DNA from: Hemiscyllium ocellatum
Taxonomy: Eukaryota
Reading direction: 5' to 3'
Assembly: GCF_020745735.1 (NCBI RefSeq)
Contig: NC_083430.1
Coordinates: 31,114,909-31,178,908 of the forward strand
DNA length: 64,000 nucleotides
Shown here: piece after piece, positions 1 through 64,000 of the stretch
Layout: each line of letters starts with the position of its first letter
How positions within the stretch are numbered: the stretch's first letter is position 1
Notes under the pieces: generated by a model
Told to the model about the DNA's origin: nothing
Database searches by the model: none
Seen by the model: the letters and a program-made list of their open reading frames with translations, nothing else
Translations under genes and position numbers: made by a program

Positions 1-1030
1 TCAACACGACTCATGATTTGATAAATGTTTATCAAATCACCCCTCAGCCCCTGATGCTTCAGAGAAAACAATGTTTTGTACAGCAGCAGCATGACCTCCC
101 AACTCCTAATCTTAGTGCTCTGACCAATAAAGGAAAGCATACTAAACGTCCTCTTCACTATCCTATCAACCTGAGACTCCAGTCTCCAAAGTCTCTTTGT
201 TTAGCAACACTCCCCAGGACCTTACCATGAAGTGTATAAGTCCTGCCCTGATTTGCCTTTCCAAGATGCAGCACCTCACATTTATCTAAATTAAACTCCA
301 TCTGCCATTCCTTGGCCTATTGGCCCACCTGATCGAGATCCCATTATACTCTGAAATAACCTTCTTTGCTGTGCACTACATCTCAAATTTTGGTGTCATC
401 TCCAAACTTACTAATTATACCTCCTATGTTCATATCCAAATCATTTATATAAATGATGAAAAGTAGTGGACCAGCACGGATTGCTGGGGCACACCTCTGA
501 TTATAGGCCTCCATTCTGAAAAGCAACCTTCCACCACCACCCTCTGTCTTCTACCTTTCAGCCAGTTTGTATCCAAATAGCTGGTGCTCCGTATATTCCA
601 TGTGATCTAACCTTGCCAACCAGTCTACCATGAGGAACCGTGTTGAACTCCTTTTTGTACTCCAAATAGATCATGTCCACTGCTCTGCCCTCATCAATCC
701 TCTTTATTACTTCTTCAAAAAACTCAAATTTGTGGAAAACATTTCCCATGCACAAAGCCATGTTGACTGTCCCCAATCAGTCCTTGCCTATCCAAATACA
801 TGTAAATCCTGCCCTTTAGGGTTCTATCCAACAATATGCCCAGGCTCACTGGTCCAAAATTTCCTGGTTTTTCATTAACAACTTTCTTAAAAAGCACCAC
901 CACGTTATCCAACCGCCAGTCTTCTGACATCTCACTGGTGACTATCAATGATACAATATCTCAACAAGAGGCCCAGCAATCACTTCTCTATCTTCCCACA
1001 GAGTTCTAATCAGGTTCTGGGGATTTAGCT
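1..1030 (-). mobile_element. CR1 LINE, decayed RT region
   Basis: Minus-strand ORF pieces EDWRLDNVVVLFKK..NFGPVSL and EFFEEVIKRIDEGRAVDMIYLEY..VPHGRLVGKVRSHGI; homologous to 39130-40150. Confidence 0.92.
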
Positions 1031-1074
1031 ACCTAAATGCATGGCCGTTCTCCACAGTAAACTCTGATGCAAAG

Positions 1075-2240
1075 TACACTATAGATCTCCCCAGTTGTCA
1101 GCAGGAAATTGAGAAACAAATTTGTAAGGAGATCTCGGGTATTTGTAAGAATAATAAAATGGCTATGGTAGGGGATTTTAACTTTCCAAACATAGACTAG
1201 GGCTGCCATATTGTTAAGGGTTGAGATGGAGAAGAATTTGTTAAGTATGTACAAGAAAATTTTCTGACTCAGTATGTGGATGTACCTACTAGAGAAGCTA
1301 CAAAAGTCGACCTACTCTTGGGAAATAAGGCAGGGCAGGTGACTGAAGTGTCAATGGAGGAGCACTTTGGGGCCAGCGACCATAATTCTATTAGTTTTAA
1401 AATAGTGATGGAAAAGGATAGACAAGATCTAAAACGTGAAGTTCTAAATTAGAGGAGGGCTAATTTTTACACGACTAGGCAAGAACTTCCAAAAGTTGAT
1501 TGGGTGTAGATGTTCCGCACATAAATGTACAGCTGGAAAATGGGAAGCCTTCAAAAATGAGATTATGAGAGTTCAGAGACAGTATATTCCTGTTAGGGTG
1601 AAAGGCATGGCTGGTCACTGTAGGGAATGCTAGATGATTAGAGAAATTAAGGTTTTGGTTAAGATAAAGAAGGAAGCATATGCCAGGGATAGACCACAGA
1701 GACTGAGTGAATCCTTAGAGTATAAAGGCAGTAGGAGTATCCTGATGAGGGAAATCAGGAGGGCAGTTAAGGAGAATCCAAAGGGATTTTATAAATATAT
1801 TAAGGACAAAAGGGTAACTAGAGAGAGAATAGGGCCTGTCAAAGATTAGAAAGGCAGTTTATGTGCGGAACAATATGAGAAGGGGGAGATATTAAATGAG
1901 TAGTTTGCATCAGCATCAGCATCCAGATTACAGAGGAGGGCGTGCTGGATGTCTTGAAGCACATAAAAGTGGATAAATCCCCAGGACCTGATTAGGTGCA
2001 CCCTAGAACTCTGTGGGAAGCTAGGGAAGACATTGCTGGGCCTCTTGCTGAGATATTTGTATCTTCGATAGTCACAGGTGAGGTGCTGGAAGACTGGAGG
2101 TTGGCAAACGTGGTGCCACTATTTAAGAAGGATGATAAGGACAAGCCAGGGAACTATAGACCAGTGAGCCTGACGTCGGTGGTGGGCACGTTGTTGGAGG
2201 GAATCCTGAGGAACAGGAGGTACATGTATTTGGAAAATTT
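1075..2240 (+). mobile_element. CR1 LINE block (endonuclease to start of RT), inverted relative to its flanks
   Basis: GDFNFP-coding GGGGATTTTAACTTTCCA; ORF 1996-2244 PRTLWEAREDIAGPLAEIF..NYRPVSLTSVVG; no 3' tail. Confidence 0.92.
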
Positions 2241-2244
2241 GTAA

Positions 2245-3130
2245 ATTTTGCAAATTTACCAGTCTCAGGTTGATATCTTTCCTCAGTATCTCCTTGGTCC
2301 CACCCCACACCTTACCAGTTTAAATCCTTCCGAATAGCTCGAGTAAATCTCTCTGGCAGTATATTTGTCCCCTTCCAATTCAGGTCCAATCCATCCTGCT
2401 TATACAGGTCACTTCTACTCTAGAAGAGATTCCAATCATCAAAAAATGTGAACCCTACTCCCCTGCACCAGCTCCTCAGCCACAAAATCATCTGCTCTAT
2501 CCTCCTATTCCTCCCCTCACTAGCTTGTATTACTGGGAGTAATCCAAATACTACTACCCTCAAGGCTCCTCTTTATATTCCTGCCTAACTTTCTACATTC
2601 TCCCTTCATCCTTTTTCCTTTCTATGTTGTTAGTTTCAATGTGTGCAATGACTGTCTGCTGGTCCCTCTCCCCTTTGAGAACGTTCTGCACTCTCTCCGA
2701 GATATCCTTGATCCTACTACTAGGGAAGCAACACACCATTCTGATTCAGCTCACTGTCGGCCACAGAAATGTCTGTTTGTGTCTCTGACTAATTAGTCCC
2801 CTACCACAATTGATCGCTTGGAACTTTAGGTACCCTTCGTTGCATTAGAGCCAGTCTTGATATGAGAAATTAAGCTGTTTGTGCTACATTCCCCTGAGAA
2901 TCCATCACCCCTTACATTATCCAAAATAGCATATTTGTTTGATTTAGTGATAGCCACAGGAGACTCCTGCCTCCTACCTGACTGTATCTGTAGTTTTTCT
3001 CCCTTCCTATAATTGCCAGCCATCACACCCCCTAGCTCCTGTAAATTTCTCAATGCCTCTAACTGCCACTCCAATCTGTGCAATCAGATCCATGCAATCT
3101 GATAGGATTCACAACTAACCACACTTACAT
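2245..3130 (-). mobile_element. CR1 LINE ORF1 region (coiled coil to esterase), decayed
   Basis: ORF 2826-3083 (RLEWQLEALRNLQ..SNKYAILDNVRGDGFSGE) matches the ORF1 of the CR1 at 37900-38260. Confidence 0.8.
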
Positions 3131-3149
3131 AATCAGTTCTAGGCAAATG

Positions 3150-3470
3150 GGATGTGACTCCCACCATGGCAGATAGTGAAATTTGTATTCCATAAAAAGA
3201 AACATTTGGAATTAAAAGAGAAGCTAGTCTAAGGGTAATCGTGTAATCACTGTTGATTGTCATTTTGAAAGGTCATGTGATTTACTAATATCCTTTATGG
3301 GAAGGAAATCTGCAATTCTTAGCTGTCTGGATAAATGTAATTCTGGACCCACAGCAATGTAGTTGAGTTTTTAACTACTCTTTGGGCAATTAGTGCTGGG
3401 CAATAAATGTTGGCCAGCATTCAAAGTAAGAATATTTGCCAGCAATGCCCACATCCAAAGAATGAATTTT
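3150..3470 (+). mobile_element. SINE-like short element, same family as 60456-60742
   Basis: Shares CCACCATGGCAGAT..GGAAGGAAATCTGC..CCACAGCAATG..GGGCAATAAATGTTGGCC..CCCACATCC with 60456-60742. Confidence 0.75.
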
Positions 3471-4739
3471 TTAAAATATCAAATGATATATTTTCTCATT
3501 AGTGATGCTATACAAGAGAAAATATAACTTTTTATTTCCTCTGATCTTACTGCACAGTAGTTAATGGCTTCTGCATCTGAAAGGTGATGGTAATATTTTA
3601 TTTCTTTTTGGATATTGGTATAGGCTTACAATCATTCTAGAACTTGAAATTGTAATTCATCATAATGATTATTCCACCAAATAGAACAAAAATAAGCACA
3701 AGTAGCAACTCACCATATATTAGAACATTGAAATGTCTCAAAATTCATTGCTCATTGCTTATAAGTGGCTCTGTGACTGGAATGTTGCATGACTAGTTGA
3801 GAACCGCACTTAACACTATCTTACTTGTAAATCTGGAGCGGTGAAAAATATAAAAGTCACAGTCCTTGGCCTTGGATAGTTGCAATGAGTGGAAACTTTT
3901 CAAATATAAATTCTGACACTACTTATGAATAGAAATACACAAATGACTGTTAACTAATCAGCTTCAAAGTCTTGTCAGGGAGGTTATAGCTATATGGAAA
4001 GTGATACATTATTTAAAATGGACTCAGAAGATCTGTAGTAAAATGAAAATGAGTTAGAAATACCTGTCACCTCTGCTTAAGTTGCCAGTTCTTCACCAGT
4101 TGCACAAATTGCTGGCGTCTTTATCATAAATCACTTTGACAGAAATGTAGATAAGCACAACCTTCCACTCCTTTAGCAGGGCTGGATAAAATAAGACCTA
4201 GCCTCCAAACGACACCTTAAAAATCCAAAGCAAGGAAAGCTACAGATTACTACCAAATCAAACCCTAAACCATTTCATGCTTAGATTAAGTACTGCTATC
4301 CAGAGCTCTAAATACCAAATTTGTGATGAACTAAACCTGCACAGAGCAAGAAGTCCCAATGATCAGGAGTGGTGGACACAAGTAATTGAACAACTTGAAT
4401 GGGGAGATGAATGGCATGTGTCATCAAAATCAGTTGTTTCATTACTCCATCAACCCCAGATTTCCACTGAGCAGATATTTGGAACAAATTTCCCTCCCTC
4501 TGCTTTACAGAAGCATTCTCTTGCCCTCACTCCCACGAGTAGAAAAGAAATTTGCAAAAAGTAGATAGCTATAAACAATACTTATTTATCATAAACCTCC
4601 AGAACTGTCTCCAACATAACCTCTCTCAGGCAGTGGACATATCTGCCACCCATCTTCACATACTTCCCATTCCACCCCCAATCTTCTCTCCCAATAAATA
4701 TAAGTCCAGATCCCATGTCTTGCACCTTCAGTGGTCTCT

Positions 4740-5225
4740 GTTGACACATTGGAACTTAGGAAATAGGAGCAGGTTAGGCCATTTGGCTCATTGACCCTTC
4801 GTCGCCATTCAAGGAGAATAAGGCCAATTTTCTCCCCCTTAAAACTATTGATATCTAGAAATCTTGTGTTCTCTGTCTTGAATGTACTCAATGATTGATC
4901 CTCCTCAACCTTTTAGGGTTCAGAATTCCAAAGATCCCTTCTGTGAAGAAATTCCTCCTAATTTCAGTTTTGAATGGCCTGTCTTTTATTCTGAGACTGT
5001 GTTCCTTGGTTTAATCAAACGAACAAGGAAAAACTATCTTCTTGCATGTATTTTGTTAGTTGGTATAAGAACTTTGTATGCTTCAATGAAATTTCTCATT
5101 TATCTAAACTCTAGTGAATGTAGTCTCATCAATCTGTTCTCAGAGAATAATCCTGGCATTCCAGGAATCATTCTCGTCAATTGCTTTACACTTTCTTTAC
5201 GGCAAGTATATCCATTATTAAGAGG
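4740..5225 (-). mobile_element. Old CR1 3' fragment
   Basis: AATAGGAGCAGGTTAGGCCATTTGGCTC terminus and body similar to 24579-25135 and 51930-52360. Confidence 0.65.
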
Positions 5226-5894
5226 TCGAGTTAGGGACTCCGCTCAGTCACCTTTCCTCCTCTTGCCACAGTCTGCGTGAATCCCCCTCCTCCGTGCTAC
5301 TCTTTGCTCTTCCCCAATTACACCTTCCCTTTTCCCTTCCATTCTCCTCTGCTCTCTTTTTCCTTCCCTTTCCTCAACATCCTCCTGCTTTTCAGTCCAT
5401 TTGACTGTTCCTGCTTAACCTAATTAACCTAAATTCATGGACTTTGTCTTGATTCCCAATGTGCAAGCCACAGCTGATCAATTAATGAATCTATAATTAG
5501 CATGTTGTAATTCAATTGAGCAATCCTGGAGTTAAATAATTGCCTGATAGTATAGAACATAAATGTTGTTAAAAGGAGATAAGAAATAGTCAACACTCTT
5601 TATCTTGCACTTATCAGCGCTATGATGCAAGAAACAGACTGGGAGAGACACCATTTTATCCACATGAGAGGTGGGGGCTGATTTGTTGGGCTATCAATTG
5701 TCATGGCGATCCAACAAGAACAGTTAACCACCAATCTTAATTCCAGGCAGGTGGTTTTTGATTGGTCAGAATGTTGCCAAGTAAATGTAAGTGAATGATG
5801 TCTCCATGACTGTGTTTTTATACATAAATTCTTTCTGCTGACAAACGGCATCTAATGTATGAATATGTTAATTAATATATGGAGCCTGAGCTTG

Positions 5895-6100
5895 CAAGCC
5901 TCAGATATGCACCATTTGATGTGATTGGAAATAATTTATTAAATAAATTAATAAATTTATGTTATGATTTACATAGGAAATCAATTTAAGATCCTGAGTC
6001 AAGCCCACAGTATGATATATTTGCATGTAATAAAAGCGAAATATATGAATACACAGGTCTATGATCACATCGGCAGGAAGACGTTGTACATATTTTACAT
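5895..6100 (+). mobile_element. Possible Penelope-like GIY-YIG C-terminal remnant
   Basis: NQFKILSQAHSMIYLHVIKAKYMNTQ resembles the F-x-I-L..L..(E)A.YI end of Penelope endonucleases; heavily decayed. Confidence 0.4.
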
Positions 6101-6489
6101 GACTGTCACACAAAAAAAATCATGGAGACAGACAATTGCTGCTGCATTCCCAAGGCAACATCCTGACCAGAATATACCAGCGTGGTCTCAGAACTAAGAC
6201 TGACATTTAACTCCTTGCACCATCTTCATGCCGATGATGATCCAACCATATCACCACTCCCTTCTCATTCTGTACATAATGGTTTTCTTTTCTCAGCTCT
6301 GGTATATCATTGTTTTGAGTGAAAGACCATAAGAAGAACTGTAACTTAATCATGGAACCCCCACAATGCAGAAAGAAGCTACACCTCCTCAAGTGATCCA
6401 GCAGACAGTTTTCAACCTTCCGATGAAAAAACCTCACTCCAGAGCTGTCTACGTATAGGCCTCTCCAAAAGCTCCGTAAACTTCTTACC

Positions 6490-7330
6490 TCCTGGATGTA
6501 GGTTTGCTCACTGAGCTGGAAGATTCACTTTCAGACGATTCATCACCATACCAGGTAACAGCTTCAGTGAGCCTCCAGATAAAGCACTGTTGGTGTAGCC
6601 CGCTTTCTATTTATTTGTTTTGATTTCCTTCATTTGGTGATGTAATTTCCTGTGGTGATGTCATTTTCTATGGTACATCATTTCCTGTTATTTTTCTCAA
6701 GGGGGTAGTAAATGGGATCCAAGCCAATGTGTTTGTTCATTGAGTTCCAATTGGAATGCCATGCTTCTAGGAATTCTCGTACGTGTCTCTGTTTGGCTTG
6801 TCCTAGGATGGATGTGTTGGCCCAGTCAAACTCACTCCCCACTCTCACGAGTATCCTGACATACAGATGAGGAAGAAAACCATTTTGACTGGGACAACAC
6901 ATCCATCCTGGGATAAGCCAAACAAAGACACACACAAGAATTCCTAGAAGCATGGCATTCCAACCAGAACTCTAACAACAAAGACATTGATTTGGATCCC
7001 ATTTACCACCTCCAAAGAAAAAGAACAGGAAATGACATCACAACAGGAAATGACATCACCAACCCAAGGAAACCCAAAACATATAAATAAAAAGCGGTCT
7101 ACACCACCAGTGCTTCATCCGGAGGCTCACTGAAAACGAACCTTCCAGCTCAGCAAGCAAACCTGTATGGTAAAAACAAAAAGCTCTTCCTGATGAAGAG
7201 CTTTTGCCCGAAACATTAATTTTCCCGCTCCTTGGATGCTGCCTGATCTGCTTTTCCAGCACCACTCTAATCCAAAGCAAACCTACATCCAAAATCTCAA
7301 CCTGAGCTGCAAATTTTCTCAAAACTCGAT
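6490..7330. mobile_element. Penelope-like element, inverted pair of 3' fragments
   Basis: Minus arm 6490-6835 encodes FDWANTSILGQAKQRHVREFLEAWHSNWNSMNKHIGLDPIY (GIY-YIG end). Plus arm 6860-7330 is the same sequence in opposite orientation. Confidence 0.85.
7185..7275 (+). repeat. Short hammerhead-motif repeat (family A) nested in the Penelope arm
   Basis: CTGATGA-A-GAGC-TTTT-GCCC-GAAAC at 7190-7214 followed by GGATGCTGCCTGATCTGC; the motif AAGCAAACCT occurs on both sides of the insert. Confidence 0.7.
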
Positions 7331-8039
7331 AACCTCTTACCTCCTTTTAGCAATGTTTATATTCTGGTAATATTCAAAACAGGGAGAATGTATTACCTTT
7401 TAGTTAATGCATACTGTTACTATCTTTATACAGGCTGATAACATTAAAAGAGAAATAAATTTCCCAGTGACTTACACAAGTTACATGACAAGATTTCAAC
7501 TATTACATTTTTATTATTAAACTAAAATCAACATTGACTAAACATTACTTACTAAGCAATTCATACACAAAACTACAGATAGGATATTCCTTATTTACTT
7601 AACATTACTGCAAACCTTTCACTATGCTTATGCATTAAACTACACTCTCCATAGAAACAGAGTCATGCATTTAAAAAAAATGAAACTATGCCGGGCATTA
7701 GCAGGATATTCAAGCTTTACCACTCTCGAGTGAATGTTTAAGTGTCTTTTTGAACAAATTTCCCTGCACTCAATTTTCTGAGTGTAATTTCCTGTAGCAA
7801 GTTACCCCTGAAGATTCCTCAGTGTTCACCTCTCCACAATCTTCATTTCCTTTCCTTGAACAAGGGTTCCATCTTCATCAGCCCTCAGCTGAGCAGTTTC
7901 CAAATGGCACAGGAGCACCTGTTTTCGGTCTTCTCTCCCATTTTTTTCAGTCTGAACATCTTCAGGTATTAAAGCTTGTGCTTTACATGAATATGTTTCA
8001 TTTGAAGATTCTGTTCTATTATAGCAGGTCACTTTTTTT

Positions 8040-11000
8040 AAAAAAAAACATTTATTCCTTCTCCATAATTGGCCTTGAGAAGGTGGTGGTGAACTGCCTT
8101 CTTGAACCACTGCAGTCCACATCTTGTGGGTTGACCCACAATGCCCTTAAAGAGGGAATCCCAGGAATTTTACCCAGCGACAGTGAAGAAATGGCAATAT
8201 TTTTCCAAGTGAGGATGCTGAGTGGCTTGGAGGGAAACTTGCAGGTGGTAGTGTTCCAATGAGTCTGCTGTACTTGTCTCTCCAGCTGAAATGGTCAGAG
8301 GTTTGAAGGTGCTGTCTGAGGACCTTTGGTGAATTTCTGCAGTGCATCTTGTAGACAGTACACACTGCTGCTACTGAGCATTGGTGGCGGACGAAGTGGA
8401 TGTTTGTAGATCTGGTGCCAATCAAGCGGGCTGCTTTGTCCTGGATGGTGTCAAGCTTTTTGACTATTGTTGGTGCTGCACCCAAGACAAGTGAGAAGTA
8501 TTCCATCACATTCCTGACTTGTACTTTGTAGATGATGGACAGGCTCTGAGGAGGGAGGTGGTGAATTATTCACACCAGTGTTCCTCGCCTTTGATGTACT
8601 CTTGTCGCCATTGGTTTTATTTGGTGAAGCCAGTTGAGTTTCTGGCCAATGGTAACTCCCAAGATATTGATCGTGATAGTAATACTATTGAATGTCAAGG
8701 GGTGATGTTTAGATTGTCTCTTATTGGTGAATGTCATAGCCTGGCATTTATGTGGTGTGAATGTTATTTGTCACTTGCCAGCCCAAGCTTAGATATTGTC
8801 CAGATCTTGTAGCATTTGAACAAGGACTGCTTCAGTATCTGAGGAGTTGCAAATGGTACTGAACATTGTGCAATCATCAGCAAACATCCCCACTTCTGAC
8901 CTTATGATGGACGGAAGTTGATTAATGAAGTGGCTGAAGATGGTTCAGCCTAAGACTCTACCCTGAGGAACTCCTGCAGAGATGTCCTGGAACAGAGATG
9001 ACTGACCTCCAACAACCATCTTTTAATGTACTGGGTATGACTGCAACCTGCAAAATGTTTGCTGCCTGATACCCATTGATTCCGGTTTTGCCTGGCTCCC
9101 TTGAATCCACATTGAGTTGAATGTGGCCTTCTTTTATTGTTTGATGTCAAGGGAATATAGTTCTTTTGTCTATGTTTGAATCTAGGTTGTAACAAGGTAG
9201 GGAGCTGAGTGGCCATGGCGGAACCCAAGCTGGCATCACTGAGCAGGCTATCGCAGGGAGATGCTGCTTGATAGCCCTGTTGATGGCACCTTCCATCACT
9301 TTCCTGATGATTGAGAGCATACTGATGAAATGGGAACTGGCCGGATTTGATTTGTCCCACTTTTTATGTACAGAATATACCTGGGCAATCTTCCACATTG
9401 TAGGGAAGATGCCATTTTTAGAACTGTACTGGAAATGTTTGGTTAGGGGAGCGACAAATTCTGGAGCACAAGTCTTCAGTACTATTGCTGGAATGTTGTC
9501 AGGGTCCACAGCCTATATACAGTATTCAGTGTCTCCAATGATTTCTTGATATCACGTGGAGTGAGTCGAATTGGCTGAAGATTGGTATTTGTACTGCCGG
9601 GGACAACTTGAACAAGCCAAGATGGATCATCCTCTCAGAACTTCTGACTGAAGAATGCTGGGAATGCTCAGATTTATCTTGTGCAGTGATGTGTTGGACT
9701 TTTTCATCGTTGGAGGATGGGGATATTTGTGGAGCCTAGAATTGTTTAATTGTCCACCATCCTTCACGACTGTAAATGCGGCAGGATGGAGATCTTAGAT
9801 CTAATCTGTTGGTTGTGGGCTCACTTAGCTCTGTCTATCACTTGCTGCTTATGCAATTTAGCATGCAAGTAGTCCTGTTGGTAGCTTCACCAGTTTGACA
9901 TCTCATTTTAAGTATGCCTGTTGCTGCTCCTGGCATGCCCTCATGTAGTTTCCATTGAACCAGCATTGGGGATATGCTGGGCCATGAGCTGCTGCTTATG
10001 GCCCAAAGCACCTCATGGATGCCTAGTCTTGAGTTGCTGGATCTTTTCAAAATCTGCCCAATTTAGCATGGTGATAGTGCCTGCAACAAGCTGGAGGTCA
10101 TTCTCAGTGTGAAGGCATGGCTTTGTCTCCACAAGGATTGTGCATTGGTCAATCTTACCAATACTGTCATGGACAGATGTACCTGCAGCTGGTAGATTGG
10201 TAAGAATGACATCGAGTATGTTTTACCCTCTTGTTGGTTCCAGTCTAGCAACTAGGTTTCTTAGGACCCAATCAGCTTGACCAGTAGTACAGCTGCCGAG
10301 CCATTCTTGGTGGTGGACATTGCAATCTCCAACGCAGTGTACGTTTTGCGTCCATGCCACCATCAGTGCTTCCTCCAAGTGTTTTTCAACATGGAGGAAT
10401 ACCAATTCATCAGGCACAGGGCGACAGTACTTGATAAGCAAAAGGATGTTTCCTTGCCCATGTTTAACCTGAGGTCACAAGATTTCAAGGGATCCAGAGT
10501 CAATGTTGATGACTCCCAGGGCAACCCCCTCTCACTGTATACTACTGTACCACCACCTCTGTTGGGTCTGTCCTGTTGGTGGGATAGAATATATCCAGGG
10601 ATTGTGATGGTGAGGTCTGAGACATTGTCTGTAAGATATGATTCTGTGAGTATGACTATGTCAGGTTTTGCTTGACTAGTCTGTCAAGCACCTCTCCCAA
10701 TTTTAGCACTAGCCCCCACCCCAGATGTTGGAGAGGAGGACTCTGGAGGATCAACAGGGCTGTTTCTGCTGCTGTCTATTCCGGTACCTACATCAATGCC
10801 AGGTGGCCTGTTCAATTTCATTTCTTTGAGACTTTGTAGCAATTGATACAACTAAGTGGCATGCTGGGCTATTTTAGAGGGCACTTGAGAGTCAACCACA
10901 TTGCTGTGGATCTGGAGTCACACGTTGGCCAGACCAGGTGAGGATGGCAGATTTCACGTTAGAGATACGGATAGATTTTTCCAATGATTAACAATGGTTT

Positions 11001-11125
11001 CATGGTCATCAGTAGATCCATAATTCCAGATATTTTAAATTAAATTCAAATTGCACTCTGTGGTGGCAGGATTCAACTAAGTCCCCCAAACATTTGTTTC
11101 TGGATTCATAGTCAAGCTGACTATT
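8040..11125 (-). mobile_element. Near full-length decayed LINE (CR1/L2/Jockey group, distinct from the main CR1) with SINE-like 5' head
   Basis: APE pieces (LHVEKHLEEAL..VGDCNVHHQEWLGS), RT pieces (PDNIPAIVLKTCAPEF..WKIAQVYSVHKKWDKSNP), C-terminal KKLDTIQDKAARLIGT; 10850-11125 matches the short element at 60456-60742. Confidence 0.88.
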
Positions 11126-11334
11126 AATAGTCAATATGACTAAACTTGCCATAACATAAACTTGGCTCAGGCAGAATTAGTAAGAAGCTGTAAGAGCTTA
11201 TCTCTCAGGAGACATTTCCCCATTCCTCTCTATAAACTGCTCCATTTTACCTTGAATTAAAAGGTACAGTTTAAAACAGTCTTATAACATCCAACAGTTA
11301 CAGCAATATAATATAGAGGTCCAATACAATAAGG

Positions 11335-11580
11335 TCCAAAACAGAAATTGCTGGAAAAGCACAGCAGATCTGGCAACATCTGTGGAGAGAAATCAGAGTT
11401 AATGTTTCAAATCGAATGACCCTTCCTCAGAACTGGGCTTTGCACAGCAGATCTGGCAGTATCTCTAGAGAGAAGTCAGAGTTAATGTTTCAGATCCAGT
11501 GAGCCTTCCTCAGAACAGAGCTTTTCTAGCAATTTCTGTTTTTGTTTCTGATTTCTAGCATCCCAGTTTATTCAGTTTTC
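11335..11580 (-). repeat. Fold-back short repeat (family B) with two tandem hammerhead-like motifs
   Basis: Inverted ends AAAACAGAAATTGCTGGAAAAGC / GCTTTTCTAGCAATTTCTGTTTT; internal ~83-nt tandem duplication, each unit reading GTT-CTGAGGA-..-GAAACATT-AAC on the minus strand (11398-11433, 11481-11516). Confidence 0.75.
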
Positions 11581-11649
11581 ATTTTGATTAATTAAGTGCT
11601 GGGTTACTTTGTGAAACATTGCATAGAACATTATGTGCAAACAATTAGC

Positions 11650-12578
11650 CATAGGCAATACTATACAATATGTTAGGTCCACTGCTTTTCATCATTTATA
11701 TAAATGATTTGGATGTGAACATAGGAGGTATACTTAATGAATTTGCTGATGACTGCAAAATTTGAAGGGTACTGGACAGAGAAAGATTACATCAGAGTGC
11801 AATGGGATCTTGATCAGATGGGCTAATGGGCCAAGGAGTGAGGTACTGTATATTGGAAAGGCAATTCAGGGCAGGACTTACACACTTAATGGTAAGGTCT
11901 GGGGAATGTTGCTGAACAAAGAGACCTTGGAGTGCAGGATCATAGTTCCTTGAAAGTGAAGTCGCAGTTAGATAGGATCATGAAGAAGGCATTTTGTAAT
12001 CTTTCCTTTATTGGTCAGAGCATTGAGTATAGGAGTTGGGACGTCATGTTGCAACTGTACAGGGTATTGGTTAGACCACTTTGGGAACACTGCATTCATT
12101 TCTGGTCTCCCTGCTATTGGAAGGATGTTGTGAAACTTCAAAGGCTTCAGAAAAGATTTACAAGGAAGTTGCCAGGGTTGGAGGATTTGAGCTGTAAGGA
12201 GAGGTTGAATAGGTTAGGGCTGTTTTCCCTGGAGCGTCGAAGGCTGAGGGGCAACATTACAAAGGCTTATAAAATCATGAGGACATAGATAAGGCAAATA
12301 GACAAGATCTTTTCCTGAAGTCCAGAATTAGAGAGCATAGGTTTAAGGTGAGAGGGGAAAGATTTAAAAAGGTCCTAGCAACTTTTTCACATCGAGGGTG
12401 GTGGGTGTACGGAATGAGCTGCCAGAGAAAGTGGTGGAGGCTGGTACAATTACAACATTTAAAAAGCATCTGGGTGGGTATATGATAGTGCTGACAAATG
12501 GGACTAGATTAATTTAGGATATCTGGTCAACATGATGAGTTGGACCGAAGTTTCCGTGTTACACATCTCTATGACCCT
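11650..12578 (+). mobile_element. CR1 LINE 3' fragment
   Basis: ORF 11932-12288 (IEYRSWDVMLQLYRVLVRP..LGLFSLERRRLRG); ends in CATCTCTATGAC tail. Confidence 0.92.
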
Positions 12579-13639
12579 CAGTCCCAAGCCAAAATGACAT
12601 TGGATTAGACATTGCTTGGCAGCAAGTGACAGGAATGAATAATATTTTAAAAGTTTTCTTGAGCATGAGTTAAACTGGTAAATTATAACCTTGAAATTAT
12701 ATTTTACAAATATTATTTGAAGAGGAATTTAATGTGATTGTATTAAATTAGCTCAAAATACACATATTAGTTTAAGTAAAACAGGACAATTTCATGTAAA
12801 TGTAGTAGATATTTACACATTAATATCTGCCCAGTACATCTAAATTAACATCACATTGCTTTATTTCAGTAATGCTTTGTTGAAATATTATGATTTATAT
12901 TATGTAAGTAACACATTTTGAAATTGAAACACAATTTATTAATAAGGAAATACCTGTTTATTTTACTTTATAAAACAAAACATTGGGATGAATCTTCCTA
13001 CACTTCCTGCACCTTCACCTGTCAGAGCTTTTCTTGATCTGAACTTAGTGGGCTAAACCATGTCCCTAATTGGCACAGGCCCCTAGATTTGGAGGAGAAA
13101 TTTTGGTGACTGCTACTAGCCTGTTGAAGCCTTCAAGACTGTTCGTGCCTGCCACAATTGATATTGTGCGGCTGCTGCCCATCAGCAGCAACGAGAACTC
13201 TTGTGGATCCATGGCTTCAGTAACTAGGGACAATAGAAGGGGCACACATGCAGAGCTGTGGCTAGACATGTCCCAATCAACAAAGAACTTAGGGCATACC
13301 TTTTAAAGCTACTTTCTCAGATCCCATTTCCGCTCATCTCAGAGAAAGTTCTGAAAATCCTCAGCCTACAGAAAAATGATAGGGACTCACCAGTGTCATT
13401 AGGACTGGAAAAGGTGAAAAACGTAACAGTTCCTCATTTTTATCATAACTGCAAACTTTTTAACCAGAGGGAAATTTTATGAGTAAACACACAACTAAGA
13501 GCTAAGGATGAAAACCATCTGAACTGGCTGTGAATTTGGAGCTGATTTATGTTTTCTGAAGTTTCAGAAAATCATTTCAGGTTTATTCAGTTTGATACAT
13601 AACGTACCAACAAACAGAGCAATAGTGTTGGTCAGTACT

Positions 13640-14560
13640 TATCTTGTGTCTGTGACTCACTTGCACGACAATTCAATGAGTTTGTGTTGTTTGACAGGTT
13701 GAATGTGATTTGTCGATCCCGCCACAGATCATGTGGGGTCTGTAGACACTGTGGGAAATGTGGTGTTTAAAGCGTCCGGCAGATTAGGAGCATGTAGGTT
13801 TGTGCTCTCCACTGATGCCTCAGCTTTGCTTCTGCATGCTCCCAATTCTCTACATATTCAATGCCTTCCTGAATAAATCATGCTAATTGGTCACAAGCCA
13901 GGAGCACGTTTGAATTGACGGGAATGTTAATTTCTTCAGTGATAGTTTGACGACACCCTCAAAGGATCGTACTGTCCCCATGGCTGTGTTCCTGTCATCA
14001 TCAAGCTCAATGTTGAACAGTTGCTTCCGAAGCTTAGTGTCAGGCACACAAATGACATGTCACATATGACTGCTTTTGAGTGAGTAGCACCTCAGTACTG
14101 GCCATGTTGGTTTGGCAGAGGATGCTGCTATTGCGCTATCTGTCTTGCCATCAGATTTGGAGGATCATGCAAAGGCACCACAGATGGTACTTTTCCAATG
14201 CCTTGAGGTGCCTGCTATTAGTTGGCTAAGTCTCCAAAGCAGGCAGGAATTGGGAATCACTGATCAGTAAACCTTCACCTTAGCTTTAAGGTTGAGTTCC
14301 TCATTCTTAAATACACTTATCCTGAGCACTGATGATGATTTTTGTCATCTACGTTGTTCTTCATCAACAGAAAGTTCCTAAGATATGGAAAATGGAGGAC
14401 ACTTTCAAGGACTTTGCTGTTGATCTTAAAAGATGGTGGGAGATGTTGTAATGTGGAATATTGTTGGAAGAATAATTTAATTTCCCATCATGAATGGCCC
14501 ATCTTCTCACATGATCTATAGGAGTCAAATACGATGTGAAACTCAGTTCCTGTTGTATTG
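13640..14560 (-). mobile_element. RTE-clade LINE, decayed RT C-terminal part
   Basis: Minus-strand translation gives VFKNEELNLKAKVKVY and VPDTKLRKQLF..VVKLSLKK, typical of RTE C-terminal regions; many frameshifts. Confidence 0.65.
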
Positions 14561-15879
14561 CATGGTGGTAAAATCCTCCCCTTTAATGTTGCTGACTTCT
14601 ACATGTAGTACATCAGGTACTATTATTGGTCTATGCTAACCAGGTGACACATTGAAGCAACTGAATAATTTGAAATTAAAGGCTGCCTTTATAAGTGAAT
14701 ATTACATTTCCCTTCCAATGTATTATGTAATTAATAAAATAAATTCTATAATTAACTAAATTTTTCTAACCTCCTTATACATTTTGCCTACACTTTTCAA
14801 ATCAATTCCTTCACCCACATTTTTCTATACCCTTGTAATCAAGGCCTGGCCAAATTTCATCCTAACATTTTTCAAGCCCAGCAGACCATTACATGTTCCG
14901 ACTGATGATTCCACCATTTCTCACTGTCAGATGCTGACTCCAGCTACTTCTGTAGGTTGCAGATTCTAGTCACAGTCTACTCATTCCCTCAGATGTCTAA
15001 GATTCCAGAATGAGAGTAGAAAAACAGAGTGTGAAGGGGAAATGTACATAAAATGTGGGAAGCAAATTGTGACAGATGCAGTGTAAAATAAAACTGACAC
15101 AAATTGCAAGAATAACAGAAAAGTTCACGGCAATGGAAAGAAAAGCAATTAAATAAAATTCAGAAAGCCATACAATGGCTCCTAGGGGAACCCCAAACTT
15201 CCTGTCATAGATATGTACATGATGCATCTGAAATAATCACATGGGATCACAGTAACAAAGCTGAGTCTTCTGCAATTTAAATAATCACAAATCAGAATGC
15301 ACAATCCTGAGGAAGCACCCATAGAATAAGTTCGAATTCAGCTTTGGTGTCTGCCCATCCTAAATAAAAGCAGTCACAACTGCGAACGAAATAAAGATGT
15401 GACATCAGCTCAGGCAGCTGATGTAGAAAATTGCATTCCACACTTGAAAATACTCAGATTAAAACCACAGATGCTGGTTGAGAATGTGGGTTTCACCTTT
15501 AAAATAAGGGCCAGTTGGGAGAGTTATAATCATCATATATGTATTTTTAAAGCACTATTCTGTGCAATTAATGCTTTTTGAAAGCTCATCTAAGTATTTG
15601 GTGAACAAAACCACCTTGCAAGGTGATATTTGACAAAGGTTTTTTTAGCTCCTGTATATGTTTAACAGATGCAGGGAAGTCACTATTGGTTCAGATACTG
15701 AGTGTGATTGCTCTGAACAAAATATTATTTATAATTTCACTGTAATTAACTATCACATGAATATTCGTTTCCTATTTAGGGAATGAAGTGGATTTAAAAT
15801 TGCCAAGTTCAACATTAGAGTTTTTCCTACCACCTCCCGACCCTGGCCTGTAACTTGAAACACAACCTGCATACGTGGA

Positions 15880-16480
15880 AGAGCAGCCACGCACTCCCCA
15901 GGCACTGCGCCTCCCAGCGACACACCGCAACCAAACCTGGCGGCGGCCGTCTACCCGCCTACTTGCCCTTTGCGGATTGGCAGCGGATAGCCGGACGTAC
16001 TCAGTCTGCGTGGCGGCGATTGCTCAGCTCTCCCGCCAATCATGCTAACTAAGCTTGTGCGACGCACCGCGGTCGGTGCGCTTGCGCGAACACCAGGCTC
16101 TCCCCGTCCCCCAATGCCCACCCTCCCTCCTCGCTCCGTCCGCTTGACGTCGCCCAGTGCCCGCCCTTTACGTCCGACCATTGGGTCATCTCGGATGATT
16201 GGCAGCAGCCTGTTGACGGGTCATCCGGCGCTGATTAGTGACTGGACATGTCAATCAGAAACACCCGTCCTCTATTGGTCAGCCGGCGAGTGTTAATAAA
16301 TAGTGATCGAGGCCAGACAAGCGGCCTAAGTCCCGCCCTCTCCCCTTTGCTAGCCAAGAGCCTGAGACCGAGAGAAAATATTGGCTTGGACCGAAAGGGG
16401 TTGGTTTCATTTGATTTAATTCTTTGTTTGAAAGGAGAAGAAAGCGGATGGAGGGCGAAAGGAGGGGAGGCATGAGGGGG
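15880..16480. promoter_or_regulatory. CpG-island promoter of macoilin
   Basis: The main CpG-rich stretch in the window. CCAAT/ATTGG at 15976, 16036, 16180, 16198, 16274, 16380; GC boxes at ~16032, 16160, 16332; CRE-like TGACGTC at 16145; NRF1-like TGCGCTTGCGC at 16077. Confidence 0.85.
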
Positions 16481-16610
16481 GAAAAAATATTTTCAGAATT
16501 TAACGTTATTCGGAATTAATTTATTTTTCCCCCCCATTTGTTATGTTAACATTTATTTGGAAAAAATAAAGAGGAAACTGTATTGAAGAAAGGAAAGGCA
16601 GCGAAGGACA

Positions 16611-16690
16611 ATGAAGAGGCGCAATGCTGATTGCAGCAAGATCAGGAGGCCGTTAAAACGGAACAGAATCACCGAGGGGATATACGGCAG
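16611..16690 (+). CDS. MACO1: Macoilin (TMEM57) coding exon 1
   Basis: ATG at 16611 reads MKRRNADCSKIRRPLKRNRITEGIYG-S, the macoilin N-terminus. 80 nt, ending at donor CAG|GTAACA (phase 2), just downstream of a CpG island. Missed by the ORF track. Confidence 0.97.
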
Positions 16691-17859
16691 GTAACAAAGA
16701 AAAAAAAACACGCACAAAATGCAAACCTTCGACACCATAACAAAGGTTTATTATTATTATTAGTCGTTATTAATGAAAATAAATGGTACCCTGCCATAGT
16801 GAGGGAAGCGTTTGCTGGCGCTGGTTCTGGGTGTGTTTCCCTTAGACTAGGCCGCAGAGAAGCCTGGGGCTCGCGTAATAGAGAGGGCGGGGGGGAGGGG
16901 AGGTATTTGGAAACAGCATTATTTTCTCATTTCGGATGTTCTGGAAATATGTCTTTTGTATAATACTTTTTTTTTAACAAATAATGGTTAGAACGAGTGC
17001 TTCTATCTGTTGTGGTGCTGCTGTTTTCTAATGACATTGTAATGAAAGCAGAGTGAGGTGCAGCAGAGGGCTGCTGCTGTTACATACTTCAGTCAGACCT
17101 GTCACATTCTGGTCTCTGACCAGATAAAGTTCTAATGCACTTCTGATCTGAATTGTGGACTATCTTTTGTACTGTATTACTTTTCTTTGGTGTTGGACAT
17201 GACTGATCAATTTTGAAAAGTGTTATCCTGTATTGTTTTTGATCTTATTGATATTTGGCAAAGGTGTGAACAATTCTGAAATGCCTGTGCTTTCTTTCTT
17301 TTGTTATTCCAATGGACAAGTTTCTTTCCCTCCTCCCTTGCCTATTCAGTTTTAATGATGTCACTTTCAACTATGACCGAGTAGGTAATTTTTAACAGTT
17401 TTACAGAATTGATTTTTTTTCATGAAGGGAGGAGTTGATAGTAATAATCAACTGTTGTACATCATGGCTTTCTGCAATTTTGTATTGTCTATGTAAAAGT
17501 GTCTTTTAGTTTCTGCATTTCACTTTTTTTAAGTAGAAATTGTACCATGAAATTTATATTTGTTTTGTTTTCTCCCAGTCAAGATTAAACATGGCAAAAT
17601 ATTACTAAATTAGCATTTAATGTTTCAACTGCCATGTTTTATTTTGAATGAGATCTTATTCCAGATGTTGTAAAATTAAAGTACTTAGTAATCCTAATAC
17701 TTTAGCATTTTGTATATCAAAGAACTATTTAAAATCCAACATACTTTTGTGTGCAACTGTGATGATCAAAGTCTGCATTTATGGAACATAATTCAAAACC
17801 AATTAAATATTTTTTGAACTAAAATCATTATTGAAGTGGGGAGGTACATGATGGCCTGT

Positions 17860-18150
17860 TTGTGCACAACAAGATCCCATAGAGAAGTCAAGTGAATGAC
17901 TGACTAGTTTTATTTTAATGGGCATTGTCTGAGTGAATACTGGCCCAATCACCAGAACTCCCTGTTCAAAATAGTGCTTTTGGGCCTTTTATGTACACAT
18001 GAGAGTACATACATGACCTCAGGTGTACATCTCAACAGAAATACAACACTTTTGAGCACTGCATGAGACTTTATTTGGATTAGTAATCTCGTTTTTTGAG
18101 TGTGGCTTGATCTTGCATGCTTCCAACTTGGTGAGATCACAACCACTGAT
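17860..18150 (-). mobile_element. Deu-domain SINE (SacSINE1/AmnSINE1-like), old
   Basis: GCACAACAAGATCCCA..TGGCCCAATCACCAGAACTCCCTGTTCAAAATAGTGC..CATCTCA resembles the reverse complement of the Deu-SINE central domain as I recall it. Confidence 0.6.
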
Positions 18151-20059
18151 ATGAAGGTGACACCAAGTGTCCTTGAAACTCTGACCTGCACTTTTAAGGT
18201 AAAAGTTGAGAGGCTGTTGTCAACAAACAAGATCTTCAACTGATAGCTTTTCAACAGTGGTGGTAGTATAAAGTTCTTGAAATTGTAAGACAATGGTGTG
18301 GCTAGGTTGATGCAATCTAAGTAGAAAATTTTTATCCCCACTGGAAGTATGTTTCTGATGTTTTCATAATGAGAAGCAAGTTTTTTTTTTGGGAATAGTT
18401 AGAAACTTCCACTGTATGGATGTGGGAAGGGGAAAGTTGTAGTTCATGCTGCGCATAGGATCTACTTTCAGTGTTTGAATATAACAGTGGAAGTTTGATG
18501 ACTTGGAATTCAGTTAAATGTAGATGTGACAGTTAGTTTGTTTATCTTTTAATACTTGACTGGTAATCTAGCTGATTTACATGGTTAAAGTTAGTTACAC
18601 CTGAGACAAAAATGTTATCTCAAACTAGTGTAGAAAGAAACTGAACCAGCTTTTCAGTTACTCCTTGTCCTTCTGTAACTGAATTTGAGTGCTTTTTTTC
18701 TTACTGCAGTTGGGTTCAACTGTCAAGCCTCCAGATGCTGGGAGCCTTACAGTTGATGACAACTGCTCATATCACAGCAGAGCATTAAATTGAAAGAGGT
18801 GTTGCTGTGTGAACGTGCCCTAACATTGATCAGCAATAAACTTGTAAAACCATACCTATTTATTTCATCAACACTGATATATTTAGCAAGTTAGACCAAA
18901 ATACAACTGATGTTAATGCACAAATGTTTAGAATGAATAATGCTTACGTAAAACTAATTTGAGTTGCCTGAGACAGTGGCTGTAAAGTAAATATTTTTAA
19001 TAAAGCTGAAGTTGGGATTAGCTAAAAGGAAACTTGAATCTAATTTTTATATCTGGTGAGGTGCACAGATATAGGAGACTTTTGATACTGCAGAGACAAT
19101 AAAGTGTTTAACTGTTTTGAAATGTGCAGTGATTATACTGTTGTTATTGTCCACAATATTGCAATGCAAATTTGCTGTAAGTCTAAACTTGAAACTCTGA
19201 GACATACTTTGAATTGCAAATTCATCTGGTAACTGAACTCGCATGATGGTGAGTGCAAAGATGATAGCTTGACAGTTTTTATTGCAACAGTTCTTAGTGA
19301 ATGTTCTTGGTTGAGATTGTGTCGTCTTCATTGACCATGACCACATACCATGCCACTGAGAGCCGTATCGAGGACCCTCACTTTGGAAGATTGGTCTGAT
19401 TTATTTCAATGCTTTGTGAATACCTGTGCATTGAGGAAAGAAAATAATTTCTTATCTAATTTATGATTCAACACTAGTACATGTCATTTCATATTGCTCC
19501 TGCCATGGCTTAAAACTCATATCACTGCACTGTATTGAATCATGGTTGATTGTTTACATTGAAGTTGAAAAATACTATGTCAAAACATTTAACCCATTCA
19601 TCTCAGGCTGGAGGTAACTTAAATCAGTTCGGCTTCTGACTTGTGATTTCATGTTATTTATTAATGTGCGAGAAACTAAAAGAAAAATGCATAAATAGAA
19701 GAGGCCCCCTGGCTATTTATTGATACTGGACATGTGGAACAGAACAGTTAGTTCCCACCATTTTCTGAATGTGTTTCGTTAGACCAATATGTTAGTGTAA
19801 TCCCTTTTTCATACTTGTTATGCAAATTGCTGGAAAAAAATGTAAACATATGGCACCATGCTGTGGGGAAAAAAAAATCAATGACCCATGTTGTTACTAA
19901 TCTGTTAATTGATCAAGTTTGGGAAGTAAAATGTGGAATTGCGATTTACACAAACAGCATTTTGCCTTTGACCTCCATTACTTTGAAGCACTTGTTGGAT
20001 TTGTGCATTAATTTCCTTTAAACTCAACACAGTTTTAGATTTTGGGCTTGTTGACCAAC

Positions 20060-20140
20060 ATAAGGGCTTATGCCCGAAACGTCGATTCTCCTGCTCCTCG
20101 GATGCTGCCTGATCTGCTGTGCTTTTCCAGCACTACACTA
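20060..20140 (+). repeat. Family A short repeat, 5' truncated within the hammerhead motif
   Basis: AAGGGCTTATGCCCGAAACGTCGATTCTCCTGCTCCTCGGATGCTGCCTGATCTGCTGTGC; homologous to 7190-7270 and 47988-48095. Confidence 0.75.
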
Positions 20141-20954
20141 TTGTTGTTTTACTGCTGATCAACCTCTCTGGCCCAAAAAAGGAACACTTTGCACTTAGTT
20201 TTCCTATAGTTGGTAAACTGAGAAATTTTAAGAACATTTTTTCTTAGAATTTTTGTTTCTTTTCAATCTTATTTTGCTCTGTCTACTTTTTATGTAAAAT
20301 TTGTGCTTGGATTCCCTCTAATTCACCTTCCTCCCATTCTGATAACTTTCAAAGTCCTTATGTATAATAGTTTAATGAATCAGCCTTTCTCTAGATTCTA
20401 AGATGTCTCCTTGTCCTTACCAATTCTTTTAATAAATTCTCATTTCCAGCAGATTATGGTGCACATCACTACTGAGTTGAAATGTGCAAGAAGCAGTCTT
20501 TTAATGTATGCACCACGGGGTCCCCTCTCCCAGCAAAATGAGCTCACAGATGTAGTATACCCAAAGTAGCATGATTCCAAGATGATGGGTCTACCATAAG
20601 CAGTAGTATCGGTTTTGTTCTAATTTTTCTAAAATAACAAGCCTGTCTTTGTATAAATTAAAAATTTTATCATGTTAAATCCTCTTATCAACATTTTTTT
20701 TTCTATAGCCTGTTACAAATCTGTTTTATCCAATCAGTAGAAAATTGGCTGTCTGCACACTTTAACAAAATTTTAACTTTCCGGTTTTATATGCAAGTAG
20801 TTTATAAATTACTCTTGATTGCCTATTTCATGTACATTTATTACATTTGACATTTTGTAAATGTCCATATTGGACAACTGTTGGTATAAAAAATATGAAA
20901 TCATAGTTGAATAGTAAATGAAGCAGAGGAGAGATGAGGAAGAACCCTTTACTT

Positions 20955-21165
20955 GTGTTACCGTGATTTGGAGGTGCCAGTATTGGACTGGGATGGACAA
21001 AATTATAAGTCACACAACACCAGATCATTGTCGAACAGGTTTATTTGGAAACACTAGCTTTGAGTGTATCACAACCACCTGATGAAGGAGCAGTGTTTTG
21101 AAAGCTAGTGCTTCCAAATAAGCCTGTTCGACTATGATCTGGTGTTGTGTGACATAACTTTTGTT
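20955..21165. repeat. Fold-back repeat (family C) with ~65-bp inverted arms and a hammerhead motif
   Basis: Arms ~20997-21061 and ~21101-21164 are reverse complements; CAC-CTGATGA-AGGAGCAGTGTTTT-GAAA-GC-TA-GTG at 21076-21110. Confidence 0.8.
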
Positions 21166-22329
21166 ATAATCTGGAATATAGTGTCAGAATAGATGATGAG
21201 ACCAGTTTCATCATGATTTTTAAATGACTTGGAAATGCATATGTAAAAGAAACTAGTTGCAACAACAGGGAGTGAAACTAGTTTTTTTTTCAGAGACGGA
21301 ATAAAGCAAATAGCCTGCCATGAGATTACATGATGGTATGATTGTTTTACAAGAAAGTGTGTTTGGCTATATGTTCAAACTTTAACTAGGAGATTTTTGG
21401 AAATTCTAAATGCTCAACTGTTTTATGTTGGTACATGCAATAAACACTGACTGCAGAAAAAGTTAGTGGTAACACCAACAATTAGGAAAGTTGTCTGTGT
21501 GTGTTCCACTTTCACCATGTCATGAAAAACCCATGAAATCTTTTATTATTATTTGCAGGCATCTTTATTTGTACCATTTTTCGGAATGACCTGTGATCCT
21601 TAGTTAATGCCTTTACAGTTTGCAAATGCTGAGTATACAAACACTGACTGTTACTGTGTCGTGGTACGGTTGCTGCTTTCTGTGCAATGTGTTCAATAGA
21701 ATTATATTGCTTCCTATCTTTGGTTGTCTATATTTTGTAGGTAGAGTTGAAACTGAATTAGTTTAATTTACATTTGGTGGATTACAATAATACAGTAAAA
21801 CAAATGCATAATTCTGTAGATGCTGGAAATCTGAAATTAAAAACAAAATACTCAGTTGGTCATCCAGTATCTCCAGAGAGAGGAAGAGTCCTATTGTTTC
21901 AGGTTGGTGACTATTTTTGTTAGCTGTGCGCTGTCAAATCTGAGTTTAACTAGGCATTTTTAGCTATTTATACTTTGTTCTTGTTTTCATTTCAGATTTC
22001 CAGCACCTGCAATACTTTGATCTCTAATTCTTTTGTGACCCAGATTGATATGATTGAAATATATTCATTTTGTATTCATGGGGACATTGTTTATGGGTTC
22101 TGTAGTTGCTGAATTTACTATCACTGTATAGTATGTTGATTCTAATTAAGTGACTTGTGTGACTTAAGACACAAGTTTCTTCTTTAGTTTGTAAATTACT
22201 CTACTCTTCTGCAATTCCCACACCGTAATAGCTTTTTTTTTTAAGTTAGCTGTGGTATCCTACAGAAATGTTTTAAGATCTATTTGAGAATAGTTTGTGA
22301 TTGATGGAAGTTAATGTATTATGATTTAG

Positions 22330-23290
22330 GGGTGGAGAGTGACTGCCCTTGAGATCAAGTCAGCATTTGACCAATTATGGCATGATCAAACCCGAACGCT
22401 GGAGTCCATGAGAGTGAAGGGAAAAACCCTTTTCCCTGGTTGGAGTCCAACCATAGGTTGACGTCCAACAACCACAACTAGCTATCAGTCTCAGGACATC
22501 AATGCAGGAGTTCCTGAGAGTAGTGTCCTAGATCCAATCATCAGTTGTTTCATCAATGGCTTTCCTCCATCATAAAAGACATTTATCCAGTTATCAGCAG
22601 TGTTCAGGACTAGTGACAATACAGATAATAAATGGTCTACATCAACATCCATAACATCTGAGCTTGGGACTGATGAGTGGCAAATAATATTTTACAACCC
22701 ACAAGTGCCAGGCAACACCATCTACAATGACAACACCACATAATGTTCATTTTAATTACCATTGGTGAATCCCCCACTATTGACTAAAGGTTACCATTGA
22801 TCAGAAACACAACTAGATGTTCCATGAAAATTCTATGATAATGAGAGCAGTTCAGAGGCAAAATCTATAGCAATTAATTCTCCCACCTCATCCCACGTCA
22901 TTACCCATGAAGTATATCAGGAATGATACAGTGCATTCTATTGACTTGGATAAGTGAAACTCCAATGACACTTGATCTTAACACCCTCCAAGACAAACCT
23001 GCCATTTGATTGGTACTCTAGCCACTGCCTTCACCACCAATGCATTGTAGCAGCAATATGCCCAACCTATAGGATGCACTACAATTACTCATTAAGGCTA
23101 TTTAGATAGCACCTTCTATATGCTAGTTAGTGTTGGCAGCAGGTGCACGTGAACACCTTGGCAAGTTTCCTCCAAGCCCTGCACTATTCTGTCTTGGATG
23201 TTTATTGCTGGGTCAAAAACAGAGAAAGTCCTTCCTAACAACTCTGTGGGCGTTCCTATACTGCAAAGACTGCAGCTGTTCAATTGTCCT
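22330..23290 (+). mobile_element. 3' half of the LINE family seen at 8040-11125, more decayed
   Basis: Collinear with the reverse complement of ~8100-9160 (e.g. CAGGACATCAATGCAGGAGTTCCT, CACAAGTGCCAGGCAA, GGCAAGTTTCCTCCAAGCC). Confidence 0.75.
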
Positions 23291-24409
23291 TCTCTATGTA
23301 AATCAAGCATTTCTTTTCATTTTATTTCTTTTCACAAAACTACCTTGCTCTCATTCTAAATCGCAAAAGAGCAGATGTAACATTTCTGAAACATAAATGA
23401 TTTCCCTAAGGAGTTTGTGTGAACATTTTGATACTGCAGGGATAGCAAAAAAATTTGATTTCTAAATATATAGAAATGTCCAGGTGACCCTCAGTAATTG
23501 AATGCAATATTTATGATATATTTAAATTTCCACCTCCAGTTTAATTTACCATATTATCTTCCTTTTTTGGTCTAGTAGCTACACTATCGGTATTATGTAA
23601 TAATAGATCTGATATGTGTGTTTTTTAAATAATTTATGCTCCAGGCCTGCTGTTTAAAAAGTATTGTTTTACATTAACTATGCTTTGTTCTTTTTTGGTA
23701 CCTGCAGTCTTTATTATTTTGACTTTTCTACTCTTCTGAAGGTGAAGCTCTCTAGTACTTGACTTTTCATTTTTAAGTCTCTTGTGTACTGGTGAACATT
23801 TCAGCTATGGGAAATATTACAGCTGATTCAGTCCTGCATTCAAGTTTAACTAATGCTAATCTCTAGCTAATTCTGCTCAGTTATTGTAGTTTTGAAAAGT
23901 CCTTGAACAGACTATATGCAACAATTATAGTGGTGCCCAACAATATGGCAGTGAGAATCCAGCAATCTAAAATTGTTGCCTAGTCATGACATTGGTAATA
24001 TCTGACAACAGCCCATCCACAAGGAAAGCAAGTTTGAATTTTGGCAAATTCCTTCCTCATTGTCAATCATCTGAATTGAGAGGAGCCACTGGGTTTACGT
24101 TTTCACTGGTTGCTTGCTCAGGTGATACTCGGTTATGATGTTGTTAGCATCATTGTGCTGCAAATCTTTATACAGTCTTGACTGAAGAAGGTGCTCGAGA
24201 AGAGCATTGAGCTAACATTTGGTTGTAACATGAAACTTCAACAAAGTCAAGGTGTTGCATCATTCAGTTACAGGAGTCATGGCTGACACAAGGCAGATTG
24301 ATCACAACTGTAGCAATCTTTGTAGTCTCAGATCAACACCACTGGATTTCCTCCGTGCAGTGTCGTTGTTCCAACCATTTTAATCTCCTTCCTTGACAGT
24401 CTTTGTTTA

Positions 24410-26640
24410 GAAGATCAGAAGTGGGATTGGTTGTACTTGCAGATAGAGCAAGTAATTAAGGAAGTTAACAACGTTTCCGTTTATCACGGGGAAGCTCAAT
24501 AGAAAAGTAGAGATGTTATACAGGACACTGGTGAGATTAATACCTGGAATGACATTCTTATGTTTCCTCATTGGAAAACCATAAGACATAGGAGTGGAAG
24601 TAAGGCCATTCGGCCCATCGAGTCCAATGGCTGATGAGCAATTCAACTCCACTTATACGCATTCTTCCCGTAGCCCTTAATTCCTTACTAGATCAAGACT
24701 TTATCAATCTCTGCCTTAAAGACATTTAAAGTCTGTCCTCCGTGGCAATGAATTTCACAGGCCTATCACTCTCTGGGTAAAGAAATGTCTCCTCATTTCT
24801 GTTCAAAGTTGACTCCGTGTAATTCTAAGTGTGCTCACAGGTCCTAGTCTCCCTGCCTAATGGAAACCACTTCCCCTGCGTCCACCCAATCTAAGCCATG
24901 CATTATCTTGTATATTTCTATTAGATCTCCCTTCAACCTTTTCAACACTAATGAATACAATCCTAGGATCTCCAGCCATTCATCATATGTTAGGCCTACC
25001 CTTCCAGGGGTCATCTGTGTGAATCTCCATTGGATATGCTCCAGTGTCAATATGTCCTTCCTGAGGTGTGGTGTCCAGAATTGGACGGTATTCTAAATGG
25101 GGTCTAACTAGAGCTTTATAAAGTCTCAGAAGCACATACAGATCTACCTGGTTCCTAAACTGATGCCACTATCCCATGAAATGGAATATCTCTCTCCCAC
25201 ACCAATTTCTTAGCCACGTGTTTGCTTCCCTAATTTTCTTATCCCCTTGCCAATTAGCACATGGCTCGGGCAGTAATCCAGCGATAATGACCCTAGAGGA
25301 CCTGTTCTTCAATTTTCTTCCTAGTGCTTGATTGCCAGACAGGTCCTCCTTCCTGGCCTTGCCGATGTTGTTAGTGCCAATGTGGACCACAACAACTGGA
25401 TCTTCTCCCTCCTCCCTCCTGCTCCAATATCCTTTCACACTGGTTGGAGATGCCTGCCTGGTGCCAGGTTGCAGGACAACACACCCCAAGCGGGATTCCT
25501 GACCTAGCTTGCATAGGATACTATCTGTCCCTCTAATTGTAGAATCGCCTGTAACAACTACTTGTTTTTATGCTCCCCCATCTTGGAAGGCCTTCTGCAC
25601 CATGGTGCTGTGGTTCGTTGGCTCATCCTGTACATAGCCCTTTTCCTCATCCATATAGGGAGCTAAAATTTCATACCTGTTGGGCAAGGTCAAGGGCTGA
25701 GGCTCCTCCACTCCTGAATTTAGGATCCTCCTACCTGCCTCAGTTGCAGTCACACCCTGTTGTCCCTGATCACTAACTGAATTTGAATTACTTAATCTAC
25801 CGGGTGTAACTGCCTCCTAAAACAAAGCGTCCAGGTAACTCTTTCCCCCTCCCAGATGTGCTGCAGTATTTGAAGCTCAGATTCCAGAGTATCAATTCTG
25901 ATCTGGAATTCTTCCAATAACCAACACTTGCTGTAGATGTGATCAGCCAGCTCCCACATCACACAGCTACAGTACATCACCTGTCCAGCCATCTCTTCCT
26001 AGTTAATTAATTTATACAAATTTGAGTCAAATAATTTCTAGTACTTCTCTAAGGTCTTATTCAACTAAACTAATAGTAAACTTTTAATCAGTCAATATCA
26101 GTTGGAACACCTAATCTTAGTAACACCCGAGAGTCCTTTTTTTTTTGGTTAGAACAACAGGGCAGGTGGGAGACACTACATGTGTAGTGTCTCGGGATTC
26201 AGCGGCTGCCCAAATATATATCCAGCAGCCCTCTGCTCCTTGTTGTGGCCTCTCCCTCTGTTGCTCCTTTAAAAACTGTTCTTGCGCTCTCCCTTCCTGG
26301 CAGCCATCTGTTCTCTCCATCCTCTCTCATCGCCGCTCTGTAAAAATGGAGGCCTAGAGCCATGGACAGACTAGGCTTGTATCTGCCAGGGTTTAAAAGA
26401 ATGACCGGTGTCTTAATTGAAACATCTAAGATCCTTTAGGGTCTTTACAAGGTAGATGTGGAGAAAATGTTTGTTAATTATTGGAGACTCTAGAACTAGG
26501 GATGACAATTTTTAAAATCATTGATCGCTGAAACATTTTCTGAGGGTCATCTGTCTTTGTGACTCTGCTTCCATTACCTTTAGGAAAGAGTCCTTGAATA
26601 TTTTTAAGGGAGAGTTAGTAAGAATCTTAAAAACAAATCG
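24410..26640 (+). mobile_element. Old CR1 3' fragment split by the insertion at 24579-26355
   Basis: GTTATACAGGACACTGGTGAGA on the left continues as GACAGACTAGGCTTGTAT..TTAATTGAAACATCTAAGATCC on the right. Confidence 0.6.
24579..26355 (-). mobile_element. Internally deleted CR1: 5' UTR + ORF1 + RT C-terminus/3' end
   Basis: ORF1 pieces MAGQVMYCSCVMWEL..CWLLEEFQIRIDTLESEL and esterase-like DPVVVVHIGTNNIG..ANTWLRNWC join near 25138 to LEHIQWRFTQM..RLKGDLIEIYKIM and the 3' terminus. Confidence 0.85.
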
Positions 26641-26749
26641 GAAACTCAGCAGATTTGGCAGCATCTGTTCTTACGATGGGTCACTGGACCCAAAATGTTA
26701 ACTCTGATTTCTCTCTAAAGATGTTGCCACACCTGAGTTGTACAGTCAG

Positions 26750-27070
26750 TTGTGCAGCTTGGAATCAGACTCTTTGGTCTAACTTGCCCATGCCACCCAA
26801 ATATTCTAAATTGATCCAGTCCCATTTGTCAGTGTTTGGCCCATATCCCTGTAACACTTTCCTATTAGTGTACACATCCAATGTCTTTTAAATATTGTAC
26901 TTGTACCAACCTCCACCACTTCCCTGGCGGCTTGTTCTATACGCACAACCCCTCTGTGTGAGAAAGTTGCCTCTTGGGTCCCTTTTAAATCTTTCCCCTC
27001 TCCTCTTAAAACCTATATTTTCTAGTTTTGGATGCATTCCCCTACCGTGGAGAAAAGACCTTGGCTATTC
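26750..27070 (-). mobile_element. CR1 3' end
   Basis: Reverse-complement homology to 40370-40700. Confidence 0.85.
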
Positions 27071-27393
27071 TGGGTGGCACAGTGGTTCAGTGGTTCGCAC
27101 TGCTGCCTCACAGCGCCAGGGACCCGGGTTCAATTCTTGCCTCAAGCAACTGTCTGTGAAGTTTGCGCATTCTCGCCATATCTGCATGGGTTTCCTCTGG
27201 GTGCTCTGGTTTCTTCCCACAGTCCAAAGATGTGCAGGTTAGGTGAATTGGCCATGCAAAATTGCCTGTAGTGTTAGGTGCAGAGCTAAATGTAGGGGCA
27301 TGGGTCTGGGTAGGTTGCTCTTCAGAGGATCGGTGGGGACTCAATGGTCTGAAGGGCATGTTTCCAAACTGTAGGGAATCTAATCTAATCTAA
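27071..27393 (+). mobile_element. V-SINE (HE1-like)
   Basis: tRNA-like head GGTGGCACAGTGGTTCAGTGG..GGGTTCAATTC, V-domain GTTTGCGCATTCTC..GGTTTCTTCCCACAGTCCAAAGA, (AATCT)n tail. Confidence 0.9.
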
Positions 27394-27399
27394 TTCACC

Positions 27400-27911
27400 G
27401 TTAACACTCCTCTTTTTGTTGTCCCATTTCCCCCCCCCCTCCTCGGTCAAAGCAAAATGCTCAGAGACACAGTATAGTTTTACCTCCTTCATCTTTATTC
27501 CAGGCCCTGGAAGGAGAGAGAGAATGATTACCCATGTGCACAGAGACATAAATTCTCGGTCTTCTCTGAAATAGCAGTTTCTTAATGAATTATAGAGTCA
27601 CTTTACAGGGAGGAGCATCCAGATAAGGCAACATACATATTGATTGGGTGACCGTTAAAATAGGCAAATGTCAATAGCAAAGATTAAGCTATCTGGTGTT
27701 ACACAGTGAATTTTCTTAACCTTAACTGGCTTCACATAATGAATACTTCTCACCTTGTTAAACTGATGTTGCATACTGAATGCTACCAATATTGTTAAAT
27801 GGCTCTACATACTGGATGCTTTTCCACCTTGTTAACCCATTACCCTCACCTCCAGCACCCCATTGTTAACTGCATGTTCTTGTCTTTCCCTACTTGCCTT
27901 TACCCAATACA
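27400..27911 (-). mobile_element. Possible LTR
   Basis: Minus strand begins TGTATTGGG and carries CCAAT (~27642), TATAA (~27590) and AATAAA (~27494) in LTR-like order; no convincing TSD. Confidence 0.35.
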
Positions 27912-29024
27912 CACTCTCAGATGGCCAAGATCTTCACTGATAATGTCCTGAATGGGGTAGTGGGTTGGTACGTCATTGCCTGGAGACAGAACTGAACAAG
28001 ACATGTTGACATTGCAGCTTCAGTAGCATGGAGAATGAGTCATTCAGTATCTGATTCCCTGGGGTTTCTGTACCGTTTTACAATACTCAAATGTGAGACA
28101 ATGCATAATATAAAGCTGCGACACTGTTTGATGGACTTGAGCCCTGTCCAGGAACAGCAGTCTGCTTAATTTTTGCCTTAGCACCTGCATTCTACCCACC
28201 ACCTCCGCTGCTAATAAACAGTGGCAATTGCATTTAAACACCACCTCACACTCTACCACAATCACAAAGGAGGACAATAGTAGTAAAATCTAGAACATTG
28301 TCCCAAATTGGATGTAATTTGGCATTTCCTTATTGCTGTTCAATCATAATCCACTTAAAACCATTGCCGCCCATTAACATGTGCTTTTATTCCAGATAAA
28401 GCTTACATGATATCAGGATAAGAAGGATGGGCAATGCAGGTTACTTTGATCTGTCACCAACCTAAAAGGATTGCCTTAAAGCTGTAGTATTTCAGAACTG
28501 TGTAGTCAACCTATTAGTAAGGATAAGTATTCTGCTGTAAATCGTAACAATAAATAATGGTGTAATCTTGCTGATGTAGCTCAAAGCTTTCCTTGGCTTT
28601 GTTTCTAAACAAGTAAACAATGACTGTCACCTTTTTCAAATGTAAAATATATAAACCTTCAAAGACCAGAAAAGAATTTGTTACAATCCTATTTCTAAAT
28701 TTGAGAAGCAGCCAGATAATCTGGCCTTCTCTCAAAGATTTAAAATTAACAGGGGAATAAAAGATGTTATTCTCGCCTCTCTTGTGGGAAAAAAAACTTA
28801 CTGCTGCCTTGTTTGTATTTTGAAATGTATTACTGTTGAGAATTATTTGCTTCCAGCTTCTTTCTCTAATCTGATTACCCTATTGATAATCATATGTTAA
28901 CTCTGCTCTGTGATTTGGCTACAAAGATGACAGGTTGTGTGTTATTCATTAGTTAATGACTCACTCATGCCTGTGTAGTCACATGCATGAAGCATATCAA
29001 GGAAAAGCAAAATAGATTTTTTTT

Positions 29025-29215
29025 TTGGAAAGATTTGTAGCTCAGGTTGAGGTTCTGAATGTAAATTTGCTTGCTAAGTGAAAGATTTGATTTCAGATGT
29101 TTTGTCACCATGCTAGGTAACATCATTAGTGAGTCTCCAGTGAAGCTCTGGTGTTATGTCCCACTTTCTGTTTATTGGTCTTAAGGTGGGTAATATTATT
29201 TCTGGTTCTTTTTGT
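29025..29215 (-). mobile_element. Penelope terminal fragment with decayed hammerhead
   Basis: Homologous to 6490-6650 and to the reverse complement of 34880-35010. Confidence 0.75.
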
Positions 29216-29414
29216 AACATATTTCTCTATATTCAATTCATCAGCAAATGATCCAAAATATTCCATGCAAGCTACAGTATAATATCTTAATCATTTAAAT
29301 TTGTATTGTCAAGGGTGTCAATGTATGCTCTGTGGCTTTTCATGGCAGTGTCTTGTGTTCTCTGCACACTTATCAAGCCAATCTTTTGTTACTAAAGCCT
29401 CTCACTGAACACCA

Positions 29415-30107
29415 AAGGATATGGTAGCAGAAGTAGACCATTCAGCCCATCAGGTCTGCTCCTCAATTCAGTAAAAATGTTGATTGGATAATTCTCATTG
29501 CTCTTTCCTACATTTTTGCTATAATCCTTGATTCCTTCCTGATTTGAAAATCTGTCTTCCAGACATATTTAATAATACGGCCTCTCCAGCTTTGATAGAT
29601 TATTCCATCAATTCACTACTTTGTGAAGAAATTCCTCCTGTCTTAAATAGGTGACTGCTGTCCTGTCCTAGACTACCTCACAAGGAGGAACAATCTCTCC
29701 ATACCTATCCTGTTAAGCCCCTAAGAATTTTGTATGTCTTAACTATGATAAACACCAGTGTGTATAAGCCTAACCTGCTCAACCTCTCTTTAGAAGAAAA
29801 TCTTTCCATACCTTGAATCAACCTTGTGAACCTTCTTTAGTCTGCTTTCAAATCCAGAAAAGTCTCCCTTTTAGATAAAGGGAGGCAAAATTGTTCACGC
29901 TATTCCAGGTGTGGTCTGACTAGTGCCTTGTGTAGTTGTCGCAAGAAATCCAATTTCAGTACTCCATTCCCTTTGAAATAAAGGCCAGCATTCTGTTTGC
30001 CTTCTCAGTATACTTGGATACAAGTTTTGTGATTCATGCACATCTGTACATCATCATACTTTATTGCCCACCTTTTTTTTGTATCCTTCACAAATTGAGC
30101 AATTCAT

Positions 30108-30152
<45 letters not shown>

Positions 30153-30650
30153 GTGTCTCTGTGTCTCTCTCTCTCTCTCTCTTACATCAATTAGTTCCTC
30201 TGTACCTACTGTATGTTTCCACCTAAAAGATTCTAATAAATTTGTCAGAATCCTGCTGATTGATTATATTTTTTATTTTCAAATGATCTGTTCTTGTATC
30301 TTTTAAAACCGTTTCTTAACATTTTCCCAAAAATAGATGACAAGCTAACTGGCCTATAGTTGTCTGCTTTTGTTTTTAACCTTCCTGCCTTTTTGGATAA
30401 CTATTATATTGGCAGTTTACCAATCCTTTTAGATTTTTTCCAGCATGATTGAACATTACTACTAGTACATCCAATATCTGTCTCTTCAACATTGCAGGCA
30501 GTCCAAGGTTTTTTGCTTGAATGGTTCTGGGAGTCAGGACTGTGCACAGCCCTTCAAGGTTTGCACAGTAGAAAAGAAAATTAGATGGAATGCTTTCTGT
30601 AACTACTTTGGTTGCATCCAAGGATTTTAAACTATCAGGTCCTAAGGGCT
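29415..30650 (-). mobile_element. Old CR1 fragments
   Basis: 3' terminus GTAGCAGAAGTAGACCATTCAGCCCATC and RT remnant GCTAACTGGCCTATAGTT (NYRPVS). Confidence 0.7.
30108..30181. repeat. (CT)n microsatellite with GT interruptions
   Basis: Direct reading. Confidence 0.95.
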
Positions 30651-32139
30651 TTAATTGCATTTAACCCATTAGATTGATCAGTAATTTTCCTCGCTCTCTT
30701 TTCTCCCACAAGTATTCTCTACCATGAAGATTGATGCAAAGACATCTGCAACTTAACAGTGAGTGCTGCAGTAAATGACTCTTTCAGCCTCAACATCCTT
30801 TTCTTTTTTTCTCGTGTACTTTGTCATTTATGAATGATGTTTTAGCAAGGCTTAATTTCAGAGTAGAATCTTTGTCGTACTGATGTTTAGCCATTTTGTT
30901 GGTTTTGTATTTGCATTTTGTTGAAGATGGTGTTTAGCAATATGATGATCCACAAGGATTGTTTTAGTAATTTTGAGAGAGAGTTTATGCTACAAGATAG
31001 ACCATGACATAGAACATTTTGAGGTTATAATCAAAGCACCTAACACAATGCTAAAAGATTGTGTTTGATAGGATAGATTTGTATTCTAGATAAATTTGAG
31101 TGAGGGAAATCAATTGCCTTGTTTTTTTATTTTAATCAATTGCACTGCACAGGTGGTTGATGTGAGTATGTTATCCTTGATGAGTTCATGCTTTTCAGAA
31201 GTTTGAACAATAGTTTCAATTACTCTTTCATATAATTCCTTGTATATTTCTAATTGTTTGCATAACATTTGGTCTGGAATTAGTATTTTATTTGCTATTG
31301 ACTGCAGTTTTGCCTGACCAGCTGTGATATGCCAGAAAGGCAAATATTCAGGGTATTTTTTTTGTTACTTTCAAAGAATGGAGCTCCTTTTTTTTATCTC
31401 AGACTGCTGTGGATGATATTGTTGCTTTCAAGGTCAAAACTATCCCGCATTTGCAACTACAGCTCAAAAGATTACTGTATCTCCATTTAGTACTTTCTCA
31501 CTAGCCCATTAACATAGAAATTTGTTTCCTTCACTAACTTACTAATAAATGAATTCATACTGGGGAAAGTTCATGTTAGGCCATATCACAACAAAATGAC
31601 TAGTTAATGTAGACCGGTTTTTTTTTTTTCCCCCCTTTTTTTGCAGTCAAGGGGTGTTCGTGACACCACTTGCCTAAATGTGACTATAGATGCTGGCCAA
31701 GAAAATTGGTAATAACAAAATATTTGATTGTAGAGTTTCTCTCCATTGACCTGACAGCTGTTTGGTGCCTCTTTCTACTGTTGAACATCACCAAACTTTT
31801 GTGGCAGATATAGTGCCACAGATAGTTATAACAACTTGCGGAATTCAGATTTGCACATTCATCTGATTTTGGTTGCTTGAAAAGTGCTTTTGCAATCAAT
31901 GAGCAACTTCTTTCTGAAGGACGTAAACAAAAAGTCATTTTTTGCCGTGTCTCCAGGAACTTATTGCATTAGGAAAGCTGATGTGCGCATTTATGATAAA
32001 TAACTTCAGTTAACTGTCTTGGGTGGATTTTATAAAGTGTCATAATGTGGGAAGTTATAATTTCCCCTTTGAATAGAACTAGGTTTACCAAATGGCATTG
32101 AGGAAAAAAAATTCCAATAATTTATTTGAATTCTAGTTG

Positions 32140-32580
32140 AGGAAGGTTTACAAGGATTTGGAGGGTTTGAGTTATTGGGAGAGGCTGAATAGCAGGGGTA
32201 TTTTTCCTGGAGTGTTGTTAGCTGAGAGTGACCTTTTTAGAGGCTTATAAAATCATGAAGGGTATGGATAGGGTAATTAGGCAGGTCTTTTCTCTGGGGT
32301 GGTAGAGTCAAAAACTAGAGGGTATATATAGGTTTATGTTGAGAGGCAACTTTTTCACGCAGAGAGTGGTGCATGTATGGAATGAGCTGCCAGAGGAATT
32401 GATAGAGGCTGGTACATTTACAACATATTAACAGACATCTGATGGGTATATGAATAGGAAAGGTTTGGAGGGATTTGGGCCAAATGTTGGCAAATGATAC
32501 TAGATTTACCCAATATCTGGATGGCATAGCTCAGTTGGACTGAAAGGTCTGTTTCTGTGCTGTACATCTCTATCACTCGA
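32140..32580 (+). mobile_element. CR1 3' end
   Basis: Homologous to 40220-40705; ends CTGTACATCTCTATCACTC. Confidence 0.88.
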
Positions 32581-33989
32581 TTCATTCCTTTTACTTTTCA
32601 TGAATTTTAGGCATATCTTTCCTGGGATAAACTGTGTATACTGTTGTGGCAATGGTGCATCCTGTTTGTGTGAAAAATATCCCCAATGTATTTGACACTT
32701 GGGATGAATCAATTCTCTGCTGTCTGGGAAATTCTTCATTTCCAGTATCTTAACAGTACAATATAAGCCGTACTGATCAGATTTGAACACTCAATATTTT
32801 CATACATTTTCTAATAATTAAGCATGTCACATTAAATTATAGTCTGATGCTTCAGTTATGTTTAGATATGTGCAAGATTTTATCCTGTCTAGTGTTGCCT
32901 TTTGAAATTTCATCAATAGGTGTATTCTATCCTAGTTCTTAATATGAAGTAGGAGAAATATATAGCCTAACTTTTAAATTTAATCTGTGCTTTATTTTCT
33001 CTTTGCTCCCAAAGATGTCAGAAAGGCCAAAAAGGTGCTGGATGAATGCATGGTTTTCAGCACACTCCATATTTGGCTTTCATTTTCATTTCCCTTTTGT
33101 CTTCTGATAGCTGTTTGATCTCACTTGTTTTTTTTGTCGTCTTTTTTTCCCCAGAATATGCACTGATGAAAGAGCCAAGAACTTGAGTGAGGCAGTGTAA
33201 AATGACATATGCAATTTTTTTCTACTTTTGTCCCACCTGATTTTTTTTTTCAACTTGTATAATAGAAACTTAACTGCTCTTTCACATTGTTCAAATTAGG
33301 CCAGAGGTAATTATGTTTAAAATATATAACTATTGTTGGAGAATGCTATTTCTTGCTCTTTGCTAGGTCTTAGGAAGGATTTCTAAAAGGGAGCCAGAAT
33401 ATCTCTGAAATGAATTTTTGCATGCTTCTAATGCATCTGTCATTGACTTCAAAACTGTTTCACTGTGAAATTGCAGCTACAATGCTTGCCAATGGAATGA
33501 ATTTAGAGTTCTTGTTAAAAGTAACAGCAGCATCTTATTCCACAAACGCTTCTTCAGCTGTCAATAATGTTAAGTACAGCTTGTTGTAATGTGCCTTTTT
33601 ACATCTGGTTTTTAGCAAAGATCTTGGGAAAGGGCAATATCTGGATTAACAGCTGTCTGAGACAAATTTCCATTTGGTACGCAAAACCTAGCCTAATGAC
33701 TGGCTGTACAACCTGATTGCATGCTTACAGTTCAAATCATTTGCCAAATGTTGAAGTATTTGACCTTTTGACAAGGTTCAGCCTTGACTCAGGAAAATAA
33801 AATTTGCTGGACAGAGTTGGGTTTTGAAGTAATAAAAAGCACTTTGCCAGTTTCTAATTTTGTTTTGAACTTCAATATCTAGGCCCCTAGAACAGCTTTG
33901 CCTGATGAAAAGTTGTGGTTTTAAGATTTAAAGTTCCGTGTGTCACTGAGACTATTCAAATATTTTTCTCCTGAATATCTAACTTTGAA

Positions 33990-34327
33990 TCATAGAATCT
34001 CTTCAATCTGGGATCCTATGATTCAAATGTGGAAGTAGGTTTTTTGGCCCTTCTAGTCCACACCAACCCTCTGAAGAACATCCCACGCAGACTCATCCAG
34101 CTATCCTTCATTCCCCATGGTTCACCCACCTCACCTTCACATCCCTGGACACTATGGGCAATTTTCCACCCAACCAGCACATCTTTTTACTGTGGGAGGA
34201 AAAGGAGGCGCTGGAGGAAACCCATGCAGACATGGGGAGAATGTGTGAACTCCACACAGATGCCAGAGGCTGGAATTGAACTCATCCCTGCTGCTGTGAG
34301 ACAGCAGTGCTATTCACTGAGCCACTT
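33990..34327 (-). mobile_element. V-SINE
   Basis: GGAGGAAACCCATGCAGACATGGGGAGAATGTG..GCAGTGCTATTCACTGAGCCAC. Confidence 0.85.
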
Positions 34328-34844
34328 TTGGTCATTTAGAAATGATAAGAAAAAGTAGGGAAAAAAGAAAATGAAGAATTAAAGTATTCTAATTTTGATG
34401 ATATCCTCCACTTGGATAAGCAAAATAACTCATTGTAACAGAATACAAATATCCAAGGTATCTGTCAGACCTTTGTTCAAACAAGAGTTTTTGAGCTTGT
34501 ATGTACCCTGTAATCCGTTTTGATGTTTGCTAGGAAAAAAAAACAACTGAGTTTTTTGAACGTAATATGATTAGGAAATGAGTTTCATTGTAAAATGCAT
34601 TGAGAGCTTTTTGGTATTGTAGTAGAACATTTAGGGTAATATGCATTTCAGTTCATATCATGTTCCTTTATTCAACTGTTTTGGCATAATCTTTTTGGCA
34701 AGTATGTCCCGAGAAGTCTCCCCTTTATGAAGAGCATTAGAAGTAGCTGTCAAAAATTTGCCTTGTTAGGGAGAGACTTGAACTGCCTTGGAACTGCTAG
34801 CATGGTTTGTTGCCATGTTCCCCAAGACCTTGTGCAAACATTTG

Positions 34845-35012
34845 GAACTGGATGTAGGTTTGCTTTGCTGAGCTGCAAGCGCTTCATCCAGAGGCTCACT
34901 GAAGATGTTGCCTAGTATGGTGACGAAACGTCTGAAAATGAATCTTTTCAGCTCAGCAAGCAAACCTACATCCAGAACCTCAACCTGAGCTACAAAATTT
35001 CTCAAAACTCGT
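34845..35012 (+). mobile_element. Penelope terminal fragment with short inverted arm
   Basis: Matches 7110-7330; CTGGATGTAGGTTTGCT at ~34848 is the inverted copy of AGCAAACCTACATCCAG at ~34959. Confidence 0.85.
34896..34935 (+). ncRNA. Minimal type I hammerhead ribozyme motif (predicted)
   Basis: TCA-CTGAAGA-T-GTTGCC-TAGTAT-GGTGAC-GAAA-CG-TC-TGA: complete core, 6-bp stem II with G-U pairs, palindromic ACGT stem III, GUC cleavage triplet, 3-bp stem I. Activity untested. Confidence 0.7.
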
Positions 35013-36019
35013 TAGAGGTTTGGAACCACAGCTTTTGATATTGTAATTATAAAAGTTGGTTATATGTATTCATGTGCAAAAATCCTAATTGTTTTCTAGC
35101 TATATCTACTATTTTTGTGTTTTAGAATCATTGTATTCTTGTGCATTTTGAGGGTTTACAACAATCCAGTTTTTTTTTTATCGAATGAAAGCAAGACTTG
35201 CAATTGTTGGTAGCTTTCATTGCAAACAAATGTCCCAATGTGCTTTACAGTCAACATTGTGTATCTGGAGAAAGTTGAGGGAATGCTTGGGTTGCACAGA
35301 AAACTTAATATATTGTTTGTGGTTTGAGCTCTATTATGGTAAGTGGGATAATTGCCAGGGAAGTTATTGCAGCACATCTGCAAAAATGTTGTTTCCATTT
35401 TCTTGTCTCTTATTCATTGAATATTTAGTATATTAAAAATGTTACAGCATTTTTACATTATATAACTTTTTGGTCCATTTAGATTTTGTACATTGTTTTG
35501 TGTCCTGCACTGTCCTTTTCTCTTGCAAAACACAACTGAAATGTTTTTGATACATGCTTTTGGAAAGGTTGCTCAAGCAAAAATTGCTAATCGTTTTGCT
35601 AACCTAAATGGTGTTCTGATTAAACTGGAAATAGAAACAGAAGATTTGATTATGCTTGAAGAGCTGATCCGTAAATCTTAATTTATGATCAACACTCAAA
35701 TTGTTTATTGTGAAATTCAATGTAAACATCTAACTGATCAAATACTACTTCATAAGCGACTTAGAATCGTTTGAGGCTTATTTTAGTGGAGCAGTTATTG
35801 CAGGATCAAGAATTCAAACTTGAACAAAATTAGTACAGTGATTACATGTTTTTCATGGAATACAATACAAACAACCTGTTCATAAAATCAAAATCAAAAT
35901 AAGTAACAGACATTTTAACAAAAGAAATTGAAAACTAACAATAGATTACAGTGGAAAGTTGTTTTTCTGTTTCAGCCCAACCCCAAACAGTTGCCTGTCA
36001 AATTTTTCATGAATTTTTG

Positions 36020-36400
36020 TCCCCAAATGTCGCCACCAGCATCCTGATGTTTGGCCAGTCTCGGTTGCAGGACAGACCGACCAGAATTGGTGGTACATTG
36101 AAAAACAGTCAGAAAGGAGTTCCTCAAGGAATCATTAACATTGATGCTGGACCCTACAGCATCTCAGCATCAGGTTAAGTGAGCAAGACCTGACACTACC
36201 CAGACTAAAATCCACTTGATTGGCACCCATCCGCAACTTTCAATGTTCCCTCCCTTCACTACTAATGCCCAGTGGGAGCAGTGAGTGCCATCTCCAAAAT
36301 AGACTGCAATGACTCACCAAGGCTCCTCCAACAGCACCTTTTTTAAAACCCGTGACCTCTACTATGTAAAAGAACAAGGGCAGCAGATCCATGGGTGCAC
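36020..36400 (+). mobile_element. Deleted copy of the 8040-11125 LINE family
   Basis: GCAGGACAGACCGACCAGAATTGGTGGTACA (QDRPTR.GG, APE start) joined to CTTGATTGGCACCCATCC (3' part). Confidence 0.65.
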
Positions 36401-37384
36401 TCATGAAAGTTCCCCTTTGGTTGTGCTACTAAACGCCAGCCTGCTACCACACTCCACTCAGCCTAATATGGTTTGTAGAAACAATAGTACAGGACAAAAT
36501 TAATTAACATTTGGAAAAGCATGAGCAAATAAATTAAACCATGGATTTCCTGAAGGCAAATTGTGTTTAATGAACTTGATTCTGTTATTTGAATAAGTAA
36601 CGGGGGTGATAAGGACATGCACAATAACAACTGTGCATGATCTTTTAGTACTGAAGAAGAAACCTGTGAGTGAGCTAAATGGACATGTAGTACCATGAAT
36701 GCAAAAAGCAGAAAAGTGGTGAACTGCTGTGTTTCAGTCCTGGTATTTATGTTACAACTGTCACACTTGAGACCACGGAATTTTTCTATGAACCATTGGA
36801 AAGAATTGTTTTACATCTGTTAGTGATGCTGATTAGCTTATTTGGGGTAATGTAGAAAATGTTGTCATGATTTTGCAGAGATCAGTAGTTATGAGTAGTT
36901 AGTGCAGAATATGCATGGCTGTCAGAAATGCTCAATGCTTTTTGTTTACCTTCCATCCATTCTGAATGGATGGATATGTGCACACTTTAACAGCACTTAA
37001 TTAAATACTCTCTGGCTTCACAAACTTTCAAAATAATCATTGTGCTTGATAGAATGCTGCCATTGAATACTACTTCATGGATTCACTTCAAAATAGGGCT
37101 CATTAAAAGATCAAAGCAATTTTAAATTGAAGCAAATCTATTTGGCCTTTTCAAACAAGTGCATTATTGCATTATTATAACCTATACATATGTGGGCCTA
37201 TATAAAATGAGCACTTAGAACATGTAGTCTCCTGTCTCCTTCACATACTACACTGCTCGTTATCCATGTATTTAAGAGGTCCGCCCCAGACCCTATCTCT
37301 CTCATTGGTCTGATTCCTCGGTCCTTCACAGTGTCAGTTCTGTTGGAAAGGTAACAGATGGAGGATGGGAAAAATTTCTGGCTG

Positions 37385-40300
37385 TAAGAGCTGCTCCTTT
37401 TTGTTTGAGGTATTTTAGGTAAGCTGCAATGACTCTTTTATTTGCTGTTGCATTGTTTTGGAACTTTGGGAAAAAAACAATAGCAGTTTTAAAAGGGAGA
37501 AGAGCAAACTAAGGAAGTACCTGGTGAGGACAGTGCAGGAGAGAGAGAGAGAGAGAACCTGCACAGTTAGCGCCTTTGCTGTTTGAATTTGTGTATCGCT
37601 GGACATCGGAGTCCATCTGGGAAAATTAACAAACAGTGAAATTCACAACTAATCTTGGAGGAACTGTTGGGTGACGTTCACAGCACAGAATCAGATAAGT
37701 TAATTGTTGTTTTAAGTCTGTCCGAGAGAGGCTGCAGTAGTGAGTATCGTGGATTCTTTCTTAATTATATGTTTTTGGAGATAAGTCTCTTCATTAAACT
37801 TAAAATATAAGCCATAGCTATTAATTTAACCTGGGGCAGTGTTTGTAGAGGAATAAGATGGTGTTATTTTCTGGGTCTGTAGATTGTGAAGGAGCAAAAA
37901 TGGCCTTTGCAGTGATATGTACTACTTGTCAGATGTGGGAGTTTAAAGAGAGTTGAAGGGTTCCTGTGGATTATATCTGCCAGAAATGCTGTTGGATACG
38001 AATCTTATCAGATCGGTTGGAGGGACAGATAGAAGCGATGAGGAATTTGCAACAGCAACAGTATGTAATGGATAGCAGTTATAGGAAGGGGGTGGGGGGT
38101 GGGGAAGAGAGAAGAGTCTTAGATACAGTCACATAGATGGGTTAACTCCAGGAAGGGTGAAAGAGGTCAGCACCTCGGGCAGGAGTCTTATGTGGATATA
38201 CCCATTTCAAACAGGTATGCTATTTTGAAAAATGTAGGCGGTGACGGATTCACAGGGGAACGTTATGGTAGGGGATTTTAACTTTCCAAACGTGATTGGG
38301 ACTGCCGTAGTGTTAAAGGTTTAGATGGGAGGAATTTCTTAAATGTGTACAAGACAATTTTCTGATTCAGTATGTGGATGTACCTACTAGAGAAGGTGCA
38401 AAACTTAACCTACTCTTGGGAAATAAGGCAGGGCAGGTAACTGAGGTGTCAGTGGGGGAGCACTTTGGGGCCAGTGACCATAACTCTATTCGTTTTAAAA
38501 TAGTGATGGAAAAGGATAGACCAGATCTAAAAGTTGAAGTTCTAAATTGGAGAAAGACCAATTTTGACGGTATTAGGCAACAACTTTCAAAAGCTGATTG
38601 GAGGCAGATGTTCACAGGTAAAGGGACAGCTGGAAAATGGGAAGCCTTCAAAAATGAGATAACAAGAATCCAGAGAAAGTATATTCCTGTTGGGGTGAAA
38701 GGGAAGGCTGCTAGGTAGAGGGAATGCTGGATGACTAAAGAAATTGAGGGTTTGGTTAAGAAAAAGAAGGAAGCACATGTAAGGTATAGACAGGATAGAT
38801 CGAGTGAATCCTTAGAGTATAAAGTATACTTGAGGGAAATCAGGAGGGCAAAACAGGGACATGAGAGTGCTTTGGCAAATAGAATTAAGGAGATTACAAA
38901 TGGTTTTTACAAATATATTAAGGACAAAAGGATAACGGGAGTGAATAGGGCTCCTCAAAGATCAGCAACGTGGAGCCACAGAAAATGGGGAAAATACTAA
39001 ATGAATATTTTGCATCAGTATTTACTGTGGAAAAGGATATGGAAGATATCGACTGTAGGGAAATAGATGGTGACATCTTGCAAAATGTCCAGATTACAGA
39101 GGAGGAAGTGCTAGATGTCTTGAAATGGTTAAAGGTGGATAAATCCCCAGGACCTGATCAGGGGTGTACCTGAGAACTCTGTGGGAAGCTAGAGAAGTGA
39201 TTGTTGGGCCTTTTGCTGAGATATTTGTATCATCAATAGTCACGGGTGAGGTGCTGGAAGACTGGAGGTTGGCAAACATGGTGCCACTGTCTCAGGGTGG
39301 TAAAGACAAGCCAGGGAACTATAGACCAGTGAGCCTGACCTCGGTGGTGGGCAAGTTGTTGGAGGGAATCCTGAGGGACAGATTATACATGTATTTGGAA
39401 AGGCAAGGACTGAATCAGGATAGTTAAATGGCTTTGTGCGTGGGAAATCGTGTCTCACAAACTTGATTGAGTTTTTTGAAGAAGTAACAAAGATGTTTTG
39501 AGGGCAGAGCAGTAGATGTGATCCATGTGGATTTCAGGAAGGCGTTCGACAAGGTTCCCCATGGGAGACTGATTGGCAAGGTTAGATCTCTTGGAATACA
39601 GGGAGAGCTAGTCATTTGGATACAGAACTGGCTCAAAGGCAGAAGACAGATGGTAGTAGTGGAGGGTTTTTTTCAGACTGGAGGTCTGTGACCAGTGGAG
39701 TGCCACAAGGATCGGTGCTGGGCCCTCTACTCTTTGTCAATTATGTAAATGATTTGGATGCAAGCATAAGAGGTACAGTTAGTAAGTTTACAGATGACAC
39801 CAAAATTGGAGGTGTAGTGGACAGCAAAGAAGGCTATCTCCGATTACAACAGGTTCTGGACCAGATGGGCCAATGGACTGAGAAGTGGCAGATGGAGTAT
39901 AATTCAGATAAATGCGAGGTGCTGCATTTTGGGAAAGCAAATCTTAGTAGGATTTATACACTTAATGGTAAGGTCCAAGGGAGTGTTGCTGAACAAAGAG
40001 ACCTTGGCTTGCAGGTTCATAGCTCCTTGAAAGTGGAGTCACAGGTAGATAGGATAGTGAAGAAGGCATTTGGCATGCTTTCCTTTATTGGTCAGAGTAT
40101 TGAGTACAGGAGTTGGGAGGTCATGTTGCGGCTGTACAGGACATTGGTTAGGCCGTTGTTGGAATATTGCGTGCAATCCTGGTCTCCTTCCTATCGGAAA
40201 GACGTTGTGAAACTTGAAAGGGTTCAGAAAAGATTTAAAAGGATGTTGCCAGGGTTGGAGGATTTGAGCTAAAGGGAGAGGCTGAACATGCTGGAGTTGT

Positions 40301-40705
40301 TTTACCCTGGAGTGTCAGAGGCTGGGGGGTGACCTTAAGGAGGTTTACAAAATTGAGGGGCATGGATAGGATAAATAGACAAAGTCTTTTCCCTGGAGTC
40401 AGGGAGTTCAGAACTAGAGGACATAGGTTTAGGGTGAGAGGGGAAAGATATAAAAGAGACCTAAGGGGCAACTTTTTTCCACACAGGGTGATACGTATAT
40501 GGAATGAGCTACCTGAGGAAGTGGTGGAGGCTAGTACAATTGCAACATTGAAGAGGCATTTGGATGGGTATATGAATAGGAAGGGTTTGAAGGGATATGG
40601 GCCAGGTGCTGGCGGGTGGGACTAGATTGGGTTGGGATATTTGGTCAGCATGGACGAGTTGGACCGAAGGGTCTGTTTCCATGCTGTACATCTCTATGAC
40701 TCTAT
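37385..40705 (+). mobile_element. Near full-length CR1 LINE with one internal deletion
   Basis: 5' UTR; ORF1 from ATG 37900 (MAFAVICTTCQMWE..DYICQKC..RLEGQIEAMRNLQ, CxxC..CxxC plus coiled coil, one stop); deletion near 38265 into APE (GDFNFP); frameshifted RT (SGVPQGSVLGPLLF, FTDDTK); CTCTATGACTCTAT tail. Confidence 0.95.
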
Positions 40706-42749
40706 AACAGCGAGAAGTCTGTGCTCCTGTCTCCTGTGGATAATGAGGATTTTAGTGTTCTGAACATCTATCTCCTTTCTACTCCTGAGTTACTTCCAAA
40801 CTATAGCCTGCGTTATCTTTTTAAACCTTGCAGGATGCCCTTCCCTTTTCTGTGATTGGAATTGAATGTTGCCATTTAACAACTTTAGGAACTGTGTGCC
40901 ATAAGTATTACTCGTCATAGATTATTAGCTTGCTCAGTGAAGGAGAAGATGGATATAATAGAGAATTTCATTGCACTCATTAACAAAAACATTTGAAGGT
41001 ATCTTAGCTAATAGCTAAGAAGTCTTTTAACAGATGAATTTGTGCACCAGGTGAGACTTTCCTAGTCACTAACTGGAAAATATGACTTGCTAGTTTTAGG
41101 ACAATATGTTTGATCTGTATATGACAAACAGAAAGCAGCCATTGTATGCATAGCCTCTCTCTGGAGTTCTGAGTTTTATCAGGGAGTGGGTTCTTGGCCA
41201 AAAAGAGCTCAAAGAGGAAAGCACATAAAAATCACCTGCTGTTCTGCTGAGACTCCAGGTAACCATCAATTTTCATAACTGCAGAAATGGCAAACAAATC
41301 AGTCTCACACTCCATCTCGCTCCCACCCCCTCACCTCCATCCTGATCATCTGAGTCCACTTTAGCCATGCGCTGCCTAGTGAACCTCAAACCATTTCAAC
41401 TGTTGAATTTAATTTCAAGTTTCATGCTCTTCACTTTGGAAAAACAGTTCAAGAGCAATGATCTCAGACTGATCTTGCCTTCAAGTATCTTTTTTAATCT
41501 TTTCAATCTTTTGTTTTCTTTTTGGTGCACAATTGATCACGCTTCACTTAGACAGATATTGCTGAAAGTTATTTTAATAAACTGACCTTTTGTATTTAAA
41601 GCATAGACCTGTTATTTTTAAATTAAAATACTCAAACTAAAGGGCAGATACAATCAAGTTATACAAATTTTTTGGTTCATGGAATCACACTGAGGACATT
41701 CCTGATGTAATTGTGACAGTAGCTAAACAGAAGAAAGTTAATTTTTCACGTGGAAGTATGTGCAAATATAGATAAAGAAACTATATAGTGTCTCCAGACC
41801 ATATGGTTGCGCTCTCATTAGAGAGATGACTGGTGCAGGTTGGCTAAACTTGAGATGAGGAGAGAGCTTGAAAAGGAGAGTCCTTTATGGTGACATCTGC
41901 TGGCATGGGAATTGGACCTCCACAGTTGGCATCACTTTGGATTGCAAACCACTCATCCAGCTAACAACATCTCACACGTATAAAGTGAATACAATGCAAT
42001 GTGTAACTGTAATATCTTCAGAGTATGAAGCTGCCCCATTCTTGTCACAAAACACCTTCAAATTGTATGTCATGGAAGTTTGGAAACAGAAGAGGGACTG
42101 TTAAAGTGCTGAGCAAACCACTGTGATTAAAATTAAATTGCTTTCTTAGGCACAGCTCCAGTAGCTAAGCAAGTTGTCTTTATTGCTGACGTTAATAGCT
42201 TCCTCAAAAATTTTATATACCAAAAAACAGTACATTATTGATAGCAGAGGAAACATTTCAATGATAACTGAAGCAAAGATTTAAAAATGCAACAAATATA
42301 CAAATATATAAATTTAGTCAATGGTTGCAAGCGTTTGGGATGTGGACTTAACAGGTAGTGGAGTGAAAGGGAACAATCCTAGCAACTCTGTTGTCCATTT
42401 GCACAATGTGACTAAGCATATCATTAAAGTTGATATCAAGTGTTTCCTCTAACTTTATTTTTTGTGAAGCAGCGAACTAACCAAGATTTCTACTTTACGA
42501 TAGCTTAATCTGATTGACAACATCCTCAGGTTCAGTATTTTCTCTGTGGATGTATCTGAGCTGTTATACAGTCTTTTAGAGAATAAATATGAAATAGCCA
42601 GGAAATCTGAGAGTACCTCTTACCCTTTGATATATAATTCAATATACAGTAAACATCAAATCAATTTCTGGAATCCTGGAGATGTACAATAACATGATTT
42701 TGTCTTTTGCCCTAGATGCAGTAAAGTTGGAAATTTTGCTCGTACGTTC

Positions 42750-43097
42750 AGGGTGGCATTATGGCTCAGTCGTTAGCGCTGCTGCCTCAGTGCCAGGGAC
42801 CTGTGTTTGATTCTACCTTTTGGTGACTGTGCAAACTCCACACAGACATTCTCCCTGCATCTATGTGGGTTTCCTCTGGGTGCTCCGCTTTCCTCCCAAA
42901 GTCCAAAGCTGTGCAGATTAGGTGGATTGGCCATCCTAAATTGCCCATTGTGTTCAGGAATGGGCAGGCTAGATGGATTAACCATGGGTTACAGGTCTAG
43001 GGTAGATGGATGGGTTTGGGTGGGATGCTGTTTGGGAGGGACTGTGAGGACTCAATGGGCTCAGTGTCTTGCTCCCACACTGTAGGGATTCTATGAT
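42750..43097 (+). mobile_element. V-SINE
   Basis: GGGTGGCATTATGGCTCAGTCGTTAGC head, V-domain, CTGTAGGGATTCTATGATT tail. Confidence 0.88.
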
Positions 43098-43879
43098 TTT
43101 GAGTACGAAGAATAGTCAGTCTTCAGTAAGAAATTTGAATTGGAAGCCTCACTTCAACTAGGATTCCAGTCTGAGATGGGCTGTCCTCTTGGTGTAAGTC
43201 TCGTTTTTTTTTCTTTTAGGAACTGGGTAAGATAAATTCACCTTGGGGTGTACCATGAAGGTATTGATTGCCTTTAAATTGACAATGTTTTGGAGCTCCA
43301 ATCAAATAGGAAAAAGTGGTGTAGTTGGGATTGTCTTTCTGAAGTTGAAGCTGAAACCTGCTGCCCATTTGGTCTGACATTCCTGCCTTGGTAATATTTG
43401 CTGTTGACACCGGATCATTCATCTTGATGAAATTATAAGTGTAATAATAGGTGCATGTTTAGTTTTTGATGTTTTGCAGATCATTCCATTTACCCTGGGG
43501 AGCAACTAGGCTAGTTTGCGAGGATGAAGAAATCTTATCATTGAGAAGGATTTGCTTATCATTTTAGTTTTTAGTGTATATAATGTTAGCATACCCTTCA
43601 AGCTATGAATGATGCAGATGTAAATTTCAGAATTTTCCATTTCAAATTCGTCTTTACAATTTTGCAATTTTTTTTGTTTTTGAATGTATTTAACTTTTTC
43701 CCTCTTTAAAAATTTTGATGGCAAGGAATGAGGGAGAGAGAGGTGGTGTGGTTAAAGATGTGTTTGCAATAAATAGTTGTTTTCTTGTTAATGCATTAAC
43801 CTGGAGTTTTGTTTTAAACCTAAGTTCAACGGGTAAATGTGCAACTTTGAATAGTTTGACTCAATTTTTTACATTGTGA

Positions 43880-44430
43880 CAACTCGTGGGGCTTGATTTC
43901 CAACATACTCCCCTTGATGTCTCAAGACGAGATATTTAATGATCCAGAAAGCATTGTTGATAATGCTAAAATCCCAATAGCTCACATGAATCGCCTTAGG
44001 GAACCAGATCTACTGTCCTTGCCTGCTCTGGCCTTAATGCGATTCCATACTCAAAGCAATGTGGTTGACTTTCAGTTGCCCTCTGAAACGGCCTAGCAAG
44101 TCACTTTAATTTCAGGTGCCACCAGCACCACCCTGGCCAAGTCCTATCAATCTGGCAGTGTCGTCCTACTAGAGATGGTGGCACTGTGGTATATGATACA
44201 ATATGCAATATAATAGGGCTGGAATTGGCAGGAGTCGTCTGCATTGCTTTTACATCCATGAAGTTTCGTGGGCTCTAATAGCATCAGATCAAATATGGCT
44301 AATGAAATATCCTATTACTACATTCCCCGCCTATGAATCTGTGCACCTCCATGTTGCACACCAACTAGAGGGGCCCAGATTGTACTTTGGGTGGTAGACT
44401 TAAATGTTCATTATTACGATCTCAGCAGAT
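43880..44430 (+). mobile_element. Second SINE-head + APE copy of the 8040-11125 family
   Basis: AGCAATGTGGTTGACTTTCAGTTGCCCTCTGAAACGGCCTAGCAAG followed by decayed APE sequence (RPTRDGGTVV, HEVSW, ESVHLHVAHQLE, VLWVVDLNVH). Confidence 0.7.
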
Positions 44431-44589
44431 CAGTCTGATCTTAGACTGAAGTCTGCCTTGTTTTTTTTTCTTTTATGGTGGTCTTTCACTGCAGCATAAG
44501 CACGCAATGCCACAGTTTCGATTTGTTTCACAAAAATGAAGGTAAGATGATTCATTTTGTGGAATGCTTTAGTAATACTCTCAAAATTC

Positions 44590-46540
44590 AAGAGTCAGGA
44601 GCAGCGATGAGAAAAGTAACTATCACCCAGGAGTAGGTGCTTAAAAAAAAACTGAAAGGTCTGTAAGTCAATAAATTGCTGGACCAGATGTGCTACATCC
44701 TAGACTTCTGAAGGAGATAGCTGAAGAAATAGTGGAGTCTTTTAATAGTGATCTTTCAGCTATCACTGGAGTCAGGGAGGGACACAGGTCTGGAAAAATG
44801 CAAATTTAACCCCCCCCCCACCCCAGGTTTAAGAAAGGAGCAAGGCAAAATACGGGAAATTATAGGCTGATTAGCCCAATCTCTGTAGTTGGTAAAATAT
44901 TGGAGTCCGTTGTGAAGGATGAGATTTCTGAATACTTGGAAGTGTATGGTAAAACAGTGCAAAGTCAGCATGGTTTCATCAAGGGGAGATCATGTTTGAC
45001 AAATCTGTTAGATTTCTTCTAAGGAGGTAATAAACAGGTTAGACATAGAGCCAATAGATGTTATCTATCTGGACTTCCTGAAGGCCTTTGATAACATGCC
45101 GTGTTGAGTAAGATAAGGGCCCATGGTTTTAGAGACCAGGCATTAGCATGGTTAGAAGGTTGGCTTCTGGCAGAAGGCAGAGTGGGGATAAAAGGGTCCT
45201 TCTCAGGATGGAAGCCAGTAACTAGTGGTGTTCTACAGATTATGGTGGGACCACACTTCTCGCTTTGTGCATTAATGACCTGGATGAAGGAACGGAGAGC
45301 ATTCTGGTTAAGTTTGTAGACAGTACAGAGATAGTTGGGTTGGGGACAGTAGTATTAAGGAGGTGAGGAAGCTGCACAACGATTTGGGCAAGTTAGGAGT
45401 GTGGACAAAAGTGCCGGATTGATTATAATGTGGGAAAGTGTGAGTTTATGCTCTTTGGTAGGAAGAATAGAGGCACGGACTATTTTATGAATGGGGAGAA
45501 AATTTCAGAAATCTGAAGTGCAAAGGGAGTTGGGAGTCCTAGTCCAGGTTTTCTAAGGTAAACTTGCAGGTTGAATTGATAGTTAGGAAGGCAAATACAA
45601 TGTTGTCATTCATCTCAAGAAGACTAGAATATAAAAGCAGGAATGTACTTATAATGCTCTGGTCAGACCACACTTGATTCGATTCGATTCGATTACTTAG
45701 TGTGGAAACATGCCCTTTGGCCCAACAAGTCCATACCGACCCTCTGAAGAGCAACCCACCCAGACCCATTCCCCTACATTTACCCCTTCACCTAACACTA
45801 CAGGCAATTTGGCATCACCAGTTCACCAAACCTGCACATCTTTGGATTGTGGGAGGAAACCGGAACACCTGGAGGAAACCCATGCAAACATGGGGAGAAT
45901 ATGCAAACTCCACACACAGTTGCCTGAGGTGGGAATTGAACCCGGGTCTCTGGCGCAGAGAGGCAGCAGTGCTAACCACTGTGCCACCGTGCCGCCCACC
46001 AACATTTGAATATTGAGAGTAATTTTGGGCCCCGTACTCAGGAAAGATTATATTTGCTGTAGAGCTGATCCAGAGGAGGTTCACGAGAATAATCCCAGGG
46101 ATGAAGGGTTTAACATATGAAGAACGTTTGAGGACTCTGACTGTATTCGACAGAGTTTAAAAGGATATGAGGAGATCTGATTGAAACTTTCAGAATACTG
46201 GACAGAGTGGCCGTTGGGAAGAAGTTTCCATTGGTTGGAGAGTCAAGGATCTGAGGGTACAGCCTTAAAGGGAAAGGAAGACCTTTTAGAATGGAGATAA
46301 GGAGAAACTTCAGCCAGAGAACAGTGAATCTGTGGAATTTGTTGCCACAGAAGGCTGTGAAGGCCTGGTCATTGAGTATATTTTAAAACAAGGATAGATA
46401 AGTTCTTGATTGTCATGGGGATCAAAAGTTACTGGGAGAAAGTGGGAAAAGGAGGTCTCAAATCCTATCAGCCACGATTGAATGGTTGAGTAGACTCTGA
46501 GCTGAATAGCCTAATTTCTGCTCCCATGTATATCGTCTTA
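44590..46540 (+). mobile_element. CR1 LINE (second subfamily), RT to 3' end
   Basis: GGAAATTATAGGCTGATTAGCC (NYR.IS), ORF 45101-45319 (KIRAHG..SFSGWKPVTSGV); interrupted by a V-SINE. Confidence 0.88.
45677..45997 (-). mobile_element. V-SINE, relatively young
   Basis: Well-preserved head GGGCGGCACGGTGGCACAGTGGTTAGC with CpGs retained, (AATCG)n tail, imperfect TSD ACCACACTTG / ACCAACATTTG. Confidence 0.93.
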
Positions 46541-46557
46541 AAGAACAAACCAAACTA

Positions 46558-47146
46558 CAGAAGAACCTCGATTATCCGGTGTTCAATTATCCGAATATCA
46601 GATTATCTGGTATGGAAGTTAATTTGGCAGTTATGCAGTTAACTTAGTGTTGTAATGCATGCACAGGATCGTATTGCAGAGCTCCAATAATAGATAATGG
46701 TAGTACACTGTGATAAACTAGTTGAATCACTGAAAGATGATGGTGTAATGTGATAAGTGTAAGGTGGTGAACTAGGGTTGCAGACGATTATTAGTTTAGA
46801 GAGACAAAGCAAGCCAGTATGATCGCTTATGCTAATGCTATCAGATAAGTGCGGGAACTAGGACTGAAAAAACTGCAGAAAGACAAAAGGCTGGTGGGCA
46901 AACAGGAAAAATACTGTCTGATTGCTACTGCTTTTCTTTGCAAATAAAAGTTTATCTTTATGAAGGATTTTCTGCATCTCCTGGTAATTCCTAGAATATT
47001 GAGTGATCTTTCCACAACACCTGCAAGATCGCAAGGTCCCAATGCTTGGCTAAACTACTTATCCGGCATTGGTTATTTGGAATTCGATTTAACCGAACGA
47101 AATACTCCCCTTCTCAGTTGTCCTTCATATAATCAAGGTTCTTCAG
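46558..47146. mobile_element. Tigger/pogo-type (Tc1-mariner) non-autonomous DNA transposon
   Basis: TA|CAGAAGAACCTCGATTATCCG ... CATATAATCAAGGTTCTTCAG|TA: 21-bp TIR (17/21 match), TA target duplication, repeated TTATCCG subterminal motifs. Confidence 0.85.
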
Positions 47147-47984
47147 TAGGTTTGTGTATCACAATTTGAAATATTTTGAAATTCAAAGCAGAAAAAGATC
47201 CTGCTGTTATTAACAGCATCACTTTTTTTGGTATTGAAATGCCAGAGGTTGTGTTCCAAACACATTTCATTTGACTGCATTCAATCCACCGTCTCGATAG
47301 CTTGATGCCCTTTTGAGTTTTATTCACAAAACAGCCTAAAATTTCTTACCTTGAAGTAACCTCTTCAGGGTTCTAACCAAACTCTTCTGGAATTTTCAAA
47401 TAAAGCCTTTGCACTGAGGTAAGGTGTTTCTAACTCTTCAGAACTATAACTCCTTTCTCCAGGAGAAATTGTTACATCTGACTGCTGCTGGGTCCCTCCG
47501 AACTGAATCTAAAAGCTTTCCATTGTGTGGGTTTTAAGGATAAAATCGACCTTGATTTATCAAAGTCAAATTGCATTTCGTTATTTTTTTTTTCCAGATT
47601 GTAGAACACTCCCAATACAAACATATTTCCACCATCACTCCAGGAGGACCCTAGACACTTGTTTTCTAATACATTGGTTTAAATCATACGTCCAGAAAGA
47701 CTGACCAGTTAATTATTAAACTTGCTCATACACAGACCAAATCCACATGCTACTAGTTCAGAATCCAAACTCTACCTTCAATGATGATGATATTGATAAC
47801 ATTAATATTCATTACTGCATCATTGTCAAGTATTGCAGTAGCACTCCTGACTGAACTGCTCCTGGCCAAGTCCTAAAGGGTATAACCCCTAGGCTGGGTC
47901 TGTTTTTACTGAGGAACCAACAAGGTTGAAAAACCTATTTGACCCCGTTCTTGCCACTCTTCCCTGTTCTCTGTGCATCTGTGC

Positions 47985-48100
47985 GTTCCTGTTGAAGGGC
48001 TTATGCCCAAAATGTCGACTCTCCTCCTCCTTAGATACTGTCTGACCTGCTGTGCTTTTCCGGCGCCACACTTTTCGACTCCAGCATCTGCAGTGCTCAT
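47985..48100 (+). repeat. Family A short repeat with decayed hammerhead
   Basis: CTGTTGA-A-GGGC-TTAT-GCCC-AAAATGTC followed by the family A body. Confidence 0.75.
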
Positions 48101-48899
48101 TTTCTTCTCTGTGCATCTGGCCAATATAACACTGGTGGGAGTGACAACCATCATGGGATTTCATTGCCACAAATACTGCTGTCTTAGTTGGGGAGACCCT
48201 TTGTGTGGCAGAAGTTTTAAACAAACAACAATAAATTTTATTTATAACATTAGGACAGTAATACAATTAACAATAAATGTCCAACTTTATTTCTAGCACC
48301 AAGAATTAAAATGAGTAAATGTGGGTAATGGACTGTGAATACCCTGCAGTGTAGATCAAAAAGCAAATATAAACTAGACAGACCTCATGGATTTGTCAAT
48401 AATTCCCTCGCATGTTAACACAGTGAGTCATCAGATCTCCTTAAACTCCCCAAGGCATGAGAACTATTCAGTTTTGCCAATCATCCCTATTTAAACTCTC
48501 TTTCTCATAAGTGACTCCACCCTGGATTGTCTCATCAACTGCTCCCACGCTGTTTAATTATACATGCTCACTCTCACTCTCTTTTTTTCTCTGTGCATCT
48601 GCCCCTCTCTGCATACATCCAGGCATGAATATTGGTGGATAAATGAACAACTAGCAGAAGGAGGAACATCTCTAAGCATCCTTGTCCTCAGTGATGGTGT
48701 GTACCACGTATCAGTGCAAAAAAACCTAGACTGAAATATTTGCATTCATTGACAGCCAGATTGTTGAGTGGGTGATGATTCTTGGCCTCATTCTTATTTC
48801 CCCAACATCACGGAAGCCAACCTTCAACGACTTCAATTGATGGTTTTTTTTGTCGGTCTGTCTTTCGTGTGAATGAGACTGAAAACACAGCATTTTTTA

Positions 48900-49190
48900 T
48901 TAGATTACTTAGTGTGGAAACAGGCCCTTCGGTCCAACAAGTCCACACCGAAGCACAACCCACCCAGACCCATTCTCCTACATTTACCCCTGCATCTAAC
49001 ACTACAGGCAATTTAGCATTGCCAATTCACCTAACCTGCACATTTTTGGACTGTGGGAGGAAACTGGAACACCTGGAGGAAACCCACGCAGACACGGGGA
49101 GAATGTGCAAACTCCACACAGTCAATCACCTGAGGCAGGAATTGAACCCAGGTCTCTGACACTGAGAGGCAGCAGTGCCACTCTGCTGCC
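48900..49190 (-). mobile_element. V-SINE
   Basis: Highly similar to 45677-45997. Confidence 0.9.
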
Positions 49191-50019
49191 CAATGTTCGT
49201 TTTAACATCAGAGACATCAGTTCGATGTCTGTTGCTCTGCTGAAGTTACAGTATTGTTAATAAATTTGAGTCTTTTAAAGCTACAGATTGGGTGTCGTGA
49301 ATTGATTATTCACTGAGTCAAGATTTGTTATTCATGAAGTCTGATCAGGAGCGATTGGGGTCAGATTCAGTGATCTTAACTTTAGTGTGGTGGTTTGGCT
49401 GTCTGTCTCTGTTTTGTAACACTAGCATTACAATTAGCCTTGTGATTATGTGCTGTACCTGCATCCTAAAGTTTGTGATTCATGCACAAGGCACCTTAAT
49501 TCCTCTTGGAATTCTGCATTCGTTCTGTTTTGTAATATTCTGTTTTTGTTTTTTCCTGACAAAATGAACGATTTCATGTTTTCTGACATTACATTCCATC
49601 TGCAAGACCTTTTGACTCATCTGCAACTTTTTACCTTGATAGTATCATCTGTGAATTTAGCTAAGATACCTCTGTCCATATTTTTAAAAAATTGATGTAA
49701 ATTGGAAACTATTAAGGCCACAGCACAGTCCTGTTGGGCTCCACTCAGCACATCACATCCTGCCAGTCTCACAGGCCCATTTTGTGTTTTGCCAGTCAAC
49801 CCATCTCATGTCATTGCAAATACATCTTGAGCTTTTACTTTACAAAAACTTTTATATATTTGGATCTTATCAAATGTCTTCTGGAAATCCAAGTATAGAA
49901 TGTGTACAGGCTCCCCTTTTTATCAACAATGCTATCCTTTCAAAGAATTCCAACAAATTTGGTAAAACAGGGGGCTCTTGTGGTCTCCACCACTGGGCCA
50001 GGAGGCCTGAGTCAAGAAA

Positions 50020-50195
50020 ACTGAAGAACTGCAGATGCTGGAAATTAGAAGCACAAATAGAAATTGTTGGAAAAACAGGTTCTGAAGAAGGGTTACTGGA
50101 CCCAAAATGTTAACAGATAGTGTCAGACCTGAGTGTTTTTTTTTATTCCAACAATTTCTATTTTAGTTTCTGATTCCCAGCATCCGCAGTCCTTG
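50020..50195 (+). repeat. Family B fold-back repeat with CpG-decayed hammerhead
   Basis: Inverted ends (ACTGCAGATGCTGGAAAT..ATTCCCAGCATCCGCAGT); GTT-CTGAAGA-A-GGGTT-ACTG-GACCC-AAAATGTT-AAC at 50079-50114. Confidence 0.75.
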
Positions 50196-51929
50196 AATTT
50201 TTTTTTCGTTTAGTGTTTAACTTGCTGTTCCATCTCTTTCAGGTATGCCCAGCTGAAATTCTGATCCCCTCTGACAGGTTTTCCCTTCTAACCTCCTTTT
50301 TTTTTTTCCTTTTTTTTCTCTTCACCATAATTGCTCGCCTTGTCACTTCTTGCGTTTGACAAGGTATTTGCCAAAACCCATTTCCACAGTTAGCTCACGT
50401 TCCTTAGTGACTGCCTCTGGCTCAGACTCACCCTTTCAACTGAAGTTTCATCCTTTTTTGTGTTTTGAATCTACCTGGTGTCACAGATCTCTCCATGGTG
50501 TACAATGCTTCTCACACACAGCTGCACTCCGAGATCCATTCTTGAGATCTAATACCATCCTGATTCTTCCAGTCTACCTGCATGTTGAAATCCCCCATAA
50601 CAACTGTAGTAACATGCCCCAGTTCCACCTCATCCTCTGTTTCATTTGACCTTCTAACAGGAATGTTTTCTTTTCCTTTCCAGCATTAAGGAATGCAACA
50701 GAGGCCCATACCCTCTGGAACCTTCTTCCTCTACCCTTCCATATGACTCCATGTCCTTTTCTAATCCCAACCCCTGTTGTGTATTTACAGTCCCTTTGAC
50801 CCAGTTATGATGAAGGGTCATACCTGAAATGTTAATATTGCTTTCTGTTCGCACATGTTGTCAGATCTGCTGAGTTTTACCAGCCATTTCTGTTTTGGGC
50901 CTGGATTCAAGTCCTACTTGCTCTTAATGTGTTTCGTTACATGTCTGAACAAAACTGGTTGTTTAGCCAATTTAGATTTTTTTTAAACATGACTTCAGCT
51001 CTATCAATATTAAACATGGCTGACTTCATCAGGGCAGCCTGTTTGACTGGCACCTCATCTACCATCTACCACCATCCACTTTCACTTCTTCCACCACTGA
51101 TGCACAGTGGCAGCAGTGTGTAGCATCTATAATTAGAACTGCAGCAACTCGCCACAAGAGCTTTGTGGTGCAAATCCTTGCCCTCTTTATCCCTCCCAGT
51201 CAAGTGAAGACATAGCTCAAAATGCAGCTTTGACATTCCTCAAATAAATTCATCCATACAGTGACTGAAATAATCTTGACTCTAGCAAAAGTTAGATGGC
51301 TTTTTTTAAAAAAGTGATTTGATAATTTCCTAGTTACTGGACATGAGCTCTGGACAGTTAACCCATCTTTGACGAAGATTACATCCTAATGCGATTTTGA
51401 GAGGAAAAAAATTAGCGGGCTTGAGATATTCAACTTAGATGAGGCAGTGTTTCTTTTGAACTTGACTGTTTCATTACAGCTACAATTTGTAGTGGTTAAG
51501 TAGGCTGAGACCTTTGACTGGAAAATGCAAAAAGATAGAAGCAAACAACTTATTTTGAAACCATCTTTGGCACATAACTAGTTACCGGGTAGTTTGTCAA
51601 CCTGAAAATGATCCAAATCTGTTTTCAGTTAGTCAGTCCTTTATCCATGCTAATGTATGACACCCAATGCCAAGAGCTTGTACGTTGTGCAGTAACCTTT
51701 CATGTGGCACGTTATCAAGTGCGTTTTGGAAATCCAGATGTCCTACATGTTCCCTTTTTTATTCACCCTGCTCATTTGTATCTTCAAAGTTCTCTAAATT
51801 TCTCCAGATATGATTTTTCTTTTAAAGCTATATTTGCACTGTATTTTAAGATTGCACTTGCATAAAACAAGGATACACTTAATGGAAGAGTTTTTATTGT
51901 GTGTCAGAAATAAAATGCAAGAGCAGAAA

Positions 51930-52360
51930 CCACAGGTGCAGAAATAGGCCATTCAGTTCATTGAGCTGCTCTGGCATTTAGTGACACAATGGCTGATCTG
52001 ATCACCCTCAACTCCTTTTTCTTGTTTTATCCCCATTAAGCCAGAATCCCTTTGCTGTCTATCTGGATATATATATCTGGACCCAATCTCAAGCCCTCTG
52101 CAGTAAAGAATTCAAATTCACTACCCTCTGAGAGAATAAATTGCTCCACATTTTTGTCTTAAATGTGTGACCTCTTATTCTGCGATAATACCCTCCTGTC
52201 TAGACTTTCCCACAAGGAGATATTATCTTTCCACAACTACTCTGTTGAGTCTCCTAAGAATCTTGTATGTTTCAAGATGATCACCTCTCATTATTCTCAA
52301 TTCCAATGAGTGTAAGTCTGATCTACTTAACCTCTCCTCATAAGACCATCCAAATAAAAT
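51930..52360 (-). mobile_element. CR1 3' end (second subfamily)
   Basis: SYEERLSRSDLHSLELRIMRGDHLETYKILR in ORF 52223-52462. Confidence 0.85.
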
Positions 52361-52364
52361 AAAC

Positions 52365-54465
52365 TTCTGCTTATCTGGTAAAGGGACAACTGGAAATTGG
52401 GAAGCCTCCAAAGATGAGACAACCAGAGTTCTGAGCCAGTATGTTCCTGTTAGGTGCCACACACAGCTGGTACGTGTAGGGAATGCTGGATGACTAGAGA
52501 AATTAAGATTTTCGTCAAGAAAAGAAGGAAGCAGATGCCAGGTATAGACAGTAGAGATCTAGTGAATTTAGTGTAAAGGCAGTAGATGTATATTTAAGAG
52601 GGAAATCGGAAGGGCAAAACAATGGCATAGATTTGGTGAATAGGGTTAAGGAGAGTTCAAAGGAATTCTGCATTAAAAGCAAAATGGTAACTCGTGAGAG
52701 AAAAGGGCTCCTTGAAGCTCAGCAAGCCTGTGTATTTGTGGAAGTGAAGGGGATGGAAGATGCAAAACAAGTAGCTTGCATCAGTGCTTACTATGAAGGA
52801 TAAGGAAGCTAGAGAACTTGGGGAAGTAAATAACGACATCTTGAAAAATGTCCATATTACAGAAGAGGTAGTGCTGGACATATTAAAACACACACAAGCA
52901 GATAACTCTCTGGGACCAGGTCAGGTGAACTCTGGAACTCTATGGGAAGCTAGGGAAGTGATTGCTGGGGCCCTTGCAGAAATATTTGCATCATTGGCCA
53001 CAGGTGTGGTGCCGGAAGACTGGAAGTTGGCTAATGTGGTACCACTGTTTAAGAAAGGTGGGAAGGAATAGCCAAAGAACTATAGACTGGTGAGGCTGAC
53101 ATCAATGGTGGGCAAGTGGTTGGGGGGAATCCAACATCAGTTTGGAAAGGCAAGGGTTGATTAAAGGAAGTCAACAGGATTGTGTATGGGAAATTGTATC
53201 TCTCAAACTTGATTTGAGTTTTTTGAAGAAGTGACAAAAAGGATTGAGGGCAGAGCAGTGGATGTGATCTATTTGGACTTCAGTAAGGTGTTTGACAAGG
53301 TTTTGCATGGGAGACTGGTTAGCAAGATTAGGTCACATGGAATACAGGGAGAACTAGCCATTTGGATATAGAACTGGCTCAAAGGTTATGGTGGAAGGTT
53401 GCTTCTCAGACTGGAAGCCTGTGAACAGGGGTGTAACAAAAGGATTGAGCTAGGTTGATTACTTTTTGTCATTTATATAAATGATTTGAATGTGAAAGTA
53501 GGACGTGTGCTTAATTTTACAGATGACACCAAAATTGGTGCAGTGGACAGCAAGAAGGTTACTTCAGACTACGACAAGATCTTGACCAGATGGGTCAATG
53601 GGCTCAGAAGTGGCAGATGAAATTTAGTTCAGATAGTATGAGGTGCTGCTGTTTTGGAAAGGCAAATCGGGCAGGACATATACACTTAATGCTAAGGTCC
53701 TGGGGAGTGTGACTGAACAAAGAGTGCATAGTTTCTTGAAAGTAGGTAGATAGTATAGTGAAGAAGGCATTTAGTATGCTTGCCTTTATTGGTTAGTGCA
53801 TTGAATATAAGAGTTGGAAAGTCATGTTGCAGCTGTACAGGACATTGGTTAAGCCAATTTTTGGGATACTGCATTCAATTCCCATATCCCTGTTATAGGA
53901 AGGATGTTGTGAAATCTGAAAGGGTGTAGAAAAGACTTACAAGGATGTTGCTAGGGATTGGAGGGTTTGAGCTATAGGGAGAGGCTGAATAGACTGGAGC
54001 TGTTTTTCCTGGAGTGTTCAAGTCTGAGGGGTGACGTTATAAAGGTTTACAAAATGATGAGGGGCATGGATAGGATGAAAAGACAAGGTCTTTTCCTCCA
54101 GGGTGGGGTGGGTGGGTGGGGTTGGGGGAGAAGGGAGAGGAGAGGAGAGAGAGAGTCCAAAGCTAAGTATAAAGTATACTAGCTTCCACCACTTCCTCTA
54201 GCACCTTGTTCCATACATGCATACATGCACCATCCACTGCATGAAAAGGTTGCCCCTTTTAAAATTTTCCCCTCTCACCTTTCAGCTACTAGAGGAAGTG
54301 GTGGAAACTAGTACAATTGCATTTAAAAGACATCTGAATGGGTATATGAAAACGAAGGGTTTAGAGGGATATGGCTAAATACTGGCAAATGGGACTAGAT
54401 TAGTTAGGATATCTGGTTGGCATGGACAAGTTGGGTTGGGATCTGTTTCTATGCTGTACAGCACT
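52365..54465 (+). mobile_element. CR1 LINE, 5' truncated, with internal micro-inversion
   Basis: ORFs 52784-53071 and 53958-54182 are CR1 ORF2 pieces; collinear with 38610-40700 except inverted 54175-54285. Confidence 0.93.
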
Positions 54466-54559
54466 ACTGCCGACCGTACATGTATTTAGAGTCCTCATCA
54501 GTTGTACATATGTGCAGTCAGCAATTGTTGGTATATTGGCAACAGCAAACTGATCAATA

Positions 54560-56140
54560 TTTTAGTAACCACAACATTCCTAAATAACAAGCTTCAGCAT
54601 TTTTGCAAAGGCAGATATGAGGCTGACTGGCCTATTGTTTTCTGTTCTGTTTTCCTTTCTCAACTAGGGGAGCTTGCATTTTTTCCAATCTGCTGGATCT
54701 TTTCCAGAATCTAGGAAATAATGTAAAATTACAACAAGAGCATGCACCAGCTCTGCAGCTGCATCTTTTTAAGACCTTTGGATACAGGTCATCAGCCCTA
54801 TGAATTTGAATCTTTAGCTCTTAATATGCCAAGTAAGTTTTCCTCCCATGCTAATTGTCTGGAATTTCTTGATCCGTTCACTTGCTGTTTTTGGGATTCT
54901 TTTGTTTTCCACTGCAAGATGGATACAAGACACTTGTTCAATGTTTCTGCCATTCCAGTGTTTCCCATTGTTAATTTTCCATTTTCACCCTGTAAGGAAT
55001 CAACATTAAACATATAAAAATGGTAATAAATAATGAAACTCTTGCAATAGTTTTTTGTTAATTTACTTTCATCTATTTCTCCAGTTTTATTTTGTTTTAT
55101 CATCCGTTATCTGCTTTCCAAGCTGTACCAGTCTTTTCATCTGCCACTAATTTCCTCAACCTTTTATGCATTTTCTTTAACATATATATACTTCATCTAT
55201 TTCGTAGAGGTCCTTTCTCTCAAAAGAACCCTCTTTTGTGAAGTTATGGAGTAATACCTTAACTTCCCACAGTTTATCTCCTGTTTTATCTTTTAATCTA
55301 TTTTCCCAATTTATTCTGTTTGAAATTTAGACTCCTTCCAAAGTCAACAGTTTAACAGTGATATATGTAGTTAGTCTTTGGCTGGGATTTGACTGCAAAA
55401 TATAGCATAAGCAAGCTGAAACTTGCTGGTAACCATGCTGTTCATCCTGTTTAGTGTCTTGCTTAATATTTTGGCAGCTGCTAAACTCTGGCAACTCCCA
55501 GTGGTTGTTAATTTTAATGATTACACTGTAGTTGAGCACCCATTAACAAAAGTGAAATGATTGATCTGATAGATCTGCTTGTTTAAAAGTTCTTTCATGG
55601 GATGTGAGTATTCTTGGTGAAGTCAGCATTTGTTGCCCAACCAGAATAGGTGTTACTTCAAACTGCTCTCACTATTCCAAAAGCAGTGCGACCAGAGCGT
55701 TATGCCACCTCAGCAGTACATCCTTGCTCTTGCCATCTTCAAATGTGTGTTAACATTGTTTGCCTTCCTAACTGACGATTGAACCCTGAGTGTCCTGAAT
55801 GAGTACTTCCAAGTCTCTTTCATGCTTCAGATTTCTGAAGCCTGTCCCCATTTAGAAAATAATCTGCACCTCTGTTGTTCTTACCAAAGTGCATAACCTC
55901 TGACTTTCCCATGTTGTATTCCATCTGCTACCTCTTTGCCCTGTCTCCTAACCTGTCTGAGTTCTTCAGACTTTCTGCCACCTCAACACTATCTATCCCT
56001 CCACCTCTCTGTTACCTATAGACTTAGCAACAATGCCCTCATTTCCTTTGCCCAGGTCATTAATGTATAATATGAATAGTTGTGGTCTCAACACTAAACC
56101 GTGCAAAACTCCGCTCGTCACTGTCTATCATCCTGAAAGC
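54560..56140 (-). mobile_element. Old CR1 fragments (two or more)
   Basis: ORF 54798-55103 (NCKSF..GENGKLTMGNTGMAETLNKCLVSI); CCAAAGTGCATAACCTC (reverse of EVMHFG) at ~55885. Confidence 0.65.
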
Positions 56141-58526
56141 GCTGTCTCTGTCTCTGTTAATGTTTGTGAATGGAATACTGGTTAAGTGGACTTTGTGCTG
56201 GCTGATGTTGAGCAGTTTGATGTTGGAGCTCATCTATGCAAGCGGGGAAGTGTTCCATCCCTACTGACTTGCATATTTTAGAGAGTGGGCAGACTTTGGT
56301 GAGTTGAGAAGAAACTGGTCACATTGCTATAATAAGACAGTTAGTTTCCTCTGCAACCTTGCACTAGAAAATCACACTACGGAAAGTTGCTGTAGGAAAC
56401 CGCTATACCTGTTCAGTAGAAAGTTTGTGTTACCAAACTATGCCCACAATTTGTCAGTCATGTCATAGTCAATTTGTGTTGATAAAATATGCATTATACT
56501 AGAATGACCTGTAGTTAGTTGGGAAAGGACTTTGCAGTACTTTCTGATATTTCTTGACCATCGCCTGCAATGAATCAAACTTGAAAGAAGCCTTTAACCT
56601 TGTGTTGTTGGTGACCTTGGGCAGAAGCTGAGATGGATCATCCAACTGACATTTTTGGTTAAAGATGGTAGCTAATTTTTCAAGCTTGCCAATTTACTCA
56701 TATGCTGGGCTTTCATATCACTGAGAATATCCTAAGGATATGCCTTCTCCAGTTAGTAATTACATAATTACCTACTGTCATTCGTGACTGGATGTGGCAG
56801 CTTAGATCTGATTAGTTGGTTGAGATATCAAAGTTCTTTGCAATATAGTATCTGCTTTTTGAGTGCAAGTTCAGTGTTTGTGGATCTTTGTAAAAGCTGT
56901 TCTTCAATCCATTGAACGGTAAGTTTAAAGTTATGTTGCAGCTGAGCTTGCAAATGTGAGGTTTTCGGAAGTGTTCTCTGAAATTTATTTTCCTGATTTT
57001 TAGACTGACATTTAACTATTATTTTGCCGTTGTAATGTGGCGTTTTCTGTACGCAGAAAGGAATCATACAGATGCAAACTCTTCTATTTGCCATCAAACC
57101 CAAAAGATTAATTTTGAAGTTTGTTCATTGTGATTATGTTGCAACACAGCAAGCAGTTTGAGAATTCGATGATTGTTGGTTGGAGTATAAGGTGTATGTG
57201 TTTTGTCAAAAAATGAATAAATTGGTCATGTTGATGACTTAGGAATTTATCCATCTATGAATTGATCTTCCTTGCAATTAGCTGAATTGGAAAATTCTTT
57301 TGTGTATCAAGCCAAAATGGGATTTAATGTTTTCATTAATTTTTTTTGTGTTGGCAGTGAAGACTGGCAAATGTTAGTCAGGCTTTCTGGTGTTGTGTAG
57401 TAATCAGTTTGGCTATGATTACCCATTGCTTACTCTCTGGGAGTCAAAGTTGTCAGGCTATCTTAATGAAAGTAAGCCTCTGTTAATCAAAATAAAGAAA
57501 CCGTTAAATTTTGTTAAATGATTTAACTCAAAATTGGACCAAAGAGACAATGGTTAGTCCCACAAAATCTATTTTAAGTGATCAGTTTAGTGCCTTGAAA
57601 AAATTTGCAGCAGTTCCAGTAGTTGTGTAGTAAGCTGCATTTTCTGTCATTTTATTTCCAATAATGCAACATCAAGCCTTTGAGCCTTGTTATTGCTAGT
57701 TGGTTGAACTTACTGTAGGTGAGTTTTTTATACCTGTAAAATGAACATTTAATGCAGATGCAAATCATTTTAGTATAAAACAAAATCATAGTCATAGCGC
57801 CATACAGTATGGAAACAGAACATTCGGTCCAATGAGCTCACATCGACCATGTTCCCAAAATAAACTAGTCACACTGCCTGCATTTTGGCTCACAACTCTC
57901 CAAACCTTCACTATTCATGTTTATCCAAACATCTTTTAAATGTTGTAAGTGTACCTACATTCACCACTTCCTCTGGGTGTTCATTCCCCACACGTTTTTT
58001 TTAAAAAAACGTTTCCAGCATGTCCTTTTCAAAACCTTTTCCCCTCAACTTAAATATGCCCCCTTGTTCTGAATTCCCCCACTCTAAGGAAAAAACTTTT
58101 GTCAATCACCTTATCTATGCCCTTCATTTTATAAACCTCTAATTGGTCACCTATCAACTACCTACAGTCTAGTGAAAAAACTCTCGACCTTTTCAAGTTT
58201 CATTTTATAACTCAAACCCTCCATTCCCTGTAAGATTCTGGTAAATCTTTTCTGAACCTTATCTGATTTAACAATATGATATCTTCCTGTAGCAGGATGA
58301 CCAGAACTGCAGGCAGTATTTAGAAGAGGCCTCACCAATGTTCTGGACAACCACAAAATGATGTCCCAACTCTATACTGAAAAGACCTGAGTGATGGAGG
58401 CAAACATGCCAAACATCTTCCTCACCACCCTGTCTATCTATGCAGCAATTTTGAAAGGATTATGAACCTGAACTCCTTGATCTCCCTGTTCAATAACATA
58501 CCAGGTCTGCCATTAATTGTAAGCTG

Positions 58527-58598
58527 TCCTCTGTAGTATAGTGGTTAGTATCCCCACCTGTCACGTGGGATACTGGGGTTTAGTTCCCTGCTGGAGGG
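58527..58598 (+). pseudogene. tRNA-Asp(GTC)-derived sequence
   Basis: TCCTCTGTAGTATAGTGGTTAGTATCCCCACCTGTCACGTGGGATACTGGGGTTTAGTTCCCTGCTGGAGGG is collinear with vertebrate tRNA-Asp (anticodon GTC at 58560-58562). T-loop/B-box and acceptor stem are damaged. Confidence 0.85.
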
Positions 58599-58613
58599 GA
58601 CCTGAGTATTTAT

Positions 58614-58920
58614 GGGTGGCATGGTGGTTCAGTGGTTAGCACTGCTGCTTCACAGTTTGCAAGTTCTTCCCATGTCTGCATGGGGTTCCTCTGGGTGCTC
58701 TGGTTTCCTCCCACAGTCCAAAGATGTATAGATCAGATAAATTGGTCATGCTAAATTGCCCTTGCCTGTTCAGGGATGTGTAGACTAGGTGCATTAGTCA
58801 GAGGTAAATATAGGATAATATGGTTGGGGAATGGGTCTGGGTGGGTTACTTTTCAGAGTTGGTGTGGACTTGTTGGTCTGAAGAACCTATTTTCACACTG
58901 TAGGAATTCCGAGTCTATGA
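58614..58920 (+). mobile_element. V-SINE lacking its own B-box region, directly downstream of the tRNA-Asp copy
   Basis: GGGTGGCATGGTGGTTCAGTGGTTAGCACTGCTGCTTCACAG joins directly to TTTGCAAGTTCTTCCCATG; compare the intact copy at 27071. Confidence 0.88.
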
Positions 58921-60455
58921 AGTCTTGTCTTTGTTTTACCAAAATGTAGTATCTCACATTTATCCAAATTAAACTTCATCTGCCAGTCCTCAGCCAATCT
59001 TGGATAATCATCTGTCCACTATACCACCAATTTTAGTGTCCTCTGCAAATTTAGTAACCATGCCTCCTATTATTCTCATCCGTATCATTCACATAAATGA
59101 CAAACACCAGTGAACCCAGTACCAATCCTTGTGGAACACTCCTGGTCATCAGCCTCCAGTCTGAAAAGCAATCTTCCACCACCACTCTTTCCTACTGTCA
59201 AGTCAATTTTGTATCCAGTTGACAAGCTCACCTTGAATCCCATGTGATCTAAGTTTGTTAATTAGTCTACTGTACAGAACTTTGTCAAAGTCTTTATAAA
59301 GTTGATCATAACAACTGTGTCTCTACCCTCATCAGTCTTTTTGGTTACTTCCTCAAAAAACTCAATCAAGTTTGACTGCCACAATTTCCCTTGCATAAGC
59401 CATGTCAACTATCCCAAATTGGTCATTACCTCTCCAAATGCATGTAAATCCTATCTTTCTGAATCACCTCTGACAAATTGCCCACTGACATCAGGCTCAC
59501 AGGTTTGTAGTTCCTCGGCTTGTCCGTACAGCCTTTCTTAAATTAAGGCACAACAGTAGCCACCATCCAAGTGGTTAATGGCACCTCACCTGTGGTTATA
59601 GGTGACACAAATATTTATGCTAGGGACCGTGTGATTTCTTGCCTAACTTGCACGATGTCCTGGGATACACTTGATCAGGTTCTGGAGATTTGTCCATCTT
59701 TTGTTTTCTAAGACCTCCAGCAATTCCCATTCAGTAATGTGAACTGGTTTCAAAAAGTCTGTACTTACGTCCTTGAGTTCTCTAACCTCCATTTCTTTCT
59801 CCACGGTAAAAACTGACATAATGTTCATTTAATATCTTTCCCATCTCCTGAGGCTCAACGCATTGACCTCCCTGATCTTTAAACAGCCCTCTTCTGTCCA
59901 GATCTTTTCATAACATTTAAATTCCAAACAAATATATTAGCAGTTTGCATTAGTTTTTGCTGGAATTCAAATTTTGTGGCCTTGAAACCAATAACTTTAG
60001 CAGCATTGAAATATTGACTGAAACCACATTGTGAAGATTTATAGAACTAATCTAATTAAGTTGATTATCTGCTGATACTGTACACAAGAATCTCTGATCC
60101 ATTGATAGGATGGAATGAAGTCAGGTGATAGTAGATTCATGTAGAGTATAAATGAACCCTGATCATTTACAATTGCAAAAATTCTTAAGGTGCAGCTTTG
60201 TACCTAAAGTGTGACACCTTGAGATTGAGATTGAATCATTTACCTCGATACTTAAAAGGCAAGTAAGGAACTGAAAATTTAAAAAGTAGAGCCCAGGTCA
60301 ACTTGGCTGATTAAACCTGCTTTCTGGATGAAGTCAAATGCAGAATGTTCAACTAACATGACCAGTACACCAGTTTTGATTACAGCTATTATTTTGTTCA
60401 TACAAACGATACCTGTATCATTATTTGCAGTACTTGAAAACAAGTAGTTAAAACA

Positions 60456-60742
60456 GGGGAGGTGATGGCCTAATGGTATTATCGCTGGACTGTGTTAATC
60501 CAGAGACCCAGGTCAGGTTCTGGGGACCCAGAGTGAATTTCACCATGGCAGATAATGGAATTTAAATTCAACAAAGAACTGGAATTATGAGTCTAATGAT
60601 CATGAAAAACCCATCTGGTTCGCTAATGTCCTTCATCGTTCTCTGGTCTGGCTTACATGTTACTTTAGATCCACAGCAATGGATGGGCAATAAATGTTGG
60701 CCTAGCCAGCGATGTCCTCATCCCATGAATAAATAAAATAAA
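60456..60742 (+). mobile_element. tRNA-like-headed SINE sharing both ends with the 8040-11125 LINE
   Basis: A-box TGGCCTAATGG at 60466-60476, body CCCATCTGGTTCGCTAATGTCC..CCACAGCAATG, tail GGGCAATAAATGTTGGCCTAGCCAGCGATG..(AATA)n. Confidence 0.8.
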
Positions 60743-63300
60743 GCTTTGAATTCTTTTTGGTGGGAAATGTCTTTGGCATGCTGCAATATGCATTTATTTC
60801 TAATATTGGTTTTGAGTTGGAGAAAGGCTATCAGTACTCCTGTCACAAGAAGATGCAACACTTTGAAATAGTGTGCTTGTATCTTCCTGTCGTCATCTTG
60901 ACAATTGTATGAATTTGTGAACTGCAAAAGCTTGACTTCAAGAAACCATCATTTATATTATTATTCCATCATTGTTTGTTTTTCATTCCTTCCTTCCTTG
61001 ATCTTAAGTCATCAAATTATTTTTGTTGCTAAGTGAAAACTCTATCATCAGACTGGAGTATTGTAGCCAGTTTGATTTAAGAAAATATTTTTGCCATTGG
61101 TTAACTCTTTTTGTACAGCAACTATTTACAAAAGTGAGTTTGAGTTGTTTAATATTTAACAAAGTACTATCAAAATAACATTAGAGCACAGTTTTATTTT
61201 GTGCAGAAGTAACTCCACCTAATTCTGACTATATTCAAATTAAAATCCATTCTTCCCAATACTGTGCAAGTTGTTTTGACAGAATTGTTGTTTTCCAGTT
61301 GCATCAGCGCTAGTGCGAGTTGACTTGATGCTTATCCTGTAATAGACATGAACGTATCATTGACCTTTTTGGTTTTGATTTTGATGTGACAGCAACTTTG
61401 AGACTAGTCAGTTGTGAATTGTCAAATGACAGCAACTTCTGGCATCTGCACATGTGCAGGTAAACGTGGAAACCCAGAACTGTCAGTAGTTCTCAACTTA
61501 TACACTGTACTGTTGCATTGCTCAATAATGGAATCTGTGCAAAAATTAAATGGCATTCATTTAGACTAGCTACTTGTTAATAGCATGCATAGCAGATTTT
61601 GGTAGTGTGAAAGGTGACATTTACTTCTGAGCTTTGTCCTGGCCCTGAAAATGTAATTTTATAAGCTTGGAGTCACATTCCCCAGAAGAGAATTGCAGGT
61701 ATAGATTTCAGAAACAATTAATATTTTCATCTTGTTTCTGTCCTTTAACATGAGATACACATTGCAGTTTTCGTTTTTCTTCTAGTCTCTTATTTTAAAT
61801 GTAATTTGTTATTTTTTTTTCCTGCATTACAATGTGTGCATTTGAGCAAGATTCTAAAATTTAGTTTTTAAGTTTCCCTGCTCATACAACAGATATCCTT
61901 GACAGCAGGCCATTTCGGGCCATATACCTGAAAACTGGTTACCTCTGCTGATTAGTCCAAAGTAGTAACAACTATTTGACATTGTGAATGGTGCAAATAG
62001 TTGCTTCTCCATTTGCAGCAAAATCTGGGCAATTAACACAGGAGGTAGTTGTAAAATGTGAGAAAGCCAAAAACAAACATTTGTTGTAAGTGATAAGTTT
62101 GGACACCAGGTTTAAGTCTGCATATTATCAGAAACAACAAAGGTCAAGATTACTTTGATTCTTGAACATGAATTTTATTTTTAAATTATCTGGTTGTCAA
62201 ATTGTTAACCGTTCGATGTCACTGCAGTTATAAACACCTCTGAGACCAGAAGAAAATTTGATGATACCATTTTTAATGTATGTTTCTTCATGTTCATTGT
62301 GTTGTCAGGGTTGCTAACTGCTATCAGCTATCAGCTAGTTCCTTGTTTTATGTTATCAACTTTCAGTGGGTTGACAAAAGAAACACGTGAATTCCCAATG
62401 TCTTTAATTAAACAGAAAATAAATGGATTCTACAAAGTGGGAAGGTTCCACATTTTAATCAGTTTGATTTCAGCAAGAAAAGTAGTTAATCCATCAGGAT
62501 GTTGGTCAGTCTGTAAACTAAGGAATGGAAATTCAGGCAGTGTTCTTGAATGCCTGACTACTTTTTATAATTGCAAGTTTTTTTTTCTTCTGTATTCCTC
62601 CTTGAATGAGCAGGTGGAAATATGAAGGCCAGATTGGGTTCAGTTTTGATATATGCTGCAGTTGATCTGAGATTTGCTGTGTAGATTATTTACATGTATA
62701 TTCATATCCAGGTGAGGAACTAAAGGCCTGAAACCAATTAAAAGATACCCACTGGAAAATCTGAACCTTTTTGCAACTTTGAGTTCCACATCTTGAATGA
62801 ACAGATTGGGGAATTGGATATGATACAGTGAAACTTCACTGGGATACTATCTGCAGTCTTAAAAGCAAACATGAAGGGTTCTTTAGATTCCTGATATTCT
62901 AGGATGATTTGATGGAATTGTTTAGTTAAGAAGAGGTAGGAGAAGGTGTGAATAAGTAAACTATTAAGGGACATGGATTCAAGATTAAATTCAATAGATT
63001 TAGGACAGTATGTTTTTATGTCAAATATGCATTTTCAGAGTAGATTGTTGTAACAGACAGCTTTGCAAACATTTAATATTAGGATAAAGAGATATTTGAA
63101 GGGAAAGGGGAGAGCAACCAAACAGGCAGCTGGGATTAGAACCACTACTTGTATGGACTATTTGGACTTGATTGTTTCTATGCAATTTGATAGTGGTCTG
63201 ATAAATAGATAAGTTTCTAAACTCTGGTCACTTGATGACAAAGTCAGCGCATTGAAAAATAAAATTCATTGTCTGAAGTAACTTTTCTTTTCAATTGCAG

Positions 63301-63442
63301 CACTTTCTTGTACCTTAAGTTCCTTGTTGTGTGGGCACTGGTATTGCTGGCAGATTTTGTCCTTGAATTCCGCTTTGAATATCTTTGGCCTTTCTGGCTC
63401 TTCATCAGAAGTGTTTATGATTCCTTCAGATACCAGGGTCTG
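63301..63442 (+). CDS. MACO1: Macoilin (TMEM57) coding exon 2
   Basis: Acceptor ACTTTTCTTTTCAATTGCAG| and donor CTG|GTAAGT. 142 nt encoding (S)TFLYLKFLVVWALVLLADFVLEFRFEYLWPFWLFIRSVYDSFRYQGL. Splices in frame to exon 1 (AG+C=Ser; 80+142=222 nt). Confidence 0.97.
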
Positions 63443-63759
63443 GTAAGTTGTATAAAGACTTTGTTACTAAAATATACCAGTTTTCTGTCATGTGATTCAA
63501 TGCACAGCATTACTATAATCTTCTTTGAAAATAGTGCTTCCCTTAGAAACTGTGATCAGAGCCTTTTATTTATTTGTATTTTAAACAGTTTGCAGGAAGA
63601 TTTATGAAATACCATAAAATGAAGCAACCCAGGGCGTCTTTGCTTTCATAACTACAGACCGTGTAGTTTTTTTTGTATTTTAGACCTTTATGAAAGAGTG
63701 CTTGAGCACCAGTTGAAGTCTTGTGGCCAATTTTAGAACCAGACTTTAGGAAGGATAAG

Positions 63760-64000
63760 CTTTTAAGGAGGCTGTAAAGATTTATTACAGTTAGCAGTTT
63801 TGGAAAGGTTAGGGGAACTGGATTTGTTCTTTGTAAAGCATTGAAGGCTGGGATATTTGATAGAAGTGTTCAAAATCTTGAAGGATTTTGATATACTAAA
63901 TAAGAAACTATTTGCAGTGGCAGACATGTCAGTAATCTGATGGCTACAGCTCAGGCAATAGGGTGAGGGAGAATAGAAGATGTGGAAAAAATTACATAAA
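63760..64000 (+). mobile_element. Old CR1 3' fragment in intron 2
   Basis: GAAGGCTGGGATATTTGATAGAAGTGTTCAAAATCTTGAAGG (RL.G.LIEVFKILKG-like). Confidence 0.6.

What the first reader, a model, noticed from the sequence alone, without database searches (positions are those of the whole stretch)
34896..34935. Apparently intact minimal hammerhead ribozyme on the sense strand of the macoilin pre-mRNA
Seen: TCA-CTGAAGA-T-GTTGCC(TAGTAT)GGTGAC-GAAA-CG-TC^TGA has every hammerhead core base, a pairable stem II, a palindromic 1-bp stem III and a GUC site (predicted cut after 34932). The sister copies at ~6530-6570 and ~29092-29142 (both minus strand) have core mutations. Established: Penelope-like elements carry minimal type I hammerheads that generally cleave as dimers. 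Inference: this motif is transcribed within intron 1 and could nick the nascent RNA if a partner sequence is available.
Basis: partly seen in the sequence, partly recalled or inferred. Interest (0 to 1): 0.7.

Follow-up and report, generated by a model that had tools for sequence, protein, structure and literature searches.

The report
Penelope-type minimal hammerhead relic in intron
The motif is a real, sequence-intact minimal hammerhead ribozyme, but it sits in a 170-base dead copy of a Penelope-like jumping gene of a kind very common in this genome, and on its own it is not expected to cut the macoilin RNA.

Summary
Bases 34896-34935 (+) carry every invariant hammerhead core base, a 6-bp helix II, a 3-bp helix I and a GUC site with the cut after 34932. 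A strict descriptor finds 2 such motifs in the window and none in 300 dinucleotide shuffles.

The motif belongs to a 170-bp insertion (34849-35018). It has an 8-bp target-site duplication, a 31-nt inverted 5' arm and a 43-nt tail on one side only, which is the published insertion scar of Penelope-like elements (PLEs). It shows the published marks of PLE minimal hammerheads: an extra base between A9 and G10.1, a G10.1-C11.1 pair, palindromic ACGU in place of helix III, and a long helix II.

It lies on the sense strand of macoilin intron 1 (exon 1 at 16611-16690, exon 2 at 63301-63442).

Cleavage of the host RNA is not supported:
- No helix III can form within one copy.
- No intact same-family partner lies on the + strand of the window.
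- In predicted folds the scissile C is 97% paired in another helix.
- Published single minimal hammerheads are inactive in vitro.
- Rfam hammerhead models do not match.
- No RNA reads could be laid.

Its intactness fits a young copy, about 4.5% from the consensus. Earlier notes of this scan report hundreds of such elements in this genome. It is ordinary.

The parts
34841..34848 (.). Left copy of the target-site duplication, TTTGGAAC
   Evidence: Read directly; identical 8-mer at 35019-35026.
34848..34878 (-). Inverted 5' arm: reverse complement of element bases 34946-34975, 31 nt with one indel and one mismatch. It ends exactly where the tail begins.
   Evidence: inverted repeats 34848-34865/34958-34975 at 100% and 34865-34878/34946-34959 at 93%.
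34879..35018 (+). Main arm: 5'-truncated copy of the 3' end of the repeat family, about 4.5% from a crude 4-copy consensus
   Evidence: Homology to 29023-29149(-), 6492-6588(-), 7109-7164(+) and 7275-7331(+).
34896..34898 (+). Helix I 5' strand, UCA (positions 2.3-2.1)
   Evidence: Pairs with 34933-34935; only 3 bp.
34899..34905 (+). Core box CUGAAGA (C3-A9)
34906..34906 (+). Unpaired U between A9 and G10.1, a hallmark of PLE minimal hammerheads
   Evidence: feature described in PMC4209133.
34907..34924 (+). Helix II, 6 bp (G10.1-C11.1 closing pair) with loop UAGUAU
   Evidence: Pair probabilities 0.78-0.98 in the insertion context.
34925..34932 (+). GAAA box, palindromic ACGU (A15.1 C15.2 G16.2 U16.1) and C17. 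The predicted scissile bond is after 34932.
   Evidence: A helix III is possible only between two copies.
34933..34935 (+). Helix I 3' strand, UGA (1.1-1.3)
34976..35018 (+). 43-nt tail present on one arm only
   Evidence: The inverted arms here and at 6492 both stop at ...CATCCAG, before this tail. A 30-40 bp tail is described for PLEs in PMC8557442.
35019..35026 (.). Right copy of the target-site duplication, TTTGGAAC
16611..16690 (+). Macoilin exon 1 coding part (ATG to the GT donor at 16691)
   Evidence: Pfam PF09726 9.6e-09, profile 1-25.
63301..63442 (+). Macoilin exon 2 (AG acceptor at 63299-63300, GT donor at 63443)
   Evidence: Pfam PF09726 3.8e-29, profile 26-72.

Best explanation
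The motif is the minimal hammerhead carried in the 3'-terminal region of a Penelope-like retroelement family, or a non-autonomous derivative of one. One short retro-copy of that region was inserted into intron 1 of macoilin. It has the usual PLE scar: a 5'-truncated main arm, an adjacent inverted 5' arm, a tail on one side and an 8-bp target-site duplication. The ribozyme design serves the source element's own RNA, where two copies lie in tandem or near each other and can form the shared helix III (inferred from the literature). This copy was dead on arrival. Its core is still intact because the copy is young, not because the host keeps it. As a lone monomer in the pre-mRNA it lacks helix III and is predicted to fold with the cut site buried, so it most likely does nothing to the macoilin transcript.
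For: - Motif and coordinates.
- Beyond chance: (2 observed, 0 of 300 shuffles).
- All four non-descriptor hallmarks of PLE minimal hammerheads named in PMC4209133 that can be read from one copy are present: the extra base 9^10.1, G10.1-C11.1, palindromic 15.2/16.2, and a long helix II.
- Repeat family with three other copies in the window.
- Inverted arm, one-sided tail and target-site duplication match the PLE insertion structure described in PMC8557442. A second insertion of the same family (6492-7331) is a long head-to-head hairpin whose inverted arm stops at the same element base.
- After insertion the hammerhead decays as fast as the rest of the copy: 5/40 against 16.7% overall in the 29-kb copy, and 4/40 against 8.5% in the 6.5-kb copy. 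This copy shows 1/40 against 4.5%.
- At 4.5% per site, 14 required bases all survive with probability about 0.5 (my arithmetic).
- Folding.
- Literature: single minimal hammerheads are inactive and dimers weak (PMC4209133). Eight of nine Xenopus dimer elements did not cleave, and about 43% of retrozyme copies lie in introns (bioRxiv 10.64898/2026.07.22.740005).
Against: - No autonomous PLE (RT plus GIY-YIG) of this family is in the window, so the link to PLEs rests on architecture and ribozyme design.
- No Rfam hammerhead model matches, even at E<=10 on 63 bases.
- Secondary-structure energies ignore tertiary contacts and proteins, so a low in vivo activity cannot be excluded.
- No RNA data could be examined.
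Confidence: 0.85

Rival explanations
1. The intact sense-strand hammerhead cleaves a fraction of nascent macoilin pre-mRNA in vivo. It would do so with a same-family RNA in trans or with a chaperone, and would lower or modulate macoilin expression.
For: The core is intact and on the transcribed strand of intron 1. The genome is said to be rich in such elements (earlier notes), so trans partners may exist. PMC4209133 suggests host factors may raise activity in vivo.
Against: There is no helix III in cis and no intact same-family partner on the + strand of the window. The trans helix III is only 4 bp, -3.1 kcal/mol. The double-hammerhead fold is less stable than two monomers. C17 is 97% paired elsewhere. 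Single minimal hammerheads are inactive in vitro (PMC4209133). A cut in an intron that is removed anyway would matter only if it is faster than splicing.
Confidence: 0.04
2. It is a solo monomer of a non-LTR retrozyme (a tandem-repeat, circRNA-forming hammerhead element) and not a PLE fragment.
For: It is small, non-coding and hammerhead-bearing. A 2026 preprint argues that animal retrozymes are non-autonomous PLE derivatives and that monomers are spread evenly along chromosomes.
Against: Retrozymes carry canonical type-I hammerheads with loop-loop contacts in 150-450 bp tandem units (PMC7229834). Here the motif is the minimal variant, there is no tandem, and the copy is a 5'-truncated hairpin with a one-sided tail. 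If the preprint is right, the distinction is largely one of naming.
Confidence: 0.07
3. The relevant feature is the 31-bp inverted repeat. In the pre-mRNA it forms a long hairpin that feeds small-RNA or editing pathways, and the hammerhead is a passenger.
For: The 176-nt insertion folds at -71.4 kcal/mol, z = -7.2. There is a weak match to a plant miRNA precursor model (MIR391, 24 bits).
Against: The MIR391 score is far below its gathering score of 70 and the family is from plants. The hairpin is the ordinary by-product of PLE integration. No small-RNA data exist.
Confidence: 0.03
4. The hammerhead-like motif is a chance arrangement in an unrelated repeat.
For: The bare core pattern is expected 0.56 times per window. 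No Rfam hammerhead hit.
Against: The full descriptor gives 0 of 300 shuffles. The family consensus of three copies is itself an intact motif. The motif shows features that were not in any search pattern but are reported for PLE hammerheads.
Confidence: 0.01

Closest known systems
Minimal hammerheads (min-HHR) of metazoan Penelope-like elements (Cervera and De la Pena 2014, PMC4209133)
   Same: Type-I topology. CUGANGA and GAAA boxes. An unpaired base between A9 and G10.1. G10.1-C11.1. A 6-bp helix II. No loop 3 and a palindromic 15.2/16.2, so that helix III forms only in a dimer. Mostly found as single, truncated, widely scattered copies. Reported in fishes, coelacanth, amphibians and reptiles.
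   Different: Helix I is only 3 bp here, against 4-5 bp in the Schistosoma families and 2 bp in D. virilis. No full element with RT/EN of this family is in the window. Activity is untested.
PLE insertion architecture (Craig et al. 2021, PMC8557442; Evgen'ev and Arkhipova 2005)
   Same: Strong 5' truncation, an inverted 5'-truncated copy directly adjacent, and a 30-40 bp tail at one end only.
   Different: The tail here is 43 nt and the whole insertion is only 170 bp, a mini-hairpin without any coding part.
Non-LTR retrozymes of animals (De la Pena et al. 2020, PMC7229834)
   Same: Non-coding hammerhead-bearing retroelements. The hammerheads of salamander units also work as dimers.
   Different: Those are tandem units of 150-450 bp with canonical hammerheads and are expressed as circRNAs. 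This is a lone hairpin copy with the minimal variant.
Conserved intronic hammerheads of amniotes (HH9, HH10; Rfam RF02275, RF02277)
   Same: Type-I hammerhead on the sense strand of an intron of a protein-coding gene.
   Different: [quoted passage not shown] None of these holds here, and the Rfam models do not match.

Membership tests
Hammerhead ribozyme (catalytic core) | Invariant bases C3 U4 G5 A6 G8 A9 G12 A13 A14, an A15.1-U16.1 pair, H17 | tested here: met
   All bases are present at 34899-34932. A15.1-U16.1 can pair only with a second copy.
Hammerhead ribozyme (catalytic core) | Three helices around the core within one folding unit | tested here: not met
   Helix II is 6 bp and helix I is 3 bp. 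Helix III cannot form in one molecule because the loop would be 2 nt.
Hammerhead ribozyme (catalytic core) | Self-cleavage at the predicted site | not testable with these tools
Rfam hammerhead families (RF00163, RF00008, RF02275-RF02277) | Covariance-model score at or above the gathering score | tested here: not met
   No hammerhead hit at the gathering score on the window, nor at E<=10 on 261 or 63 bases. These models expect a helix III.
PLE minimal hammerhead (PMC4209133) | [quoted passage not shown] | tested here: met
   U34906.
PLE minimal hammerhead (PMC4209133) | G10.1-C11.1 pair and an enlarged helix II (6-8 bp) | tested here: met
   G34907-C34924; 6 bp.
PLE minimal hammerhead (PMC4209133) | Palindromic 15.2-16.2 with no or tiny loop 3 | tested here: met
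   A-C-G-U at 34928-34931.
PLE minimal hammerhead (PMC4209133) | Consensus families with compensatory changes in the helices | tested here: inconclusive
   There are only three copies. The changes are one-sided: A-U to G-U at 34910, and G-C to G-U in the 6.5-kb copy. No further copies turned up in the public collections.
PLE minimal hammerhead (PMC4209133) | Location in the flanking repeat (pLTR) of an element encoding RT and GIY-YIG endonuclease | not testable with these tools
   No such ORF is in the window. The only RT (38317-40622) belongs to a LINE.
Penelope-like element insertion | 5' truncation with an adjacent inverted 5'-truncated copy | tested here: met
Penelope-like element insertion | Tail extension at one end only; flanking target-site duplication | tested here: met
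   Tail at 34976-35018, absent from the inverted arm. TTTGGAAC on both sides.
Non-LTR retrozyme | Head-to-tail tandem units, each with a canonical type-I hammerhead | tested here: not met
   Single copy, no tandem, and the minimal variant.

The most novel reading that the evidence does not exclude
Young, sequence-intact minimal hammerheads that land in the sense orientation in long introns, here in macoilin intron 1, are cut at a low rate in vivo. They would be helped by abundant same-family RNAs in trans or by RNA chaperones. PLE mini-insertions would then impose a small, orientation-dependent cost on host transcripts.
Probability: 0.04. Interest if true: 0.6.

Novelty: new member of a known kind. 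Interest (0 to 1): 0.15.

Why it matters
Taken alone it matters little. It is one more copy of a class of element described since 2014 and, by this scan's own earlier notes, present in hundreds of places in this genome. Its only use is as a clean test substrate. It offers a young intact copy in a sense intron beside two mutated sister copies in the same window. That is a natural matched set for asking whether lone minimal hammerheads are ever cut in vivo, a question the literature leaves open.

Tried and rejected
- Rfam at gathering score on the whole window, and at E<=10 on 261 and 63 bases: no hammerhead family. The MIR391 (24 bits) and HOTAIRM1_3 (7.6 bits) hits are noise.
- Two searches for sequencing runs. 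Only contig-level runs exist, none is on record as RNA, and there are no raw reads.
Nothing was laid. So there is no evidence on expression, RNA ends or orthologous presence.
- Exact-pattern scans for the family's hammerhead in metagenome contigs (twice) and viral contigs: 0 matches.
- The search of earlier findings by sequence: blank.
- A possible downstream helix III using CUGAAAA/UUUUCAG (34932-38 with 34945-51): rejected. It does not place A15.1 opposite a U, and it is not kept in sister copies.
- Heterodimers with other hammerhead families in the intron: rejected. The 21079 motif has AGCU, not ACGU. The relics at 20062, 47986 and 50807 have broken cores and non-matching helix I strands.

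Full report
**1. The observation**

In hammerhead numbering:
- UCA is the 5' strand of helix I (34896-98).
- CUGAAGA is C3 to A9 (34899-34905).
- One extra U follows (34906).
- Helix II is GUUGCC paired with GGUGAC (34907-12 with 34919-24), closed by G10.1-C11.1, with loop UAGUAU.
- GAAA is G12 to A15.1 (34925-28).
- CG is 15.2 and 16.2 (34929-30).
- UC is U16.1 and C17 (34931-32).
- UGA is the 3' strand of helix I (34933-35).

The predicted cut is after 34932.

The two core boxes plus GUC alone are not rare: 1 match against 0.56 expected. I then wrote a descriptor that also demands a helix II of at least 5 bp, a palindromic helix III segment and a helix I of at least 3 bp. It finds two motifs in the window (34899-34932 and 21079-21107, both on the + strand) and none in 300 dinucleotide-preserving shuffles. 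The motif is therefore real and not a chance arrangement.

**2. The sister copies**

BLAST of the neighbourhood against the window finds copies at 29023-29149 (-), 6492-6588 (-) and 7109-7164 plus 7275-7331 (+).
- The 29-kb copy has G5>A, G12>A and G16.2>A. The last two are CpG decays.
- The 6.5-kb copy has A9>C, C11.1>U and A15.1>U.

The majority consensus of the copies is itself an intact motif. The present copy differs from it in the 40-nt motif only by A>G at 34910, which turns an A-U pair of helix II into G-U.

**3. What the motif sits in**

The sequence 34848-34878 is the reverse complement of 34946-34975. Homology to the longer sister copies begins at about 34878 and runs to about 35015. 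TTTGGAAC stands at 34841-48 and again at 35019-26.

The unit is thus a 170-bp insertion (34849-35018) with four parts:
- a short inverted 5' arm;
- a 5'-truncated main arm that holds the hammerhead;
- a 43-nt tail (34976-35018) that the inverted arm lacks;
- an 8-bp target-site duplication.

The same family's insertion at 6492-7331 is a much longer head-to-head hairpin. Its inverted arm stops at the very same element base (...CATCCAG).

Craig et al. 2021 describe Penelope-like elements this way: high 5' truncation, an inverted 5'-truncated copy immediately adjacent, and a 30-40 bp tail at one end (PMC8557442).

**4. The ribozyme design**

Cervera and De la Pena 2014 (PMC4209133) list features of PLE minimal hammerheads that were not part of their search descriptor:
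- the G10.1-C11.1 pair;
- a palindromic 15.2-16.2;
- a longer than usual helix II and a short helix I.

All are present here. The same paper reports such motifs by the thousand, mostly as single truncated copies, in fishes, coelacanth, Xenopus and reptiles.

Earlier notes of this scan on other windows of this genome describe it as shark-like and peppered with such mini-hairpins. I did not test the taxon. I did confirm the architecture independently on this window.

**5. Gene context**

The + strand encodes the start of macoilin at 16611-16690 (Pfam PF09726, 9.6e-09, profile 1-25), followed by a GT donor. This lies in the only CpG-rich stretch of the window. It encodes the next part at 63301-63442 (3.8e-29, profile 26-72), between an AG acceptor and a GT donor. 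The reading frame joins correctly across the two.

Intron 1 is therefore 16691-63300, and the motif lies 18 kb into it on the sense strand.

**6. Would it cut?**

- Within one molecule A15.1 and U16.1 would enclose two bases, so no helix III can form. The motif can be active only with a second copy, as the literature says.
- The isolated 52-nt motif folds no better than shuffles (z = -0.19). The fold with helices I and II holds about 5% of the ensemble.
- In the context of the insertion the inverted repeat makes a strong hairpin (-71.4 kcal/mol, z = -7.2). This hairpin does not overlap the core, and helix II forms well (0.78-0.98). But helix I in the hammerhead register has probability 0.01. 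C17 is paired with probability 0.97, mostly with G34891 in a CAGA/UCUG helix or with G8. The compatible fold holds about 0.8% of the ensemble.
- The intermolecular helix III is 4 bp and worth -3.1 kcal/mol.
- The complete double-hammerhead scores -14.7 kcal/mol. Two separate monomers score -17.2, and an unrelated dimer through the palindromic GAGGCUC scores -27.2. In an artificial head-to-tail tandem the inter-unit helix III has probability 0.004.

These are nearest-neighbour energies without tertiary contacts or proteins, so they lower the odds of activity but do not exclude it.

Partners: the same-family copies in the window are on the other strand and are mutated. The other + strand hammerhead relics in the intron (20062, 21079, 47986, 50807) belong to other families. 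They have broken cores or a different palindrome, and their helix I strands do not match.

Published tests agree. A single Schistosoma minimal hammerhead showed no detectable cleavage, and dimers and trimers showed low activity (PMC4209133). In a 2026 preprint only one of nine Xenopus dimer elements cleaved, and about 43% of retrozyme copies lie in introns.

**7. Is the intactness meaningful?**

The hammerhead part decays like the rest of each copy:

| Copy | Changes in the 40-nt motif | Divergence of the whole copy |
|---|---|---|
| 29 kb | 5 of 40 | 16.7% |
| 6.5 kb | 4 of 40 | 8.5% |
| This copy | 1 of 40 | 4.5% |

(the consensus is crude and includes the copy itself.) At 4.5% per site, 14 required bases all survive with a probability of about one half. 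No selection by the host need be invoked.

**8. Tests that failed or could not be done**

- No Rfam hammerhead model matches at any threshold. This fits a motif without helix III, and the published motifs were found with structure descriptors, not with these models.
- No RNA run with raw reads exists in the index.
I kept those places out of every later search.
- Scans of metagenome and viral contigs for the family found nothing. Covariation could therefore not be tested beyond three copies.

**9. Verdict**

The identification as a Penelope-type minimal hammerhead in the sense strand of macoilin intron 1 is supported. The suggestion that it nicks the host RNA is not supported and is unlikely (about 4%).

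It is a new member of a known kind, of low interest on its own. It could still serve, with the second intact motif at 21079, as a ready-made substrate for testing whether lone minimal hammerheads are ever cut in vivo.

Noticed in passing
window 21006-21156 (+), motif 21079-21107: A second sequence-intact minimal hammerhead of another family lies in the same intron and orientation: CUGAUGA, a bulged A, helix II GGAGC/GUUUU made mostly of G-U pairs, GAAA, palindrome AGCU, cut after A21107. It sits inside a 56-nt, 93% inverted repeat whose arm runs through the cut site.
   Followed up: partly
window 6492-7331: A long head-to-head hairpin insertion of the same family, with arms of about 300 bp at 77-90% identity. 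The left arm keeps the hammerhead (6538-6567, mutated). The right arm lacks exactly the 33 nt from C3 to U16.1, a deletion between two CTGAA repeats (7129-7134).
   Followed up: partly
window 7165-7274 (+); also 20062-20140 (+), 47986-48072 (+): Copies of a third hammerhead mini-element family (..AAGGGCUUAUGCCCGAAACGUCGAUUC.., tail ..GGATGCTGCCTGA.CTGCTG.GCTTTTCCAGC). One is nested in the right arm of the 6492-7331 hairpin. All have damaged 5' core boxes.
   Followed up: partly
window 11405-11520 (-) and 50807-50829 (+): A fourth family, CUGAGGA-A-GGGUC..GAAACAUUAAC, probably CpG-decayed from GAAACGUU. Two units about 83 nt apart lie on the minus strand upstream of macoilin exon 1, and a decayed copy lies in the intron.
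   Followed up: partly
window 34891-34897 (+): GAGGCUC just 5' of the hammerhead is nearly self-complementary. It gives the most stable predicted homodimer of the motif RNA (-27.2 kcal/mol), which would compete with a double-hammerhead.
   Followed up: no
window 38317-40622 (+): LINE remnant with the C-terminal part of an AP-type endonuclease and an RVT_1 domain (Pfam 4.3e-13). It is not a Penelope-like RT by context.
   Followed up: partly
window 25172-25567 (-): An ORF with a weak GDSL-like lipase/esterase match (1.3e-05, below Pfam's cut-off), as found in ORF1 of some CR1/L2-type LINEs.
   Followed up: no
window 58527-58598 (+): A tRNA-like sequence just above Rfam's gathering score (32 bits against 29). 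Another first-stage note calls it a tRNA-Asp-derived SINE head.
   Followed up: no
They lie outside the element and were left alone.
   Followed up: no
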